Assembly (NCBI GenBank): GCA_003228115.1
Contig: QEVV01000006.1
Span: 25,094 to 89,093 of the forward strand
Source: Chloroflexota bacterium
Lineage (GTDB): Bacteria > Chloroflexota > Dehalococcoidia > Lucifugimonadales > SAR202-VII-2
Direction of reading: 5' to 3'
DNA: 64,000 nt
Part shown: positions 1-64,000 of the stretch, piece by piece
How positions within the stretch are numbered: position 1 is the stretch's first letter
Layout: every line of letters begins with the position of its first letter
Made by a program: the position numbers and the translations under genes
Notes under the pieces: model-generated
The model's input: only the letters and a program-made list of their open reading frames with translations
Databases searched by the model: none
What the model was told of the DNA's origin: nothing

Positions 1-1205
1 TCCATGGGAATCCACTCCGCGGACTTGGCCTTGCCGGAAGCGTAAATGTTTCTTTCCGTCATGACCTCGATGATTTCATTCTTGGCGGGGTCGCGGACCG
101 TGCCCAGAGGATCGCCTCCGTCTTCCACAACTTTCATCTGCTCTTCCAACAGTTTCCGGTACATGATGATCCCTCGGTCGGATTCGCCGAGGTGCTCCAG
201 GTGCCTAGGGCTGACATCTCCCTGAACAATCCACACCAGCTTGTCCTGGTCAATGACGTGTTTATTCGGCGGGTCAAGCTCACCCAATTGGTTATACATC
301 GACACGTAGCGGTAGGGCACCTGCTCTTGTTGGGGTGCTTTGTGACCTGCTGCCGGTCTATAGATGTATATGGTCAAGTGGAGCGTCGTGATGTCGTCAA
401 CGGGGACGCGATACTGAAGGTCAAGCCAGGAGTCAACATTTCCAGGGCCGAGCAGAATCTGTGGGAACAACACGGGATGCCCATGAGTCCAGCTGCTGTC
501 CTGCTCTGTTTGGCCCTCTATCAGCCGCCGCTTGAAAACGCCGTACTCGAAGAGGTCAAACCCTATCTTCGTGTGTTTGATACCTGGAGGAAACGACTGC
601 CCTAGCTTTCCCTCCATTCGCTCTTGGAGATAGTTAGTGTAGTGGTAGTGAAGCCACTCTGTGTGGACAGGGTCCAGAGAGTTCTCCATGCATTGAAGCC
701 AGTTGCAGGGCAGCTCCGAGACAACAATCTCTCTCACCGCATTGTCCCAGACCAAGGGTGCCCACCGGGGAAGGAGTGGGGCGGGGTCGGGTCCCATGTA
801 GACAAAGACCATACCCGCAAGTTCCTGTGCGGCGTACGCCTTCAACTTGATCTTATCCTTGAAACGGCTCTCCGGCCGCACCGTTTCCTCAAAGGGCTGC
901 TCAACGCACTGCCCAGTTTCGTCGTAGAGCCAGCCGTGATACATGCAACGCAGGCCGTTATGCTCAGGAATGCCGTAGGCCAAATTGACGCGACGATGTG
1001 CGCAGTAACGGTCAATGACACCTAGAGTGCCACTCCTGTCCTTGTAAAGGACGAGGTCCTCACCGAGCAGGCGGATTTCCTTCGTAGGGTTCTCATCCAA
1101 CTCAGCTGCTGCTGCAATGGGGTGCCAATAACGCCGCATCAGCGATCCCATCGGAGTGCCCGGCCCCACTTGTGTCAGGGTTTGATTATCTTCTTTGGTT
1201 AGCAT
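1..1205 (-). CDS. Rieske (2Fe-2S) non-heme-iron oxygenase alpha subunit, partial (3' end lies beyond the window start)
   Basis: Not in the ORF track because it runs off the edge. A reverse-strand ATG at 1205 opens MLTKEDNQTLTQVGPGTPMGSLMRRYWHP.... The Rieske motif CAHRRVNL...CMYHGW and the iron motif DPVHTEWLH are read directly. It is a paralog of 39792-41135. The + strand ORFs 192-605 and 624-1025 are its shadows. Confidence 0.85.
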   Translation of the reverse strand, partial: MLTKEDNQTLTQVGPGTPMGSLMRRYWHPIAAAAELDENPTKEIRLLGEDLVLYKDRSGTLGVIDRYCAHRRVNLAYGIPEHNGLRCMYHGWLYDETGQCVEQPFEETVRPESRFKDKIKLKAYAAQELAGMVFVYMGPDPAPLLPRWAPLVWDNAVREIVVSELPCNWLQCMENSLDPVHTEWLHYHYTNYLQERMEGKLGQSFPPGIKHTKIGFDLFEYGVFKRRLIEGQTEQDSSWTHGHPVLFPQILLGPGNVDSWLDLQYRVPVDDITTLHLTIYIYRPAAGHKAPQQEQVPYRYVSMYNQLGELDPPNKHVIDQDKLVWIVQGDVSPRHLEHLGESDRGIIMYRKLLEEQMKVVEDGGDPLGTVRDPAKNEIIEVMTERNIYASGKAKSAEWIPM

Positions 1206-1429
1206 CGAATAACACGCCTCCATAGAGTCGCTTGGGCCGTTGTCTGAGAGAGATGGTTCCTAAGCGTCGCTCCTTAGCGTCGCTCCTTTTGGGATTTTGC
1301 CACGGGAGCGCTCCCCTCTGTCAAGCGACATCTGAACCTACATCTACTAATGCAGGCCATCGCTTGACGCCTTTTGACCCGCGTGCCAGAATCGCGCCAC
1401 TAGCAATCACGAGCGGAGGAGGAGGACGT

Positions 1430-2611
1430 ATGGCTACGGACCTGGTTATCGACGCCGACGGCCACTGTATGGAACCGATTGATGACCTTACGCCGTGGAT
1501 GCCCAAAGAGTTTCATGACAGAGCGCCCGTAGTTTTTAAGGACAGAACCGGGGCAAGTGCAACCTACATAGAGGGCCGTTTGAGTTCCAAACATGGACCT
1601 CTCGGACCCGGTGTTACCGGTCCCTTCGCCCCTCACATCAAGGGCGGTAGGCCAGGGGAACACGATGCCGTACAACGCCTGCCCGACATGGACCAAGAAG
1701 GCGTGGACGTCGCCATTGTGTTTGGTACGCCGATGGCGCTTGGCGTGAACGGTCTGGCCGACAAAGAGTTGGCTGCTGTCCTATGCCACGCGGTCAATCG
1801 CTGGCTCACGGAGGAGTACCTCAGCGTGGACCCCATTCGGTTGAAGGGAGTCGGCTTGATCCCTGCCCAAGACCCCTCTGCCGCAGTCAAAGAACTGGAA
1901 TGGCTTGCCCAAAGCCGCAAGAGCGGCATCGTCACGGCCATGCTTCCGGTGAACGTCTATGGCATCAACCTTGGAGACCGAAGATTCGACCCCATTTACG
2001 AGGCCGCTCAGGACGCCGGGATTCCGTTGTCCGTCCATCCTCAAACGGGCCACGACGGGCAGTATGGGGTATGGGGCACGATGGGGGCGGGCAGCGAACG
2101 CATGGAAAAGTACAGTTACGTTCACATGACAGCGTTTCCCTTCGAGCCCATGATCGCCATGATGCACATGATCGGGGAAGGGGTATTTGACCGCTTCCCA
2201 CGCTTGAAGGTCGCTTATATGGAAGGGGCCTGCGGCTGGCTGCCGTTCTGGGCGGAAAGGCTGGACGAGCATTTCCACAAGCTGCGGCCCCAATGGCCAG
2301 ACTGCCAGAGGCTACCTTCAGAGATCATCAAGGGCGGCCAGATTTCCCTTACATGCGAGCCTGAAGAGGGAACCCTCCCCTACGTTCTGGACAACATCGG
2401 GCAGGAGGTAGTCATGTATGCCTCTGACTACGCGCACTGGGACAGCGAGTTTCCCCACTCGGTGGACAACCTTGTTGCTATCAAGGGGCTAAGGGAAGAC
2501 CAGAAGAAACGAGTTCTAGGCGCTAACGCTGCCAAATGGTTTGGCCTCGGCGATGGCGAGCTACCAGCTTCCTCGGTCTACTTCGGAAAGGCGGAGGTCG
2601 CCGCGGGCTAA
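1430..2611 (+). CDS. Amidohydrolase-2 family metal-dependent hydrolase/decarboxylase (ACMSD-like)
   Basis: The ORF track frame is 1232-2611. I prefer the internal ATG at 1430, which follows GGAGGAGGAGGA. The N-terminus MATDLVIDADGHCMEP and the C-terminal YASDYAHWD are typical of the family. Confidence 0.85.
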   Translation: MATDLVIDADGHCMEPIDDLTPWMPKEFHDRAPVVFKDRTGASATYIEGRLSSKHGPLGPGVTGPFAPHIKGGRPGEHDAVQRLPDMDQEGVDVAIVFGTPMALGVNGLADKELAAVLCHAVNRWLTEEYLSVDPIRLKGVGLIPAQDPSAAVKELEWLAQSRKSGIVTAMLPVNVYGINLGDRRFDPIYEAAQDAGIPLSVHPQTGHDGQYGVWGTMGAGSERMEKYSYVHMTAFPFEPMIAMMHMIGEGVFDRFPRLKVAYMEGACGWLPFWAERLDEHFHKLRPQWPDCQRLPSEIIKGGQISLTCEPEEGTLPYVLDNIGQEVVMYASDYAHWDSEFPHSVDNLVAIKGLREDQKKRVLGANAAKWFGLGDGELPASSVYFGKAEVAAG

Positions 2612-2761
2612 ATGCAATTTTGCCCGGCTTTGAACATTGGAGTAGACTGTCCGCGACCTTGATGTAGGATCGCACAAACCATTGCTGCTGCATGCCCAAA
2701 CCTCATGTAGGCCGCCTGTGAGAGCGTTCCCGTTGAGGAATTTGAGCACGAGGAGTGCTGC

Positions 2762-3055
2762 ATGAGGATCTACGTAGGAAATCTCGCATACGGCATCACG
2801 GACCAGGAGCTCGAGGAGGCTTTCGCCCCCTTCGGCCAAGTGGAGTCTGCCCAAGTTGTGACCGACCGCTACTCTGGAAGGTCAAAGGGCTTCGGGTTCG
2901 TCGAGATGGCGGACAAGGAGCAGGCTGAGGCGGCCATTGCTTCGCTCAACGCCAAGGAGTTGAGCGGACGGGCGCTGACTGTTAATGAGGCTCGTCCCCG
3001 GCCGGAGCGGTCCTTCGGCGGCGGCGGTGGTGGTGGCGGTGACTCTCGCTGGTAG
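2762..3055 (+). CDS. RRM-type RNA-binding protein with a Gly-rich tail (copy 1 of 3)
   Basis: MRIYVGNL (RNP-2), KGFGFVEM (RNP-1) and a C-terminal GGGGGGGG tail. The GAGGAG RBS sits in the loop of a small hairpin (AGCAC GAGGA GTGCT). Confidence 0.9.
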   Translation: MRIYVGNLAYGITDQELEEAFAPFGQVESAQVVTDRYSGRSKGFGFVEMADKEQAEAAIASLNAKELSGRALTVNEARPRPERSFGGGGGGGGDSRW

Positions 3056-3099
3056 GCCACAACTGGACATCCGGCTTTGATACAACAGAAAAGCGATTG

Positions 3100-3137
3100 G
3101 CAAGTACCCCAGGGATTGACCCTGGGGTACTTGCTTT
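3100..3137 (+). terminator. Stem-loop terminator after RRM gene 1
   Basis: Perfect 15-bp stem: GCAAGTACCCCAGGG (3100-3114), loop ATTGA, CCCTGGGGTACTTGC (3120-3134). Followed by TTT. Confidence 0.6.
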
Positions 3138-3366
3138 CCCAATGAAGGCGAGTGTCTTGATTAGTTCAATAGTAGTAGTATGTCGCAACTGTTCATGGAA
3201 GGGACGCCGATTAAGCCCAATGTGGACGGAAGGCCTACAAGCCAAAGGCTGCAGGTGCGTATACCGGAACGCCGTAGCTGCACTGGTATGTTTATCGTAG
3301 CGCGGCAACGTAGCGTGATGAGGCCTGGGCCCTTGACCGGGGCCCTCGGCGCTGAATGGAGGAGTC

Positions 3367-4446
3367 ATGGGCTGGATTGACGCGGACGCTCACGTCGTTG
3401 AAGGACAGCACACATGGGATTACCTTGACCCCTCGGAGCAGAAGTATCGGCCTACTCTCTTTGATATCAACCCAGGCTCCAGCAAGGGTGGTTGGTACAT
3501 TGACGGAAAAATCAGAGGCCTGTTCTTCGGTGACCCCAATGAGGAGCAATTCAAGGAGATTGAGGGGTTCTGGGGCAGGAATATGGCAACCCCTAAGGCG
3601 AGCCGTGAAGCCCGCGACCTTGAGGCGCGCCTCCGCCATATGGACGAATTGGGAATAGACACCCAAATAGTCTATCCATCAATATTTCTTGACCAGTGTG
3701 CCGACCGGACTGCCGTTGATGTAGCACTGTGCGGAGCTTACAACCGCTGGCTCGCCGACGTCTGGAAAGAGACCAAGGGCAGAATTCGATGGATGGCCGT
3801 GCTGCCTTTCTCTAGCATCCCCGATGCTCTCGACCAGATGGATTTCGCCAAGGCCCATGGGGCCTGCGGCGTTTTCATGCGTCCAATTGAAGGGACCAAG
3901 CTGGTCAACCACCCGGACTTCTTCCCCGTCTATGAGAAGGCCGCAGGCTGGAACTGGCCCATCGGCCTGCACCAGGCCAACGGCAATGCCAACATCGTGG
4001 ACTTCTTCTCAACGCCTGATGGTAACCGTGAGTTTTTCAATCAATACCGGATTTTCAATGTTGGGGCCTTTTTCCTGGTCATCCAGGCTGGGCTCACCAA
4101 GGTGTTCCCTGGCCTCAAGATAGGATTCATTGAAACGGCGGCATCATGGGTGCCATGGGTCACTATGGAGCTAGAATCGAGAAGGAAGATGGTGACTACA
4201 GGGTTCTCCGATAACCTTCTCCGAGAATACGACCTCTTTGTTACCTGTCAGAGCGGCGACGATGTTCCCTACCTAGTAAGCCGCGGTTACGGCGACAACC
4301 TTATGATCGGGACCGACTACGGCCACGTGGACGCATCTACAGAGTTGGATGCCCTCAAGGTCATGGCAGAGGGGCAGGCCCTGACCGAGGAGCAAGTCCG
4401 CAAGATCGCTGAGGACAACGCGAGGGTCTTTTACGGCATCGCTTAG
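3367..4446 (+). CDS. Amidohydrolase-2 family protein
   Basis: GGAGGAG RBS. N-terminus MGWIDADAHVVE and C-terminal IGTDYGHVD metal-ligand pattern. Confidence 0.85.
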   Translation: MGWIDADAHVVEGQHTWDYLDPSEQKYRPTLFDINPGSSKGGWYIDGKIRGLFFGDPNEEQFKEIEGFWGRNMATPKASREARDLEARLRHMDELGIDTQIVYPSIFLDQCADRTAVDVALCGAYNRWLADVWKETKGRIRWMAVLPFSSIPDALDQMDFAKAHGACGVFMRPIEGTKLVNHPDFFPVYEKAAGWNWPIGLHQANGNANIVDFFSTPDGNREFFNQYRIFNVGAFFLVIQAGLTKVFPGLKIGFIETAASWVPWVTMELESRRKMVTTGFSDNLLREYDLFVTCQSGDDVPYLVSRGYGDNLMIGTDYGHVDASTELDALKVMAEGQALTEEQVRKIAEDNARVFYGIA

Positions 4447-4492
4447 CTGTTATTTGTGATTTGGTTAGCATAAGAGACTTGGGAGGTTTCCC

Positions 4493-5242
4493 ATGCTGCT
4501 CGAAGATAAAGTTGCCATCGTGACAGGAAGCGCCCAAGGAATAGGGCGCATTTACGCACTACGCCTAGCCGAAGAGGGCGCCAAGGTCGTCGTTACCGAC
4601 GTGGACGACCCAGAACCGGTCGCTACTGAAATCGCGGAGAACGGCGGAGAAGCCCTTGCGGTGCGTTCCGATGTCAGTGACTTCGATAGCGTCAAGAACC
4701 TTGTCGCCCGCACCATCGACCGCTTTGGCCGCGTCGATATCTTGGTCAACAACGCGGCGATGTTCGGGAAGATACCCCCGCGCTCCTTTATGGATATACC
4801 CCCGGACGAATGGGATAGGGTCATGGAGGTAAACGTCAAAGGGCTGTGGTTGTGCGTAAAGGCGGTTTTCCCCCAGATGAAGGAACAGATGTCAGGGAGC
4901 ATCATCAACATCGCGTCAACGATGGTATTGAAGGGTGGATCCCATCTGCTTCACTATGTGTCTTCAAAGGGAGCAGTGGTAGCCTTCACCCGGGCCCTGG
5001 CCCGGGAAGTTGGCGACTACGGAATCAGGGTTAACACAATTGCCCCAAGCCATACGCTCAGTGAAGCGGTTGTGAGGCTGGGCGGCCCTGATGTCGATAA
5101 GGGAACCATCCCCACGCGTGCCCTCAAGCGGAGTTCCTATCCAGAAGATATGGCAGGCACGCTGGTCTACCTCTCATCGCAACAGAGCGAATTCGTGACA
5201 GGCCAAATGCTCGTTGTGGACGGGGGAAGTTTCATGCACTAA
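4493..5242 (+). CDS. Short-chain dehydrogenase/reductase (FabG-like)
   Basis: TGSAQGIG cofactor motif, NNAA, and a YVSSK catalytic Tyr/Lys pair. GGGAGG RBS. Confidence 0.9.
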   Translation: MLLEDKVAIVTGSAQGIGRIYALRLAEEGAKVVVTDVDDPEPVATEIAENGGEALAVRSDVSDFDSVKNLVARTIDRFGRVDILVNNAAMFGKIPPRSFMDIPPDEWDRVMEVNVKGLWLCVKAVFPQMKEQMSGSIINIASTMVLKGGSHLLHYVSSKGAVVAFTRALAREVGDYGIRVNTIAPSHTLSEAVVRLGGPDVDKGTIPTRALKRSSYPEDMAGTLVYLSSQQSEFVTGQMLVVDGGSFMH

Positions 5243-5357
5243 GCCCTTCTTAACACACTGCTCCAGGCGTGCGATATAGGACAGGGGTTCTCAAGTTGGC
5301 GTCAGTCTGCTATCATAGAGGCTGTGACGTGCAGGACTGACATTGAGTGCAAATTCA

Positions 5358-5390
5358 GGGGACGCGGTACAAACGGCGTCTCCTTTTTTT
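5358..5390 (+). terminator. Rho-independent terminator-like hairpin with a T7 run
   Basis: GGGGACGC...GCGTCTCC stem of about 8 bp including one G-U pair, followed by TTTTTTT (5384-5390). It lies 115 nt after the SDR stop and about 170 nt before the helicase. Confidence 0.5.
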
Positions 5391-5561
5391 ATGTCTGGCC
5401 CTGCTTATGCCACTAATTCATAAGGAAGGTCCAGACCCATCGTTATTGCATCTAGAAACTCAGATCGTTTTTTCCGTGGCAACCGCGGCCGGTCAAATGG
5501 CTACTCCGGCCGACCATCCAACGACAGACCCCAAGCGCCTCGAATTCCTCCCACCGGCCCA

Positions 5562-6692
5562 CTGACCCGGGACGTTCCCTTCGGAGACCTCTTCGTTTCC
5601 GCTCCCGTCGCGGAAGCCATTGAAGCCATGGGTTACACCGAGCCGACAGGAATCCAGGCCGAGGTTATTCCCTCGATGCTAGAGGGCAAGGACTTGGTAG
5701 GGCAGGCTCAGACAGGCACAGGCAAGACAGCGGCCTTCGGCATTCCGCTCTCAGAAATGATTGACACCCGCGAGCGAGGCGTCCAAGCCCTTGTCATGGT
5801 ACCCACCCGGGAACTTGCACAGCAGGTCTCCAACGAGTTGCTGAAGTTGGGGCGCAGCCGGGGCATTCGAATATGCACCGTTTATGGCGGCCAGCCCATT
5901 GATCGTCAGATCAGGGAGTTGGACAGGGGAGTCAACATCGTTGTAGGGACGCCTGGACGTATGTTGGATCACCTGCGCCGAGGAACCTTGGACCTTGGCG
6001 AAGTGAAAATAGCAGTCCTCGACGAGGCTGACGAAATGTTGGACATCGGCTTCGCTCCGGACATTGAGTCCATCCTGGGCCAGACTCCCAGGGAGCGGCA
6101 GACGGTACTGTTCTCCGCCACCATGCCCAACACCATTCGCCGAATGGTCAGTAAGCACCTCAGGAACCCACTATGGGTTCGGGTTGGCGGTGACGCTCAG
6201 ACCGTAGCGGCAGTGAAACAGATCTACTATGAGGTGGCTGTCCGCGACCGGAACGCCAGCCTTGAGGAAATCATTCGAGCAAAAGAGGAGGGGCAGACCC
6301 TCATCTTCTGCCGCACGCAACGAGGCGTGGAAAAACTAGCAACCTACTTGGACCAGCGGGGCTACCCGGTGCAGGCTATCCACGGGGGGCTCAACCAGTC
6401 CCAACGCAACCGTGCGATGCAGGCATTCAGGTCAGGGAGTTGCGACCTGCTCGTGGCGACCAATGTGGCGGCTCGCGGGCTGGACATTCCAGCGGTGTCG
6501 CAGGTAGTTAACTACGACTCCCCCCAGAACATTGAGGAGTACCTGCACCGCATCGGCCGGACGGCCCGCATGGGGCGTGAGGGAGCTGCGGTGACGTTCG
6601 TTAGCGAATGGGACTACGAGGCGTTTGAGCCCATTCGGCGACATCTCGGGAAATTGCTGGAACGGGGTAAGCTCTCGATTTACTACCGCTAG
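5562..6692 (+). CDS. DEAD-box ATP-dependent RNA helicase (start codon uncertain)
   Basis: Motifs read directly: GYTEPTGIQ (Q), AQTGTGKT (I), PTRELA (Ia), DEAD (II), SAT (III), HRIGRTAR (VI). The track start ATG 5628 removes the conserved upstream segment FGDLFVSAPVAEAIEA. The frame is open from 5424 with no ATG, GTG or TTG, so CTG 5562 is given as a tentative start. Confidence 0.8.
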   Translation: MTRDVPFGDLFVSAPVAEAIEAMGYTEPTGIQAEVIPSMLEGKDLVGQAQTGTGKTAAFGIPLSEMIDTRERGVQALVMVPTRELAQQVSNELLKLGRSRGIRICTVYGGQPIDRQIRELDRGVNIVVGTPGRMLDHLRRGTLDLGEVKIAVLDEADEMLDIGFAPDIESILGQTPRERQTVLFSATMPNTIRRMVSKHLRNPLWVRVGGDAQTVAAVKQIYYEVAVRDRNASLEEIIRAKEEGQTLIFCRTQRGVEKLATYLDQRGYPVQAIHGGLNQSQRNRAMQAFRSGSCDLLVATNVAARGLDIPAVSQVVNYDSPQNIEEYLHRIGRTARMGREGAAVTFVSEWDYEAFEPIRRHLGKLLERGKLSIYYR

Positions 6693-6716
6693 AAACTCCA
6701 AATTGGAATAGTTGAG

Positions 6717-6770
6717 GAAGCCTCCAGGACACTAGGTGTCCTGGAGGCTTCTTGCTTGTTTTGCGTTTCG
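6717..6770 (+). terminator. Rho-independent terminator of the helicase gene
   Basis: 16-bp perfect stem GAAGCCTCCAGGACAC / GTGTCCTGGAGGCTTC (6717-6751), followed by the T-rich TTGCTTGTTTTGCGTTT. Confidence 0.75.
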
Positions 6771-6882
6771 TATGGACCGGGGAAAGAGACAAGGGACCAC
6801 TAGGGTTTGGAAGTGTACCCCCCCCCCGGCTGCTTAGAGAGGGGCCATGGACCGGGATTCAGGGACTAAACTTGACCCTCTA

Positions 6883-6908
6883 TTGACAACTGACTGAATG
6901 TCATTCAT
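6883..6908. promoter_or_regulatory. TTGACA box abutting a TetR-type operator (copy 1, imperfect), upstream of the tetR-family gene
   Basis: TTGACA at 6883-6888, then cTGACTGA-ATG-TCAtTCAT at 6890-6908. Same palindrome family as 7670-7688 and 7809-7827. Confidence 0.55.
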
Positions 6909-6939
6909 GATATCTGCATCGCTTGTACAGGTGATCGCC

Positions 6940-7539
6940 ATGACTAAAACACGCAGGACAGAGAGCGAGACGGTCCGTAGAGAACAAATACTCAACGCGG
7001 CCAGGAAAGTGCTCGACACGAAGGGCTATGACGCCACAACCGTCTCCGATATTGTGAAAGAGGCTGGCGTTGCCCAAGGCACCTTCTACCTCTACTTCGA
7101 GTCCAAGAAAGACGCTGTGATGGAACTGGGCCGGCAGGTGATGGGGGAAATGACACGCCGGCTGACTGCTGCCCAGAGATCCGACGCAACGTTTGAAGAG
7201 CAACTGCGGCTCGTCCTTAGGACTGGCTTTCAGGTAGCCGATCAAAACGCCGACCTCTGCCGGTTGATGCACGTCGGCGAAGAGTCGGCGGGCCGAAAGA
7301 TCAAGCAGGCAGTGGGAGTGGCAGAGAATCCCTTTATGCTCAGCATGGTGGCAATGTTCAGGTCGGCCATAGAGCGGGGGGAGACTTTCATGTGCGACCC
7401 AGAGGTTGCAGTCAGGCTGCTACATCGGATGGTCGGGGGGGCGCTTCAGGAGGCCCACCTCTACGGAGACAAGGAAGATACCAAGTGCATCGCAGAGACC
7501 ATGGAAGAACTCGTAGTTCGGGCCTTCGTAAAGCGCTAA
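6940..7539 (+). CDS. TetR/AcrR family transcriptional regulator
   Basis: N-terminal HTH TVSDIVKEAGVAQGTFYLYFESKKD. I prefer ATG 6940 (MTKTRR...) over the track start 6898, which lies inside the operator. Confidence 0.9.
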   Translation: MTKTRRTESETVRREQILNAARKVLDTKGYDATTVSDIVKEAGVAQGTFYLYFESKKDAVMELGRQVMGEMTRRLTAAQRSDATFEEQLRLVLRTGFQVADQNADLCRLMHVGEESAGRKIKQAVGVAENPFMLSMVAMFRSAIERGETFMCDPEVAVRLLHRMVGGALQEAHLYGDKEDTKCIAETMEELVVRAFVKR

Positions 7540-7669
7540 ACGGCGGGGTACGGCAGGCCGGTAGGCATCAAGCACTTATTTGGAGCATTGTTTCATGAAC
7601 AAACCTACCTCGATTCTCTTCGATCGCTGGCCGCGTTTCGCTTTTAGGCACCCAAAGGTTTGCGAAGTG

Positions 7670-7688
7670 ATGACTGATAATCAGTCAT
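7670..7688. promoter_or_regulatory. Perfect palindromic operator (copy 2)
   Basis: ATGACTGA-TAA-TCAGTCAT. Confidence 0.55.
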
Positions 7689-7803
7689 GCAGGGCGGTGA
7701 GGATGCGAAGGGCATCCAAGCGGCACATGCAGGAGGCAGTAATGAATGTCCACGAGGGTTGGTACGGACGCTGTAGAAACGGCAGAGCGAGTCTAGTTTT
7801 ACA

Positions 7804-7827
7804 TTGACATGACTGAGGGTCAGTCAT
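7804..7827. promoter_or_regulatory. TTGACA box abutting a perfect palindromic operator (copy 3), upstream of the MFS efflux gene
   Basis: TTGACA at 7804-7809 overlaps ATGACTGA-GGG-TCAGTCAT at 7809-7827. CATAAT lies at 7833-7838. Confidence 0.6.
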
Positions 7828-7865
7828 CGTCGCATAATCTAATCAGAGAGACCAGGGAGGTCATC

Positions 7866-9503
7866 GTGAGCAGCAATGGCGTAGTCGTATCGCAGGAAAT
7901 AGCAAAGTCTCGAAAGTATCGCCTTCGGTGGTGGACGCTTCTCGTCCTTTCAATCAGCTTGGTGCTGATCGCGGTGGACACCACGATTCTTAACGTGGCC
8001 ATTCCCACTATACAAAGAGACCTTGGCGCCTCAGCGTCAGGGCTCCAGTGGATTGTTTCGTCGTACATATTGGTGTTCGCAGGGCTCCTCTTAACCTTCG
8101 GCTTCCTTGGCGATCGATATGGCAGAAAGCGCATGCTCCAAACGGGCATCGTCTTGTTTGCCCTGGCTAGCCTGGGAGCGGCCTACGCGCAAAGTACGGG
8201 CCAGCTCATAGCAGCAAGGGCGGCCATGGGAATAGCAGGGGCCATGATCATGCCGGCGACGCTCTCGGTGATCATAGACGTGTTTCCCCGGTCTGAGAGG
8301 GCCAAAGCGATAGGAATATGGAGCGCTGTTGCTGGCGTAGGCGTTCCGCTGGGGATGATCATCGGAGGCTGGCTGCTGGAAAGCTTTTGGTGGGGATCGG
8401 TATTCTTGATAAACCTGCCGATTGGCGGCGTGGTCGTGGCGGCAGGGGTGATGTTGGTGCCTGACAGCAAGGACCCCAAGCCTCGCCGGATCGACATCCC
8501 TGGTGCTGTGCTGTCGACCGGAGCTCTGTCCGCTTTGCTCTATGCGATCATCGAAGCGCCCAGCCGGGGTTGGACGGAACCATTGGTGCTGGCCACGTTT
8601 GCCGTAGCTGGTGTTTTGAGCGCTGCGTTCCTGATTGTGGAGAAGCGTGCTGACCAACCCATGTTGGATATCTCCCTGTTCAAGAACCTTCGACTGTCAT
8701 CTGGAGCGGTGGCCATCAGCTTCTCCTTCCTCGTGATGATGGGGATGATCTTCCTGTTCACCCAGTATGTGCAGTTCGTACAGGGATACGGGCCTCTTCA
8801 GGCCGGGCTTCGCACCGTGCCCCTTGCCATAGGCTTCATGATCGGTGGTGGGTCCAGCGGGGCACTGGTGGGTAGGTTGGGCACCAAGAGCACGGTCACT
8901 GCGGGGCTGATTGTAATCAGTGTAGCCCTTGCTTCAGCGGCTCTATGGGATGTGTCAACGGCATTCCCGATCATCGCAGCCGAGCTAATCTTGTTGGGCT
9001 TTGGCATGGGCATCACAATGGCCCCAGCCACCGATGCGGTCATGGGAGCGGTGCCTGAAGAACACGCCGGAATCGGCTCAGCCCTAAACGATGTGACTCG
9101 TAACGTCGGTGGGGCGCTGGGCATCGGCGTCCTTGGATCGCTGTTTGGGTCCGTTTACTCTTCCAACGTGTCTGACGCCGCTGCCGTCCTGACCGGGGAC
9201 CTAGCGGCTGCAGCCCGGAACTCGATAGGCGCTGCCACCTCCGCCGCGGCAGACCTTGGAACTGAAGCTGGACTCACGCTTACAACGGCGGCCAACAATG
9301 CCTTCATGGACGGATTTGGCATCACCATGCTGGCGTCGGCAGCTCTGACCTTAGGGGGCGCCTTGTTCACCCTCAGGTACATGCCGACGAGGGATGTCCC
9401 TGAGGCCAAGGATATCCGCGCTCAGTTTGAACCGGAAACCGTCCGGACGGGCAACCTCGCACCCGTTCCCGTGCGGGTGAGGGTGGACCATATCGGGCGA
9501 TAG
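7866..9503 (+). CDS. MFS transporter, DHA2 (EmrB/QacA-like) drug:H+ antiporter family
   Basis: LDTTILNVAIPTIQRDLGAS and GDRYGRKR motifs, with many TM segments. The track ATG 7809 lies inside the operator. GTG 7866 follows GGGAGG with a 5-nt spacer. Confidence 0.85.
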   Translation: MSSNGVVVSQEIAKSRKYRLRWWTLLVLSISLVLIAVDTTILNVAIPTIQRDLGASASGLQWIVSSYILVFAGLLLTFGFLGDRYGRKRMLQTGIVLFALASLGAAYAQSTGQLIAARAAMGIAGAMIMPATLSVIIDVFPRSERAKAIGIWSAVAGVGVPLGMIIGGWLLESFWWGSVFLINLPIGGVVVAAGVMLVPDSKDPKPRRIDIPGAVLSTGALSALLYAIIEAPSRGWTEPLVLATFAVAGVLSAAFLIVEKRADQPMLDISLFKNLRLSSGAVAISFSFLVMMGMIFLFTQYVQFVQGYGPLQAGLRTVPLAIGFMIGGGSSGALVGRLGTKSTVTAGLIVISVALASAALWDVSTAFPIIAAELILLGFGMGITMAPATDAVMGAVPEEHAGIGSALNDVTRNVGGALGIGVLGSLFGSVYSSNVSDAAAVLTGDLAAAARNSIGAATSAAADLGTEAGLTLTTAANNAFMDGFGITMLASAALTLGGALFTLRYMPTRDVPEAKDIRAQFEPETVRTGNLAPVPVRVRVDHIGR

Positions 9504-9527
9504 TGTTCGCTTGAGGCAAGGCGGGAG

Positions 9528-9562
9528 AGAAGGGGCCGGTCTAACTGAGACCGGCCCCTTCT
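9528..9562 (+). terminator. Perfect 15-bp hairpin between the two MFS genes
   Basis: AGAAGGGGCCGGTCT, loop AACTG, AGACCGGCCCCTTCT. There is no clear U-tract, so this may be a terminator or a processing/stability element. Confidence 0.5.
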
Positions 9563-9694
9563 TGTGGGTGCGTCTCCATTCTGGCCGACCCATTGATCCC
9601 GGTTGCGACAGGGACATGGAGGTGATACAAGGAACCGGTTGGAGGTGGCTTCTGCCCGACCACCTGGAGGCGCATACCGACCAAGGAGATTGGC

Positions 9695-11260
9695 CTGAAC
9701 AGCCTCGCCGAAGTTAAGCCCACCCGGGGTCCCGTTGCTATTTTCTCCGCCGTGGTCATAGGGATGACGGTCGGGGCCTTGAACCAGACCGTGGTAACAA
9801 CGGCGCTACCGCGTATCGCCTCTGATCTTGGGGGCCTGGAAAACATGTCCTGGGTATTCACCTCGTTCATGGTCACCTCAGCTGCTACGCTCCCTATTTT
9901 CGGAAAGCTGTCCGATACCCACGGGAGAAAGCGCTTCTTTGTGGGCGGGATTGTCGTACTACTCATCGGTTCGGTGTTGGCCGGCATGTCCCAAAGCGTG
10001 ACTCAGCTCGCAATCTATCGAGGCGTGCAGGGAGTTGGCTCCGCGGCATTGCTGGCGAACTCAATGGCAATCGTTGGGGAGCTGTTCCCACCCTCTCAGC
10101 TTGGAAAGTGGCGGGCGATAAATCAGGCGGTAATGACGCTTGCTGCAGCAGCAGGGCCCTTGGCCGGAGGCTTCATCAGCGACCACCTTTCTTGGCAGTG
10201 GGTTTTCTACCTAAACGTTCCTGTGGGCATAGTCGCTATTGTCGTCGCGGTGCTCGTCATGCCTCCATTTCGGAACCGGAATATTCAGCATCGCGTGGAT
10301 TATTTGGGTTCAGCGATGTTACTTGCCACCATTTCGCCACTTTTGGTTGGCTTCGCTTGGGCGGGACAACAATACGATTGGCTGTCTTGGCAGGTACTAG
10401 GCGCATTCGGGACCTCCGCCATATCCCTGGTCGTGTTCATCCTGGTAGAACGACGCGCTGAGGAACCGATTCTTCCGATGACCATGTTCCGGAATTCTAT
10501 TTTCTCGGTCTCCAGCATGGCCTTCTTCTTGATAGGGATGGGACTTTTCGGATCCCTTGTCTACTTACCCTTGTTTGCCCAGGCAGTCCAAGGTAAGTCT
10601 GCAACGATTTCAGGTCTCCTTCTGACTCCTATGATGCTGGCCAGTTTCGCCACTGGATTTATAGGTGGTCACATACTCACTAAGTGGGGCCGGTACCGTT
10701 TGCTGGCCTTTTTCTGTACGGGCACGGCCTCTCTAGGGATGTTTCTCCTCTCTCGTCTGGGCATCGACTCAACCAGCCAGGCGATGGCATTGGATATGGC
10801 CATCGTTGGCATTGGCATCGGCATCGCGATGCCTCTATTCGTCATAGTCGTTCAAAACGCGTTCCCTCAAAAGATGGTCGGGGTGGCAGTAACCAGTACG
10901 GCCTTTGTACGAAGCCTTGGCGCTTCGATAGGCGTTGCTTTGATGGGGACTGTTGTGAATAAGCAATTCGTCTCTGGGCTCCAAAGCGGGGTACCAGACT
11001 CAGCTCGCCAAGCTGTAGCCCAGGCAGGCGTCGTGCTACCAACCACTCCCCAGCCGCTATTGGATCCTGCCGTTATGTCGTCGCTTGAGGCTGCACTAGC
11101 CCCCAGCGGACCCGAGGTCTTTGAACAAGTCGCAACCGCCATGCAGATGAGTCTGGTAAGTGCGATCGACGCAGCATTCCTCCTCAGCGCGGTGGCCCTG
11201 GCATTCGCGTGTTTCTTCACTTTGTTCTTGAAGGAAATCCCACTGCGCTCGACCAGGTAG
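9695..11260 (+). CDS. MFS transporter, DHA2 family, second copy (start uncertain)
   Basis: ALNQTVVTTALPRIASDLGG and DTHGRKR motifs. The track start GTG 9752 cuts into TM1. The frame is open from 9626 without a canonical start. CTG 9695 is preceded by AAGGAG (9683-9688) with a 6-nt spacer. Confidence 0.75.
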   Translation: MNSLAEVKPTRGPVAIFSAVVIGMTVGALNQTVVTTALPRIASDLGGLENMSWVFTSFMVTSAATLPIFGKLSDTHGRKRFFVGGIVVLLIGSVLAGMSQSVTQLAIYRGVQGVGSAALLANSMAIVGELFPPSQLGKWRAINQAVMTLAAAAGPLAGGFISDHLSWQWVFYLNVPVGIVAIVVAVLVMPPFRNRNIQHRVDYLGSAMLLATISPLLVGFAWAGQQYDWLSWQVLGAFGTSAISLVVFILVERRAEEPILPMTMFRNSIFSVSSMAFFLIGMGLFGSLVYLPLFAQAVQGKSATISGLLLTPMMLASFATGFIGGHILTKWGRYRLLAFFCTGTASLGMFLLSRLGIDSTSQAMALDMAIVGIGIGIAMPLFVIVVQNAFPQKMVGVAVTSTAFVRSLGASIGVALMGTVVNKQFVSGLQSGVPDSARQAVAQAGVVLPTTPQPLLDPAVMSSLEAALAPSGPEVFEQVATAMQMSLVSAIDAAFLLSAVALAFACFFTLFLKEIPLRSTR

Positions 11261-11352
11261 AAAGGCAGGCATCATCGAGGGCTTGCATCAACACAGTCTT
11301 CGACGGAAAGGGGCGCTGCTGACGTGATCGATAGACTCTGCCGTGTGCAGGC

Positions 11353-11805
11353 CTACGTCTGGCTGAACTCCTTAAATAGAGCAGCGCACTCTTCCCGGAG
11401 GATGTGGGGCACCACTTTCACCTGCCGTCCCGAGCGACGGATGACCTCTTCACAGGAAAGGTCCACCTGACGGGGATAGTCAAATGGCCCGTCGTTGCGG
11501 TCGGCTCCAAAGGCGACCATAGACAGGTTGGCCCAGGCAATGGCTGATGAGCACATCGCGCAGGGTTCAGCGTCCGTGTACATGGCATAGTCGCTGAGGT
11601 CGGTTATTCGGTTTTCGGAGCAGAATGACCGCACGATATTCAGCTCAGCGTGAGAGGTCGGGTCTTGGTCTTCCACAACCCGATTGTAAGAACGGGCAAC
11701 TACCTGACCATCCTTGATCAACACGCAGGCAAAGGGGCGGTTGCCGCTTTCGAGCGCCGTGCGCCCTTCCTTGATGGCCTCTCGCATGAAGTCTTCGTGC
11801 GCCAT
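11353..11805 (-). CDS. CMP/dCMP-type zinc deaminase (TadA/guanine deaminase-like)
   Basis: HAELNIV and PCAMCSSAI zinc-binding motifs. Confidence 0.85.
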   Translation of the reverse strand: MAHEDFMREAIKEGRTALESGNRPFACVLIKDGQVVARSYNRVVEDQDPTSHAELNIVRSFCSENRITDLSDYAMYTDAEPCAMCSSAIAWANLSMVAFGADRNDGPFDYPRQVDLSCEEVIRRSGRQVKVVPHILREECAALFKEFSQT

Positions 11806-11959
11806 AGGTGTACACCTTCCCTGTGAAGATCGATCCCTCGGCTATTTATCATAGTCGGAGGGCGCATTATACACAGGAAGAGTCCTTAGCCGACCTAGAG
11901 GGCCATGCTAGAATGACGACCCAGCAGGAGGTGCGCATGGACGAGCAAGACAGAGTCAA

Positions 11960-12559
11960 GTGGATAGATGGCTCAACAAGCCTAGCCGACCTGGAACAGC
12001 GGTACGACGAATGGCTAATGGCTATGACTCAGACTTGACGGAGAAGTACCACTACCAAGGCGCCCGCCTAGTCGCCGAATGCCTGGAACAGTACGTCGAC
12101 AAGCACGCCAGCATCCTGAATGCCGGCGCTGGCGGCGGCCTCTCCGGCGTGGCACTGGCTGCGAAAGGGTACGCAGATCTGGTTGCTATCGACCTATCAG
12201 AGGGTATGCTCCAATCGGCGCGAGAGAAGGGCGTCTACCGGGATGTCCACCGCATGGTGCTCGGCGAGGTCTTGGACTTCGAAGATGGAACATTTGATGC
12301 AGTGACTAGCGTGGGTATCTTCACGATGGCCCATGCACCAGCCAGTTCCTTCGACGAGCTGATCCGCGTTACCAAGCCGGGAGGGTACATCGTCTTCACG
12401 CTATCCGAAGAGGCCTACGAGAAGGCCGGCTTCAAGGAAAAGCTGGCAAGCCTTGAATCGGATTGGAAGTGGAGCAGGGTGGAGATGCAGCCAGGGCAGG
12501 AGCTCAGTCAGGGCTCAGGCGTCTTGCATCAGCTCTGGGTGTTCCAGACCAGCATCTGA
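11960..12559 (+). CDS. Class I SAM-dependent methyltransferase (5' end apparently frameshifted; see findings)
   Basis: ILNAGAGGGLSG (motif I), DLSEGML and VTKPGGYIVF. The likely ancestral start is ATG 11937, which follows AGGAGG but is in another frame. The internal ATG 12011 (MANGYDSDL) is an alternative start. Confidence 0.75.
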   Translation: MDRWLNKPSRPGTAVRRMANGYDSDLTEKYHYQGARLVAECLEQYVDKHASILNAGAGGGLSGVALAAKGYADLVAIDLSEGMLQSAREKGVYRDVHRMVLGEVLDFEDGTFDAVTSVGIFTMAHAPASSFDELIRVTKPGGYIVFTLSEEAYEKAGFKEKLASLESDWKWSRVEMQPGQELSQGSGVLHQLWVFQTSI

Positions 12560-12778
12560 GCGCCATGCTGCATTTCTCTCAGTAACGCTGTGACAGAGGG
12601 CCCTTCACCTTGATTGGGTGACGGAACGGGGACTGCCATCGCCCGGTTTGATCACCGACAGCCTGCGACGGACATGACTGCCCTTCCTGATCGGAGTCCG
12701 TGGTACCATGTGCGCTGCCTTCAGCGCACCAGCCATTGCATGGCCGCAAACGACAAACCAAAGGGAGAATAGCGCCGG

Positions 12779-13804
12779 ATGATTATCGACTGCCACGGAC
12801 ACTACACGACCGCCCCCCCTGGGATTCATGTCTACAGGGCGTTCCAGCTTGCCTTTATGAACAAGCCCAACAGAACGCAGATCAAGATAAGCGACGATGA
12901 GATTCAAACATCCCTGGAGAACGGGCAACTGAAGCTCCAAATGGAGCGTGGCACCGATATGATGCTGTTCTCGCCCAGGGCGTCGCACATGGGCCATCAT
13001 GTCGGGGACGAAGTAATCAGTCGCCAATGGACGGAGGTCAACAACGACCTCATAAAGCGCGTCTGCGGAATCTTCCCAGACCGCTTCATCGGGGTATGCC
13101 AGTTGCCTCAATCTCCGGGCGTCAGCCCCAAGAACTGCGTCGAAGAGTTGGAGCGCTGCATCACTGAATTAGACTTCGTCGGATGCAACTTGAACCCGGA
13201 CCCTTCTGGTGGTTGGTGGACCGATCCTCCGCTGGGCGACGAGTGGTGGTACCCACTCTACGAAAAGATGGTGGAGTTGGACGTGCCGGCCATGATTCAT
13301 GGCTCGTCCACCTGCAACCCGGCCTTCCACACGACGGGCTCCCACTACATGAACATCGACAACACCGGCATCATGCAGTTGCTGGAATCCAGGGTGTTCC
13401 AGGACTTTCCGACGCTAAGGATCATCATGCCCCACGGCGGCGGCGTAATCCCGTACCAGATCGCTAGATACCGGGCCCTGAGCATCATGAACAAGTGGGA
13501 ACCCTTCGAGGAGTTCATGCGGCGCTTCTACTTCGACACTGCCGTGTACAGCCCTGAGGCTATGGAGCTACTGATCAAGATCGTGGGGGTGGACCGCCTC
13601 ATCTTCGCATCGGAGATGCTGGGCGGCGTCACAACCATCGACCCCAACACGGGCCGCTGGTTTGACGACAACAAGCCCCTCCTGGATGAGATCACCTGGC
13701 TGTCCGAAGAAGACCGTCAAAAGATCTTCGAGGACAACGTCAAAGCGGCTTACCCGCGGTTGGGCCCGGTAATGGAGAAGCAGATGAAGGCGGCAAAGGG
13801 GTAG
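12779..13804 (+). CDS. Amidohydrolase-2 family protein, LigJ-like (4-oxalomesaconate hydratase-type N-terminus)
   Basis: MIIDCHGHYTT N-terminus, 341 aa, with HGGG and FASE motifs. The subfamily assignment rests on resemblance only. Confidence 0.75.
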   Translation: MIIDCHGHYTTAPPGIHVYRAFQLAFMNKPNRTQIKISDDEIQTSLENGQLKLQMERGTDMMLFSPRASHMGHHVGDEVISRQWTEVNNDLIKRVCGIFPDRFIGVCQLPQSPGVSPKNCVEELERCITELDFVGCNLNPDPSGGWWTDPPLGDEWWYPLYEKMVELDVPAMIHGSSTCNPAFHTTGSHYMNIDNTGIMQLLESRVFQDFPTLRIIMPHGGGVIPYQIARYRALSIMNKWEPFEEFMRRFYFDTAVYSPEAMELLIKIVGVDRLIFASEMLGGVTTIDPNTGRWFDDNKPLLDEITWLSEEDRQKIFEDNVKAAYPRLGPVMEKQMKAAKG

Positions 13805-13860
13805 AAGAAGCGCAAACGGGGCTGGCAGACCAGCGGGAGGGCTACTCAGCAGAAGACAAG

Positions 13861-13899
13861 AAAAGGGGGACGCTGGCCAGATGCCAGCGTCCCCCTTTT
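13861..13899. terminator. Bidirectional terminator between convergent genes
   Basis: AAAAGGGGGACGCTGGC, loop CAGAT, GCCAGCGTCCCCCTTTT. The stem is flanked by A4 and T4. Confidence 0.75.
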
Positions 13900-13923
13900 C
13901 ATTGGTTGTTGGGAGGCCGATGT

Positions 13924-14892
13924 TTACCCGGCCATCACTATCGCCACCTTACCCATGACGCGCCGTTCTTCTATGAAGCGCTGGGCCTCTCCGACTTCCG
14001 CGATGGGCCATGTTCGTTCAACGGTAGGCTTCAAGCGGCCGTCGGCGAGCATTTGCAAGAGTGCTGCAAAGTCGCTATGCGACGTGCCGGTGCCGCCGGA
14101 GCCAAGGACGGCTACCCGAAGACGGAAAATGTTGCTGAGGTTCAGCGTTACCTCTCGTCCTCCGGCCGTACCGTATATGGCAATGCGGCCATTGGGCTTG
14201 ATGCAATTGAGCGACTCAAGGAATGCGTTGCCGCCTACGCCGTCCACCACTGCGTCCACCCCAGCGCCGCCTGTTAGCTCCTTAACCTTGTCGGCGTAGG
14301 TGCCGCTGGAGTAGTTGACTCCATGGTCCATACCCTGGGCGCTTGCATAGGCCAGCTTCTCGTCGCTGCTCGCTGTGCCGATGACGGTCGCTCCTAGGAG
14401 CTTGGCGATCTGAATGGCGGCTACGCTCACGCCGCCCGCTGCCCCTTGGACCAGCACCGTCTGGCCTGCCTGGACCTGGCACTTGTTGACCAGGGCATCC
14501 CATGCCGTCGAGCATGTTATTACACACGTGGAGGCTTCAAGCATGCCCAGGCCCTTCGGCAGCTTGTAGAGATTCTCTGCCGGTGACTTCACAAGCTCCG
14601 CGTAGCTATAGCTCGCGTTCCGCAACGCTACTTCGTCCCCCACGGCAATGTTCGTCACTCCATCTCCGATGGACTCAACGATGCCCGCGCCCTCTCTACC
14701 AAGCAAGGAGGGAAAAACGAAGCCGCCCGCTGGAGCCGGGGCCCGGCCAGAGCGGGTTGTTATGTCGGTGGGGTTGACGCCGGCGCTGTGCATTCGTAGC
14801 ACTGCCTCGCCGGGACCCGGTTGAGGGTCCGCGACTTCTTCTAGTTTGAGGACTTCCGGGCCGCCGAATTCATGGAATTGGATTGCTTTCAT
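13924..14892 (-). CDS. Zinc-type/quinone oxidoreductase (MDR superfamily)
   Basis: MKAIQFHEFGGPEVL N-terminus and GAAGGVS cofactor motif. ATG 14892 follows AAGGAG. The track start 14916 is less likely. Confidence 0.85.
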   Translation of the reverse strand: MKAIQFHEFGGPEVLKLEEVADPQPGPGEAVLRMHSAGVNPTDITTRSGRAPAPAGGFVFPSLLGREGAGIVESIGDGVTNIAVGDEVALRNASYSYAELVKSPAENLYKLPKGLGMLEASTCVITCSTAWDALVNKCQVQAGQTVLVQGAAGGVSVAAIQIAKLLGATVIGTASSDEKLAYASAQGMDHGVNYSSGTYADKVKELTGGAGVDAVVDGVGGNAFLESLNCIKPNGRIAIYGTAGGREVTLNLSNIFRLRVAVLGSGGTGTSHSDFAALLQMLADGRLKPTVERTWPIAEVGEAQRFIEERRVMGKVAIVMAG

Positions 14893-14934
14893 GATGCTCC
14901 TTCTGAACATTCGCACAAATAGTTGGCTGGGGTC

Positions 14935-16407
14935 CTAGCTAAGATTCACCGTCACGCTCTTGCGCTGGGTGAAGCTCTCCAGCATGCCTTCCAAAGAAAA
15001 CTCTCGACCGATGCCGCTCATCTTGAAGCCGCCGTAGGAGTGCCCCGGGACCTGCCCGAGGCCTCGATTAACCTGAACCCAGCCCGATTCTATCGCGTGA
15101 GCCGTGCGCAGGGCCTTGCTAAGGTCCTTGCACCAGACGTAGGCGGCAAGCCCGTAGTGGCTGTCGTTGGCCATCTGAATGACTTCTTCTTCTTCCGACC
15201 AGGGAATGGCCACGACGACAGGGCCGAAGATCTCTTCGCGTGCGATACGCCAGTCATTGCCAACGTCCGCGATGATGGTTGGCTGGACGAAGAAACCGTC
15301 GGCAAGGGGGCCATCAGTGGGGGGAAGGCCACCCATCAGCACGCGCGCCCCCTGTTGCTCAATTCCCTCCGTGATGTAACTGCAAACCCGGTCGTACTGC
15401 TTGCGATTGATGATGGCGCCCATATCCACAGTCTCGTCCATGGGATCACCGATCTTCAAGGTCGATAGCTTGGCCATCATTTTCTCTAGGAAGGAGTCGT
15501 AGATGGACTCGTGGAGGAAGAGCCGGGAACCGGCGGTGCAAGACTGTCCCTGACGAGTGAACCGCATACCGGCGATAACGCCATCGACGGTCTTGTCGTC
15601 GATGGAATCAGGGAACACGACGGCTGGGCTCTTGCCGCCTAGCTCCAGTGAGACCGGCAGGATGCGCTCCGCTGCGGCGTGCATGACAAGTTTCCCGACC
15701 TCAGTCGAACCGGTGAAAGAGAGTTTCCCGATAAGCGGGTGGACTGCCAAAGCTGCGCCAGCTTCCTCGCCGTAACCGGTGATGATGTTCAGGACGCCCG
15801 GAGGAAGGATCTCGCTGCAGATCTGACCCATCTTCAGAACGGCGATCGGCGCATCTTCCGCTGCCTTCATCACCAGTGTATTCCCTGCGGTGATGGCCAT
15901 AGCAATCTTTAGCGCACCCAGCATTACGGGGGCATTCCAGGGAATGATTCCACCTACGACGCCTATGGGCTCCCGACGGTTGTAGACCAGCATGTCCTCG
16001 CTGATGGGTACAACCTCCCCCTTCAGCTCCGTAGCTACGCCCCCGAAATAACGAAAAATGTCAGCAGTCGTCTTCGCCTCGGGCCGTGCCTGGGTGCGGA
16101 TGGCATTGCCCGTCTCCAAGGCGATGGTATGGGCAATATCCTCAATTGCTGCTTCCATGGCATCGGCGATCCGCATCATCATGCGGCCTCGATCCCTCGG
16201 CGCGGCCACTCGCCACGTCTTGAATGCCGCCGCTGCTACTCGGACGGCGTGGTCGACGTCCGCCTCAGTGGCGCGCGGCACTCGGGCGATGGCTTCGCCA
16301 TGCCGCGCAGGGTTTTCTACCAAAATCGTCCGGCCGTCGATGGCCTGGATTTCCTTGCCATCAACAAGCATCGACAACACTTCCACCTGACCTGCTACTT
16401 CAACCAT
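14935..16407 (-). CDS. NAD(P)+-dependent aldehyde dehydrogenase
   Basis: ELGGKSP and GQSCTAGSR (catalytic Cys) motifs. ATG 16407 follows GGAGGAGGA. Confidence 0.9.
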   Translation of the reverse strand: MVEVAGQVEVLSMLVDGKEIQAIDGRTILVENPARHGEAIARVPRATEADVDHAVRVAAAAFKTWRVAAPRDRGRMMMRIADAMEAAIEDIAHTIALETGNAIRTQARPEAKTTADIFRYFGGVATELKGEVVPISEDMLVYNRREPIGVVGGIIPWNAPVMLGALKIAMAITAGNTLVMKAAEDAPIAVLKMGQICSEILPPGVLNIITGYGEEAGAALAVHPLIGKLSFTGSTEVGKLVMHAAAERILPVSLELGGKSPAVVFPDSIDDKTVDGVIAGMRFTRQGQSCTAGSRLFLHESIYDSFLEKMMAKLSTLKIGDPMDETVDMGAIINRKQYDRVCSYITEGIEQQGARVLMGGLPPTDGPLADGFFVQPTIIADVGNDWRIAREEIFGPVVVAIPWSEEEEVIQMANDSHYGLAAYVWCKDLSKALRTAHAIESGWVQVNRGLGQVPGHSYGGFKMSGIGREFSLEGMLESFTQRKSVTVNLS

Positions 16408-16547
16408 TCGTCCTCCTCCTCTGTTGTCATGGAAATACTGGGGGCCGCTTGGAAACTGCGAACGCTGAGGGTGGGTCTGAGACACCGCCCCTACCTGACG
16501 CTTGATCGCTTCGTGAGGGCTCCTGGCTTACACACCTACTTGCTGGT

Positions 16548-17441
16548 CTAAGCGCCGGGCTCCAGCAGCTTTGCTACAGCGGAGAAATCGAGCCTGCCAT
16601 AGCCCTGTCGACTGGCTGCTGCGTACATTTCCCGGGCCACGGCGGCCATGGTCATCGGTAGCTTCACTTCTGAGCCGGCTGCCAGAGCCAGGCCCAGGTC
16701 TTTATACATAAGGTCCGTCATGAACCCTGGTGCAAAGCCGTGGCTGGCGGGGCTGTCAGCAACGACCCCCGGCACAGGGCAACGAGTCTCCAGCGGCCAA
16801 CAGTTGCCTGAACTCTTGCTCATAACGTCGAACATTACCTGGGGATCGGCGCCCTTGGCCACCCCCAGAGCGAACGCCTCAGCCACGCCTACCATGGCCA
16901 CTGCCGCCACAAGGTTGTTGGCCAGCTTGACCGTTTCGCCCATGCCAATGGAACCACAATGGATGATGTTGGTTCCCATTGCCGATAGCAGGTCGTATTG
17001 AGCTTCCAGAAGATCAGCATCGCCGCCGACCATAATGGTGAGCGTGGCGGAGATGGCGCCGGCTGAGCCTCCGCTGACAGGGCCGTCCAACATCCGTGCT
17101 CCGGCAGCGGTCACTGCTTCGGCGACCTTGCGCGTGGTGTCGGGATCAATGGTGCTCATGTCGATGACCGTAGTCCCGCTCCGCAGGCCCGCTATGAAAC
17201 CATCAGGCCCATTGGCGGCGGCAACGACGTGCTGTGAGGCCGGCAGCATGCAAATGACGACCTCCACACCTTCAGTGGCTTCCCGAGCCGAACCAGCGAC
17301 CTTCGCTCCAAGCGACGCTATGGCCTCAACGGCCTCCCCGTTGATGTCGTAGATGGTGAGATCATGTCCTGCCTTGATTAAGTTTGTGGCCATGGGCCCG
17401 CCCATCGTTCCCAGGCCAATGAAACCTACCTTCTTGCTCAT
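16548..17441 (-). CDS. 3-hydroxyisobutyrate/beta-hydroxyacid dehydrogenase family
   Basis: VGFIGLGTMGGPMATNL Rossmann motif, followed by a 6-PGDH-like C-terminal domain pattern. Confidence 0.9.
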   Translation of the reverse strand: MSKKVGFIGLGTMGGPMATNLIKAGHDLTIYDINGEAVEAIASLGAKVAGSAREATEGVEVVICMLPASQHVVAAANGPDGFIAGLRSGTTVIDMSTIDPDTTRKVAEAVTAAGARMLDGPVSGGSAGAISATLTIMVGGDADLLEAQYDLLSAMGTNIIHCGSIGMGETVKLANNLVAAVAMVGVAEAFALGVAKGADPQVMFDVMSKSSGNCWPLETRCPVPGVVADSPASHGFAPGFMTDLMYKDLGLALAAGSEVKLPMTMAAVAREMYAAASRQGYGRLDFSAVAKLLEPGA

Positions 17442-17678
17442 TTGTGCTACCTCCCTCTATGCGTGGTGAACGTTATCATGCCGGGTATGGGTCTACAACG
17501 AGCGGGACAGTAGAGGGGCAAGGGAGCCCGAAGGTCCTCAGGTGGCCGGTCATTCCCCCGTGCGCAGAACTGGAACATAGGCACGCTGGCTCTACTAACA
17601 ACGACTTCGGGGTTAAGGCCATGGGACTCATGCCGAGGGGCCGATGTTGCGCCATATCGAAGGGCCGCGAGGGCGCGG

Positions 17679-18413
17679 TCAGTCCTTCAGGGCGGGCCAC
17701 TCCTTGTACAGCCTTCCGCCCCCTTTACCGTCCACCGGATGCCTTTGGCCCAATAGCGACAGAATGTGCCACAGCATAGAAGATGCGCTGGCGACAATGG
17801 GCAACTTGAAATCGGCTTCCATACGCTCTAGGACCGGCAGAGGGTCAAGGATGGCTGCTTGAAAGTAGATGGCGTCAACCTCACCCGCCTGAGCCAAACC
17901 CTCCGTGACGAGCTTGTAGATGTCATCTGGGCCAACGTTGGCGGCTGTCCGGAAGTCGGCTGTGGGTGGGGAGCCTATGACTGATTCAATGCCTCTTTCG
18001 GAAAGGAAGCCGCGTACCATTTCGTTCAGAGGCCCGTCGAACGGAGTCATAAGCATTACCCGGCGCGCGCCCAAAGCCTTCAATCCTGCGATGGATGACT
18101 CAAGGGCAGTGGTAACAGGTATTGAAGCGTTCTTTCGAATGCTGCCTGGCAGCCCAGGGGCGTAGAGCTGAACCGGGGCACCAACGAGCACAGCGCCCTG
18201 CCAGGCAGGATGGCGCTCAAAGATGGCTTGGGCCCTCTCCACGCCAAGCTCCTCCTTCCCCACTAGTGATGTGAGCGTTCCCTCGACCAAGTCCAAAGCC
18301 TCTATCTCCAAGGTTATGTTGCCTGGGATAAGGGGTTTGACATTGTCGAAGAACGCTCCGTTTCCGCTGTAAGGGGCAAGGTAGCCAACAGTGATGTGCT
18401 GGTCCTGGGTCAT
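17679..18413 (-). CDS. Asp/Glu/hydantoin racemase superfamily protein (maleate isomerase/arylmalonate decarboxylase-like), cysteine-free
   Basis: Family pattern RRVMLMTPF...GIESV and DAIYFQAAI...PIVASASSMLW. The translation contains no Cys at all. Confidence 0.65.
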   Translation of the reverse strand: MTQDQHITVGYLAPYSGNGAFFDNVKPLIPGNITLEIEALDLVEGTLTSLVGKEELGVERAQAIFERHPAWQGAVLVGAPVQLYAPGLPGSIRKNASIPVTTALESSIAGLKALGARRVMLMTPFDGPLNEMVRGFLSERGIESVIGSPPTADFRTAANVGPDDIYKLVTEGLAQAGEVDAIYFQAAILDPLPVLERMEADFKLPIVASASSMLWHILSLLGQRHPVDGKGGGRLYKEWPALKD

Positions 18414-18519
18414 GGCAATCTCCTCTGAGCGAAATCGTTAGGCCTGAAGTCTTCGGAAGAAACACTGGGTCGCCGGAAAGCATATTGACGTCTATGGATT
18501 GTAATTGGCATCAGTGGCC

Positions 18520-19341
18520 TTAGACAGGGATGGTTGCTAAGAAACCCAGGATCGCCCGATTGAACTCTTCCGGCTTCTCTACGTTGCACATGTGGCCCGC
18601 TCCCTTGATGACCTTCAGAGAGCAGTTAGGGATATGCCGGTTCATGTACTCACCCTCTTCGACGGGCGTGCGGCCGTCCTCTTCGCCATCAATGATGGCA
18701 GTGGGCACGTGAATGTCTCTAAGACGATCCCTAATATCAACGCCAAACGACGCTCTCGAATAGGCAACGGCGGAGTGCACGGCGATCTTGTAGGACTCTG
18801 CCGTGTATTTGCGAACTAGGGCTGGATCGTAGCTAGGGGAAAACCAGTACTTGGCGTACTGGTCAAGGAAGGCCTTCATGCCCAAGGTGGCAATTTCTTC
18901 GCCGATGGCCATGTTGGGAGCGTCGCCGGCCTTATCAGGGGGGAAACCCTTCAATGGGCCCTTGGCGGGAAAGCCTGCTAGTGCCCCGACCAAGGTCAGG
19001 CTCCTCACCCTTTCCGGAGCCAGGTGGTAGAGGAATTGGCCCACGAGAGTGCCCATGGACAAGCCTACGAAGTGGACGCTATCGAAGCCTAGCTCATTCA
19101 TCATCGCCAGCACATCGCTGGCCACAAGGGCAGGGGAGTAATGCTCATCGCCTTCGGGCTTGGCCGAGTCCCCGTGACCTCGCATGTCGATAGCGATGAC
19201 GCGGTAATTGGGCGTAAGCACCGGGAGCTGGAGGTCCCAAACGTTCTTGTGACCTCCGAAGCCGTGCACCATGACGACAACATCGCCGAACCCTTCATCC
19301 AGATAGGCGATCTCCAGTCCGTTGACCTTGATTGCAGGCAT
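18520..19341 (-). CDS. Alpha/beta hydrolase (enol-lactonase/meta-cleavage hydrolase-like)
   Basis: HGFGG oxyanion motif, GLSMG nucleophile elbow, and GAGHM near the C-terminus. Confidence 0.85.
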   Translation of the reverse strand: MPAIKVNGLEIAYLDEGFGDVVVMVHGFGGHKNVWDLQLPVLTPNYRVIAIDMRGHGDSAKPEGDEHYSPALVASDVLAMMNELGFDSVHFVGLSMGTLVGQFLYHLAPERVRSLTLVGALAGFPAKGPLKGFPPDKAGDAPNMAIGEEIATLGMKAFLDQYAKYWFSPSYDPALVRKYTAESYKIAVHSAVAYSRASFGVDIRDRLRDIHVPTAIIDGEEDGRTPVEEGEYMNRHIPNCSLKVIKGAGHMCNVEKPEEFNRAILGFLATIPV

Positions 19342-19376
19342 AGCTACTCCCGATCACACGTAAGTTTCATCAAATG

Positions 19377-20138
19377 TTAGGCATTATCGATGAGTCTGCC
19401 CCAGCCGAGGCTACGAGGCTTGGCCTTCATTGCCCGAAGCGTGGCCCAGAACATGGCAAGGTCTCCTCCCACCACTGGCAACCCCGTGTCCTCCTCAAGC
19501 TCTTTTGCCAGACCAATGAGACGCAAGCCACCACCGAGAACCACTATAGCTTCGGTGGAATCCGGGGCCCGCCTCGCTGTCTCCCGCACGGCTGCACAGG
19601 TCGGGGCAGGGTCATGGTCCCAGGCAAGCCGGTCCTGTTCCTCGATTGAGCCCACGATTCCTTGTTGAATCCAGCCTTCTTGATAAACAACTTCGAACCC
19701 GTTCGACTCGAGTCCAGAGCGGGCCATTTTCGCCCAATCGGCTGCCGTGTAGTAACCACCGGCAACCGCCACACGGCGCGCGCCAAATTCTGCAAGGGCC
19801 TCCAACATGGCAACACCCATCAGCACCACGGGCACGCCCGCTGCGCTGGCAACGCACGCCTGAATGGCGTGTGCATCCGGACCGTGGGTAAGAGAGAATG
19901 GAACGCCAAACTGAGCCACGATATCGGCTCCGGCGTCAGCAAGGTCGCGGGCCGCATCGTTCATCCCAGGCACCGCAGCCTTGATGACATCAAGCGAGAA
20001 GCCAGCCATCGTCTTGCCAAGAAGCGTTGCGGGTATGAAGGCGCCTGCTACTTCCGTGCCTTCGGGCGCTAAGCGGAGGAAGTCAGTGGGGGCGCTGTTG
20101 AACCAGCGCTTGGGGCCGAGAAACCCTATCTTGGCCAT
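19377..20138 (-). CDS. Asp/Glu/hydantoin racemase superfamily protein, second paralog
   Basis: RRVAVAGGYY...GFEVV and EAIVVLGGGLRLIG...PVVGGDLAMFW. The internal ATG 20138 (MAKIGFLG) removes the overlap with the upstream gene. Confidence 0.65.
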   Translation of the reverse strand: MAKIGFLGPKRWFNSAPTDFLRLAPEGTEVAGAFIPATLLGKTMAGFSLDVIKAAVPGMNDAARDLADAGADIVAQFGVPFSLTHGPDAHAIQACVASAAGVPVVLMGVAMLEALAEFGARRVAVAGGYYTAADWAKMARSGLESNGFEVVYQEGWIQQGIVGSIEEQDRLAWDHDPAPTCAAVRETARRAPDSTEAIVVLGGGLRLIGLAKELEEDTGLPVVGGDLAMFWATLRAMKAKPRSLGWGRLIDNA

Positions 20139-20163
20139 TGCATCGAGTCCGGTGGGCCGGACT

Positions 20164-20583
20164 CTACCTCTCCATAAGTAGCTGGCCGCCGTAGGTCTCA
20201 ACCTTGTCCACCTCGACGATGACAGCAACGCCCTTCTTCTCTGGATCCCTACCTTGCTCGAATTCGACGACCCGATCCCACACCTGCTCGCGAAGGTCTC
20301 CGCTTTCGATGACCGTTGCCCGACCGTAAAACTTCCATCCGATTCTGGCGTCCCTGTTCATGAACATCACGGCTATCTTCGGATTCTTGCTGACGTTGGC
20401 AAGGCCGTCTCGTTTGGATCTCTCCCAGTAGGCTAGGCGATCGGCGTCGAAGACCATGGTGCTGCCCCGGTAGCCGATGCTAGGCCACCCGTCCGGATCA
20501 GAGGCAGTCATGATGCAGGGGAAGCCGCTGGCCAGTGCAGCGTTCACGTTCTCAGCCATCTCTTCGGTTAGCTCAATTGCCAT
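20164..20583 (-). CDS. Pyridoxamine 5'-phosphate oxidase-like split-barrel flavoprotein
   Basis: 139 aa with a PNPOx/FMN-binding split-barrel sequence pattern (GWPSIGYRGS...IAVMFMNRD...). GGGAG RBS. Confidence 0.7.
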   Translation of the reverse strand: MAIELTEEMAENVNAALASGFPCIMTASDPDGWPSIGYRGSTMVFDADRLAYWERSKRDGLANVSKNPKIAVMFMNRDARIGWKFYGRATVIESGDLREQVWDRVVEFEQGRDPEKKGVAVIVEVDKVETYGGQLLMER

Positions 20584-20605
20584 CGATAGTTCTCCCAGGT
20601 CTAGA

Positions 20606-21529
20606 CTAGCTTGGAATTGCTTCTTTTTGGGTTATCACGGACACCCTTCCCGCGGGCGTGCTCGGATCGGGTTGATAAAGGTGCTCACGCCCTGGAGCCA
20701 GCTGCTCCATATACAAGACTTCTTCAAAGCCCTGGAATCTGATGGCTACTGCGTAGTAATAGTCTAGGGGCAGGTGGAGCTTAGCCACGCCCTTAGCGTT
20801 GGTGACGAAGCGGCCATGACCCGCAACTACAACTACCGCGCCAGGAACTGGAACGCCCTCTTGGTCAAGGATTTGCAACCTTGCGGCCCTCCTTGGAAAC
20901 AGCATACCGCTGGCCCACCGTCTGAGCTGCACAAAAGGCCCAGGCGTTGGCCCTGGTCCAATATTGTCGACTACGTCTTTCTCATACCCTATGTGCTTCG
21001 GTGTCCGCCAGTCAGGTCCGTACTTGAGCTGCAGATACTCTTCCGGCGGATTGGGAACCCTGAACTTCGTGCCTAGGAAGTCTATCTCCTTGAGCTGGTC
21101 GAAGAGCCGGACCGGAAGCACAACGCCCGGATAAATATGAACCTGTCCCTTTATGGGACGGAAGAAGGTCAGGGACATCATGTGCCTGTTCTTCAACATA
21201 CCCAGGTAGACGTGCGTATCGAATTCGTCCCTCTTTACGTAATAGTCCGCTTCCCGGAAAGCCGCGATGATGGGCTCAATCATTGCCTCTGAGAAGCCAT
21301 GCAGACCGAAGGTCGTCCCAAGGTCAATGTCATCATCCCAGGGAATGATCCCGCCTTCTCTTATGGCGCCGAGGCATATCCCATCGCGCAGATAGAAAGT
21401 TACCCCAAGCTCATCAAGGATGCCCTTTGCCTCTAGTAGAATCGCACCGGCAATAGCGGGATCCATAGCAGGGAGTGTTTTGATCAGCTCTTCAAGGATT
21501 GCTTCGTTTTCGACGTCGCTTAACGCCAT
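20606..21529 (-). CDS. LicD-family (phosphocholine/phospho-alcohol) transferase with a C-terminal extension
   Basis: DGICLGAIREGGIIPWDDDIDLG is the LicD signature. About 100 extra C-terminal residues resemble a carboxypeptidase-regulatory-like beta-sandwich. ATG 21529 is preferred because track start 21574 overlaps the upstream gene. Confidence 0.75.
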   Translation of the reverse strand: MALSDVENEAILEELIKTLPAMDPAIAGAILLEAKGILDELGVTFYLRDGICLGAIREGGIIPWDDDIDLGTTFGLHGFSEAMIEPIIAAFREADYYVKRDEFDTHVYLGMLKNRHMMSLTFFRPIKGQVHIYPGVVLPVRLFDQLKEIDFLGTKFRVPNPPEEYLQLKYGPDWRTPKHIGYEKDVVDNIGPGPTPGPFVQLRRWASGMLFPRRAARLQILDQEGVPVPGAVVVVAGHGRFVTNAKGVAKLHLPLDYYYAVAIRFQGFEEVLYMEQLAPGREHLYQPDPSTPAGRVSVITQKEAIPS

Positions 21530-21539
21530 CGGTACTGCC

Positions 21540-22283
21540 TTATAACTGAACGGTGGTGAATAAATCCTCTGCATTCGCTAGGTCTTCCTTCGTGTCGACC
21601 TCTATCCAGCGGCGATTCCCCGTCTGGTGCACACCCAGTTGAATCTTGCCCTCGCTGATGAGGCCTGCGAGAACCGCTTCATAAAACTGTTCGGTGAGCC
21701 CCTCGGTCACAAACCAGTCAAGCTTCGGAAGAAAGTGCTCCCGCATGGTGCCTTGCGAGATCTTGTAGATGTTCACGGTCTTCAGGGCATCGTTGTAGCG
21801 AAAACCCGCTGACTGATTGGCCCCCAGCACCAGGGAAGTTGCTACACCGTGCTCGGAAAGTATTACCGTTCCATTCATGAACGGCTGGAACGCCTCAACC
21901 ACGGCGGCATCGGCGTGGGGCTGACCCATAAGGTCAGTGATAAGCTCTGGTTCAAAGAGAAGGTCCCCGTCGAGCAACAGAATGTCGTCTGCCAATAGGT
22001 GCCGGGCCAGCCACAACGAGTAGATGTTATTGGTTTTCAGGTGCTCTTCGTTGGTAACGTAGGTAAGCCGCATGTCTCCGAACATGGCGCCGAACCGTTC
22101 CCGGACCAACTCGCAGAGATAGCCGACGACAATGACACAGTGATCAACGCCAACTTGCTGTAGAGATGCCAGCTCGTGTTCCAGAATCGGCTTCCCAAGC
22201 ACTTCTACCAAGCACTTGGGCACCCGGTTAGTTAGTGGCCGCAGCCTGGTTCCGCCACCTGCCGCTAGGATGACTGCCTTCAT
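21540..22283 (-). CDS. LicC-like nucleotidyltransferase (cytidylyltransferase family)
   Basis: MKAVILAAGGGTRLRP, VVGYL and NNIYSLWL match the LicC-type pattern. Its ATG overlaps the upstream stop (ATGA). Confidence 0.8.
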   Translation of the reverse strand: MKAVILAAGGGTRLRPLTNRVPKCLVEVLGKPILEHELASLQQVGVDHCVIVVGYLCELVRERFGAMFGDMRLTYVTNEEHLKTNNIYSLWLARHLLADDILLLDGDLLFEPELITDLMGQPHADAAVVEAFQPFMNGTVILSEHGVATSLVLGANQSAGFRYNDALKTVNIYKISQGTMREHFLPKLDWFVTEGLTEQFYEAVLAGLISEGKIQLGVHQTGNRRWIEVDTKEDLANAEDLFTTVQL

Positions 22284-23395
22284 TTCTCCGCTCTCCTGCC
22301 CAGACGAGCCTCTTCCCCAGCCATGCCCGAGCTTAGCGATAGGAGAGCATCGATTAGCTCTGCGTTCTCTTCCTTGGTGCGGGAAGCCATCCTGACATAC
22401 TGACCATCAAGGCCACTCTTGCCGCCGCAGTCGTTAATCAATATGTTGCATTCATCGAATAGGCGTGCAGTCAAATCTGAGCCCGTTGAGCCCCCGACGA
22501 CTCGGCTAAGGACGTAATTGCCCTCGCTTGCGTAGGGGTGAAGGTAGGGAACGGTTTGTAACCCGGCGAACAAGGCGTCGGTCGCCTGTCTCACCAGTTC
22601 GCAGGACTCGACGAACTCTGATCGATACGCTTCTAGCTCCTCCAAGAACGCCTGAGCCAGAGAGTTGATGCTCCAAATGGGAATGGCGCTACGGAGTTCG
22701 GCCACGACTTCTTCTTTGCCAGAAACGGCATATCCCAATCGCAGTCCCGGAATGCCATAGGCCTTGGAGAGGCTCTTCAGGATAACGAGGTTAGGAAACT
22801 CGAAGATCGCATCCATCACAGACGGCGAAAGACCCTGGCTGGAGAAGTCGAGAAAGGACTCGTCCACCAAAACGAGATCGAGATGGCGGAGGGACTCAAG
22901 GAGATGCAGGACCTCTTGCCGGGAGACGAGCTTGCCGGAGGGGTTATTGGGGTTAATCACCAACGCAGCATTGGCATGAGTGTCTTGTACATGCCTAACG
23001 AACGCCGGCACGTCCAACTCGAAGTCTCCGTCGAGCTGGTACGGACTTACCCGCTTGCCTTCGATCACTGCTCTGTTCACGAACTCATCGAAGGTGGGCA
23101 CTGCCACTGCCAGGTGCTCTACGAAACGACTGGCGATAGCCGTAATTAGTTCGCTCGCTCCGTTGGCCACCACGACTTGCTCATGTGTCAAACCCAGGGG
23201 TTCGGCGGCCAAGGAGGAAATGTGCCCGTTGGTAGAAGGGTAGGAGGAGACAAGCTCCTTTAGCCGCAGTCCGAGGGAATCGAACATTCCCTGCGGGGGA
23301 AAGTAGCGGTTGGTCATGTAGCAGAAGTCTTTGACCTCGTAGTTCCAGAAACCTCCGTATCGGGAGGCTACGTCTTTCACATTCAGTCGACTCAT
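22280..23395 (-). CDS. Class I/II PLP-dependent aminotransferase/decarboxylase (HisC/CobD-like)
   Basis: NPNNPSGK and SLSKAYGIPGLRLGY (PLP Lys) motifs. ATG 23395 follows GGAG. The track start 23632 overlaps the HyuB gene and is unlikely. Confidence 0.8.
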   Translation of the reverse strand: MSRLNVKDVASRYGGFWNYEVKDFCYMTNRYFPPQGMFDSLGLRLKELVSSYPSTNGHISSLAAEPLGLTHEQVVVANGASELITAIASRFVEHLAVAVPTFDEFVNRAVIEGKRVSPYQLDGDFELDVPAFVRHVQDTHANAALVINPNNPSGKLVSRQEVLHLLESLRHLDLVLVDESFLDFSSQGLSPSVMDAIFEFPNLVILKSLSKAYGIPGLRLGYAVSGKEEVVAELRSAIPIWSINSLAQAFLEELEAYRSEFVESCELVRQATDALFAGLQTVPYLHPYASEGNYVLSRVVGGSTGSDLTARLFDECNILINDCGGKSGLDGQYVRMASRTKEENAELIDALLSLSSGMAGEEARLGRRAEK

Positions 23396-23532
23396 AGGTT
23401 TGCACTCCGAATCACGCCCCGTTTGGGGGGCACAGGAGCACTCTATCACGTTCGCGATGTGACCATTCCCAGGTTCCAGGCGTGGTCGTGAGGCGAATTG
23501 ATGAATTGGAACACGTGGCTGAATTACCCCGG

Positions 23533-25773
23533 CTATTGCGGAGTTAGCCAAAAGTCCTGATATGGCTCGTCTGACTCCGCAATGGCAGGGCAGACCACGT
23601 CGCTTTGCAGTAAGACCCCGCACCCAGGGCAATAGAACCTGTGGAACTCGCCAATGTAAGGCTCACCCGAAGGCATCCTTTGCCCCGCCAGGTCCTCAAG
23701 GCTTTCAACCACCCTGGAGCTGTAGGACTTATAGTTCTCGTCAGCTCCGCAGAATAGGTGTCCACAGTCCGAACAGCGAATGGCAAGGTCATTGCCGGAG
23801 GCCGCTACTTCCAAGGTCTCGTGGAACTGGAGGAAGGGCTCCCAAATAGCGGACTTTCGTTCCAGCGATAGAGACGATGTTTGACCCGAATGAGAAGCTG
23901 CGGCCGACCGCTCCTTGCGTATACGCGCCCGAAGGGCCTCCGTCGCCTTTTCTTCCAGTGCAAATGATTCAGAGCCAACAATAACGCCAAACAACTTCTC
24001 AGCCATCCGTACCGAAACGATTCCATCGCGGACATCTTTGACCACACGCCAAGACTCCCTTTGGACGGGGTCCCCATAGCCTGCGCCACCGGCAGCAAAG
24101 TCAGTGACGATGGAGTACTCCGGTAGCGGAGATCGTCCGAGCATTTCGGGCGAGTGTTTAACCGTGCCCCATCCCTCCTTCTCCAACTGTTCGGGCCTGA
24201 TGGGGTAGGGCTCCTTCTTTAAGCGTTCGATTATGGAAGAGCCCTCCGTGTGGAACACACCTCGAGTGCCGCCAACACCCGATGGTAGACCGCCGAAAAG
24301 CCCGGCCCCTTCAGGAATGCCGCCGTAGGGCATGTAGTTCACCGTCGTGTCCTGAGAGCCGTAGATCATATACATGCGGTAGCTTCCGGCCCCACCGATG
24401 AACTTTCCCGCTCCGCCGCCGTCCCGGTGGAAGTTCCGAGTGAAGTACAAGAACGGGTACTGCATTTCAATGCGCTCGACGTCGCTGATCCCGCCGGAAG
24501 GAATGTTCATGTTCCCCCCGCAAGGAACGCCGTCACGGTCCGGGGTTGCCCCCAGGCCGGAGCCGTGACCGTCGTAGAGCCCCTGAGCCGTCACCATCCC
24601 TGCACGATTGTGGCCGCCGTAGAAGGACAGGGGGCCGCCGCTGTACCAAATGCCCTGCCAGGGAGCGTTGATGTCGTCGGATTGACCTCCGGCGTAGAGC
24701 ATCTTAGCTATGCACTCGCTAGCCGCCATTTTTGCGGTGACACCTACGCCCGGAGCACCGCCGCAAGCAGCAGGGAATGTGCAGTTCAGGATGCTCCCTT
24801 CCGGCGCCGATGATTTCACAGGGGCAAACTTCCCATCGCTCCAAGGGACGTCCCAGAACAAAAAGTCCGTCAGAACCACCGCCAATTGGGCCATCGTCCC
24901 TGCCCACGATGAGTTGGTGGTGTCAGTCATTTGGCCACTGGAGCCCGTGAAGTCGAACGACAACTCGTCATCCTGCTTGGTCATGGTGCAGGCGACGAGA
25001 TAGGGCTGAACCCCGCCGTTGACCCGGTCCCAAGCGGTCCCGTAGGCGTGCGAGGCCCAGGTGCCATTTGGCAAGCCCCGGAGCTTGGCCCTGGCCATCC
25101 GTTCAGAGTCCTCGATGATCTTTTCACCAGCCATTTGGATGAAGTCGACCCCGAACTTGCCTACTAGCTCAAGGTAGCGCTTGGAGCAGACGTTGTTGGA
25201 CGTAATCATCGACTTCATATCCAGACCAACATAGCCCGGGTCCCGGCACTGCTCCGTGATGCAACGAAACACGTCTTCGCGAAACTCGCCCTTCTCGACC
25301 AGCTTCAGGCCCTGAATCCGTATGCCCTCGTGGAAGATCTCAGTGGCCAGTCCCCGCATGACGCCGCCGGTGTCGGCCGTATGGATGCTGGAAGCCAGCC
25401 AGCCTATAAGCTCCCCGGCGTGGAACATGGGCTTGACGATCATCATGTCGTAGGTGTGAGCGCCGGCGATGTACGGGTCGTTGAAGAACAGTTGGTCTCC
25501 CTCGAAGAAACCAGGGCTGTCCGCATACCATTCGATCAGCTTCTTGATGGCGTCTGAGGTGGCCGCGGCAAAGCGGAGGTGGCCGGAACAAGCCAGCACC
25601 ATGACGCCGTCTTTGTTATAAAACGAACTCATGCATTCGCCGCCCTGGGACACGATGGGGGACGCGGTGACCTGCTGGAGCGATGTCCGTCCCTCCTCAC
25701 CGATGGCCCATAGGCGGTGCAGAAACATCTCATATTTAACTGGGTCCAGTTGAGCAGTTACAGCGGTTACCAT
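23533..25773 (-). CDS. Hydantoinase B/oxoprolinase family protein, acetone-carboxylase-alpha-like, with a C-terminal Cys4 module
   Basis: HyuB-type N-terminus LDPVKYEMFLHRLWAIGEEG. The C-terminus carries CSDCGHLFC...CPGCG. ATG 25773 follows GGAGGG. Confidence 0.85.
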   Translation of the reverse strand: MVTAVTAQLDPVKYEMFLHRLWAIGEEGRTSLQQVTASPIVSQGGECMSSFYNKDGVMVLACSGHLRFAAATSDAIKKLIEWYADSPGFFEGDQLFFNDPYIAGAHTYDMMIVKPMFHAGELIGWLASSIHTADTGGVMRGLATEIFHEGIRIQGLKLVEKGEFREDVFRCITEQCRDPGYVGLDMKSMITSNNVCSKRYLELVGKFGVDFIQMAGEKIIEDSERMARAKLRGLPNGTWASHAYGTAWDRVNGGVQPYLVACTMTKQDDELSFDFTGSSGQMTDTTNSSWAGTMAQLAVVLTDFLFWDVPWSDGKFAPVKSSAPEGSILNCTFPAACGGAPGVGVTAKMAASECIAKMLYAGGQSDDINAPWQGIWYSGGPLSFYGGHNRAGMVTAQGLYDGHGSGLGATPDRDGVPCGGNMNIPSGGISDVERIEMQYPFLYFTRNFHRDGGGAGKFIGGAGSYRMYMIYGSQDTTVNYMPYGGIPEGAGLFGGLPSGVGGTRGVFHTEGSSIIERLKKEPYPIRPEQLEKEGWGTVKHSPEMLGRSPLPEYSIVTDFAAGGAGYGDPVQRESWRVVKDVRDGIVSVRMAEKLFGVIVGSESFALEEKATEALRARIRKERSAAASHSGQTSSLSLERKSAIWEPFLQFHETLEVAASGNDLAIRCSDCGHLFCGADENYKSYSSRVVESLEDLAGQRMPSGEPYIGEFHRFYCPGCGVLLQSDVVCPAIAESDEPYQDFWLTPQ

Positions 25774-25824
25774 ATTCCCTCCATGATGATTGTTGAGGCG
25801 CTCATATGAGCCCTCCAGCAACTT

Positions 25825-26514
25825 CTAAGCATCGAACCAGCTTCGCGCTTCCTTGCCTTGGAACAGCTTGCCTGTGATGTTGGCAGGCTGCGTTACGAGA
25901 AACAGGGCGGCTGCGGCCGAGGTCCTGGGGTCGCCGGGGGCGTCTGGGGCCATGTCTGTCCGGACCCAGCCTGGCGATAGAACGTTAACCGCCACCCTTC
26001 CCCGGAGCTCCTCAGCCACCGCAAGGCTCATTCCATGCAATGCGAGCTTTGTGACGCCATACGTGCCATGCAAAGTTGGTGACATGATTCCTGCGCGGGA
26101 ACCAAGGTTCAAGACTCTGGGGTCGTCCGACTTTAGTAATAGGCTCAGCATGCGTTTCGTGCACAGGTACGGGCCGAGCACATTCACAGCCATCGCAATG
26201 GATAGCAATTCATCCGGCCCGTCGGTCAATTCACGGCTCTCTTCGGAAAATACAGCGGCGTTGTTGACTAGGATGTCCAGCTTGTCCCACTGGTTCCCAA
26301 CGTATTCGACGACGCGGTCAACATCTTGTGCCTGGGAGACGTCGGCCTGAAGTATTTGGAGGCCCGGTAACGCGCCGAGCGCTTGGGCGAGCTTCGAAGA
26401 GTCTCTGGACACCGCTAGGACGGCAGCGCCTTCTTCGAGAAGTATCTTGCATATTTCGAAGCCTATACCCCGGCTTCCTCCGGTTACCACCGCGGTCTTG
26501 CCGACCAATTGCAT
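25825..26514 (-). CDS. Short-chain dehydrogenase/reductase
   Basis: TGGSRGIG, NNAA and YGVTK motifs. Confidence 0.9.
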   Translation of the reverse strand: MQLVGKTAVVTGGSRGIGFEICKILLEEGAAVLAVSRDSSKLAQALGALPGLQILQADVSQAQDVDRVVEYVGNQWDKLDILVNNAAVFSEESRELTDGPDELLSIAMAVNVLGPYLCTKRMLSLLLKSDDPRVLNLGSRAGIMSPTLHGTYGVTKLALHGMSLAVAEELRGRVAVNVLSPGWVRTDMAPDAPGDPRTSAAAALFLVTQPANITGKLFQGKEARSWFDA

Positions 26515-26637
26515 GCCTCAACTCCATATCAGGCGAGTGGCGACAAGTTACCAGCCGCGCTAGGATGAGGCAACCGGAAAAGCGCAGCCTTTCGCACTTG
26601 GTAACGAACCCTATGCCGTTAAGGAGGCTCCAACATT

Positions 26638-27033
26638 ATGGACAATTCAACTTACAACCAACTAACGAATGAAGAACGCTACGTCATCGAATCAAAGGGG
26701 ACTGAGAGGCCGTTCTCAGGGGAGTACGACAACTTCTACAAAGAGGGCGTCTACATTTGCCGCAGATGCAACGCAGAGCTATACAAGTCGGACGACAAGT
26801 TCGACGCTCACTGTGGCTGGCCAGCCTTCGACCAGGAGATAGAAGGGGCAGTTACTCGTCTGCCTGACCCCGATGGTCACCGAATTGAGATCGAATGCGC
26901 CAACTGCAGTGGCCACCTGGGCCACGTCTTCTTAGGGGAACGCCTAACACCGGCGAACACGCGTCACTGCGTCAACTCACTGTCGATGAAGTTCGTTCCT
27001 GCAGGGGAGAGTAAGGCCACGGCTTCTGGCTAG
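26638..27033 (+). CDS. msrB: Peptide-methionine (R)-S-oxide reductase
   Basis: CRRC...CANC zinc cysteines, GWPAF and RHCVNS (catalytic Cys). AAGGAGG RBS. Confidence 0.95.
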
Positions 27034-27215
27034 GGCTCCTCGTTGGTGGAGTGGGCTGGCGCATGGCATTCAGTGTGGTAGGGAGACTGCGATTGCCATT
27101 TCCTCAAGCACGCTTACGCAGGATCAACAAGATTCCGCAAATAGCGGAGATAGGGGAAACAGGGTCGAATCAGTGGCCCTTCTACGATAGTCCCAGTTAG
27201 GAAGATGCAACGGGC

Positions 27216-27259
27216 AACCAACGGAAGGGCCCGGATTTCTCCGAGCCCTTCCGTTGGTT
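27216..27259. terminator. Long hairpin between convergent genes
   Basis: 15-bp arms AACCAACGGAAGGGC (27216-27230) and GCCCTTCCGTTGGTT (27245-27259), with additional inner pairs. Confidence 0.55.
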
Positions 27260-27296
27260 ACGATCTTCGCGTGTAGAACCCGAACCCCTTCGGCTG

Positions 27297-27350
27297 CTAG
27301 AACCCGAATCCCTTCGACTGGTTGAAGAACTTCACAGTGCCGTTCGCCAT
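27297..27350 (-). pseudogene. Cold-shock protein (CspA-family) 5' gene fragment
   Basis: ATG at 27350 gives MANGTVKFFNQSKGFGF then a stop. This is the beta1-beta2/RNP-1 part of a cold-shock domain. A second degenerate AAGGGGTTCGGGTTC copy lies 6 nt downstream. The rest of the domain is not found in any frame of 27034-27296. Confidence 0.5.
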
Positions 27351-27824
27351 GTATTGCGGGCCGGTTCCATCGCCAGGATCGATTGTTGCGCGCACCGCTG
27401 CCAGCGCAGTGGTCAACGCCCTAGGGTCGGTTGGGTCGGTCAGCGTGCCTCGTAGTGACAAGGAAACCATCTCGATTGGTATTTTGGAGAACTCTATGTC
27501 ATATGTAACATCAAAGAAAGAATCGACGTTGAAGCTAGAGGCCCTAACGCCGTCCAAACCGCTTGACCCGATGTTCGCCACTCCGTACGTGATGTCGAAG
27601 AATGAGTCCACGATAAAGCCGGACTCCGCGGGGTCGAGCTCGATAATACGTGCCATTACCTGGTCAGGCGTTGTACTGAAGACAGCTAGTTCTATCCGCA
27701 CTTCGCCTTTTACGTTAGTGGCAGCCTGAGCTTCGGGCTGATACATGGCGAATAGTGCCGCCGCCGCGACAGCGACGAGCATCGAAACCGACAGCGCCCA
27801 GGCCCTCTTGCGTATGAATTGCAT
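27297..27824 (-). CDS. Secreted hypothetical protein (signal peptide; internal VDSFFD[IV]TY duplication) whose ORF ends in a cold-shock-protein N-terminal fragment
   Basis: N-terminus MQFIRKRAWALSVSMLVAVAAAALFAMYQPEAQA is a signal peptide. The motif DSFFDITY / DSFFDVTY occurs twice. The last 17 codons read MANGTVKFFNQSKGFGF. Confidence 0.55.
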   Translation of the reverse strand: MQFIRKRAWALSVSMLVAVAAAALFAMYQPEAQAATNVKGEVRIELAVFSTTPDQVMARIIELDPAESGFIVDSFFDITYGVANIGSSGLDGVRASSFNVDSFFDVTYDIEFSKIPIEMVSLSLRGTLTDPTDPRALTTALAAVRATIDPGDGTGPQYMANGTVKFFNQSKGFGF

Positions 27825-27927
27825 ACTGACTCCTCCTCCGAATAATCACTGACCCAACTAAGGTTGTCACAGCGCGGGGCGCATCGCAATGAGTCATATT
27901 TCCTAATTGCAGTCCATTCCGCTGGAC

Positions 27928-28995
27928 CTAGTAGCCCCTTGCCCGATCCACCTCGTTTAGTAGGGGGTCACCTGCCAGGTATCGGCGCAAGTTCTCCTTC
28001 ATGAGTTCCCGCATCGCTTGGTCTGGGCCGGAGCCACGTTGCGCCGAAATGTGGGGAGTGAGCAACACTTGAGGCCATTCAAGAAACTCGCTGCGAGGCG
28101 GCTGGCCCTCCAGCTCTCCGGCGTAGACATCCAGTACGGCCCCTCGAATACTCCCCTGTCTCAGGGCCGCCACTAGGTCATCCTCGTTGACGACTTCGCC
28201 TCGGGCTACGTTGATGAAAACAGCGGTGGGCTTCATAGCTTCGAACAGCCGCCGATCAATCAATCCTTGGGTTTCCCTGGTGAGTTGCGCGCAGAAGACC
28301 ATGAAGTCGCTCTGCTGGGCCATGTTCAGAAGTCCGGCCGCAGGCATCACTACGTCAGCATTGTCTGTGTCGCGGAGTTCCTCATGGAGGGACCGGCGAG
28401 TGGCTAGCACCCTCATTCCGAGAGCCTTGCCCAAACGGGCCACTTCTTTCCCGATGCCACCAAGCCCAATGATGCCCAACGTAGCGCCCTTAACGGTCGC
28501 CATCCGATCCCGGGTTGTGTGATCCATCTGACCCTGCTGCTTGGCCACGACGCTTTCGTGAAAGCCCCGACTAAAGTACAGCACGCCAGACATGACGTAT
28601 TCGGCGATGGAGGTGGTGCCCACGCTGCCCCGCCCCGTTGTGAGCATAACATCCGATTCCCACAGGTCCGAAGCCCAAAGGTTGGATACGCCGGCTTGGA
28701 CGTGGTGCATCCACTTGACCCGCGGAGCTCTGCGGCTAAGATCTGGCAACACCGGGTGGCTGGTCACGATGATGTCAGCGTCCGACAGCATTTTCTCCCG
28801 CACAGCAGGGGAGGGAGCGATAACTCCGGCCGCCAACTTCCTGCGAGATGGCAGGCCCCGTTCCTCCAATTCAGCCAAATAGGCCGCGTTGCCATCAACG
28901 ACCTTCATACGTGGATCAAGGGCTTCAATGAAAGCCAAATCAGAACCCAGGGGCGGCGCCATAATAAGCACCGTTACTTGATCAGAAGTGGGCAC
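27928..28995 (-). CDS. D-isomer-specific 2-hydroxyacid dehydrogenase family
   Basis: GIIGLGGIGKEVA NAD motif, ARGEVV and TPHIS. GTG 28995 follows GGAGGG with a 6-nt spacer. The N-terminal ~58 aa of the track ORF look non-coding. Confidence 0.8.
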   Translation of the reverse strand: MPTSDQVTVLIMAPPLGSDLAFIEALDPRMKVVDGNAAYLAELEERGLPSRRKLAAGVIAPSPAVREKMLSDADIIVTSHPVLPDLSRRAPRVKWMHHVQAGVSNLWASDLWESDVMLTTGRGSVGTTSIAEYVMSGVLYFSRGFHESVVAKQQGQMDHTTRDRMATVKGATLGIIGLGGIGKEVARLGKALGMRVLATRRSLHEELRDTDNADVVMPAAGLLNMAQQSDFMVFCAQLTRETQGLIDRRLFEAMKPTAVFINVARGEVVNEDDLVAALRQGSIRGAVLDVYAGELEGQPPRSEFLEWPQVLLTPHISAQRGSGPDQAMRELMKENLRRYLAGDPLLNEVDRARGY

Positions 28996-29204
28996 TGTCG
29001 ACCCTCCAGGTGGAGTGCGGCCTCCTACGGATGCAGCCGTTACCGTATCCACGGTAAGATGCTGCGTCAACGGTGGTCCCGCCAGACACAGCGGGCAAGC
29101 CACCACCTGCAACAAAAGTACGGCGTTTGAAATGACCAGCAAGATTTCTCCCTCTGGTCGAAATGACAAAGTAAGCTAGCGAGGCAATCGAAACCCCAAC
29201 AACG

Positions 29205-29972
29205 GTGGCAATGGGAAAAAGCATGACAAACCAGGCCGATGTTCAAACGCTCAAGCAAAAGGTCGCGGAGAGTTCGCAGATATTGGACCACGAGGGGCTG
29301 GTGGACTATCACGGCCACGTCAGTGCTCGGATCCCCGGTACTCACCTCTTGCTGATTAAGCCGGTAGCCCGCCCGCACTATTCGATCAAGCCGGAAGATA
29401 TCCTGACGGTCGATATTGAGGAGTACGCGGCCGCGGACATGAGCCAGTGGGACCCAAGCAAGCAAAAAGGACGGACGATTGATTCACCGGTGCCGCCGCG
29501 GGAAACAATGCTTCACGTGTCCATCTACCAAGCCCGCCTTGATGTAATGAGCGTAGTCCACACGCACCAACTGATCGCTACGGCGATGGGGGTGGGCAAC
29601 ACGCCTATCAAGGCTCTCTACAACCAAGCCCTCCCCTTTGCGCCGGAAACCCCGATCTTCCCGAAGCCCAATCTCATCGCAAACATTGCTCTAGGCCGTG
29701 AGGCCGCCGCCTGCCTGGCTGACCGCAACGCTATGCTGATGCGGGGCCATGGGGTCGTAGTGGTGGGAGAATCTGTGGAACATGCTGTCAGCAACACCAT
29801 CTATCTTGAAAGGACGGCGCTCATGCAAGTGATTGCTAGCATCGTAGGGTCTCCCACCGCTCTTTCCCCCGAATATATTGCGGAGTTTGGCCCGGACTGG
29901 AACCGACGCGCCTCTCATGCATACGAATACTTCAGGTCGTTGGTCCCAAGCCTCGGCGGAAAACGAGGGTAG
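29205..29972 (+). CDS. Class II aldolase/adducin N-terminal domain family protein
   Basis: GHVSARIPG, VVHTH and MRGHGVVVVG motifs. Confidence 0.8.
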   Translation: MAMGKSMTNQADVQTLKQKVAESSQILDHEGLVDYHGHVSARIPGTHLLLIKPVARPHYSIKPEDILTVDIEEYAAADMSQWDPSKQKGRTIDSPVPPRETMLHVSIYQARLDVMSVVHTHQLIATAMGVGNTPIKALYNQALPFAPETPIFPKPNLIANIALGREAAACLADRNAMLMRGHGVVVVGESVEHAVSNTIYLERTALMQVIASIVGSPTALSPEYIAEFGPDWNRRASHAYEYFRSLVPSLGGKRG

Positions 29973-29989
29973 ACCACCACTATTCAGCA

Positions 29990-30715
29990 CTAGCCGCAGA
30001 GCAGTTGGAACAGCGACGAAGAGGAGAGCGGCAGCCCAGGCCAATCGTTGGTGCCCACCATCAAACGGGGATGAAGCCCATTAATTCCCAGGTCTGGCGC
30101 ATGGTGCAACGTGATAAGCGGGAGGTCTGGGAATCGTTCTCTAAGAAAGGTTACATTCTCTAACTGAACGTCGGTAAGCACGAAATCGATACCATTCAAA
30201 ACAATGAATTCTACTGAGAGCCCATGCGCCTTTGCGGCCTCCAAGGTCAAGAGGGTGTGGTTTAAAGTCCCCAACCCGGGCCGGGCCACGAGAATTATGG
30301 ACGCATTGGCCATCTCGGCGAGGTGTCTGAAATCATGACCATCAGCGTCGATTGGGACGAGCAATCCCCCCGAGCCCTCAATGAGGGTGACGTCGTGCCT
30401 TTCGGCCAGCTTCCGACAGTTCTGAGCCAATTCTACGATGTCGATGTCGCGTCCGGCTCTGCGAGCCGCGATCGCTGGGGCCAGCGGATCGGGCAGGGAT
30501 ATCAACGTTTCAAGGGTCATATGTCGACCCGCCGTTAGCTTGGCGTATACGGTCTGGTCCGCTTGAGCCCCGTCCGCCACACCCGTTTGGATCCCTTTTA
30601 TGAGGGCGACACTGCAATGCGAGGCAAGCTCAAAGGCCATCCAGCCAGACACCACAGTTTTACCGACATCCGTGTCCGTGCCAGTTACGAGATAGGTGCG
30701 CACCGGTTCGCTCAA
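29990..30715 (-). CDS. bioD: Dethiobiotin synthetase
   Basis: YLVTGTDTDVGKT P-loop. The track start is TTG 30715, which overlaps the upstream TGA (cTTGAgc). An alternative GTG lies 12 nt inside. Confidence 0.9.
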   Translation of the reverse strand: MSEPVRTYLVTGTDTDVGKTVVSGWMAFELASHCSVALIKGIQTGVADGAQADQTVYAKLTAGRHMTLETLISLPDPLAPAIAARRAGRDIDIVELAQNCRKLAERHDVTLIEGSGGLLVPIDADGHDFRHLAEMANASIILVARPGLGTLNHTLLTLEAAKAHGLSVEFIVLNGIDFVLTDVQLENVTFLRERFPDLPLITLHHAPDLGINGLHPRLMVGTNDWPGLPLSSSSLFQLLCG

Positions 30716-31950
30716 GACGGCTTCCGGAAGACCAAGCAGGCGTTGTGACCGCCGAAGCCAAAGGAATTGGACGCTACGATGTCCATGTTAGCTTTCCGTG
30801 CGACACCAGTAACGTAGTCCAAATCGCATGCAGGGTCGGGGTTGGTTAGATTGATCGTGGGTGGAAGCTGACCGGAGCCCAGTGCTTTGATCGCCGCAAC
30901 CGCCTGTACCGCCCCTGAGGCGCCCAAAAGGTGCCCGGTCATGGACTTGATGGCGGTGACTGGAACCCGCCCTGACCATTCAGCGAATGCAGCCTTGATG
31001 GCTGCCGTTTCCGCCAAGTCGCCAACCGGTGTACTCGCCGCGTGGGCGAAAATTGCGTTCACCTCGTCAGCAGATACGCTTGCCTTCTTAAGCGCCCCCG
31101 TAATCGCCCGGGCTGCGCTGGTGCCGTCGGGAATGGGACGGGTCTCGTGATAACCGTCGCTAGTTGCGCCGTAACCAGCGACCTCAGCGTAGATCTTCGC
31201 CCCTCTCGTCTGCGCCCGTTCCCATTCTTCTAAAACGAGCACGCCGGCGCCCTCGCCCAAAACGAAACCATCGCGGCCTGCGTCAAAAGGGCGGCTGGCC
31301 TCTGAAGGCGCATCATTACGCCTGGACAGAGCCCCAAGGGCGTCATCGCCGGCGAGAGTCAAGGGAGTGATACAGGCTTCAGAGGCACCGCAAAGCATAA
31401 CCTCGGCATCTCCTCGACGGATGATTTCCGCCGCTTCACCGATGGCGTGGGCACCGGTAGCACAAGCAGAGGAGACTCCAAAGCTGGGGCCTCTTAAGCC
31501 CAGGATGATAGCGGTTTGGGCTGCGGCCATATTGCTCAACATCTTTGGAGAGAGAAGGGGAGACACTCCACCAGGGTCTGCTCCCATGACTTTCCTTGCT
31601 TCGCTTAAGGCGGTCTCTTCTCCTCCGTGGCTTGATCCTATGATCACGCCGACGTCGTAAGGGTCGATGGACTCGGCGCCACATCCCGAATCAGTCCAGG
31701 CTTCCAGTGCGGCGGACACACCGAATACAGAGAACCTGTCGAGCCTTCTGAGCTTGCGGCCCTCCAGCTCAGCAGGGACGGTAAAGTCCCGCACCTCGGC
31801 GGCAATGTGGGTGCGGAAGTTCGATGGGTCGAAGAGGCTTATATGATCGACTCCAGAGCGGCCCGCTAGGAGGCCGTTCCAGAATGATTCAACGTTGTGA
31901 CCCAGTGGCGTGACCACGCCAAGGCCGGTAACAGCGATCCGTCTGCTCAT
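30712..31950 (-). CDS. Beta-ketoacyl-ACP synthase II-type condensing enzyme embedded in the biotin operon
   Basis: SSACATGAHAIG (active-site Cys), AHAASTPVGD (His) and TGHLLGASG (His). C-terminus SNSFGFGGHNACLVF. Confidence 0.9.
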   Translation of the reverse strand: MSRRIAVTGLGVVTPLGHNVESFWNGLLAGRSGVDHISLFDPSNFRTHIAAEVRDFTVPAELEGRKLRRLDRFSVFGVSAALEAWTDSGCGAESIDPYDVGVIIGSSHGGEETALSEARKVMGADPGGVSPLLSPKMLSNMAAAQTAIILGLRGPSFGVSSACATGAHAIGEAAEIIRRGDAEVMLCGASEACITPLTLAGDDALGALSRRNDAPSEASRPFDAGRDGFVLGEGAGVLVLEEWERAQTRGAKIYAEVAGYGATSDGYHETRPIPDGTSAARAITGALKKASVSADEVNAIFAHAASTPVGDLAETAAIKAAFAEWSGRVPVTAIKSMTGHLLGASGAVQAVAAIKALGSGQLPPTINLTNPDPACDLDYVTGVARKANMDIVASNSFGFGGHNACLVFRKPS

Positions 31951-32006
31951 GATGAATCCGTGTCCTGCCGATATTCCCTACGGAAGGATACCATCATGAC
32001 TGAGGA

Positions 32007-33194
32007 TCAGAGTATGCCCAATTCCTTTCCGGCCTCTTCGAAGACGGTAAGGGCCCAATGCAGGTCGGCGGCCTCATGGGTGGCCATGACGCTCAAACGG
32101 ACACGGGAAGCGCCCGGTGGAACGGTTGGGGGCCGGACGGCGACGGTGAAAAGTCCCTTCTCCCTCAACTTGAGCGCGAACTCCAGTGTCTTTCCCGGAC
32201 TGCCCACGACTATGGGGATGATCTGAGTGGAGGACGCTAGGATGTTGAATCCCTGCGCCCTGAGGCCATCACGCATGAGCGTCGAGTTCTCGGCCAGCCT
32301 GGTCACCAACTCAGGTTCTTGTTGTAGCACTCCGAGCGCCGCCTCTGAGGCAGCCACGACCGGGGCCGGAAGTGCCGTGGTGTAAATGAAGCTGCGTGAA
32401 GAGTTGACGAGGTAGCTTCGTATGGACTCAGTCGACGCCGCGATGCCGCCCAGGCTCCCCAGCGCTTTGCTCAATGTACTCATGGACACCGTAACTCTGC
32501 TAGCGAGGCCTTCCAGCGCCAACGCCCCCTTTCCTTCAGGCCCTACGCACCCCGTAGCATGGGCCTCATCCACCAAGAGCATCGCGTTGTGACGTTCGCA
32601 TATCTCAACGATGTCTGCTAAGGGAGCAACATCTCCATCCATGCTGAACACGGTCTCAGTGACGACCAACCGCTTCCCCTTCGCGGTGCTCTTGTCGACT
32701 TGGCTGAGCACACCATCAAGGGCATTGGCATCAAGGTGAGCGTAGGTCCGGTAATCAGCGCCGCTTAACCGAGCGCCATCTATGATGCTGGCGTGATTGA
32801 GCGCGTCGCCCACGACGTAGTCGCCACTCCCAACCAGCGATTGAATTATTCCAAGGTTGGCCGCATAGCCCGTCGTGTATAGGAGGGACGCTCCGAATCC
32901 CTTGAACTCAGCAAACCGCGCTTCAAAGGCTTCATGGACATCGGTTGTACCGGAGATGAGCCTAGACGCTCCGGCGCCCCAACCGTGGGTTTCTGACGCC
33001 TGATGCGCTGCAACGCGTAGTTCTGGTCGGTTGGCCAAGCCTAGATAGTTGTTGGAGCTGAAATTGAGGAGCCTGACCCCATCAACAATCACCCAGGGCT
33101 CAGACCCACCGAGGACAGGCCTCGTCCCGCGGAGCAGGTTGCGCCCCCTAAGAGCATCCAGCCGACGGGCGATAAATTGAGGGTCGGAAGTCAA
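32007..33194 (-). CDS. bioF: 8-amino-7-oxononanoate synthase
   Basis: NNYLGLA, VDEAHATG and STLSKALGSLGG (PLP Lys). Located between bioA and bioD. Confidence 0.9.
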   Translation of the reverse strand: MTSDPQFIARRLDALRGRNLLRGTRPVLGGSEPWVIVDGVRLLNFSSNNYLGLANRPELRVAAHQASETHGWGAGASRLISGTTDVHEAFEARFAEFKGFGASLLYTTGYAANLGIIQSLVGSGDYVVGDALNHASIIDGARLSGADYRTYAHLDANALDGVLSQVDKSTAKGKRLVVTETVFSMDGDVAPLADIVEICERHNAMLLVDEAHATGCVGPEGKGALALEGLASRVTVSMSTLSKALGSLGGIAASTESIRSYLVNSSRSFIYTTALPAPVVAASEAALGVLQQEPELVTRLAENSTLMRDGLRAQGFNILASSTQIIPIVVGSPGKTLEFALKLREKGLFTVAVRPPTVPPGASRVRLSVMATHEAADLHWALTVFEEAGKELGIL

Positions 33195-33273
33195 AGGAGT
33201 GTCACCAAAGGTTTCTGGGAGAGGGCGGAGGCTTTAGACAGCGGTACTTCCTGTGGCGTAATCCCAAGAGCCC

Positions 33274-34638
33274 TCAGTGACCACTCTTTGGGCCACCAAG
33301 CTCCTTGGCCACTTTGTCGAGGCCATAGCCGATGGAATCAACGATTTGTATGAGCTGGTCCTCTTCGATCGAGAGAGGAGGCATGACAACGAGGACATCG
33401 CCCAGAGGGCGGAGCAGCACGCCACGGTCGCGAGCAGCAAGGGAAACCCGAGCGCCTATCCCTTCGCTGGAGTCGAACGGAGTCTTGTTGGAAGCATCCC
33501 GGACGAGTTCGATGCCAGCCATCAGCCCCTGCTGCCTAATATCCCCTACGAGTGGGTGACCGCCAAAGTTTTCCTGGAGGAGTGTGCGGAGGAACGAGGA
33601 CCTCTCCAGAACTCGCTCTAGGACCGGAGATTCCTCGAAGACGTCAAGATTGGCGATAGCGGCAGCGGCACAAATGGGATTACCGGCGAAGGTATGCCCG
33701 TGGTACAGCGTACTGGCGCTGCCGTAGGTCTGATCGTAGAACGCCTGATATATCTCGTCCTTGGCGATGGTTGCAGACATCGGAAGGTAGCCACCGGTCA
33801 TGCCCTTGCCAATCGTCATGATGTCAGGTGTAACCCATTCAAGGTCGCAGGCGAACATGGCTCCAGTCTTGCCGAAGCCGGTGGCGATTTCGTCAGCTAT
33901 TAGCAGCACACCATGACGGGCGCAACTCTGTGCGACACGAGCCAAGTGCCCTTCTGGAGCGACGATCATGCCCGCTGCCGCTTGGACTCTGGGCTCGACG
34001 ATGACGGCCGCAATTTCATGGCCTCGAGTTTTGAGCAGTTCTTCAATTGGGTCAAGACAGGCAAGTGTGCATTCGGAAGCGCAGAGGTCACATCGATAGG
34101 CGTAGGGATTGGGAATTCGAAGGGGCTCGAACAGCAGGGGCCCGTAGGAATCTCGAAACCGGCCCACACCCCCAACACTGACCGCTCCCGCCGTATCTCC
34201 GTGGTAGGCCATATCAAGCGACACAATCAGTTGTTTTTCGGGCTGGCCTTTGTTGGCCCAATACTGGATCGCCATTTTCAGAGCGACCTCAACAGCGCTT
34301 GCGCCATCGCCGCTGAAGAAGAAACGGGACAGCTCAGGGGGCAAGTGCTTGGAAAGGCGGTTCGCCAATTCCTCAGCAACGGAATGAGTAGCGCCGAGGA
34401 GGGTGCTGTGTTGCAGCGTAGCGGCCTGACGTTGGATGGCTTCGACGATGTGCGGGTGGCTGTGACCGTGGACTATCGCCCACATGGAGGAAACGGCGTC
34501 GACGTAGCGTTTGCCGTCCGTTCCTATCAGATGGTTACCCTCACCACTAGCAACGACCACTTGCGGGTCGGCATCGAAGCGGGCCATCTGGGTGAACGGG
34601 TGCCATATCTTCTGTTCGCTGCTGGACGGCTCGCCCAC
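33274..34638 (-). CDS. bioA: Adenosylmethionine-8-amino-7-oxononanoate aminotransferase
   Basis: Class III aminotransferase pattern (LIADEIATGFGKTG, TIGKGMTGGYLP) in a bio operon context. Confidence 0.9.
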   Translation of the reverse strand: MGEPSSSEQKIWHPFTQMARFDADPQVVVASGEGNHLIGTDGKRYVDAVSSMWAIVHGHSHPHIVEAIQRQAATLQHSTLLGATHSVAEELANRLSKHLPPELSRFFFSGDGASAVEVALKMAIQYWANKGQPEKQLIVSLDMAYHGDTAGAVSVGGVGRFRDSYGPLLFEPLRIPNPYAYRCDLCASECTLACLDPIEELLKTRGHEIAAVIVEPRVQAAAGMIVAPEGHLARVAQSCARHGVLLIADEIATGFGKTGAMFACDLEWVTPDIMTIGKGMTGGYLPMSATIAKDEIYQAFYDQTYGSASTLYHGHTFAGNPICAAAAIANLDVFEESPVLERVLERSSFLRTLLQENFGGHPLVGDIRQQGLMAGIELVRDASNKTPFDSSEGIGARVSLAARDRGVLLRPLGDVLVVMPPLSIEEDQLIQIVDSIGYGLDKVAKELGGPKSGH

Positions 34639-34671
34639 ATCGCCACCTTGAGCCAGGTTCGGACCTGAGTA

Positions 34672-35691
34672 TTAATCGATCTCGATCTCGAACCCAAGGT
34701 CTTTGATCATGGCCCAGGCTTCGTCGGTATTCTGGCCGGGCGTCGTTAGATAGCCATCCACAAAGAGGGAGTTGGCAGCATAGAGAGAGAGGGGCTGCAA
34801 CGACCTCAGGTTCACTTCCCGCCCACCGGCTACACGAATCTCCTGGCGGGGATTGAGCAGACGGGCAAGACAGAGAATCCGCAGGCAGTCCTGCGGCGAG
34901 AGCTCGTCCTTCCCTTCCAGCGGGGTTCCGTCGATTGCGTGAAGAAAGTTCACCGGTATGGATTGGGGCTCCAGCTTGCGGAGCTCGACCAGGACATCGA
35001 TTACGTCGTCCTGCGCTTCTCCCATCCCAAATATAGCGCCGCTACACAGCTCCAACCCGGCAGACCGGGCTGCCTGTAGTGTCTCCATGCGGTCTGCGTA
35101 GGTGTGGCTGCTGACGATTGATGGGGAAAAGTTCTCGCTGGTATTGAGGTTGTGGTTGAGTTGGTCTACGCCTGCTTCCTTGAACGCCCGCGCCTTTTCT
35201 TCGTCAATCAGCCCCACACACGCGCAGACTTTGATCCCTACCTCTTGGATAATCTCAGTAACGGCGTCGCATAGGTAGTTGACGTCGCGCCATGAAGCAG
35301 CTCGACCACTAGTGACAATACAGAAGCGCTTGGCCTGAGCGTCCTTGGCGGCCTGGGCACCCTCCAGCAGCTTCTGCTTGGCAACCAGGGGGTACTTTTC
35401 AATCATTGCTGTGGATACCGCAGACTGGGAGCAATAGCCACAGTCTTCGGGGCAAATGCCGCTCTTGGCGTTCATGAGAACGTGAATGTGAACCTTGTTA
35501 CCGCAGAACTCTCGCCGTACCGTGTACGTCGCAGCCAAGAGGTCCAGCATGGCCTCGTCGGGAGAGTTCAGGACCTCAAGGCACTGGGCCCTGCTAAGCT
35601 CCTCGCCCCGTATAGACATGCCTGCATATTCAGCGAACTTCGAGGCGTAGCTCTCACCGCGGGCAAGTTCCGTATCTATTATTTGCGTCAA
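34672..35691 (-). CDS. bioB: Biotin synthase (radical SAM)
   Basis: CPEDCGYCSQS radical-SAM cluster motif. The TTG start follows GGAGG with an 8-nt spacer. Confidence 0.95.
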   Translation of the reverse strand: MTQIIDTELARGESYASKFAEYAGMSIRGEELSRAQCLEVLNSPDEAMLDLLAATYTVRREFCGNKVHIHVLMNAKSGICPEDCGYCSQSAVSTAMIEKYPLVAKQKLLEGAQAAKDAQAKRFCIVTSGRAASWRDVNYLCDAVTEIIQEVGIKVCACVGLIDEEKARAFKEAGVDQLNHNLNTSENFSPSIVSSHTYADRMETLQAARSAGLELCSGAIFGMGEAQDDVIDVLVELRKLEPQSIPVNFLHAIDGTPLEGKDELSPQDCLRILCLARLLNPRQEIRVAGGREVNLRSLQPLSLYAANSLFVDGYLTTPGQNTDEAWAMIKDLGFEIEID

Positions 35692-36005
35692 GCGAGAAAC
35701 CTCCTACAAACGGTAAATGAACCAGCATCTCATGGGTTGCTGTTCTCAGGAAACTGAGGCCAGACAATTACTGGACGCTTTGCCCGTAATGCAAAGCCAA
35801 GCACAATCTGGGAAGTATTCTCAGGGCGGGGGTATCCCTTGTCAATCCTAGATACGCATAGCGGGAACTCAGCAGGAGAGCACTCAACGGGATGAACCTC
35901 ACAAAGTATGTGATATCTTACGGATAGACTGCCAGTAGTAACCCGGTGCCTATTCGACCACACCAGGCGCTGATGGATCGGTTGGCGCTTGCTGCGTGAA
36001 AACCC

Positions 36006-36869
36006 ATGACTGAGACAAATCTAACCGCGACTCTATTGGTTTCTTGCCCCGACCAGCGGGGTCTCGTTGCCACTGTTGCCGAATTCGTTTTCAGGAACGG
36101 CGGCAACATTATCCACGCTGACCAGCACACGGACACCGGCGAGCAAGTCTTTGTCCAACGCGTGGAGTGGGAAATGGCCGACTTCGGGATACCCAGGGAG
36201 AGTCTGCCAGCCGCTTTTCAACCCATTGCCGATTCGTACGGCATGAACTGGAGTCTTCACTTTTCGGATGAAATCCCCCGCATCGCCGTCCTAGTGTCCC
36301 GCGAGGGCCACTGCCTCTACGACCTCCTTGCCAGACGGCGCATGGGTGAACTCAGCGCAGATATTCCCATCGTCATCAGCAACCATCAAAATCTTGAAAA
36401 AGCCGCCACGGACTTCGGCGCCGAGTTCTTCCATTTGCCAGTTGATGCCGCGACCAAGCCCCACCAAGAGGCACGGATCCTCGAGAAGCTCCGCGAATGG
36501 CGCATCGACCTCGTGGTGCTAGCGCGGTACATGCAGATTCTGAGTCCAGAGTTCGTCCAGGGCTACCCGCACTCCATTATCAATATCCACCACTCGTTCC
36601 TACCGGCCTTTGCCGGCGCCCGCCCTTACCGGCAAGCCTATCAGCGCGGGGTCAAGCTCATAGGGGCTACCGCTCACTACGCCACTGCTGAGCTGGACGG
36701 CGGCCCAATCATCGCTCAGGACACGGTCAGGGTAAGCCATCGCGACACTGAGGCCACTATGGTCCACAAGGGACGGGACTTGGAAATGGTGACTCTGGCC
36801 AGGGCAGTTGAACTGCATCTGGAGCACCGCACAATCGTCTACGGCAATAAGACTGCAGTCTTTGACTAG
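36006..36869 (+). CDS. purU: Formyltetrahydrofolate deformylase
   Basis: N-terminal ACT-like LLVSCPDQRGLVA, then the formyltransferase motifs NIHHSFLPAF and GATAHY. Confidence 0.9.
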   Translation: MTETNLTATLLVSCPDQRGLVATVAEFVFRNGGNIIHADQHTDTGEQVFVQRVEWEMADFGIPRESLPAAFQPIADSYGMNWSLHFSDEIPRIAVLVSREGHCLYDLLARRRMGELSADIPIVISNHQNLEKAATDFGAEFFHLPVDAATKPHQEARILEKLREWRIDLVVLARYMQILSPEFVQGYPHSIINIHHSFLPAFAGARPYRQAYQRGVKLIGATAHYATAELDGGPIIAQDTVRVSHRDTEATMVHKGRDLEMVTLARAVELHLEHRTIVYGNKTAVFD

Positions 36870-36974
36870 CTGGGCCCTAGCAAGGCTTGAGAAAGCCCGC
36901 TGGTTTGGTAGCGACGCTCCGTTGATCGCCCATAGTGGCCCCAGCAGTACAAAGACCGAACTCACGGACCGAAC

Positions 36975-37178
36975 TCACGCTGATGCGGCAAGTGAGCGAA
37001 GTAGTCTGCTAGAAGCCAGAGCAATCTCCTCGACCGCCCCGTCGAAGGCCTCCTGATTCAGGCGAGACGGCTTTCTGTAACCGCTTACCTTGCGCACGAA
37101 CTGGAGCGCCGCTGCTCGTACATCCTCATCCGTCGCCACTTCTTCCAGGCCACGCAAGGTCTTGATGCTTCTACACAT
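36975..37178 (-). CDS. Small conserved protein, DUF2277-like
   Basis: MCRSIKTLRG...DEDVRAAALQFVRKVSG pattern. ATG 37178 follows GGAGGGG. Confidence 0.65.
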   Translation of the reverse strand: MCRSIKTLRGLEEVATDEDVRAAALQFVRKVSGYRKPSRLNQEAFDGAVEEIALASSRLLRSLAASA

Positions 37179-37236
37179 GTCCAACCCCTCCGGTTCATGA
37201 ATCACTGGTTGCAACCGATCTTGCTCAGCGGAAAGC

Positions 37237-38217
37237 CTAGCTATCCAGAATCCCCTCTGCGAAAAAGTCTTTGAAGGGCAGCTTGTGCGGGGTGATTCCT
37301 TGCTCCACCCCGAAGGTCTGTACTAGGTCTACCACGGCGGCGTTGGCCTTGACTCCGTATTTATAGGGGTCGTCTCCAAACACAGAACGTTGGTGCTCCA
37401 TCTGGGACCGGGAGAAGATGAGGACCGTTGGCGGTTCTTCTGCACTCCGCTCCATGACCAAGCGCTGGGCTTCGGTGAACGCCTCCAGGAGGCTCTCGGC
37501 GATCCAGGGGTGCTCCTGCAACAAACTGTGACGGACGATGGTGGCGTGGTGAGCAGGAAAGATGCCCGTGTTCGTGAAGTACCGCTCCGCCTCCGCTTGC
37601 CCATCCGGAAATAGGGGAGAGAACCGAGCACGGTCGGCCAGTGTGCCTTCCCTCACGGGGAAGATGCTGTAGATGGCGTCCAACGAACCGGCGGCAAGCA
37701 TGGCGTTGATATCGTTCGGCGGGGAGTTCACCACCAGTCCGTTTATTGGCGCAAGGGGCTCGCTTTGGCCGGGGATACTTGGAAAGGCCCGTCCCTGAAA
37801 CCACTCAACATCCTGCGGTGTCACGCCGAACTCGTGGTGCAAAACGCCACGGGCCCATACGGCCCCCGTCATGGTGTAGTCCACCACGCCAACCCGTTTG
37901 CCCTTGAGGTCTTCTGGGTGGCCGGGCCGAATTCCAGAGTCCAACCGGACCAGCGTATTGACGTAGGAGAATGTCCGATTGTGGAAGACAGGCAACACTC
38001 GGTAGTCCCATCCCAATGGAATGGCTTGGAGGGTGAAGGAAAACGACATCTCAGAGACGTCGTAGGTTTGCTCGCGTAGTTGTGTTTCCCAAAGCTTTCC
38101 GGTAGGTACCTGAACATACTCCAATGAGATGTCCCTTGGGGACACTTCGCCGGATATCAGTGGCTGTACTCGGTCCCATGGATTGGTCAGGGCGAAGGTA
38201 AGGGTAAGTTCAGCCAT
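37237..38217 (-). CDS. PhtD-like (4,5-dihydroxyphthalate decarboxylase family) / NMT1-type binding-protein fold, no signal peptide
   Basis: YDVSEMSFSF and LKGKRVGVVDYTMTGAVWARG patterns. No signal peptide, so the protein is predicted cytoplasmic. Confidence 0.65.
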   Translation of the reverse strand: MAELTLTFALTNPWDRVQPLISGEVSPRDISLEYVQVPTGKLWETQLREQTYDVSEMSFSFTLQAIPLGWDYRVLPVFHNRTFSYVNTLVRLDSGIRPGHPEDLKGKRVGVVDYTMTGAVWARGVLHHEFGVTPQDVEWFQGRAFPSIPGQSEPLAPINGLVVNSPPNDINAMLAAGSLDAIYSIFPVREGTLADRARFSPLFPDGQAEAERYFTNTGIFPAHHATIVRHSLLQEHPWIAESLLEAFTEAQRLVMERSAEEPPTVLIFSRSQMEHQRSVFGDDPYKYGVKANAAVVDLVQTFGVEQGITPHKLPFKDFFAEGILDS

Positions 38218-38447
38218 AGCTCCCTTGGAAGTCTTACTAGGGGATGTCGATCATGATGAAGGAGGCTGTCCCCGTGGTCAACACGGGTGAAGCTCTCCGT
38301 TGCTGGAGAGCTTCACCTCCTCCCCCCCTTCCCCCGAAGACCAGGACATTGACGAGCACCAAAGCTGGGCAATAAGCTCGTCACAACCCTGGGACTCATG
38401 CTTGGCAATGGTTGTCTGCTTAGGGAACCCCTTTTGGAGGTGGTGCA

Positions 38448-39560
38448 GTGCCGGAAAAGTCTCTCGCTGCCTTGAAGGTAGGCCCATCGACGATGGAGCT
38501 GCGGGAGGTGAACCTCCCTGACATCCCCGACGACGGCGCTCTGCTCAAAATGGAAGTCGCCGGAGTCTGTGGAACCGACACGACCCAGTACACCAAGCCC
38601 TTGCGGGGCGGCCCCATCATCATGGGCCATGAAAACGTCGGCTATCTGAGCAACGTAGGCAAGAGGTTCGCCGAGCGCAAGGGCTTCAAGGAAGGGGACC
38701 TAGTGTTCCTGGAGCACTACCTCCCTTGCGGCAAGTGCGAATGGGACCACATGGGCGAGTATCGTCACTGTCCGGCCACGGACTGGTTCTATGACCCGGA
38801 GGCTATCCGCTATGGCTATACCCCCATGGACATCGCTCCGGCCCTGTGGGGGGGCTTCAGCCACTATGTGTATTTGCCCCACAACGCCGTTCTCCACACC
38901 GTACCGGAAGGAATGACCCCCGAGATCGCAGGTGTGGCCACTCCGATGTCCAATGGCGTCCAGTGGAGCCTGATTGATGGGGGCGTAGGCTACGGCACGA
39001 CAGTGCTGATACAAGGCCCGGGCCAGCAGGGTCTCTGTTGCACCATGGCATGCAAACAGGCGGGAGCTGATCTCATCATTATCACCGGGACCGGAAAAGA
39101 CGCCCACCGTCTGGAAGTCGCCAAGGCTCTGGGTGCTGATGTAACTATTGACATAGAAGCTGAAGACGCCCTGACCCGCATCAACGAGATCACTGGCGGA
39201 AAGGGCGTAGACGTGGTGCTTGACTGCACGGTGGGGGCCGGGAATGGACCAGTTTTCTTGGGAATCGAGGCCGCCAAGCGCCGTGGAGCCACGATGGTGG
39301 TTCAAGCTGAGGGGGAGTACAAGTTTGCTGACTTTCCAATGGGCCGTATGACTAGAAAGGCCATTACCCTAAAAAGCGCTCGGGGCCATTCGTACCGTGC
39401 GGTGGAGATGGGATTGCAGTTGCTGGCCTCGGGCCGGTTCCCGCTGGACCTGATGACCACCCACTCCTTCGGGTTGTCGGAGGTCGATTACGCCATAATG
39501 TCCGTCGCTGGCAAGGGGGCGCCTGGCGCCATCCACGTCTCGGTGTATCCCTGGAAATAA
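38448..39560 (+). CDS. Zinc-dependent alcohol dehydrogenase (MDR)
   Basis: GHENVG, a structural-zinc Cys cluster region and GPGQQGL cofactor motif. The GTG start follows GGAGGTGG. Confidence 0.85.
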   Translation: MPEKSLAALKVGPSTMELREVNLPDIPDDGALLKMEVAGVCGTDTTQYTKPLRGGPIIMGHENVGYLSNVGKRFAERKGFKEGDLVFLEHYLPCGKCEWDHMGEYRHCPATDWFYDPEAIRYGYTPMDIAPALWGGFSHYVYLPHNAVLHTVPEGMTPEIAGVATPMSNGVQWSLIDGGVGYGTTVLIQGPGQQGLCCTMACKQAGADLIIITGTGKDAHRLEVAKALGADVTIDIEAEDALTRINEITGGKGVDVVLDCTVGAGNGPVFLGIEAAKRRGATMVVQAEGEYKFADFPMGRMTRKAITLKSARGHSYRAVEMGLQLLASGRFPLDLMTTHSFGLSEVDYAIMSVAGKGAPGAIHVSVYPWK

Positions 39561-39791
39561 TTGACACGACTGGGCGCTGACACACCTCAGCCACTGGGGA
39601 AGGTCATGACGCTCTTTCTTGTAGGCCAAACTCGTCAGCCAGGCGTGCAAGACGTTGCGTGGATAATCTACAATGACGACGTTGAATGGTCGTGCGGTCC
39701 TTCCGGCCCACAAGGGCTCCGAGAAAGGCGCACGCGTAAGAGAACGCTTGACCCCTTTCATGGGTACAACTGACGACAGAGGGAGGTCCGC

Positions 39792-41135
39792 ATGGTAGAG
39801 CAGTCGATGGTGCAAGACGTTCGCATGACCGCGGAGGAGAATGAAGCGCTCACCCGCGTGGGGCAGGGAACGCCCATGGGGACGCTGTTGCGCCGATACT
39901 GGCATCCGGTACTGCTGTCACGAGAACTTCCAGCGCCAGACTGCCCCCCAGTGCGCGTGCGGATCCTGGGCGAGGACCTCGTAGCCTTCCGCGACACCAG
40001 CGGGCGCTTGGGATTAATGCGCCAGTGGTGTGCCCACCGTCGGACATCTCTATGGCTCGGCCGGAATGAAGAGAACGGCCTTCGCTGTGTGTTCCACGGT
40101 TGGAAATATGACGTTACGGGTCAGTGCGTGGAAATGCCCAACGTACTTCCTGAGTATGATTTCAAACATCGAGTAAAGATCCCGGCACACGCGACCTACG
40201 AGATGGGGGGCGTGATCTGGGCCTATCTTGGGCCAAAGGATCAGCAGCCACCAGTGCCAAGCTTCGAGTGGACACGCCAACCGGAGAGCCACCTTCACGT
40301 ATCGAAGGGGATTCAGGAATCGAACTGGTTGCAAGGAGTGGAAGGAGGCATCGACTCCATCCATACCTCGTTCTTGCACCGCCTTCTTAGCGGGGACCGC
40401 GCTGGTTTGGGCGGCTTACGCGCCTCCGCTACAGCGACTTCCCTGGAAGTACGCCAGGCTCCTTATGGCTTCACCTACGCCTCCAAGCGACCTCTGGGCG
40501 AAGGAAAGGGCAACTACGTTCGCACGTACCACTACGTCATGCCCCACCATCAGATCCGGGCCATCCAAGGGAACACGAACGACGGCGGCGACTCGAAGTT
40601 TAAGATCGCGGGCCATGTGTGGGTTCCAATAGACGATGAAAACACCACCGTCTGGAATTGGTACTACAGCCTGGACGTCCCCTTGGGCGAAAGCGAGCGA
40701 GACGAGTCGTTCTGGGGTAACGGGCCTACCTATTACGATGAGGAGAACGGGTTCAAGGCTTATCTAAACAAGACCAACGACTGGGGCATTGACCGCCAGG
40801 TTCAGAAGACTGAAACGTTCTCTGGGATTGAGGGAGTCAACCAACAGGACAGGGCGGTCCAGGAAATCATGGGCCCCATTGTTGACCGCAGCAGGGAGCA
40901 TTTGAGCCACACTGACATGGCCGTGCTGGCGGCACGCCGACTCCTCTTGGAGGCCGCCAAGACCGTAGCAGATGGGGGCACGCCAGCGGGCGCCGACGAT
41001 TCCTACTATGACATCCGAGCCATTGAGCGGATCCTCCCAGAGGATGCAAACTGGTCCGAGGCGCTCAAAGACGAGATGTTCCCAACAGGCGGCCCGGACC
41101 TCTCCAAGGCGCAGGAACTCGGAAAGACGGTTTAG
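39792..41135 (+). CDS. Rieske (2Fe-2S) non-heme-iron oxygenase alpha subunit
   Basis: CAHRRTSL...CVFHGW and IDSIHTSFLH motifs. GGGAGG RBS. Confidence 0.9.
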   Translation: MVEQSMVQDVRMTAEENEALTRVGQGTPMGTLLRRYWHPVLLSRELPAPDCPPVRVRILGEDLVAFRDTSGRLGLMRQWCAHRRTSLWLGRNEENGLRCVFHGWKYDVTGQCVEMPNVLPEYDFKHRVKIPAHATYEMGGVIWAYLGPKDQQPPVPSFEWTRQPESHLHVSKGIQESNWLQGVEGGIDSIHTSFLHRLLSGDRAGLGGLRASATATSLEVRQAPYGFTYASKRPLGEGKGNYVRTYHYVMPHHQIRAIQGNTNDGGDSKFKIAGHVWVPIDDENTTVWNWYYSLDVPLGESERDESFWGNGPTYYDEENGFKAYLNKTNDWGIDRQVQKTETFSGIEGVNQQDRAVQEIMGPIVDRSREHLSHTDMAVLAARRLLLEAAKTVADGGTPAGADDSYYDIRAIERILPEDANWSEALKDEMFPTGGPDLSKAQELGKTV

Positions 41136-41190
41136 CCCAAAGACCCGATTTCAACAACACTGTCGTCCTGGAGGAGCCGGTACTCCGGCG

Positions 41191-41256
41191 GCGAATGACC
41201 TTGTTGGTAGGGCCAACGGCCTTCCGTTCTGCGCAAGCACGAACAAGGTCATTCGC
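41191..41256. repeat. 15-bp perfect inverted repeat enclosing a second hairpin
   Basis: GCGAATGACCTTGTT (41191-41205) pairs with AACAAGGTCATTCGC (41242-41256). An inner AACGG...CCGTT pair is also present. Confidence 0.6.
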
Positions 41257-41347
41257 TCCGCTCAGAACGACGAGATGAAGAATTGACAGCCGTCCTTGAT
41301 TGATGCCGCGGCGCAAGTGCCTGCGATCACATAACAACCGGAGGAGC

Positions 41348-42148
41348 ATGGCGGACAAGGTCACACTTCCAGCGCTTCAGCAAATGAAGCGCGATGGGCA
41401 AAAGATTGTTGGGGTGGTCGCCTATGACTACCAGATGGCGCTGATTGTTGACCGCGCTGGAGTGGACATTGTGTCGGTTGGCGATTCGGTTGGCCCCAAC
41501 CTGTGGGGCCAGTCCAGCGATCTTGAAGTAACTCTTGACCAGATGATATTGGCATGCGTTGCCGTCAGGCGCGGGGTCAAGCGAGCATTGGTCAGTTGCG
41601 ACTTTCCCTTCGGGCCGTTGCAAGAGGGCACTGAGGCGGCGGTGCGGGCCGCCATCCGCATCGTCAAAGAGGGCGGCGCGGACATGGTCAAGCTTGATGG
41701 CGCTGCGGACTTTCCCGAAGCCGTTCAGGCCATCACTCGCGCTGGCATCCCGGTCTGGGGGCAGTTCGGCATCACTCCACAAACAGCTCTGCAATACGGC
41801 GGCATGGGAAAGGCCGGACCGGAGATGGCCGCGGGGATGAAGGAGCGGCTCCTGCAGGAAGCAAAGGTCATGGAAGAAGCCGGAGCCTTGTTGCTGGATT
41901 TCACGAACTCAGGGCCAGTCGCCGGCCCATATGTCACGCAAGAAATCTCCATTCCGGTCATCGGCGGCCTGGGCGGTGGCCCTTGGCTGGACGGCCGCAT
42001 CAGAGCCACGTTTGCGGCCGTTGGCTATATGGCCAGCTCTATTGATAACGACGGTGACCGCTACGCCAACGTCGCTCGGATAGTTTTGGATGCCATCGGG
42101 ACCTACGCCGATGACGTCCGGAGCGGAAGGCAGATCCGAGGGCACTAG
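41348..42148 (+). CDS. panB: 3-methyl-2-oxobutanoate hydroxymethyltransferase-like (PanB family)
   Basis: VAYDY, VGDSVG, MVKLDG and IPVIGGLGGG patterns. ATG 41348 follows GGAGGAG. Confidence 0.75.
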   Translation: MADKVTLPALQQMKRDGQKIVGVVAYDYQMALIVDRAGVDIVSVGDSVGPNLWGQSSDLEVTLDQMILACVAVRRGVKRALVSCDFPFGPLQEGTEAAVRAAIRIVKEGGADMVKLDGAADFPEAVQAITRAGIPVWGQFGITPQTALQYGGMGKAGPEMAAGMKERLLQEAKVMEEAGALLLDFTNSGPVAGPYVTQEISIPVIGGLGGGPWLDGRIRATFAAVGYMASSIDNDGDRYANVARIVLDAIGTYADDVRSGRQIRGH

Positions 42149-42223
42149 CTCCTTCGTTCGGGACCCGCAGGTTTCTCCCCCCCAACGGGGTTCCTAGGCT
42201 CATCTGCAAACATTACCCAGGTC

Positions 42224-43102
42224 ATGGAGGTCCGAGTGGCCACCGCATTGATTGACGGGATCACCACCCACTATGAACTAATCGGCTCCGGCCCACCGTT
42301 GCTCATGTTCTCACCCGGCGGCTTCGATGCCACACTGGAGAAATGGAAGACGCTGGGTGTCTACGGAAGAACCAATCTCCTTGATCACCTGTCGCAGAGC
42401 TATACATGCATCACCTTTGATCGGCGCGAGGCGGGAGAGTCCGCGGGCCGGGTGGAACGGGTTTCCTGGGCTCACTACGTCGAGCAGGGCAGGGCGCTGC
42501 TGGAGCACCTCAATATTGAAAGGGCCCATATCATGGGCGGCTGCATGGGTTGCAGTCCGGTGTTGGCCTTTGGAGTTGCTCACCCTGAAGCAACACGGAG
42601 CCTTGTGTTGTATTGGCCGGTTGGCGGCGCGAAGTACCGGGTCAACGGCAACCTTCGCTTTGCTGAACACTTGGCCTATGTGCATCGAGAAGGCCTGGAA
42701 GGCGTGGTTGCACTGGTGAAAGCCGAGGGCAAGACATTTGGGTCTGACGCACGCGTTGGACCCTGGGGTTCTGTCATAGGAAGGGACCCGGCCTTCGCCA
42801 AGACGTATGCCGCACAGGACGCGGACAGGTACAAGTTGCTAGTGACCGCGATGGGCCGCGACTTGATGGACAGAGACACTGCCCCAGGCGCTGAGCCCGA
42901 AGACCTCCTTCGGCTCGACCTGCCCGCACTCGTCGTGCCAGGCCATGACGACAACCATGCTACCTCCGCGGCCCGTTATTTAGAAGAGTGCCTGCCCGGT
43001 TCTGAGTACTGGGACGCCACCGTGGCCGAACAAACAGGGGAGACAGCGCCAGCCAAGGTGCTCGAGTTCTTAGACAGGGTGACGGCGACCACGAAAGCCT
43101 AG
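42224..43102 (+). CDS. Alpha/beta hydrolase
   Basis: MFSPGG and a GGCMG nucleophile elbow (Cys in place of Ser). An alternative GTG start at 42236 follows GGAGG. Confidence 0.75.
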   Translation: MEVRVATALIDGITTHYELIGSGPPLLMFSPGGFDATLEKWKTLGVYGRTNLLDHLSQSYTCITFDRREAGESAGRVERVSWAHYVEQGRALLEHLNIERAHIMGGCMGCSPVLAFGVAHPEATRSLVLYWPVGGAKYRVNGNLRFAEHLAYVHREGLEGVVALVKAEGKTFGSDARVGPWGSVIGRDPAFAKTYAAQDADRYKLLVTAMGRDLMDRDTAPGAEPEDLLRLDLPALVVPGHDDNHATSAARYLEECLPGSEYWDATVAEQTGETAPAKVLEFLDRVTATTKA

Positions 43103-43181
43103 AGAGCATCTCTGGGAAGGGACCCAAGCGGAGGTTTATTCAGGAAGCACGGCCCTAGCCTCAAATGCTGTTGAATGACGC

Positions 43182-43213
43182 GCGTAGGGGCGTTCAATTG
43201 AACGCCCCTACGC
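43182..43213. terminator. Perfect 32-nt palindrome between convergent genes
   Basis: GCGTAGGGGCGTTCAA|TTGAACGCCCCTACGC. Confidence 0.7.
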
Positions 43214-43284
43214 TGATCCTGCAACGAGAATCGCCGCCCATCACGATGGCCCGTCAAGGGACCACGTTCAACCTTCACTCTTTG

Positions 43285-44229
43285 TTACGCGCTCAGTCTG
43301 TGGGTTCCCGCGGCGAACAGTTCTTCAACACTGAAGGGCTTAGTAAGGATTCCCTGTTCCATGCAGTACTGAAGGATCGCCTCAAGCACCACCCGATTCG
43401 ACTCAACACCGTAGGGCAGGGGGTCGCCGCTGATCTCCATCACGCGCTCGTTTATCTTGTCCTGTTCGGACGGCTCTTCGATCTGACCGGCCTTGAGGCG
43501 TTGGACGTAGAGGTCCTTCGCAGCCGCGAACGTGTTGAAGATGTCCACTGCGAGTTCCGGGTGAGCCTCAAGAACCTCGTTCTTGACTACCAGGGTGTGG
43601 TTGATCGGGTAGAGCCCGCGTTGTCGAACGGCTTCAAGGCCCGCTTCTAAGGCGTTGGGAATGAGAGGTGTTACGTTGGGAGCATCTAACTGGACTCCGG
43701 TGGCGGCAGGAATCTCCCCCGATACCAGCATTTCGTCCAGCTTCTTGCCTTCTTCGATTGGCACCACATTGGCAGGGGCTTTGTACTCAGCAACATGCTC
43801 GTCTCCGGAGAGGACCCAAGTAATGCTTTTCAGATCCACGTCATGTTCATGCTGGAGGATGCTTCTGGCCCAAAGTCCTGCCGTCACTGTGTAACCTCGG
43901 TTTATCCCGACTCGCTTGCCTTCTAGATCTTTGGGCGTTCGGATGCCAACGTCAGTGTTGTGAAGGATGCCTCCGTGGTGAAACTGTCTCATCAAGAAAA
44001 CGGGGATGGCAGTAATCGGCTTGTCGTGAGCGCGGGCGCAAATGTAGGTGGTTATGGCCATCTCGGTAATGTCGAATTCCAGCCCACGCACCATTCGCCG
44101 AAAAGCCTGAATAATGGCGGGAACTTCCTCGTATTCGAATTCGAATGTCCGGGGGCTGAGGGTTCCATCCTTCAGGGCTTCCGTATGTCCCCTGGTCACG
44201 AGCGCTGTCTTGAGCTTGAGGTCAGCCAT
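43285..44229 (-). CDS. PhtD-like decarboxylase-family / NMT1-type binding-fold protein, second paralog
   Basis: EFDITEMAITTY and LEGKRVGINRGYTVTAGLWARS patterns. No signal peptide. Confidence 0.65.
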   Translation of the reverse strand: MADLKLKTALVTRGHTEALKDGTLSPRTFEFEYEEVPAIIQAFRRMVRGLEFDITEMAITTYICARAHDKPITAIPVFLMRQFHHGGILHNTDVGIRTPKDLEGKRVGINRGYTVTAGLWARSILQHEHDVDLKSITWVLSGDEHVAEYKAPANVVPIEEGKKLDEMLVSGEIPAATGVQLDAPNVTPLIPNALEAGLEAVRQRGLYPINHTLVVKNEVLEAHPELAVDIFNTFAAAKDLYVQRLKAGQIEEPSEQDKINERVMEISGDPLPYGVESNRVVLEAILQYCMEQGILTKPFSVEELFAAGTHRLSA

Positions 44230-44494
44230 AGATTCTTCTCTCCAAAATAATGTAGTGCAGCCTTTGGGCCATGAACGTAGTTTACGTCAAAGGCGCCCAA
44301 GAGTTCCCCAACGGCGCTTAGATATCTCGGCCCGCCAGGCTTGTCACCTGCCCTCGACCGAAGTACCGTTGCCTCACCCCCGGTCTCACGCACCCGGCAG
44401 CCATGGGCATCGTGATAAGCCACCGTCAGGAAATAATATTGAGCTTTCCTATCAGCCATAGGTCTGATTCGGCACCGAGCCGAGGTTCAGACCT

Positions 44495-45730
44495 ATGAGA
44501 TCCAAGAACAAGACTGCTCCTGGTTTTTTGTTCCTGGTGGCCACAGCCGGATCGGGGATATTCATCATTCAATTGGTCATATTCATGATGGGTCCACTGC
44601 TGGTGGATATCGCGGACGACCTTGGGGTAGAAGTGCCGGTTGCTGGCCAATTGAACACCGTGACCGCGGGCGTTTGGTTGTTCGTGGCCGGATCCGCCGG
44701 GTACTTCTCCGATCGGTACGGACGCAAGCCAATCTTGCTCATTGGGCTGGTGGCGACCATCGTGGGAGTCCTTGGCATGGGAGTTGCGTGGACATTCCCT
44801 GTCGCTATGTTATTCCGGGCGGTCAGCGGACTGGGAGGGCTCATTCCTCCCACCTTCTCCGCCTTCCTTGCCGACTATGTCCCAGCATCAAGCCGTGGGA
44901 AAGCCTTTGGATGGATGAGTGCGACGGGCGGGTTGGCCATTGTTGTGGGCGTGCCACTAACGACTCTCGTTGGTGAATTGGTGGGCTGGCGCTGGAGCTT
45001 CGTTGCTGCGGCTGCAGCTACAGCGCTTGTGGGCCTTTTTGTTTTTCTAAGGCTCCCGAATCCCGCCCCCGTTGGGAATTCCGGTGGCATCCTTACGAGA
45101 TTCGCGCCTCTTGCCCGTGTGGGGCTGATATGGGACATGAGCTTGGTCAACATGACCCATAGAATCGCCTACTTCGGGTTCTCCACTTATTTCGCTGCTT
45201 ACCTCATAGTCAGCCACGATCTCTCCACCGGCCAGACCGCTATTCCTGTTGCCATAATCGGCGTTGGAACCGTGGTTTCTCCGGCAGTGGTGGGGTACAT
45301 GGCCGATAGCCGGCATCGGTCCAAAGTGATGCCGGTTGGGCTGGCGATCAGCGGGGTGATAGCGTACTTGATTTTTGGAGTGGACCTGCCCCTGCTGCTG
45401 GTCGTGGCGTTGGGTTTGCTCTTCACGGTTGCCATCTTCGCCCCTTTCACCATGTTCCACACCTTTCTGTCCCTTATTGGCGGCCGGCGGCTCCAAGGCA
45501 CGGCAATGAATGTACCCGCATTCAGCAATCAGAGCGGGGCAATGTTTGGTCCAGCCTTGGGCGGCTTGGCGCTGGCGATAGGGGGATATGGCGCGATCGG
45601 TCTTCTCTGCATGGTAGTGGCAGTATTTGGCTCGGTGGTAGCGGCAGCCCGCGTGCGTGACGACCGAATCAGGGCAGCAACTGAACGTATTGCCCGATTG
45701 GACCCTCAGGGCAACACTGACAACCGATGA
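44495..45730 (+). CDS. MFS transporter
   Basis: SDRYGRKP loop motif and about 12 TM segments. Confidence 0.85.
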   Translation: MRSKNKTAPGFLFLVATAGSGIFIIQLVIFMMGPLLVDIADDLGVEVPVAGQLNTVTAGVWLFVAGSAGYFSDRYGRKPILLIGLVATIVGVLGMGVAWTFPVAMLFRAVSGLGGLIPPTFSAFLADYVPASSRGKAFGWMSATGGLAIVVGVPLTTLVGELVGWRWSFVAAAAATALVGLFVFLRLPNPAPVGNSGGILTRFAPLARVGLIWDMSLVNMTHRIAYFGFSTYFAAYLIVSHDLSTGQTAIPVAIIGVGTVVSPAVVGYMADSRHRSKVMPVGLAISGVIAYLIFGVDLPLLLVVALGLLFTVAIFAPFTMFHTFLSLIGGRRLQGTAMNVPAFSNQSGAMFGPALGGLALAIGGYGAIGLLCMVVAVFGSVVAAARVRDDRIRAATERIARLDPQGNTDNR

Positions 45731-45814
45731 GCCCCGAGTCTCGCTGACACTACCCCATTGAACGGTGCGCCTATGCGGACTAGCTACACTGAACGGTGCG
45801 CCTGAGCGGACCGG

Positions 45815-46237
45815 CTACACCGCCGTACCATAAATGCTCTCAGGTACCACAACAATCACGGCACGGCGTTCATCCCTCATCGCTTGGTCAAACTCCTCCC
45901 AGTCCGGATGCTCAGCGTCTGCAGTAGCTCGATAAACGTCACGTAAGGCGGACGAAAGGGCGGCGGGTTCCGTGTTGCTGGCGTCCATCACCCTAGCCTG
46001 GCCCTCAAGTACCACATATCCACTAAACCAGTCACGGGTTGATACCAGCAACGAGCACTTAGGATTGCGCAGGAGATTCTTGTATTTGGCCCGATCACCT
46101 GGCGTTGAGAAGGCGGCACCCTCCTGAAACGGCCCCGCCAGCACCAGGCTCAGCTGCATCCCTCCATTTCCCCGCAGGGTAGAGAAACTGGCTAGGTGAT
46201 TCTTCGTGACAAACTCTTGGACATTGGTGGGCAACAT
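45815..46237 (-). CDS. PPOX-class (F420/FMN) split-barrel flavoprotein
   Basis: LASFSTLRGNGGMQLSLV...CSLLV pattern. ATG 46237 follows GAAGGAG. Confidence 0.7.
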   Translation of the reverse strand: MLPTNVQEFVTKNHLASFSTLRGNGGMQLSLVLAGPFQEGAAFSTPGDRAKYKNLLRNPKCSLLVSTRDWFSGYVVLEGQARVMDASNTEPAALSSALRDVYRATADAEHPDWEEFDQAMRDERRAVIVVVPESIYGTAV

Positions 46238-46324
46238 AGAAACTCCTTCAGGCACAGGAATACTGCGCGTCTCGATTCACTAAAGACCGGCTCGTTTCAA
46301 GTGAGGGGTTGCAGGTGCGCTGGG

Positions 46325-47080
46325 TTAGACGGTCGTGCCGCCGTCCACGGCTAAGACTTGCCCGGTGACGTAGTCGGCGTCCTTGGAGGCAAAGAAGACG
46401 AAGGCCCCAGCGCAGTCTTCCGGTTGTCCAAACCAGCCCAGAGGCACACGGCTATGTCTCTGCTCCAGGGTGGTGTGGTCAGCTTCCATCAACGCGGCCG
46501 TCATGCGGGTGTAGACCGCGGGGCTGATGCAGTTGACGTTGATGCGATAGGGCGCCAATTCCCTGGCCGCGTTCTTGGTGAAAGCGACAATGCCTCCCTT
46601 AGCTGACGCGTAGTCGGAAACGCCTGAAGATGACGCCCGAATTGCCGCCGGAGCTGACACGTTGATGATCTTCCCGCCACCTTGGTCTTTCATGTGTTTG
46701 GCCACGGCTTGGGTACCATTGAAAGTGCCCTTGAGGTGCACGGCAATAGTCCGGTCCCACTGGTCCTCCGGCATTTCCAGCAAGGGAACTGGATTAATGA
46801 TGCCTGCGTTATTGACCAGAATGTCTATTTTGCCAAACCTTTTCAGGGTAGCATCGACAAGAGCGTCTATTTCCACTCGCTGCGACACATCTGTCATAAC
46901 CATGAGCGCCTCACCGCCCAGCGCCTTGACCTCGTCGGCCACTTCCTGGGCTGCCGCGGCATCAACCCCTCCTACCACGACCACCTTTGCTCCCTCGCGA
47001 GCGAACTCAAGAGCTACGGCCCTGCCGATGCCTCGGCTAGCCCCTGTAACGATTGCGACCTTGTCCTGTAATCTATTCAT
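46325..47080 (-). CDS. Short-chain dehydrogenase/reductase (FabG-like)
   Basis: TGASRGIG, NNAG and YASAK motifs. Confidence 0.9.
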   Translation of the reverse strand: MNRLQDKVAIVTGASRGIGRAVALEFAREGAKVVVVGGVDAAAAQEVADEVKALGGEALMVMTDVSQRVEIDALVDATLKRFGKIDILVNNAGIINPVPLLEMPEDQWDRTIAVHLKGTFNGTQAVAKHMKDQGGGKIINVSAPAAIRASSSGVSDYASAKGGIVAFTKNAARELAPYRINVNCISPAVYTRMTAALMEADHTTLEQRHSRVPLGWFGQPEDCAGAFVFFASKDADYVTGQVLAVDGGTTV

Positions 47081-47207
47081 TGCTTGCTGTGAACTCCATT
47101 GGGATAGAACTGCTGGACAGACACCTCGAACGTCAACCTAAGCCCTGGCCGAGACAGAGTATATCAGGATGGACGCTGGCGACCGGGGCAGCCATTTCGG
47201 ATGGAAC

Positions 47208-48920
47208 CTAACCCAGTGTCTTGACCGGCCAGTCCACAGCCTCATCGACCTTATCCTGGGAGAGTCCGTACACTTCCTTGGCAGACTCTGACGTAACGTA
47301 CCCGTCAACGACGTCTTGGATCACCTTCGCCGAGCCTCGCTCTTTCGGGTTGCCTACACCAGCACCGCTGCCGGTTGCCATTCGCACGAGGTCGCCCTCG
47401 TTGAGTTGGATGTTGGACACTAGATTCCTGTGTCGCTGCTCATTGGGTTGGCCGGGGTTGATGACAATATAACCGACGGCTCCCTCCCTCCCCTCCAGCA
47501 TGCCCTTGGGTGGAACGCGGTACCGGCTTCCGCCGCCGGAGAAACGGCTCTCCGTAAGAATGCGATAGTCCCTGAAGTGGGCGTTGCCGCCCCTGAACCG
47601 GCCAGCGCCGCCGGAGTCAGGAATGACCCTGAATTGTTCTATCCTCACCGGAAATTCAGTTTCGATGACCTCCACACAGGTGATCTTGGGGCCGGTACCG
47701 CCATAGCCACACCCGGTCCAGCCATCGCCGCCGTCATACGACCCGCTGCCGCCGGCGATGAGTTCATAGTGAACGATAGGACGCCCGGTTGGGCCCATGC
47801 TACCTATGGTGAAGAGGCCGTTGGCTCCGTGATTGGCTCTTGCCGGGCGGCCGGAGGCTTTGGATAAGGCTTCTATAACCATATCCTCGATAATCCAGAG
47901 GACGTTGGCGTAGAACCCAACTGGGGCAGGGTAGGTTGGGTTCATGATGCTGCCAGGCCTGAATTTGTAGTCGATGACGTTGGTTACGCCGTGGTTGTTG
48001 TCCGGCGGCGACTCCATCATGGATACGATGGCGTACAAACAACTGCCTTGGATTATGGGCGGCCGGACATTCAACGGCCCGCGGTTTTGATCGGAGGATT
48101 CAGAGAAGTCCAACAGCAGATTGGAACCGTCCTTTGTGATCCTGACATGAATACGGACAGGCGTCTCCAAATCTACGAGATCGTTGTCCAAGAAGGCTTC
48201 GGCTTCGTAAACACCGTCCTTCCAGCGGGAGATCTCTGCTCGCAAATGCTGTTCCGTCTTGCGGCCGACCTCCTCGAACACCTCCAATACCGTGTCCTTG
48301 CCGTACCGGTCCATCAGTTCTACGAGCCTTTTTGCCCCCACGGTCCACATGGGGCCTGCCTGCGAGTTGTAGTCGCCGAGCAGTAACTCAGGGGTACGAG
48401 TATTCGCCCAGATTAGATTCTCGGTTTCCTTGACCACCTTGTAGCGAGACTTGTACTTCACCGGAGGAACCAACATTCCTTCTCCGAACAAGTCTCTAGC
48501 GTTGGCTGCTCGGCTGCCGGGGGCAAGACCGCCAATGTCGCCCTTGTGAGTGATACCGATGCCGAAGGCAACAAGTTCGCCCTGATAGAAGATCGGGACC
48601 ATGACGGCAGAATCCAGGGAGTGGGCGGAGCCTGACTCATAGGGGTGGCTGACAAAGAAGCAATCGCCATCTTCAATTTCTTCGTAGGAGTAGTAGCGGA
48701 GGAGGCCGGAAACGCATTCAGGGTAGGACCCCATGTGGATGGGTATCCCTGCGAACTGGGCAACCACCCGGCCCTCCCTGTCCACGAGGCCGCAGCTCAG
48801 GTCGTAGGTCTCGCGTATGAGCGTGGAGTAGCCAGTGCGGAACGTGTCGATCTGCATCTCGCGCACAATGCCCTGAAGCCTGGAGCGGATGACCTCATAA
48901 ATAATGGGATCGACGGACAC
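47208..48920 (-). CDS. Hydantoinase B/oxoprolinase family protein
   Basis: N-terminus DPIIYEVIRSRLQGIVREM...YDLSCGLVDREG. The GTG start follows GAGGAGG. Confidence 0.9.
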   Translation of the reverse strand: MSVDPIIYEVIRSRLQGIVREMQIDTFRTGYSTLIRETYDLSCGLVDREGRVVAQFAGIPIHMGSYPECVSGLLRYYSYEEIEDGDCFFVSHPYESGSAHSLDSAVMVPIFYQGELVAFGIGITHKGDIGGLAPGSRAANARDLFGEGMLVPPVKYKSRYKVVKETENLIWANTRTPELLLGDYNSQAGPMWTVGAKRLVELMDRYGKDTVLEVFEEVGRKTEQHLRAEISRWKDGVYEAEAFLDNDLVDLETPVRIHVRITKDGSNLLLDFSESSDQNRGPLNVRPPIIQGSCLYAIVSMMESPPDNNHGVTNVIDYKFRPGSIMNPTYPAPVGFYANVLWIIEDMVIEALSKASGRPARANHGANGLFTIGSMGPTGRPIVHYELIAGGSGSYDGGDGWTGCGYGGTGPKITCVEVIETEFPVRIEQFRVIPDSGGAGRFRGGNAHFRDYRILTESRFSGGGSRYRVPPKGMLEGREGAVGYIVINPGQPNEQRHRNLVSNIQLNEGDLVRMATGSGAGVGNPKERGSAKVIQDVVDGYVTSESAKEVYGLSQDKVDEAVDWPVKTLG

Positions 48921-49071
48921 GGCGCCTCCTCATCAGACGGTTGGCAGTAATGGCCGAATGCCGAGAGGGTACCGGATTATGCCGTGCCCTGGAAGGATGA
49001 AAGGGTAGGGCGTCGCCGCGCAGAATGATCGGGGAGGTTGTAGAGCAGGGGACAACGCTCTTAGCCAAGTG

Positions 49072-49106
49072 ACAAAAAGAGAGGGGCCCTGATAGGGCCC
49101 CTCTCT
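49072..49106 (-). terminator. Rho-independent terminator of RRM gene 2
   Basis: 12-bp stem AGAGAGGGGCCC / GGGCCCCTCTCT (49078-49106), followed on the minus strand by TTTTT. Confidence 0.8.
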
Positions 49107-49129
49107 GCATTCTCAGAAAAGACTGAGGA

Positions 49130-49447
49130 CTACCAGCGCCGCTCGTTGCGCGGGCCGCCTCCTCCTCCGCCAGAGTCGTTGCGAGGTCCGCTGAAGCTCC
49201 GCTGTTCACGAGGCTTGGCCTCGTTCACTGTAAGCGTGCGGCCAGCAAGGTCCTGGCCGTTCAAGCCCGTAATGGCGTTCTGAGCCTCCGTCAGGTCAGG
49301 CATCTCCACAAACCCGAATCCCTTGGACCGGCCGGAGTCACGGTCAGTGACTACCTGGGCAGACTCAACAGACCCATAAGCCAGGAAGGCTCGCTCTAGG
49401 TCAGAGTCTCGGGACTCGTACGACAGGTTCCCCACATAGATACGCAT
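49130..49447 (-). CDS. RRM-type RNA-binding protein (copy 2)
   Basis: MRIYVGNLSY and KGFGFVEM motifs with a Gly-rich tail. ATG 49447 follows AAGGAG. The upstream part of the track ORF is the leader read as protein. Confidence 0.9.
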   Translation of the reverse strand: MRIYVGNLSYESRDSDLERAFLAYGSVESAQVVTDRDSGRSKGFGFVEMPDLTEAQNAITGLNGQDLAGRTLTVNEAKPREQRSFSGPRNDSGGGGGGPRNERRW

Positions 49448-49580
49448 ATGGCACTCCTTGCCAAAAGATACCGAGCCTTCCTGTGCAAGGACGCCTGTGC
49501 CGGAGAGCTTAGCGGGGCTAAAACGCAGGGCAGGAACGAACAGTACAAGAGAAGTCTTCGGTCGCGACAGTTTACCACAG
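49448..49580 (-). promoter_or_regulatory. Conserved 5' leader (~110 nt) plus extended -10 promoter (TGGTAAACT) of RRM gene 2
   Basis: 49448-49552 is near-identical to 57897-58002. The element TGTGGTAAACT at 49569-49579 matches TGTGGTATACT upstream of copy 3. Confidence 0.55.
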
Positions 49581-49834
49581 CCCCTTAGCAAAATACTCCT
49601 AATCAATAGGGCGTGAACAGGGAGGGTAGGGAGTAGAAAAGAAGTGGCAAACGCCGAAGGTTCCACGAGGAAAAACATTGCCTCCGTCGAACAGCGTCGG
49701 GGTCGACACACATTGCTATCTGTAACCTGCGTGTGCTGTTCCGGTCCGCCCGCTTCGAAAGAACGGGAGACCGCTCAGTAAACGCAGGTTACGTCCCGCC
49801 AAACCTAGTGGGAAGGTGTCCGAATGGCCCCGGG

Positions 49835-50812
49835 TCAATCAGCGACGGCGGCAATCGTCTGCCTGGTTTCCTGCGGCAGGCGGTGCCGAAGGGCAACCTT
49901 GACGCCGGAGGCTTTCGTTTGGAGAGCCCGCTTCAAGTCCTGCGCATCCAGGGTGTACACGTCGCGGATGAGTCGCACTTCCTGCAAGGCGCAGATCACG
50001 ACCCAACTCAGGTCGAAATGCCACCAACGAAGTCCGTGGCGGGCCGATCGGGGTGACGCATGATGGGTATTGTGCCCCCCCTCACCAAGCGCAAGCAGGC
50101 CGACAAGCCAGTGGTTCCGGCTTTGATCCTTCGGAGAGAATGCACGGCTGCCAAAAACATGGCATACAGAATTAACAGACCAAGTCGCATGATGCGTTAG
50201 GGAAATCCGCACCAAACCACCCCATAGGAGACCGCTCCAGCCACCGATGGCAAAGGGTATGACGAGTGCAGCCAAGAACCATACAGGCGCCAACCGGTTG
50301 ATGAACACAACGTCCGGGTCGTTCAAGAGGTCGCGGGCCCAGCGGCCTTCGTCAGCGGCCTGGCCACGCTGAAAGAGCCATCCAAGGTGGGCGTGAGCAA
50401 ATCCCACAATCGCATTGCGGTTCAGATTGGGACTGTGGGGGTCCCCCTCCCTGTCAGAGCGCGCGTGATGCAAGCGATGATTGGCGGCCCAAGAAATAGG
50501 CCTGCCCTGTATCGACATGGTCCCCAGTATCAACAAGGCAATCTTTACGGGGCGTCTGGCATTCAAACTCCCGTGGGTTAAGAGGCGGTGATAGCCGATG
50601 GTCACTCCAAGGCCAACCAATAGGTAAATCGTGGTTAGCAGGGCAATGTCCTGCCAGCCGACCATCCGGTTCCACAACGCGAAAATCGCGTACCCCACGG
50701 CTACCAGTGGTCCTGCGACCACAAGGCCCATAACGGGCTTCCGAAGCGCCCTGCCCGCCGACCAACCTCCATCCATACTTTGCCTATCTTTCATACTTTG
50801 CCTATCTTTCAT
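49835..50812 (-). CDS. Membrane fatty-acid (acyl-CoA/acyl-lipid delta-9-type) desaturase
   Basis: His boxes HRLLTH, HRLHH and HNTHH. The start is ambiguous among ATG 50812, 50794 and 50776 because of an 18-bp tandem duplication. The track start is GTG 50857. Confidence 0.85.
   Translation of the reverse strand: MKDRQSMKDRQSMDGGWSAGRALRKPVMGLVVAGPLVAVGYAIFALWNRMVGWQDIALLTTIYLLVGLGVTIGYHRLLTHGSLNARRPVKIALLILGTMSIQGRPISWAANHRLHHARSDREGDPHSPNLNRNAIVGFAHAHLGWLFQRGQAADEGRWARDLLNDPDVVFINRLAPVWFLAALVIPFAIGGWSGLLWGGLVRISLTHHATWSVNSVCHVFGSRAFSPKDQSRNHWLVGLLALGEGGHNTHHASPRSARHGLRWWHFDLSWVVICALQEVRLIRDVYTLDAQDLKRALQTKASGVKVALRHRLPQETRQTIAAVAD
50774..50809. repeat. Perfect 18-bp tandem duplication inside the desaturase 5' end
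   Basis: CATACTTTGCCTATCTTT occurs twice (50774-50791 and 50792-50809). It encodes MKDRQS-MKDRQS on the minus strand. Confidence 0.9.
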
Positions 50813-50981
50813 TTGGACCAATCTCTTCTCCCCATATAATCGGCACCCCCTGGACACGAGTCCCAGGGGGTGTTTTCTCAGTTCATACCTATAGGATCAC
50901 AAGCCAACCATGCCCCATCCGACCACGGATCAGTGCCCAGCACGGATAATGAACCAGCCTCACAGGTGTACGGTGGCATTC

Positions 50982-51293
50982 TCAGCGGCTGCGCCCCATT
51001 TGCTCCGGACCCATCAGCGTCTTCACGAACTGTTCCACGGGAATGGCCGGCAGCGTCGTTATCGTTACTGTTCCTCTGGATCCCAGGTCTACGGACATGT
51101 GGGCCACGGTCTCGTTGTCGGGAGCTTCCACCACATTGACGAAGTCAAAGCCGCCAAGGGTGGCGTACTGAGCGATCAGCGTGCAACCGAACTCAGCAAT
51201 CTCTTCGTTGACTTCGTTGAGACGGCTTGGGTTGTCATGCAAAGTCTGCAGGCCTAGCGGCGTGAGCGTTGTGAGCAGAATGTAGGTTGCCAT
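50982..51293 (-). CDS. GYD domain protein
   Basis: MATYILLTTLTP...GGFDFVNVVEAPDNETVAHMSVDLGSRG pattern. GGGGAGG RBS. Confidence 0.8.
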   Translation of the reverse strand: MATYILLTTLTPLGLQTLHDNPSRLNEVNEEIAEFGCTLIAQYATLGGFDFVNVVEAPDNETVAHMSVDLGSRGTVTITTLPAIPVEQFVKTLMGPEQMGRSR

Positions 51294-51567
51294 GCAGACC
51301 TCCCCTTCTTCGACCCTCGGTATTCAGAACACACTACAAAGAGTGTAACCAGTTTGCCTACTCCCCTCAAGTTCAGAGGGACTTCTCCAGAGGTACTCCG
51401 TTAGTATGATCGGCCTATCTAAGGCGTGCGACTAGGGCGTGGCTCTACAATCACCGCTGAATGCACAAAACTCAAGGTGCTTATGGGGAGGCCCAAAGGC
51501 GCTACATGATATATGATTAACCGTAAAGGCCCGTGAGGCCATTGTCCTTTAGGGAGTCCTTGAAACC

Positions 51568-52944
51568 ATGACGTCAGACCCCGCTGTCCGCTACTGGCTC
51601 AAGTGCATAAACGATGACTGTGGAGCAACCTATGCACCAGAGAAGTTCATGGACACCTGCCCGCGATGCGGTGGCCTCTTTCTTCTCGAGAGAGATGAGG
51701 ACCTCATTGATAACGAGGTGGGCATCGGCCAGCAGGCTCGGGACTACTTCGACAACATCCGCTTTGGGCGGGGCCGTGACACCTACCCTTACGGAAGTGG
51801 CGTGTTCATGTGGCTTGCTCACATACTGCCAGGCTTTCCGGAAGAGTCGGTCATCTCTCTTCAAGAGGGCTTCACAGACCTGTTCAAAACGCCTGAATGG
51901 CTACAGCGGAGGGTTGGATTAAAGAACCTGTTTATCAAGATGGAGGGCCAGCTTCCGTCCCATAGCTTCAAGGACCGGGGGCTTTCCGTAGCGGTATCTG
52001 AGGCTCACCGGCTTCAGAAGACCTACCCGGAGCAAAACATCCGCTTCGTTGCCTGCGCCAGCACTGGGGATACTTCGGCTTCCGCTGCGATCTACAGCGC
52101 CTACGAAGAGAGCCTCCACTGTTTGGTGCTCCTTCCCGATGAACGGGTCTCGGAGGAGCAGCTGTACCAGGCCATGGCTCACGGGGCGACCGTCCTTTCC
52201 ATTAAGCATCCCGATGGGTTCGATGCCTGCATGAACCTTGTTGAGGAATTTTGTTCCCGGCACTCGGAAATCGTGTTGGTGAACTCCAAGAACGCCTTCC
52301 GGATCGTGGGGCAAGAGACAATAGCTTTAGAGATATGCCAGGACCTGCGGTGGAAGGCGCCCGATTGGATTTCCATTCCTTGCGGCAATGGGGGCAACCT
52401 GACGGCCCTCCTGACTTCCCTTCGGCGAATGGAGCGGCGGGGTCTGATCGACAAAGTGCCAGGAATCATCGTGGCGCAGGCGAAGAGTGCCAACACCCTG
52501 GTACGCTGGGGACGTAGCGGTTTCAAAGACTACGCACCGGGATCTTCCCGTGGTGAAACTGTTGCCACCGCCATGGACATCCAGAACCCTGTTAGCTTTC
52601 CACGAATCAAGAAGCTGGTCCCTGGTTTCAAGATGGCCTTTTACGATGTATCCGAGGAAGACATCCAGCAAACTCGGGCGATATTCATGAGTGCCGGAGC
52701 CAATATCTGCCCGCAGTCAGCGGTTGCTTTGGACGCCGTGCTCCAAGCCCGCCGGGACGGCGTTGTAAAGGAAGACGACGTAGTCACTTCCATCAGCACA
52801 GCTAGCGGCGTCAAGTTCTTTCGTTCTGGCCTAGCCTACGTTAGTAAGGAGGGCAACCCCCACGCCAACCCGCCCAGAGTGGTTAACGGTTCGGTGGAGG
52901 ACATTGAGAACGCTGTGCGCCATCTGGCCGGCGTCAACTTTTAG
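51568..52944 (+). CDS. thrC: Threonine synthase (long form with an N-terminal zinc ribbon)
   Basis: SHSFKDRG (PLP Lys), an N-terminal C..C...C..C cysteine pattern, and GNGGN. Confidence 0.9.
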   Translation: MTSDPAVRYWLKCINDDCGATYAPEKFMDTCPRCGGLFLLERDEDLIDNEVGIGQQARDYFDNIRFGRGRDTYPYGSGVFMWLAHILPGFPEESVISLQEGFTDLFKTPEWLQRRVGLKNLFIKMEGQLPSHSFKDRGLSVAVSEAHRLQKTYPEQNIRFVACASTGDTSASAAIYSAYEESLHCLVLLPDERVSEEQLYQAMAHGATVLSIKHPDGFDACMNLVEEFCSRHSEIVLVNSKNAFRIVGQETIALEICQDLRWKAPDWISIPCGNGGNLTALLTSLRRMERRGLIDKVPGIIVAQAKSANTLVRWGRSGFKDYAPGSSRGETVATAMDIQNPVSFPRIKKLVPGFKMAFYDVSEEDIQQTRAIFMSAGANICPQSAVALDAVLQARRDGVVKEDDVVTSISTASGVKFFRSGLAYVSKEGNPHANPPRVVNGSVEDIENAVRHLAGVNF

Positions 52945-53006
52945 GCAACCGCTCCGCTCTCTCGCAGCACCTGGAGGCGCCTGGCCCACTAGCCCAGGCA
53001 GAGCTT

Positions 53007-54647
53007 CTACAATTCCCAGCGTCTGACACGCCCCGCTCTTTGCTCTGTGGGCACCCCGTCATCCACGGCAACCTGCCCATTGACGACAACCAAGTGGACA
53101 CCGGGGGGTTGTCGGCGGACCTCTTCTACATCAATGACCTCCGGCGGGATGTCTCCCATCCCATCGTCAATGGTGTCGGGGTCAAAAAGGACCAAATCGG
53201 CAGGTCTTCCAGCTTCCAACACGCCGCGAGAGGTGCCAAGGATCTGGGCTGGAAAGCCAGTGAGTTTGTGAACAGCCTGTTCCAAGGAAAGAAGCTGCCG
53301 TTCTCGCGACCAATAGCCCAGCAGTTTGGCGGGAGCCCCGTGGAAGAAGAAGCGGTCCAGGTGAGCCCCAGCGTCGGTGCCGATAACCCCGCAGGGATGG
53401 GTAATCATCTGTTCCAGCAGTTTCAGGCTGGAGTTTCGCCCGCCGCCCCAGAGTACGAACCTGGCGTCCATTGCGTTCCGAGCCAGGAAACTCAAAACAA
53501 ACTCCATTGGCGTTGTGCCGCTTTCCCTAGCCGCCGTTCCAAGGCTGCGCCCGATCCAACGGTCGTCCGAGGGGTTGGAAACAGCGCGGACGTGAATGTC
53601 CTCTAGGTACTGTGCGGGAGCATGGTCCTTTGCAGCTGCAGCAATCCGGGCCCGCGTGTCCGGGTCGGCGAGCGAGGTAGCTAGGTTCTCCGGCTCTTTG
53701 GAAATGGCGTCCCACTCAGGAAGGCCAGCGAACGCATAAAAGTCCGCCACCCGGAACTTCTCAATGTGCCGGTACGGAATCACCACCCCGTACACTCCCT
53801 GGCCCTGTTGACGTTGGCCTTCCATAAAGTCCCCCATCCGAAGGGCCATCTCTGGGTCGTCCGCGGGCTGTGCCCATTCGTTGAGGATGTGCCTTCCTTT
53901 TATGGAGGTAGTCAGTTCATTGACCAGTGTTTCGGGATCGAGCGCCAGCCGAGCGCCATTGGTCTGCCAAATGCCGCCCTGGCCAACAATCAGGTCAGCG
54001 AATGCCATCATTTCGTCACGGTCGGCGAAGGTGCTGGGGGTGTCGCTGTGAATGGCGGGCCCGCCCTTTGGACTGGTCGAGAAACCTATCGCACCGTCGT
54101 CCCAAGCCTGTTGGGCCATCTCCAGCATCGCCTTTAGCTCGCCTGGCGTCGCCACCCGCTCCATAGCCGCGTCCTTCATCGCCACCAGGCGAACGGGCGA
54201 ATGCGGAATGAATGCCCCAACGTTTATTCCGACCCGGCCTTCCAGATAATTCAGGTAGTCGCCGAAGGTCTTCCATTCGAACTGATCAGGGTCGACATAT
54301 TTGTCCATGACCCGGCGCAGGTAGCTGACAAGAATGTCCAGCGTGGCCGGGGTCTGCGGGACCGGGGCGCACGAAGCTCCACAATCGCCAATAACGACCG
54401 TCGTCACTCCATAATTAACGACCGGAGCACCATCGGGGTACAGCTTCAGGAAAAGGTCCATGTGCGTGTGAGGGTCAATGAAACCAGGCGAAACTACTCG
54501 CCCGCCAGCATCAATGGTGCGCTTGGCGGAACCTGAGACCTCTCCCACCTCACTGATTATCCCGTCCTGGACGGCAACGGACCCATGGTATGCGGGGCTC
54601 CCAGTACCATCGACAATCTTCGCATTCCGGATGACGAGGTCGTTCAT
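53007..54647 (-). CDS. N-acyl-D-amino-acid deacylase (D-aminoacylase) family amidohydrolase
   Basis: LVIRNAKIVDGTG...SPGFIDPHTH N-terminus and the C-terminal ADLVLFDP pattern. Confidence 0.85.
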   Translation of the reverse strand: MNDLVIRNAKIVDGTGSPAYHGSVAVQDGIISEVGEVSGSAKRTIDAGGRVVSPGFIDPHTHMDLFLKLYPDGAPVVNYGVTTVVIGDCGASCAPVPQTPATLDILVSYLRRVMDKYVDPDQFEWKTFGDYLNYLEGRVGINVGAFIPHSPVRLVAMKDAAMERVATPGELKAMLEMAQQAWDDGAIGFSTSPKGGPAIHSDTPSTFADRDEMMAFADLIVGQGGIWQTNGARLALDPETLVNELTTSIKGRHILNEWAQPADDPEMALRMGDFMEGQRQQGQGVYGVVIPYRHIEKFRVADFYAFAGLPEWDAISKEPENLATSLADPDTRARIAAAAKDHAPAQYLEDIHVRAVSNPSDDRWIGRSLGTAARESGTTPMEFVLSFLARNAMDARFVLWGGGRNSSLKLLEQMITHPCGVIGTDAGAHLDRFFFHGAPAKLLGYWSRERQLLSLEQAVHKLTGFPAQILGTSRGVLEAGRPADLVLFDPDTIDDGMGDIPPEVIDVEEVRRQPPGVHLVVVNGQVAVDDGVPTEQRAGRVRRWEL

Positions 54648-54926
54648 CGCTCCCCCTTAACTTCCGACAATCCTTCCATCTGAGGGGGAAATTATGCTTC
54701 CATCTACGGATTGTCAACTTCCTTCTTGAGCCTGCTACATGAAGCGGGGAAAGGCAGGCACGGCACCATGAAACACTCCATCGATGTCATTTGGTAGACT
54801 GGTCGCTGGTTCTGCGCTGAGGCCTCGTTAGTAGCCATTCCGCCTCAGCGCCTTTCGCTACTATGTGGGGCGCATCCCGGCCGGCCCAACCTTGACAATT
54901 TACATTTACAGATGAGGAGCACGCTA

Positions 54927-55925
54927 ATGGTCGAATCAAGATGGTCTAGGATCCCGATCGAGCGCAACATTGCAATGGAGCTCGTGCGGGTAACAGAGGC
55001 CGCTGCCATGTCTGCCACCCGTTACATGGGTACGGGCGATAAAGAATTGGTGGACCAAGCTGCAGTGGACGCCATGCGCTTCACTTTGGGCTCCATAGCC
55101 ATGGATGGCGTCGTTGTCATCGGGGAGGGGGAAAAGGATGAAGCCCCCAGGCTCTACAACGGGGAGGTCATTGGCAACGGCTCGCCGCCTCCGGTGGACA
55201 TCGCCGTCGACCCTATTGACGGCACAACACTGCTGTCCAAGGGGCTACCCGGCGCAATCGCTGTCGTGGCGTTAGCTGCTCGAGGCGCAATGAGTTGCCC
55301 CAAAGAAGTCTTTTACATGAACAAGATCGCCGTGGGCCCAGAAGCCCAGGGGGCCATCGACATCAACGCCACAGTAGGGGACAACCTGAAGAGCATCGCC
55401 AAGGGGATGCGCCGCAAGGTCAATGAGCTAACGGTCGTTGTTCTTGACCGGCCTCGCCACGCCGAACTATTGGAAGACATCCGCTCGGCTGGCGCTAGGG
55501 TCAAACTCATCTCCGACGGCGATGTTGCCGCTGGAATCGCGGCAGCCCTGCCGGATACTGGAGTAGACGTACTAATGGGGGTCGGTGGGACCCCTGAGGG
55601 TGTGATCACGGCGGCGGCCATCCGTTGCACGGGTGGAGAGATCCAATGCAAGGCCTGGCCCCGCGATGAGGCGGAGCGATCGGGTGCGATAGCAGCGGGC
55701 CTCGACTTGGACAAGGTCTACGGCACGCTGGACCTAGTGAGCGGTGACGACGTCTTCTTCGCTGCGACCGGGGCTAGCGACGGTGAGCTACTGAGGGGTG
55801 TGCGCTACTTCGGGGGAGGGGCGAGGACCCAATCGCTGGTAATGCGGTCTCGTTCGGGCACCATCCGCTGGATCGACAGCACCCACGACTTCACGAGACT
55901 AGACAAGGTGCGATTGGGCGACTAA
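54927..55925 (+). CDS. glpX: Class II fructose-1,6-bisphosphatase
   Basis: ELVRVTEAAA...GDKELVDQAAVDAM and VDPIDGTT motifs. ATG 54927 follows AGGAG with a 7-nt spacer. Confidence 0.9.
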   Translation: MVESRWSRIPIERNIAMELVRVTEAAAMSATRYMGTGDKELVDQAAVDAMRFTLGSIAMDGVVVIGEGEKDEAPRLYNGEVIGNGSPPPVDIAVDPIDGTTLLSKGLPGAIAVVALAARGAMSCPKEVFYMNKIAVGPEAQGAIDINATVGDNLKSIAKGMRRKVNELTVVVLDRPRHAELLEDIRSAGARVKLISDGDVAAGIAAALPDTGVDVLMGVGGTPEGVITAAAIRCTGGEIQCKAWPRDEAERSGAIAAGLDLDKVYGTLDLVSGDDVFFAATGASDGELLRGVRYFGGGARTQSLVMRSRSGTIRWIDSTHDFTRLDKVRLGD

Positions 55926-55929
55926 TGGC

Positions 55930-55965
55930 GTTGCCCGCTGGCCCTGGACGGGACCAGCGGGCAAC
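55930..55965. terminator. Hairpin between convergent glpX and methyltransferase genes
   Basis: 12-bp stem GTTGCCCGCTGG / CCAGCGGGCAAC, plus inner CCC/GGG pairs. Confidence 0.6.
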
Positions 55966-56010
55966 CTGGCATCCCAAGGTATAGCGCCAGCGTTGGCGAC
56001 TTCCGAGTGC

Positions 56011-57045
56011 TTACTTTCGACCGAAGGTCACGGCATGTACCGGCGTGATATCAAAAGCCTCTACGTCCCGGAAACCGTGTCCGTTTAGCAGATCCACGAA
56101 CGCCTGAGTCGGCATCAGCTGATCCCCGATGAGCGCCTCAAAGAACTGTATTCCTGACATGACACGGGCAGGGACTGTTCGGCTGGCTTCCACTGACGCT
56201 GGGAAAGGGAAGTCGGAGATCACAAAATAGCCATCTGGTTTGAGAGCTTTGTGGACATTCAAGGTCACTTTGTCTATATCCCGGCATTCATGCATCGAGA
56301 TGTTGATCAAGACCATGTCATATGCCCCGCTGGCATCGAAATCCTCAAGGGTGCTCTGCGTTAGAGTAATCCTATCCTGAAGCCCTTCACCGGCGAGCCT
56401 CTCTTTCGTTAGGCTCAATGAGTAGGCATCTCCGTCCACGCCTTCGAAAGAGCAATTGGGATAGGTTCTGGCCATAGCGGACAAGCCGTTGCCCGCCCCG
56501 CAGGCGAGTTCCAGGACGCTAGCGCCCTCCTCCAAACGTTGCTGTAGGCCCGGCACTTTCGATAAGCCGCCAGGAATCATCCGGTTGTAGAACGGCCGGC
56601 CAGTGTCACTGACTGCCGTGATGAAGTCCGGACTGCACTGGTCCCACCACAGACGGTCGCCAGAAGGTAATTTTTCTTCAAAGTGTTCAAAGAACTCCGG
56701 CTGCACCATCACTTGCGGTACGCCGCCAATGTGGCCTGGGAAGTTCACATCCAGTAGCAACTTGTCCATATGCGGCGCAAGCCGGTAACGCTCCTGCTCC
56801 CCGAGGTCGAGGACTTCAGCTGCGTAGGCTGACCGGCACCAGACCCCTACATAGAAAGGGTCTAGGGACAATTGCTGCGCCAAGCTTTCCGTTGTGATCC
56901 CGTCTTGATGCTTGCCAATCTCTTCCAATAGCCCGAGGCGCAGTCCTATGACGATGGTCCGAACTCCGACATAGCCTGCGATCTGCGTCAGGAGCTTTCC
57001 AGCCTGCTGAGGGACCTCAGGTTCAGGTGATGCCTGTCGGGTCAT
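56011..57045 (-). CDS. Class I SAM-dependent methyltransferase with an N-terminal winged-helix/dimerisation region (O-methyltransferase-like)
   Basis: VLELACGAGNG motif I and YDMVLINISMHE. GAGGAGG RBS. Confidence 0.8.
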   Translation of the reverse strand: MTRQASPEPEVPQQAGKLLTQIAGYVGVRTIVIGLRLGLLEEIGKHQDGITTESLAQQLSLDPFYVGVWCRSAYAAEVLDLGEQERYRLAPHMDKLLLDVNFPGHIGGVPQVMVQPEFFEHFEEKLPSGDRLWWDQCSPDFITAVSDTGRPFYNRMIPGGLSKVPGLQQRLEEGASVLELACGAGNGLSAMARTYPNCSFEGVDGDAYSLSLTKERLAGEGLQDRITLTQSTLEDFDASGAYDMVLINISMHECRDIDKVTLNVHKALKPDGYFVISDFPFPASVEASRTVPARVMSGIQFFEALIGDQLMPTQAFVDLLNGHGFRDVEAFDITPVHAVTFGRK

Positions 57046-57079
57046 ACGATATCCTCCTCTTCCTGCCTTTTAAAGAATG

Positions 57080-57117
57080 AGGCCGAACAGGGGTTCGTCC
57101 GAGCCCCTGTTCGGCCT
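57080..57117 (-). terminator. Hairpin downstream of the 57138-57497 gene
   Basis: 14-bp stem AGGCCGAACAGGGG / CCCCTGTTCGGCCT with a 10-nt loop. Confidence 0.55.
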
Positions 57118-57137
57118 ATGTACACGAAGCCTAGAAG

Positions 57138-57497
57138 CTACTGGTATTTTTTGGCGATCTCTTCCAGCCCAGAAGCCATGAGGTCTTCCGGCGTCATTGC
57201 TACGCGGAATTTCACGGAAGCGTTGAGGGTCAAAAAGAAGGGCTCAGCCACGGCGGGTACCCCGGACGGACTGGCGATGTCCACAACCATAATGGCCCCA
57301 CGCTTGCCATCTTGCTCCGAGAAGTAGATGACTTCTGGCTTGACGTCTTCCAGTATCTTTCCGCTAGCAGCACCTGCGGTGCCGTTCCTCACCATTGTGC
57401 TAAATGGCTCCAAGGGAAACTCAACATTAACCAGGTATCTCCTAGTTCCATCTCCTAAGGTGGGTCTAGCCCGAGTGTTCAAATAGACTATGCCCAA
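57138..57497 (-). CDS. Conserved hypothetical protein (start uncertain; TTG in the track)
   Basis: Long ORF with its own downstream hairpin. No motif recognised. No in-frame ATG near the 5' end. Confidence 0.5.
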   Translation of the reverse strand: MGIVYLNTRARPTLGDGTRRYLVNVEFPLEPFSTMVRNGTAGAASGKILEDVKPEVIYFSEQDGKRGAIMVVDIASPSGVPAVAEPFFLTLNASVKFRVAMTPEDLMASGLEEIAKKYQ

Positions 57498-57551
57498 GCC
57501 CGAACACCGTCAATATATGTTGGGGATGGATCATTCTTTGTTGGGGCCAGT

Positions 57552-57590
57552 CAAACAAGAAGAGGGGGCCCTGGTTAGGGCCCCCTCTTC
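57552..57590 (-). terminator. Terminator of RRM gene 3
   Basis: 13-bp stem GAAGAGGGGGCCC / GGGCCCCCTCTTC (57559-57590). The architecture matches the 49078-49106 terminator. Confidence 0.75.
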
Positions 57591-57611
57591 TAAACTGTGA
57601 ACAGTTGAAAG

Positions 57612-57896
57612 TTACCAGCTGCGCTCGTTGCGCTGTCCGCCGCTAGCACGCTGCTCACGAGGCTTGGCCTCGTTCACGGTAAGCGTCCGTCCACCAACTT
57701 CCGTTCCATTCAGACCAGTGATGGCGTTCTGCGCCTCTGACATCTCTGGCATCTCCACGAACCCGAAGCCCTTGGATCTGCCTGAGTAACGGTCACTGAC
57801 CACCTGAGCCGACTCAACAGCTCCGAAAGCCAGGAAGGCTTTTTCCAACTCGGCGTCCTGGGTCTCGTACGAAAGGTTTCCTACATAGATACGCAT
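57612..57896 (-). CDS. RRM-type RNA-binding protein (copy 3)
   Basis: MRIYVGNLSY and KGFGFVEM motifs. ATG 57896 follows AAGGAG. Confidence 0.9.
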   Translation of the reverse strand: MRIYVGNLSYETQDAELEKAFLAFGAVESAQVVSDRYSGRSKGFGFVEMPEMSEAQNAITGLNGTEVGGRTLTVNEAKPREQRASGGQRNERSW

Positions 57897-58030
57897 ATGG
57901 CACTCCTTGCCAACAATATTCCGAGCCTTCCTGTGCAAGGGCGCCAGTGCCGGAGAGCTTAGCGGGGCTAAAACGCGGGCAGAAACGACAGTACAAGAGA
58001 GAGGTCTGCGGTTACACTAGTATACCACAC
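57897..58030 (-). promoter_or_regulatory. Conserved 5' leader plus extended -10 promoter (TGGTATACT) of RRM gene 3
   Basis: 57897-58002 aligns almost base-for-base with 49448-49552. TGTGGTATACT lies at 58019-58029. Confidence 0.55.
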
Positions 58031-58210
58031 ACCATTTAGCGTAGGCCAAGCCTTCGATGGCGCACGCTTCAAGTCTTCGATGGCGCACCCCTGGGGAGAC
58101 AGCTGAACAGGGGCTGGAGCTTGGAGTTTGGATTGCCTAGACTTGAATCTTGGCGCAGTAGAGGAAATTGAGCAGCGCCGCTGGCGCCCATACCTAGTGA
58201 GAGGAATCAA

Positions 58211-59026
58211 ATGATGAATTACGAAGTCAACGACTTTGAGACGGACGTCCTTGAGCGGAGCCACACGCTGCCGGTCCTTGTAGACTTTTGGGCGGACTGG
58301 TGCGGGCCCTGCAGGGTGCTTGGCCCCGTCTTGGAAAAACTGGCCGGGGAAAGTGACGGGCGTTGGGAGCTTGCCAAGCTCGATACGGAGAGGTTCCAGT
58401 CTGTCGCCGCTGAATACGGTATCCGCAGCATCCCCAACGTGAAGTTGTTCGTTGATGGGAAGGTCCAGGATGAGTTCGTTGGGGCCTTGCCGGAGCCCAA
58501 GGTCGCGGAATGGCTATCCAAGGCACTACCCAGCAAACACGCTGGGCAACTTGAGACGGCCCTGGCGCTCTTGGGGGAAGGGAAGACGGTAGAGGCTCAG
58601 GAGCTACTCGACGGCATCCTTGCCGCCGATCCTGGTCAAGCCCAAGCTGCTGTGCTCTTGGCGCAAACGTACTTCAGCACGGACCCCCAGCGCGCCGCCG
58701 AAACCGTCAAAGGCCTCACGGCTGGAGAAGACGGTTTCGAACTGGCCGAGGCCATCAGGACGTTGGTTGCACTCTTCGTTCGTGCAGAGGACGCGGAGGC
58801 GCTTCCGACGGAGCCCGCCAAAGACCTCTATCTTGCTGCCATAGGCGAGGCGCGCTCCAACAGCTTCGAGGCGGCGTTGACCGGTTTCATTGATGTGATC
58901 CGCAAGAATCGCTCTTACGATAACGATGGAGCCAGAAAGGCTTCCCTGGCCATCTTCAAGTTGCTTGGCGATAACCACCCGACCACGAAGCAGTTCCGGC
59001 CGGCCTTGAGCAACGCCCTGTTCTAG
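58211..59026 (+). CDS. Thioredoxin-domain protein with a C-terminal TPR-like domain (YbbN/CnoX-like)
   Basis: WADWCGPCR thioredoxin active site, followed by a helical repeat C-terminus. Confidence 0.85.
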   Translation: MMNYEVNDFETDVLERSHTLPVLVDFWADWCGPCRVLGPVLEKLAGESDGRWELAKLDTERFQSVAAEYGIRSIPNVKLFVDGKVQDEFVGALPEPKVAEWLSKALPSKHAGQLETALALLGEGKTVEAQELLDGILAADPGQAQAAVLLAQTYFSTDPQRAAETVKGLTAGEDGFELAEAIRTLVALFVRAEDAEALPTEPAKDLYLAAIGEARSNSFEAALTGFIDVIRKNRSYDNDGARKASLAIFKLLGDNHPTTKQFRPALSNALF

Positions 59027-59097
59027 CCTCGTCTGACATACGGACTGCCCACGCCTGGCAAACATGCCGCCTGTGCGTGCCCGATGAAGAGGGCCCC

Positions 59098-60387
59098 ATG
59101 ACCGAGACCGAGAGCGTATTTACCGCAATTGCCGTAGTGCTGAGTTTTGCAGCCACGGCAAGTTATGTGAACAACCGCTATCTCCGCTTTCCTCCCACCA
59201 TTGCCCTCATGGCTGTTTCTCTGGCCCTGTCCCTGGTGATTGTTGCGCTGGGGGTTGTTGGGGTCTTGGACCAGCAGGAAACGAAGGACTTCGTCGAATC
59301 TCTCCATTTCGACGAAGTCTTGCTACACGGCCTGCTCGGCTACCTCTTGTTTGCTGGCGCCCTACACATTGACCTCAAGGCTTTGCGGGGCGTGCTCATA
59401 CAAACAGCGTCCCTGGCCTCCTTCAGCGTAGTCGCTAGCGGGGCGATCGGCGGGACACTGTTCTGGATTGTCGCAACTCTCGCAGGGTTCGAGATTGGCC
59501 TTATTCATGGGCTGTTGTTCGGTGCACTCATCGCCCCCACAGACCCGGTCGCCGTGCTAGGCATTCTCAAAAGCGCCGGAGCGCCAAAACCCCTGGAAAC
59601 GACTATGGCGGGGGAATCGCTCTTCAACGATGGGATAGGGGTCGTCATCTTCCTAACCATCGCCAGCATCGCTTTTGCTGGACAGGAACCGGTGTTCAGC
59701 GAGGTAGGCACATTCTTGCTTCTTGAGGCGGGTGGGGGAGCACTCTTGGGACTGGCGATCGGCTGGATCGGCTTCCGCCTGATGCGCACGATAGACGACT
59801 ACTCGGTTGAAGTGCTGTTGAGTTTGGCAATGGTATCCGGCGGCTACGCGCTGGCGACGGTCCTGCACATTTCCGGGCCGATAGTGGTAGTGGTGGCAGG
59901 GATCATCATCGGCAATCAGGCCCGATCAATGGCGATGTCCGCCCTCACCCGCCGTTACCTGGACAACTTCTGGGAGCTTCTGGACGATATTCTCAATGCG
60001 GTGCTGTTTGCCCTGGTGGGATTGGAGGTCGTGGCGGTGCACCTTGACTGGAGCTACGCCGTTGTGGGCGTTATTGCCGTGCCTACTGTACTAGCTGCCC
60101 GGCTCATCAGCATTGCTGTTCCGGGCGCAATGTTCCATGTGGTGGGCCTTGTGCCGTTCCGGCGCAACGTGCTGGGCGCGCTGACCTGGGGAGGGCTCCG
60201 TGGCGGCATTTCCATAGCCCTGGCATTGTCACTGCCGCACTCACCCGAGCGCGACCTTTTGGTCACTGCCGCCTATTTCGTCGTAGCCTTTTCTGTCCTG
60301 GTCCAGGGCCTCACCTTTGGGCGTTTCATCAAGCGTCTGTTCCCCACAAGCCCTGGGCAGTCAGAGGGCCAAACTAAGAGTCATTAG
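59098..60387 (+). CDS. Na+/H+ antiporter, CPA1 (NhaP-type)
   Basis: Polytopic membrane protein with APTDPVAV and ESLFNDG motifs. ATG 59098 is preferred over track start 59077. Confidence 0.85.
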   Translation: MTETESVFTAIAVVLSFAATASYVNNRYLRFPPTIALMAVSLALSLVIVALGVVGVLDQQETKDFVESLHFDEVLLHGLLGYLLFAGALHIDLKALRGVLIQTASLASFSVVASGAIGGTLFWIVATLAGFEIGLIHGLLFGALIAPTDPVAVLGILKSAGAPKPLETTMAGESLFNDGIGVVIFLTIASIAFAGQEPVFSEVGTFLLLEAGGGALLGLAIGWIGFRLMRTIDDYSVEVLLSLAMVSGGYALATVLHISGPIVVVVAGIIIGNQARSMAMSALTRRYLDNFWELLDDILNAVLFALVGLEVVAVHLDWSYAVVGVIAVPTVLAARLISIAVPGAMFHVVGLVPFRRNVLGALTWGGLRGGISIALALSLPHSPERDLLVTAAYFVVAFSVLVQGLTFGRFIKRLFPTSPGQSEGQTKSH

Positions 60388-60577
60388 AAAGCCCTCTGCA
60401 CCTCCTACCGACCTGGCCGCTCACTCCACGCTCACCCCCCATCTATCCGCAACCCTCTTTTGTGCCCAAGAAAGATTGATTTCCCACACCACCGTGGCAT
60501 GATTCCTACGGCGCTTTGCGCGCGTCCGTACTTGATTTGTCTAGGCCCTCAAAACACCGCCCCAGGAGCACTTCTTT

Positions 60578-61573
60578 ATGAAGTCCGTTGCAGCACGCCG
60601 CACAGTTCTCAGCCTTGCCGTCCTTTCATCCCTGGCAATCATGGCCGCCCTCTGGGCCTTCTACCTCATACCAACGACCCAGGCCCAGCCTCAAGTCGGC
60701 CCTTCGGCCGCGCCCCTGGCAGTCGGTGCCACCCTTACCGTCAACACCACCAACGACGAGGAAAACGCGGATGGGGACTGCTCCCTGCGCGAGGCCATCA
60801 CGGCCGCAAACACCAACGCGCAGGTGGACCAGTGCGACGCCAGCGGCTCAGACGCAACGGACACCATTGTGTTTGCTCCGTCCGCCGATGAAGGCACCAT
60901 TACGCTGGCTAGCGTCCTGACCATCAGTTCCAATGTCAATATCCAGGGTCCGGGCGCTGACCAGCTCCGCATCAGCGGCAACAACACGGTCCAGGTATTC
61001 TCCATCACCTCCGACGCAAACGCGCTCAACAAGACCTTCCAGGTGCGCGTCCGTCAGCGTGAAGAAGACTGCACCATCGGCCGTAGTCCGAATGGGCATA
61101 TGCTCCGGTGCATCACCGTTGATCTGTTCGATACCGATGCCTCTGCGTTGGAGGACGCCCAACTGTTCTTCAACGCCACGCTGGCGGTGATCCTGACCGA
61201 CGCTGAAATTGAGTTGCTGGGCGGCCCAGACGCGGCGTTCGCAGCCTGGAGAAGCGGTGAGTTGCGGTTCCAGCGCCACAACCCCGGCAACCTTGCACGC
61301 CCCTGGACGGATGTAACGACAAGCCTGGGCGACAACGGTGAGATATCGGCTCCGGCCTTGAGCCACTTCTCAACATTTGCCTTGGTGTACTCGCCAGGCG
61401 TACCCGCACTACCGCCCCCGCCGCCCAACACCAAGCCAGGCCCGATCCTACCGGATGTAGGTGACGCGTCACTCGGTGGCAACTGGTCACTCCTGTTGAC
61501 CATCGGCGGGGCCTTGAGCCTCCTAGCTGGAGGCATCCTCTTGAGAAGACGGGGCAGGTGGACAAAGGCTTAG
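60578..61573 (+). CDS. Secreted CSLREA-motif surface protein with a C-terminal LPxTG-like sorting signal
   Basis: Signal peptide MKSVAARRTVLSLAVLSSLAIMAALWA. N-terminal motif DGDCSLREAITAANTN. C-terminus PPPPPNTKPGPILPDVGD, then a hydrophobic helix, then RRRGR. Confidence 0.75.
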   Translation: MKSVAARRTVLSLAVLSSLAIMAALWAFYLIPTTQAQPQVGPSAAPLAVGATLTVNTTNDEENADGDCSLREAITAANTNAQVDQCDASGSDATDTIVFAPSADEGTITLASVLTISSNVNIQGPGADQLRISGNNTVQVFSITSDANALNKTFQVRVRQREEDCTIGRSPNGHMLRCITVDLFDTDASALEDAQLFFNATLAVILTDAEIELLGGPDAAFAAWRSGELRFQRHNPGNLARPWTDVTTSLGDNGEISAPALSHFSTFALVYSPGVPALPPPPPNTKPGPILPDVGDASLGGNWSLLLTIGGALSLLAGGILLRRRGRWTKA

Positions 61574-61582
61574 TTAGCAAAA

Positions 61583-61617
61583 GAGGAGGCCCGCTCATGG
61601 AGCGGGCCTCTTCTTTT
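61583..61617 (+). terminator. Rho-independent terminator
   Basis: GAGGAGGCCCGCTC, loop ATG, GAGCGGGCCTCTTC (one mismatch), followed by TTTT. Confidence 0.75.
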
Positions 61618-61888
61618 GCTAACGTAGACGGGACCCCAACGTGGGACGCCTTCTTCCGTCCACCCGAAACTGGCCCTGAAACGAGCCCCATGCCTCCAAT
61701 GCCTTAGGGTAACGCTATTTCGATACTCCATTGTCTTTCGCAATTGGCGAAGGCTCCGTCGTTGCCCTCGCCTCCGAACGAGCGATAACGCAAATCGACG
61801 CCTCAGATGAGAACGCGCAGTTGTGGCGGTATCATGCTTTGGGAAGCCACTGAGCCTGAGGGCGCGATTGCGACAGGAAAACCGATTT

Positions 61889-63214
61889 ATGGCTGAAGAT
61901 CACCAGGGATTTTTCGGTAGAGCGAACCAGATACTGCCGGTATCTATGCGTTACGGCCAGTATCGCTATTACTGGTTGGCTCTCTTCGCCGGCGTCACCG
62001 GCCACCAGATGCTGCTCCAGTTCACCATGGGCTGGACGATGTTCGAATTGACTGGGGAGAAGCTTGACCTAACCTATCTTGGTATGGCCATAGCGCTGCC
62101 GGCAATCTTTTTCAACCTTGCTGGGGGCATGCTGGCGGACCGGCTTGAACCCAAGTACTTGGTGGCTGGGGCTCAGGCTGTGTCTGCAACCGTGGTTGCC
62201 TGGCTTGCCACTATGGTACTGACCGGTGGGGTGGACGTGTGGCACCTCTTGGTCACGGCAGCCGTTATAGGGTCGGTTCAAGCCCTTGACCAGCCCAGCC
62301 GAGCCAGCGTGTTCGCTCGTTTGGTACGGTCTGAGCACATCGTTAACGCAGTTGCCATGGAATCGATAATTTGGAATGCCGTGCGCATTCTGGGCCCCCT
62401 CATCGCTGGGGTACTGGTTCAACGCGTGAGCATCGAGGCCTCAATGTTCACCACGGCTGCAACGTTTTATGTACTGGGATCGGTCGTATCGATCTTGCGC
62501 CTCCGCCAACGGCCCCCTGCGCAGGGACAGGTCTTGCGACAGGTTGTTGCTGGCATCGCTTATGTCAGAGGTCATTCGATTTTCTCACTCATCATGCTGC
62601 TGACGTTTTGTAACAGCATGTTCGGCATGGCGTATGTCTACCTCATGCCGGTGTTTGCCAAAGAGGTTCTGGACGTGGGAGCGGAGAAGATTGGATGGCT
62701 TTTCGGGGCCACAGGCTTCGGCGCTATCTTGGGTACTCTCGTCATCGGCAAGCTGAAGGCCCACCATCCACTAGGGCTGATCATGCTGGGCGGCGCGATT
62801 CTTTATGGGGTTGGACTTCTACTCTTCGCACTGGCCACCAGTAAACAGATGTATCTGGCGTCCATGGGGATATTGGTTGCCACTGGGGCCGTACATTCTC
62901 TCTACATTACCGGAGGAATTGCCGCGCTCCAGAACTTAGTGCCTGATCAGATACGGGGTCGGGTAATGGGTCTGTACGCCATAACTTGGAGCTTGGGGCC
63001 CCTGAGCATGGCGTATGGAGGACCGGTGGCCGATGCGTTTGGGGCGCCTCAGGCTGTAGCCACGGGGGCGGCTGTGGTCATAGTAGTGGCCGTAGCGATC
63101 CTCGTCGCTAGTCCCCAACTGCGCTCTCTTCCCGTTCGGGTTTCCGACGCGGTGCGAGACTCCTATCAACTGATGCCTACGAGCCAACCGGGGCGTGGGG
63201 ATGCCCCTCACTAG
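61889..63214 (+). CDS. MFS transporter (EntS/MFS_3-like)
   Basis: YRYYWLALFAGVTG N-terminus and about 12 TM segments. ATG 61889 is preferred over track start 61823. Confidence 0.8.
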   Translation: MAEDHQGFFGRANQILPVSMRYGQYRYYWLALFAGVTGHQMLLQFTMGWTMFELTGEKLDLTYLGMAIALPAIFFNLAGGMLADRLEPKYLVAGAQAVSATVVAWLATMVLTGGVDVWHLLVTAAVIGSVQALDQPSRASVFARLVRSEHIVNAVAMESIIWNAVRILGPLIAGVLVQRVSIEASMFTTAATFYVLGSVVSILRLRQRPPAQGQVLRQVVAGIAYVRGHSIFSLIMLLTFCNSMFGMAYVYLMPVFAKEVLDVGAEKIGWLFGATGFGAILGTLVIGKLKAHHPLGLIMLGGAILYGVGLLLFALATSKQMYLASMGILVATGAVHSLYITGGIAALQNLVPDQIRGRVMGLYAITWSLGPLSMAYGGPVADAFGAPQAVATGAAVVIVVAVAILVASPQLRSLPVRVSDAVRDSYQLMPTSQPGRGDAPH

Positions 63215-63250
63215 CCATAGAACCGCCGCGGAAGTTCTAGCGCTTGGGGG

Positions 63251-63553
63251 TCAGGCGGAGGTTAGGGGCTGCACATCTTCTTCGATAGAAATTCCTCGGT
63301 CGCTGATGAACAGGTCCCAGGGCGTAAATGAGGCAACGAACTCCTTAGCCTCTTCAAGCGTTTCGATGTCCCGCTGGGCGCGTTCTGGGTTGTAGCCAAA
63401 GGTAACGGCAAACGCATCGAACCCGCGTTTCGTTGCTCGGATGCCGCCGATCCTCTCCTCTTTCTCTCCGTTGGCCAACACAAGGCGTAACCCCTGCTTG
63501 GCGGTTTGCCAGTAGACTCTCACCGATGCCTGTTCGGCCAAGGGACACCTCAT
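63251..63553 (-). CDS. Hypothetical protein
   Basis: 100-aa ORF with no recognised motif and no clear RBS. It is the only ORF of plausible composition in this gap. Confidence 0.35.
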   Translation of the reverse strand: MRCPLAEQASVRVYWQTAKQGLRLVLANGEKEERIGGIRATKRGFDAFAVTFGYNPERAQRDIETLEEAKEFVASFTPWDLFISDRGISIEEDVQPLTSA

Positions 63554-63674
63554 GTATAAAGAAAAGTTTTAGTCACTACGAGTATATCTACATCCAGGTA
63601 AACCGCCATCCCTAATGGGGGTCAGAGGAATCCGCCAACTGTAGTATCTTGGATTCATGATGTCTGGAGGAATA

Positions 63675-64000
63675 ATGCGCACCCTGGACCTGCACGGCCT
63701 GACCTGGCCTGAGGCTCAGGCCGCCTTCGTAGAGTTCTACAACCAAGCGCTGCGTAGGACGGGGGCGAACGCTTCCGGCCGGCTGGACGTTGTGCATGGC
63801 TACGGCTCCACTGGTACGGGCGGAGTGTTGCGCACCCGCCTCAGAGGCTTCCTTGAGCGCCAGCAGACCTTCCTTGAATTCCAGGCGGGAGAAAGCTGGG
63901 ACGGCAACCCCGGCCACACGCTCGTTGTTCCCTTGAAACCTCTGCCCGTTGTAGCCGAGGGGTTGGAAGAGGAAATCTGGGCCTACTGTGCGACACCTCG
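63675..64000 (+). CDS. Smr-domain protein, partial (runs off the window end)
   Basis: Not in the ORF track. ATG 63675 follows GGAGGAATA. The translation MRTLDLHGLTWPEAQAAF...LDVVHGYGSTGTGGVLRTRLRGFL fits the Smr pattern (LDLHG...HG.G...L). The frame is open to position 64000. Confidence 0.75.
   Translation, partial: MRTLDLHGLTWPEAQAAFVEFYNQALRRTGANASGRLDVVHGYGSTGTGGVLRTRLRGFLERQQTFLEFQAGESWDGNPGHTLVVPLKPLPVVAEGLEEEIWAYCATP

Follow-up and report, generated by a model that had tools for sequence, protein, structure and literature searches.

Introduction

Bacterial RRM proteins are far less understood than Csp, Hfq and ProQ, and to our knowledge the regulation of RRM genes is essentially unknown outside cyanobacteria.

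The Chlorobi-RRM RNA motif (RF01697) is a candidate cis-regulatory RNA located upstream of single-domain RRM genes (Weinberg et al. 2010, PMC2864571). It is 73 nt long, with two hairpins and, 3' of them, a UCUCUUUUUAU tract whose end lies about 30 nt upstream of the ATG. The rbp genes of cyanobacteria encode glycine-rich single-RRM proteins, many of which are cold-induced (background in PMC12232666). As cited in PMC4152365, these paralogs share 5'-UTR elements (Ehira et al. 2003 and 2005), and the 5'-UTR of rbpA1 governs accumulation in the cold (Ehira et al. 2005). In the cspA mRNA, a thermosensor that acts in cis is combined with the trans action of CspA (PMC9947658, PMC6386945).

Here, we analyze a 5' leader shared by two of the three RRM genes in a 64,000-nucleotide stretch of DNA from a Chloroflexota bacterium (the whole stretch is called the window below). 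An earlier note on this DNA had proposed that the leader is a cis-regulatory RNA, either a thermosensor or an autoregulatory binding site. The leader is nearly unchanged in relatives and can hide or expose the ribosome-binding site (RBS). Hence, the leader is probably a gene-control RNA that has not been described before but belongs to a familiar kind.

Results

The RRM genes, their promoters and terminators

All three RRM genes of the window match Pfam RRM_1 (PF00076) with E-values of 1e-20 to 1e-25, and their proteins score 73, 76.9 and 89.6 bits at a cut-off of 20.7. Copies 2 and 3 lie on the same strand, 8.4 kb apart. The genes and the elements flanking them are as follows.

2762-3055, plus strand: coding sequence of RRM copy 1, the comparator, without the conserved leader
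49130-49447, minus strand: coding sequence of RRM copy 2, 105 aa with a glycine-rich tail (RRM_1 E 1.8e-20; identical to NCBI PZC46376.1)
57612-57896, minus strand: coding sequence of RRM copy 3, 94 aa (RRM_1 E 1.1e-21; identical to NCBI PZC46384.1)
49569-49577, minus strand: extended -10 of copy 2, TGgTAAACT, read from the sequence
58019-58027, minus strand: extended -10 of copy 3, TGgTATACT, read from the sequence
49448-49562, minus strand: leader RNA of copy 2, about 115 nt (covariance-model match 49436-49565, 128.4 bits, E 3.9e-30)
57897-58012, minus strand: leader RNA of copy 3, about 116 nt (covariance-model match 57885-58015, 131.5 bits, E 6.5e-31)
49078-49106, minus strand: intrinsic terminator of copy 2 from the terminator scan, a 13-bp stem followed by a T run; folded
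57559-57590, minus strand: terminator hairpin of copy 3, GAAGAGGGGGCCC-UAACCA-GGGCCCCCUCUUC followed by UUGUUUG; read from the sequence and folded

Copy 2 begins with the ATG at 49447, and the 49448 given previously was one base off. The covariance model of the leader scores 128 and 131 bits on copies 2 and 3, respectively, but only 8.3 bits (E 3.1) on copy 1, which thus has a different leader, as had been noted. Copy 1 carries an analogous hairpin with the Shine-Dalgarno sequence (SD) in its loop in a leader of its own (2745-2759, AGCAC-GAGGA-GUGCU; -7.1 kcal/mol, z -3.4). The terminators described at the ends of copies 2 and 3 are both present, although a simple scan missed that of copy 3 because its T run is interrupted.

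The promoter had been given as GCTAA-N5/6-TGTGGTA(A/T)ACT. Its downstream part is sound: the sequences TGTGGTAAACT (49569-49579) and TGTGGTATACT (58019-58029) are present, and each of the 12 homologous loci described below has a TGnTAnnnT extended -10 in the corresponding position, whereas the upstream GCTAA is not conserved in the homologs. With a TG one base upstream of the -10 hexamer, the element belongs, by its sequence, to the sigma-70 extended -10 class. There is no conserved -35 across the 12 loci, and a generic -35/-10 promoter scan found nothing, which is as expected because an extended -10 (TGn) promoter needs no -35. We infer that transcription starts at about 49562 for copy 2 and about 58012 for copy 3. 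A candidate sigma-54 promoter in GGCAC...TTGCA was rejected, as its spacing is wrong (GG-N13-GC and not GG-N10-GC).

Conservation of the leader between copies 2 and 3

An alignment of positions 49448-49552 with 57897-58002 has identical bases in 98 of its 108 columns (91%). The near-identity of the two leaders described earlier therefore holds, but the differences comprise three internal single-base indels rather than two, along with five substitutions and a CT run that differs in length by 2 bases. The coding regions have diverged more, again as had been noted. Within the RRM domain (83 codons) the coding regions of the two copies share 80% identity, with 61% identity at third positions and 51% (19/37) at four-fold sites; pS is 0.53 (dS ~0.92) and pN is 0.09. 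The difference between the leader and the four-fold sites is significant (Fisher p ~1e-6). The earlier note had allowed that the similarity might reflect a very recent duplication if synonymous sites were equally conserved, and they clearly are not. With a dS of about 0.9 and a leader that is 91% identical, a recent duplication does not explain the similarity.

The covariance model has only two matches on both strands of the 64 kb, and the next best hit reaches 10.5 bits, which excludes chance. A conserved upstream or antisense ORF in the leader was also considered and is ruled out because the single-base indels between the two copies shift every frame; the ORFs called mechanically in the two leaders are wholly different.

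Distribution among relatives

The same leader precedes RRM genes at 10 further distinct loci of uncultured Chloroflexota. Together with the two of the window (W2 and W3, for copies 2 and 3) this gives 12 distinct leaders (W2, W3, L081, L083, L089, L098, L099, L100, L107, L111, L118 and L119), a set that is small and phylogenetically related. The homologs score 111-145 bits and stand directly upstream of RRM genes in non-syntenic contexts, and the matches of the model end at the ATG of the RRM gene in the window and in L081-L120. Even next to RRM proteins that are only 61-70% identical and in unrelated gene neighbourhoods the leader has been kept. Mean identity over the 12 leaders is 0.74, versus 0.51 at third codon positions and 0.42 at four-fold sites, and the leader is more conserved than third positions in 65 of 66 pairs. 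At the sequence level, it is conserved as strongly across the 12 loci as the coding sequence itself. The leader of W2 is 0.96 identical to that of its syntenic relative L081 but 0.87 identical to that of W3. Such clustering of orthologs argues against recent gene conversion. The leader of W3 is identical to that of L095, from the same organism (JGI sample 3300036808).

The leader is absent upstream of the other Chloroflexota RRM clades (L098b, L115-117, L118b and L121) and in 80 RRM loci of other phyla. Genomes were also scanned at the protein level; all RRM genes obtained, 60-68% identical, belong to other phyla and lack the leader. Four of the eight loci found in a metagenome scan have it, and a scan of viral contigs for a 16-mer produced 35 chance matches and no leaders. 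In these sequence comparisons the leader is specific to one RRM clade. Rfam 15 has no match in the window at the gathering threshold, and none at E<=10 on positions 49400-49720. In a survey of the 80 RRM loci of other phyla for SDs in hairpin loops, the start-codon/SD finder located an SD in only 7, too few for a comparison.

Genes near the leader loci are often of the cold-acclimation type (fatty-acid desaturase, DEAD-box helicase, BipA), and no regulator gene is linked to the leader across the loci. Related contigs come from the cold Canada Basin.

Strands and helices of the leader

Four elements of the leader take part in the predicted folds.

49529-49553, minus strand: pyrimidine-rich upstream strand of copy 2, about 76% C+U (RNAalifold consensus, composition and unbiased helix enumeration)
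57978-58003, minus strand: pyrimidine-rich upstream strand of copy 3
49508-49522, minus strand: hairpin P5 of copy 2, UUUAGC-CCC-GCUAAG, predicted in every fold
57958-57972, minus strand: predicted hairpin P5 of copy 3
49484-49495, minus strand: switch strand X (anti-SD) of copy 2, GGCGUCCUUGCA
57934-57945, minus strand: switch strand X (anti-SD) of copy 3, GGCGCCCUUGCA
49449-49464, minus strand: RBS strand of copy 2, UUGGCAAGGAGUGCCA, with the SD AAGGAG
57898-57913, minus strand: RBS strand of copy 3, UUGGCAAGGAGUGCCA

Strand X reads GGCG(C/U)CCUUGCA and is nearly invariant in the 12 homologs, and the RBS strand is invariant in all of them. The same holds for the 5' terminus ACCGAAGACC and for predicted loops, for example GGCUCGGAAU. 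The pyrimidine content of the upstream strand is 65-77%, as against 51-59% elsewhere, and in copy 2 this strand holds UCGUUCCU, a second sequence complementary to the SD. A pyrimidine-rich composition suits single-strand binding by an RRM. Taken alone, the RBS strand forms the predicted hairpin P6 (UGGCA-AGGAG-UGCCA; -6.5 kcal/mol, z -2.2) with the SD in its loop. P5 of copy 2 has a predicted energy of -3.1 kcal/mol and a z of -2.9.

The sequence elements of the helix proposed earlier, CCTTGC, GCAAGGAG (the SD), GGCAC and GTGCC, are all where they were said to be. The SD-sequestering pairing of CCUUGC with GCAAGG is possible in all 12 homologs; all six pairs can form in 11 of them, and L119 has one A.G mismatch. 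Pairing of GGCAC with GTGCC is likewise possible, but this register is not favoured: in ViennaRNA folds it is the GGCG immediately 5' of CCUUGC that pairs with UGCC, whereas GGCA is more likely to pair with UGCC in P4 and GCAU with the start codon. A competing open fold, which is equally conserved, had escaped the earlier note.

Two predicted alternative folds

In the predicted closed fold, X pairs with GCAAGG-A-GUGCC and hides the SD. In most homologs the start codon (AUGC) is likewise paired, its partner being the neighbouring GCAU, so that the AUG is hidden too. In the predicted open fold, X pairs with the upstream strand through helices P2 (UGUA, or UGYA) and P3 (CGUU). The resulting rod also closes the 5' end by pairing CCG.AG with CU.CGG (P1), and the SD is left in the loop of P6. 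In the RNAalifold open fold 97.7% of the cells are paired, compared with 87% in the closed fold. The core of the latter (columns 76-84 with 111-120) is paired in 12/12 sequences at most positions, and the outer pairs of its anti-SD helix are lost in three homologs. Closed by an artificial GAAA loop, the helix of X with the RBS strand has a predicted energy of -18.6 kcal/mol. A pseudoknot candidate, UCCG(G) upstream of X with the loop CGGA, comprises only 3-4 pairs and shows one-sided changes.

The minimum-free-energy fold of copy 3 is that in which X pairs with GCAAGG-A-GUGCC. The predicted probability of the anti-SD:SD pairing is 0.93-0.99 in copy 3 and 0.93-1.0 in the homologs of the closed type, in both cases between 0 and 37 C. 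According to the partition function W2 and L081 are open, W3, L083, L089, L100, L107, L111 and L118 are closed, and L098, L099 and L119 are mixed. At 37 C the free-energy difference between the two folds is within about 2 kcal/mol in 5 of the 12 sequences, and the Findpath barriers between them are about 20-25 kcal/mol, rising to 25-40 at 4 C. These models suggest two folds of nearly equal energy across the homologs, separated by high barriers. Taken as a whole, the leader does not exceed shuffled sequences in predicted stability (z +1.0 and +1.6).

Equilibrium folding of the 12 homologs between 0 and 37 C revealed no consistent temperature trend. In the cold L098 shifts towards the open fold, L099 the opposite way. 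The thermosensor reading proposed in the earlier note thus finds no backing in the predicted equilibria, and a simple equilibrium thermometer is not indicated.

The covariation test proposed earlier yielded little support. Nearly all of the proposed pairs are invariant, and P5 alone shows a compensatory change (U-A to C-G in 5 of the 12). Over both folds only one or two pairs show a double-sided change, and the power of the analysis is low because most columns of the 12-sequence alignment are invariant. One-sided changes preserve pairing, with C to U opposite G in P2, P3 and the anti-SD helix and G to A opposite U in P3. Shuffle controls were only marginally exceeded, and the tool warns that such a result is possible without any structure. 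Unbiased enumeration returned many equally "conserved" helices of 4-7 bp because the sequence itself is conserved. An apical stem of the closed hairpin (for example AACAG/CUGUU or AACUAAG/UUUAGUU) that appeared by eye to covary was rejected, as it failed the self-versus-cross duplex and shuffle test; the duplex test was significant for L118 and L119 only.

Discussion

Proposed mechanism

We consider it highly probable that the leader is a functional cis-acting element. Transcribed from the extended -10 promoter, these approximately 115 nt would control glycine-rich RRM genes in a lineage of marine or uncultured Chloroflexota. The element may operate as a three-strand switch, in which the invariant strand X chooses between the RBS and the pyrimidine-rich upstream strand. 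With X on the RBS, the SD and the AUG would be hidden. With X on the upstream strand, the 5' rod would form and the SD would be exposed in the loop of the small hairpin. The balance tips slightly in favour of such gating of the RBS by alternative pairing, and the chances are about even that the leader is functional and works in this way. The most likely input would be the RRM proteins themselves: by binding the pyrimidine-rich strand when it is single-stranded they may free X and let the RBS close, resulting in negative feedback common to the RRM paralogs. We put this feedback forward tentatively. A temperature or kinetic component, with which it would be compatible, is more doubtful still. 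In the cold, slow interconversion of the folds would favour the open fold formed co-transcriptionally and so lead to cold induction. Both inputs might be joined, so that the open fold, trapped in the cold, is translated and the RRM paralogs, acting as one pool, subsequently bind the pyrimidine-rich strand and shift the RNA to the fold that occludes the RBS. An independently evolved kinetic cold switch coupled in this manner to an RRM feedback circuit is an unlikely arrangement.

Other explanations

A thermosensor of the cspA type might act without any protein input, the open fold being trapped and translatable in the cold and the closed one forming upon warming. Two mutually exclusive folds with high predicted barriers that grow as the temperature falls are what it calls for, thermodynamics favours the closed fold in 8 of the 12 sequences, the 5' rod can form before the RBS is transcribed, and the source habitat is cold, as is the character of the neighbouring genes; the cspA mRNA provides the precedent (PMC6386945, PMC9947658). 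However, the predicted equilibria lack a consistent temperature dependence, the predictions for W2 and L081 give the open fold at every temperature, and at a constant temperature near 0 C there is little need for a thermometer. Furthermore, thermosensors usually conserve structure, whereas here nearly every base is invariant, down to the 5' terminus ACCGAAGACC and predicted loops like GGCUCGGAAU. We therefore regard a purely thermal switch as improbable. The same applies with greater force to an element for mRNA stability or processing, in which P1 would shield the 5' end or the helix of X with the RBS would be a target of RNase III of the sort known from the pnp and rnc leaders. In its favour, the conserved ACCG.AG at the 5' end has a possible partner in CU.CGG, which is conserved as well, the closed helix attains a length of 12-20 bp, and in cyanobacteria the rbpA1 5'-UTR influences how much transcript accumulates at low temperature (Ehira et al. 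2005, as cited in PMC4152365). The P1 pairs, however, are invariant and so lend no covariation support, and invariance is strongest at the SD and the sequence complementary to it, an indication that initiation is what is controlled. Roles in mRNA stability and in translation initiation are compatible with each other.

Control at the DNA level, by a transcription factor whose operator lies in the initially transcribed region, has a small chance of being correct. The sequence TGGCAAGGAGTGCCA (TGGCA-N5-TGCCA) is a perfect 5-N5-5 inverted repeat that is invariant in 12/12 loci, and a protein that binds the rbpA1 5'-UTR region was reportedly proposed for cyanobacteria by Sato and Nakamura in 1998, which counts in favour of such an operator. 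Yet the conserved stretch of about 115 nt goes far beyond what an operator needs, linkage to a regulator gene is absent across the loci, and the palindrome falls on the SD and start region, with its complement CCUUGC 30 nt upstream. These are features of an RNA, as is the compensatory change in P5. A small-molecule riboswitch with the 5' rod as its aptamer and the helix of X with the RBS as its expression platform would account for the three-strand architecture and the very high conservation that extends to internal loops. It is nevertheless very improbable: there is no Rfam riboswitch match and no covariation-supported multi-helix junction, P5 being the sole helix with a compensatory pair, and the leader is exclusive to a gene for an RNA-binding protein, with no obvious metabolite logic. 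The proximity of the two copies, 8.4 kb apart on the same strand, could suggest that the leader has no function and is similar merely because the paralogs were duplicated very recently or underwent gene conversion. Such an origin is refuted by the synonymous divergence and the clustering of orthologs, and hardly any probability remains for it. Synonymous sites are near saturation (dS ~0.92) in copies whose leaders are 91% identical, each leader is closer to its counterpart elsewhere (0.96 between W2 and L081, and identity of W3 with L095) and it is conserved beside proteins that are 61-70% identical in unrelated contexts.

Significance and comparison with known systems

A conserved leader that overlaps the RBS and is absent from Rfam offers a testable handle on RNA-chaperone levels in uncultured marine Chloroflexota, including Arctic-Ocean lineages. 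As the second phylum-specific RRM leader after Chlorobi-RRM, it adds to a pattern of dedicated 5' regulatory RNAs on RRM genes, and with the covariance model from this work Chloroflexota MAGs could be annotated for it. If the cold switch with feedback were true, a single RNA would respond both to temperature and to the demand for RNA chaperones. Among RRM genes it would correspond to the cspA mRNA, in Chloroflexota affiliated with SAR202, a lineage abundant in the deep ocean, and the switch would be common to at least three paralogs per genome.

Similar to Chlorobi-RRM, the leader lies in the 5' UTR directly upstream of an RRM gene and is confined to one phylum. The two differ in the number and length of their helices and in their relation to the SD, since the Chloroflexota leader of about 115 nt includes both the SD and its complement. 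Its predicted folds do not reproduce the architecture of two hairpins and a pyrimidine tract. RF01697 (gathering threshold 45 bits) has no match on the window or on L081, L083, L089, L098, L100, L111, L118 and L119, and its positive control, the Chlorobiaceae locus L055, scores 82.5 bits. The rbp genes of cyanobacteria encode proteins of the same family. They belong to another phylum, and the likeness of their leaders is one of description, not of sequence comparison.

The E. coli cspA 5' UTR (RF01766) is also a long conserved leader, which belongs to a small, abundant, cold-associated RNA chaperone and adopts alternative conformations that differ in translatability. Here, in contrast, the encoded protein has an RRM and not a cold-shock domain, the temperature predictions are inconsistent, and the RF01766 covariance model has no match on the window or on positions 49400-49720. 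With the ROSE and fourU thermometers the leader shares an SD paired in a 5'-UTR hairpin, which in the leader is predicted. Those thermometers rely on short, weak helices with little sequence conservation and turn on with heat, whereas the predicted core helix of the Chloroflexota leader is strong (-18.6 kcal/mol), its sequence is invariant and the expected direction is induction in the cold. The marginal SD hairpin and signature motifs of ROSE and fourU were not found in it, and no Rfam thermometer family matches in the window.

Autoregulatory leaders, such as those of ribosomal-protein genes, thrS and pnp, are bound by their own gene product, which occludes or entraps the RBS. They often mimic the main RNA target of that protein. 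Binding of the RRM proteins to the leader described here is putative, with indirect support from a pyrimidine-rich strand expected to be single-stranded and from the joint occurrence of the leader and one RRM clade. Gating of an RBS by alternative pairing and autoregulation by an RNA-binding protein are both well known, and no new principle is involved. The logic proposed here is the same as that of the autoregulatory leaders, and so is the strong conservation of a primary sequence that travels with its gene.

Two RRM genes with a common leader

Three single-domain RRM proteins are encoded in the window. All match Pfam RRM_1 (E 1e-20 to 1e-25), and NCBI entries PZC46333.1, PZC46376.1 and PZC46384.1 of a 'Chloroflexi bacterium' MAG are their exact matches. 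The genes and the signals that flank copies 2 and 3 are as follows.

2762-3055, + strand: RRM copy 1 (Pfam RRM_1)
49078-49106, - strand: strong GC-rich terminator hairpin of copy 2
49130-49447, - strand: RRM copy 2 (Pfam RRM_1), ATG at 49447
49569-49577, - strand: extended -10 of copy 2, TG-n-TA(A/T)ACT, read from the sequence
57559-57590, - strand: strong GC-rich terminator hairpin of copy 3
57612-57896, - strand: RRM copy 3 (Pfam RRM_1)
58019-58027, - strand: extended -10 of copy 3, TG-n-TA(A/T)ACT, read from the sequence

The earlier note had recognized the copy 2 gene correctly but placed its start one base off. The near-identity that it described upstream of copies 2 and 3 is real. Read in the mRNA sense, it sets in about 105 nt before the ATG, and 98 of 108 alignment columns match; the copies are set apart by 5 substitutions, 3 single-base indels inside the alignment, and a CT run that differs by 2 bases. 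The RRM domains of these copies (83 codons) are 80% identical, with 61% identity at third positions, 19 of 37 four-fold sites conserved, and Nei-Gojobori estimates of pS 0.53 (dS about 0.92) and pN 0.09. The leader is more conserved than the four-fold sites (Fisher p about 1e-6). A neutral recent duplication, in which synonymous sites would be as conserved as the leader, is thus refuted. Nor is the leader coding: every reading frame is thrown out of register by the single-base indels, and mechanical ORFs across the two leaders give unrelated translations.

The extended -10 promoter noted previously is present before both genes and kept in all leader loci, but the GCTAA upstream of it is not conserved among them, and no conserved -35 was found across these loci. 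With a transcription start about 7 nt past the extended -10, the invariant ACCG would lie at the very beginning of the RNA. Both genes end in the terminators expected from the first reading. The terminators of copies 2 and 3 and of loci L081, L083, L089, L100, L107, L111 and L118 have a common core, (A/G)GAGGGGCCC...GGGCCCCUC(U/C), which is unusually alike across loci and differs slightly between them in compensatory fashion. These 3' UTR hairpins are ordinary intrinsic terminators.

Conservation of the leader in related loci

The closest RRM proteins in a collection of 5.8 billion proteins are 61-87% identical, and the named ones belong to Chloroflexi. We examined the DNA surrounding twelve of these, and one metagenome pattern scan gave a few extra loci. 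The same leader was found directly upstream of an RRM gene in ten further distinct loci (L081, L083, L089/L091, L098, L099, L100, L107, L111, L118 and L119). L081 shares the gene order of copy 2 (desaturase, RRM, hydantoinase B), and L095 represents the copy 3 locus in the same organism; the gene neighbourhoods of the other leader loci are unrelated. Judging by the accession of its protein P0003 (PZC46149.1), L083 probably belongs to the same MAG as the window, in which case this genome would hold at least three leader-bearing RRM paralogs. A related contig, L112, originates from the Canada Basin co-assembly (GOLD project Ga0133547), the source of described SAR202 and other Chloroflexi MAGs. 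L098 and L099 lie on one 1.4-Mb contig (ERZ26166843 contig_4) in a compact cluster, where two leader-bearing RRM genes stand divergently on either side of a third, leaderless one (101 aa, TTG start); a DEAD-box helicase is on one flank of the cluster and a desaturase on the other.

The alignment of 12 leaders contains long invariant or near-invariant blocks: the 5'-terminal ACCG.AGAC, GUCG..(C/U)CUG, the CUAG/UUAG hairpin arms, GGCA, GCGCC.UUGCA, CUCGGAAU and UUGGCAAGGAGUGCCA. Averaged over all 66 pairs, identity is 0.74 in the leader and 0.72 in coding DNA; third positions average 0.51 and are exceeded by the leader in 65 of the 66 pairs, and four-fold sites average 0.42. A covariance model of the leader has exactly two matches in the window (131.5 and 128.4 bits; next best 10.5 bits) and, in related loci, a single match to each leader-type RRM gene at 111-145 bits, scores that show specificity within the searched DNA and not independent discovery because the model was built from the same sequences. 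It finds no leader in 80 RRM loci of Proteobacteria, Planctomycetota, Bacteroidota and other phyla, in viral contigs containing the 16-mer, or in other Chloroflexota RRM clades (the third RRM of L098/L118, and the P0036 and P0019 types). As the earlier note had it, the leader of copy 1 is different (8.3 bits, E 3.1).

Predicted folds

The leader is predicted to have two mutually exclusive folds. In the closed fold, the minimum-free-energy prediction for copy 3 and most homologs, an anti-SD switch strand, GGCG(C/U)CCUUGC, pairs with GCAAGG-A-GUGCC in a helix of 11-12 bp with one bulge that covers the whole SD. Its core with an artificial GAAA loop has an energy of -18.6 kcal/mol, and in 9 of the 12 sequences GCAU can additionally pair with the start codon (AUGC). 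An SD-sequestering helix, as proposed from the sequence, is thus predicted, but with its second segment in a different register.

RNAalifold gives the open fold as its consensus, and for copy 2 and L081 this is also the structure of minimum free energy. Here, the switch strand pairs with upstream UGYA (helix P2) and CGUU (P3), stacking on helix P4 (UGC/GCA) and on P5, a hairpin. P1 forms between CCG.AG at the 5' end and CU.CGG, and UGGCA-AGGAG-UGCCA (P6, -6.5 kcal/mol) presents the SD within a 5-nt loop. P4 and P5 fit both folds. Unbiased helix enumeration also revealed a second potential anti-SD, CGUU(C/U)CU in the upstream strand, a 7-bp complement of AGGAGUG whose pairing holds in 90% or more of cells in the 12 homologs.

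49532-49538 (copy 2) and 57982-57988 (copy 3), with the SD: second potential anti-SD, alignment columns 30-36 with 114-120

Partition functions place homologs on both sides. Copy 2 and L081 are open (P 0.87-1.0), copy 3, L083, L089, L100, L107, L111 and L118 are closed (P 0.93-1.0), and L098, L099 and L119 are mixed. At 37 C, the constrained ensemble energies of the two folds lie within 2 kcal/mol in 5 of 12 sequences; the open-fold value of L083 is unreliable, its anchor having sat on the wrong UGUA. The need for one strand to satisfy two partners would explain the invariance of the switch strand. Between the folds, Findpath predicts barriers of about 20-25 kcal/mol at 37 C that rise to 25-40 kcal/mol at 4 C, and because they are so high, kinetic, co-transcriptional control is plausible.

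Standard pairs fill 97.7% of cells in the open fold and 87% in the closed fold, where core columns 76-84/111-120 are almost fully paired. Shuffle controls were barely exceeded, and many other helices of 4-7 bp were equally well kept in the unbiased enumeration because the leader sequence is so conserved. The covariation check suggested earlier gave little: two-sided changes are limited to one or two pairs (U-A to C-G in P5 in 5 of 12 sequences, plus one apical pair) at low statistical power, and several pairs change on one side only in a wobble-compatible manner. Taken as a whole, the leader shows no gain in stability over shuffled sequence (z +1.0 and +1.6). Its structure is therefore plausible but not proven. 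Separately, apparent covariation of the apical stem of the closed hairpin failed a self-versus-cross test and was discarded.

Neighbouring genes and the copy 1 leader

Leader-type RRM genes repeatedly adjoin genes of a typical cold-acclimation set, all cold-inducible in other bacteria.

Fatty-acid desaturase: window 49835-50857, - strand; L081 896-1819; L099 2595-3473
DEAD-box helicase: L098 2484-3569
DEAD-box helicase and BipA/TypA: L118 4856-8232; L119 5686-9376

None of these neighbours carries the leader in a covariance model scan of the loci. Between the desaturase and copy 2, the region 49600-49835 folds better than shuffles (z -2.2) and contains a long hairpin that encloses an inner stem, GUAACCUGCGU...ACGCAGGUUAC (49722-49792, - strand). 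The window has one copy of this element, in a stretch of about 200 nt wholly absent from the syntenic L081. It could terminate desaturase transcription or be a small insertion. A threonine-synthase-like (PALP) gene at 51568-52944 (+ strand) has, beyond a few close relatives, named homologs (55-69% identity) from Patescibacteria/CPR and not Chloroflexota, which may reflect horizontal transfer or sparse database naming.

The copy 1 leader (about 113 nt, in the upstream region 2640-2761, + strand) ends in a hairpin, AGCAC-GAGGA-GUGCU (2745-2759, -7.1 kcal/mol, z -3.4), whose 5-nt loop holds the SD, as in P6. The -10 region and first bases of copy 1, TAGACTGTCCGCGACC (2643-2658), are similar to their copy 2 counterparts, TAAACTGTCGCGACC. 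The leaders of copy 1 and copies 2/3 may be very distantly related.

Likely mechanism and comparison with known leaders

The leader is most likely a cis-acting translational control element, whose switch strand would alternately close the ribosome-binding site or be held by the upstream strand. The near-total conservation of its primary sequence takes in the predicted loops and the 5' terminus, pyrimidines make up 65-77% of the upstream strand, and the leader is common to paralogs of one genome. Hence, of the two inputs put forward in the earlier note, autoregulation appears the most likely, whereby the RRM proteins would feed back on their own leader. Folding kinetics in the cold probably provides a second input, as suggested by the comparable case of cspA, in which a thermosensor in cis works together with CspA acting in trans (PMC9947658, PMC6386945); the cyanobacterial rbpA1 5'-UTR, as cited in PMC4152365 (Ehira 2005), offers a further analogy. 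A thermosensor that needs no protein is a rival to RRM feedback, but the predicted equilibrium shows no consistent shift with temperature among the homologs. The conserved stretch might otherwise be an mRNA stability or processing element, a set of DNA operators, or a riboswitch.

No Rfam 15 family matches the leader at the gathering threshold or at E<=10. The search itself works, as it found a classic example of the Chlorobi-RRM motif (RF01697, 82.5 bits) ahead of an RRM gene from Chlorobiaceae (L055, 2899-2971), ending about 30 nt before the ATG. The leader does not qualify as a member of any curated family compared, and full-text literature searches returned no description of it. We infer its structure and effector; as a motif, it is clean and testable and occurs in an ecologically important uncultured group, although the principle is familiar. 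In summary, the leader, functionally similar to Chlorobi-RRM, the cspA 5' UTR and rbp 5' UTRs, is best described as a new, lineage-specific example of the known regulatory 5' leaders of RNA-binding-protein genes.
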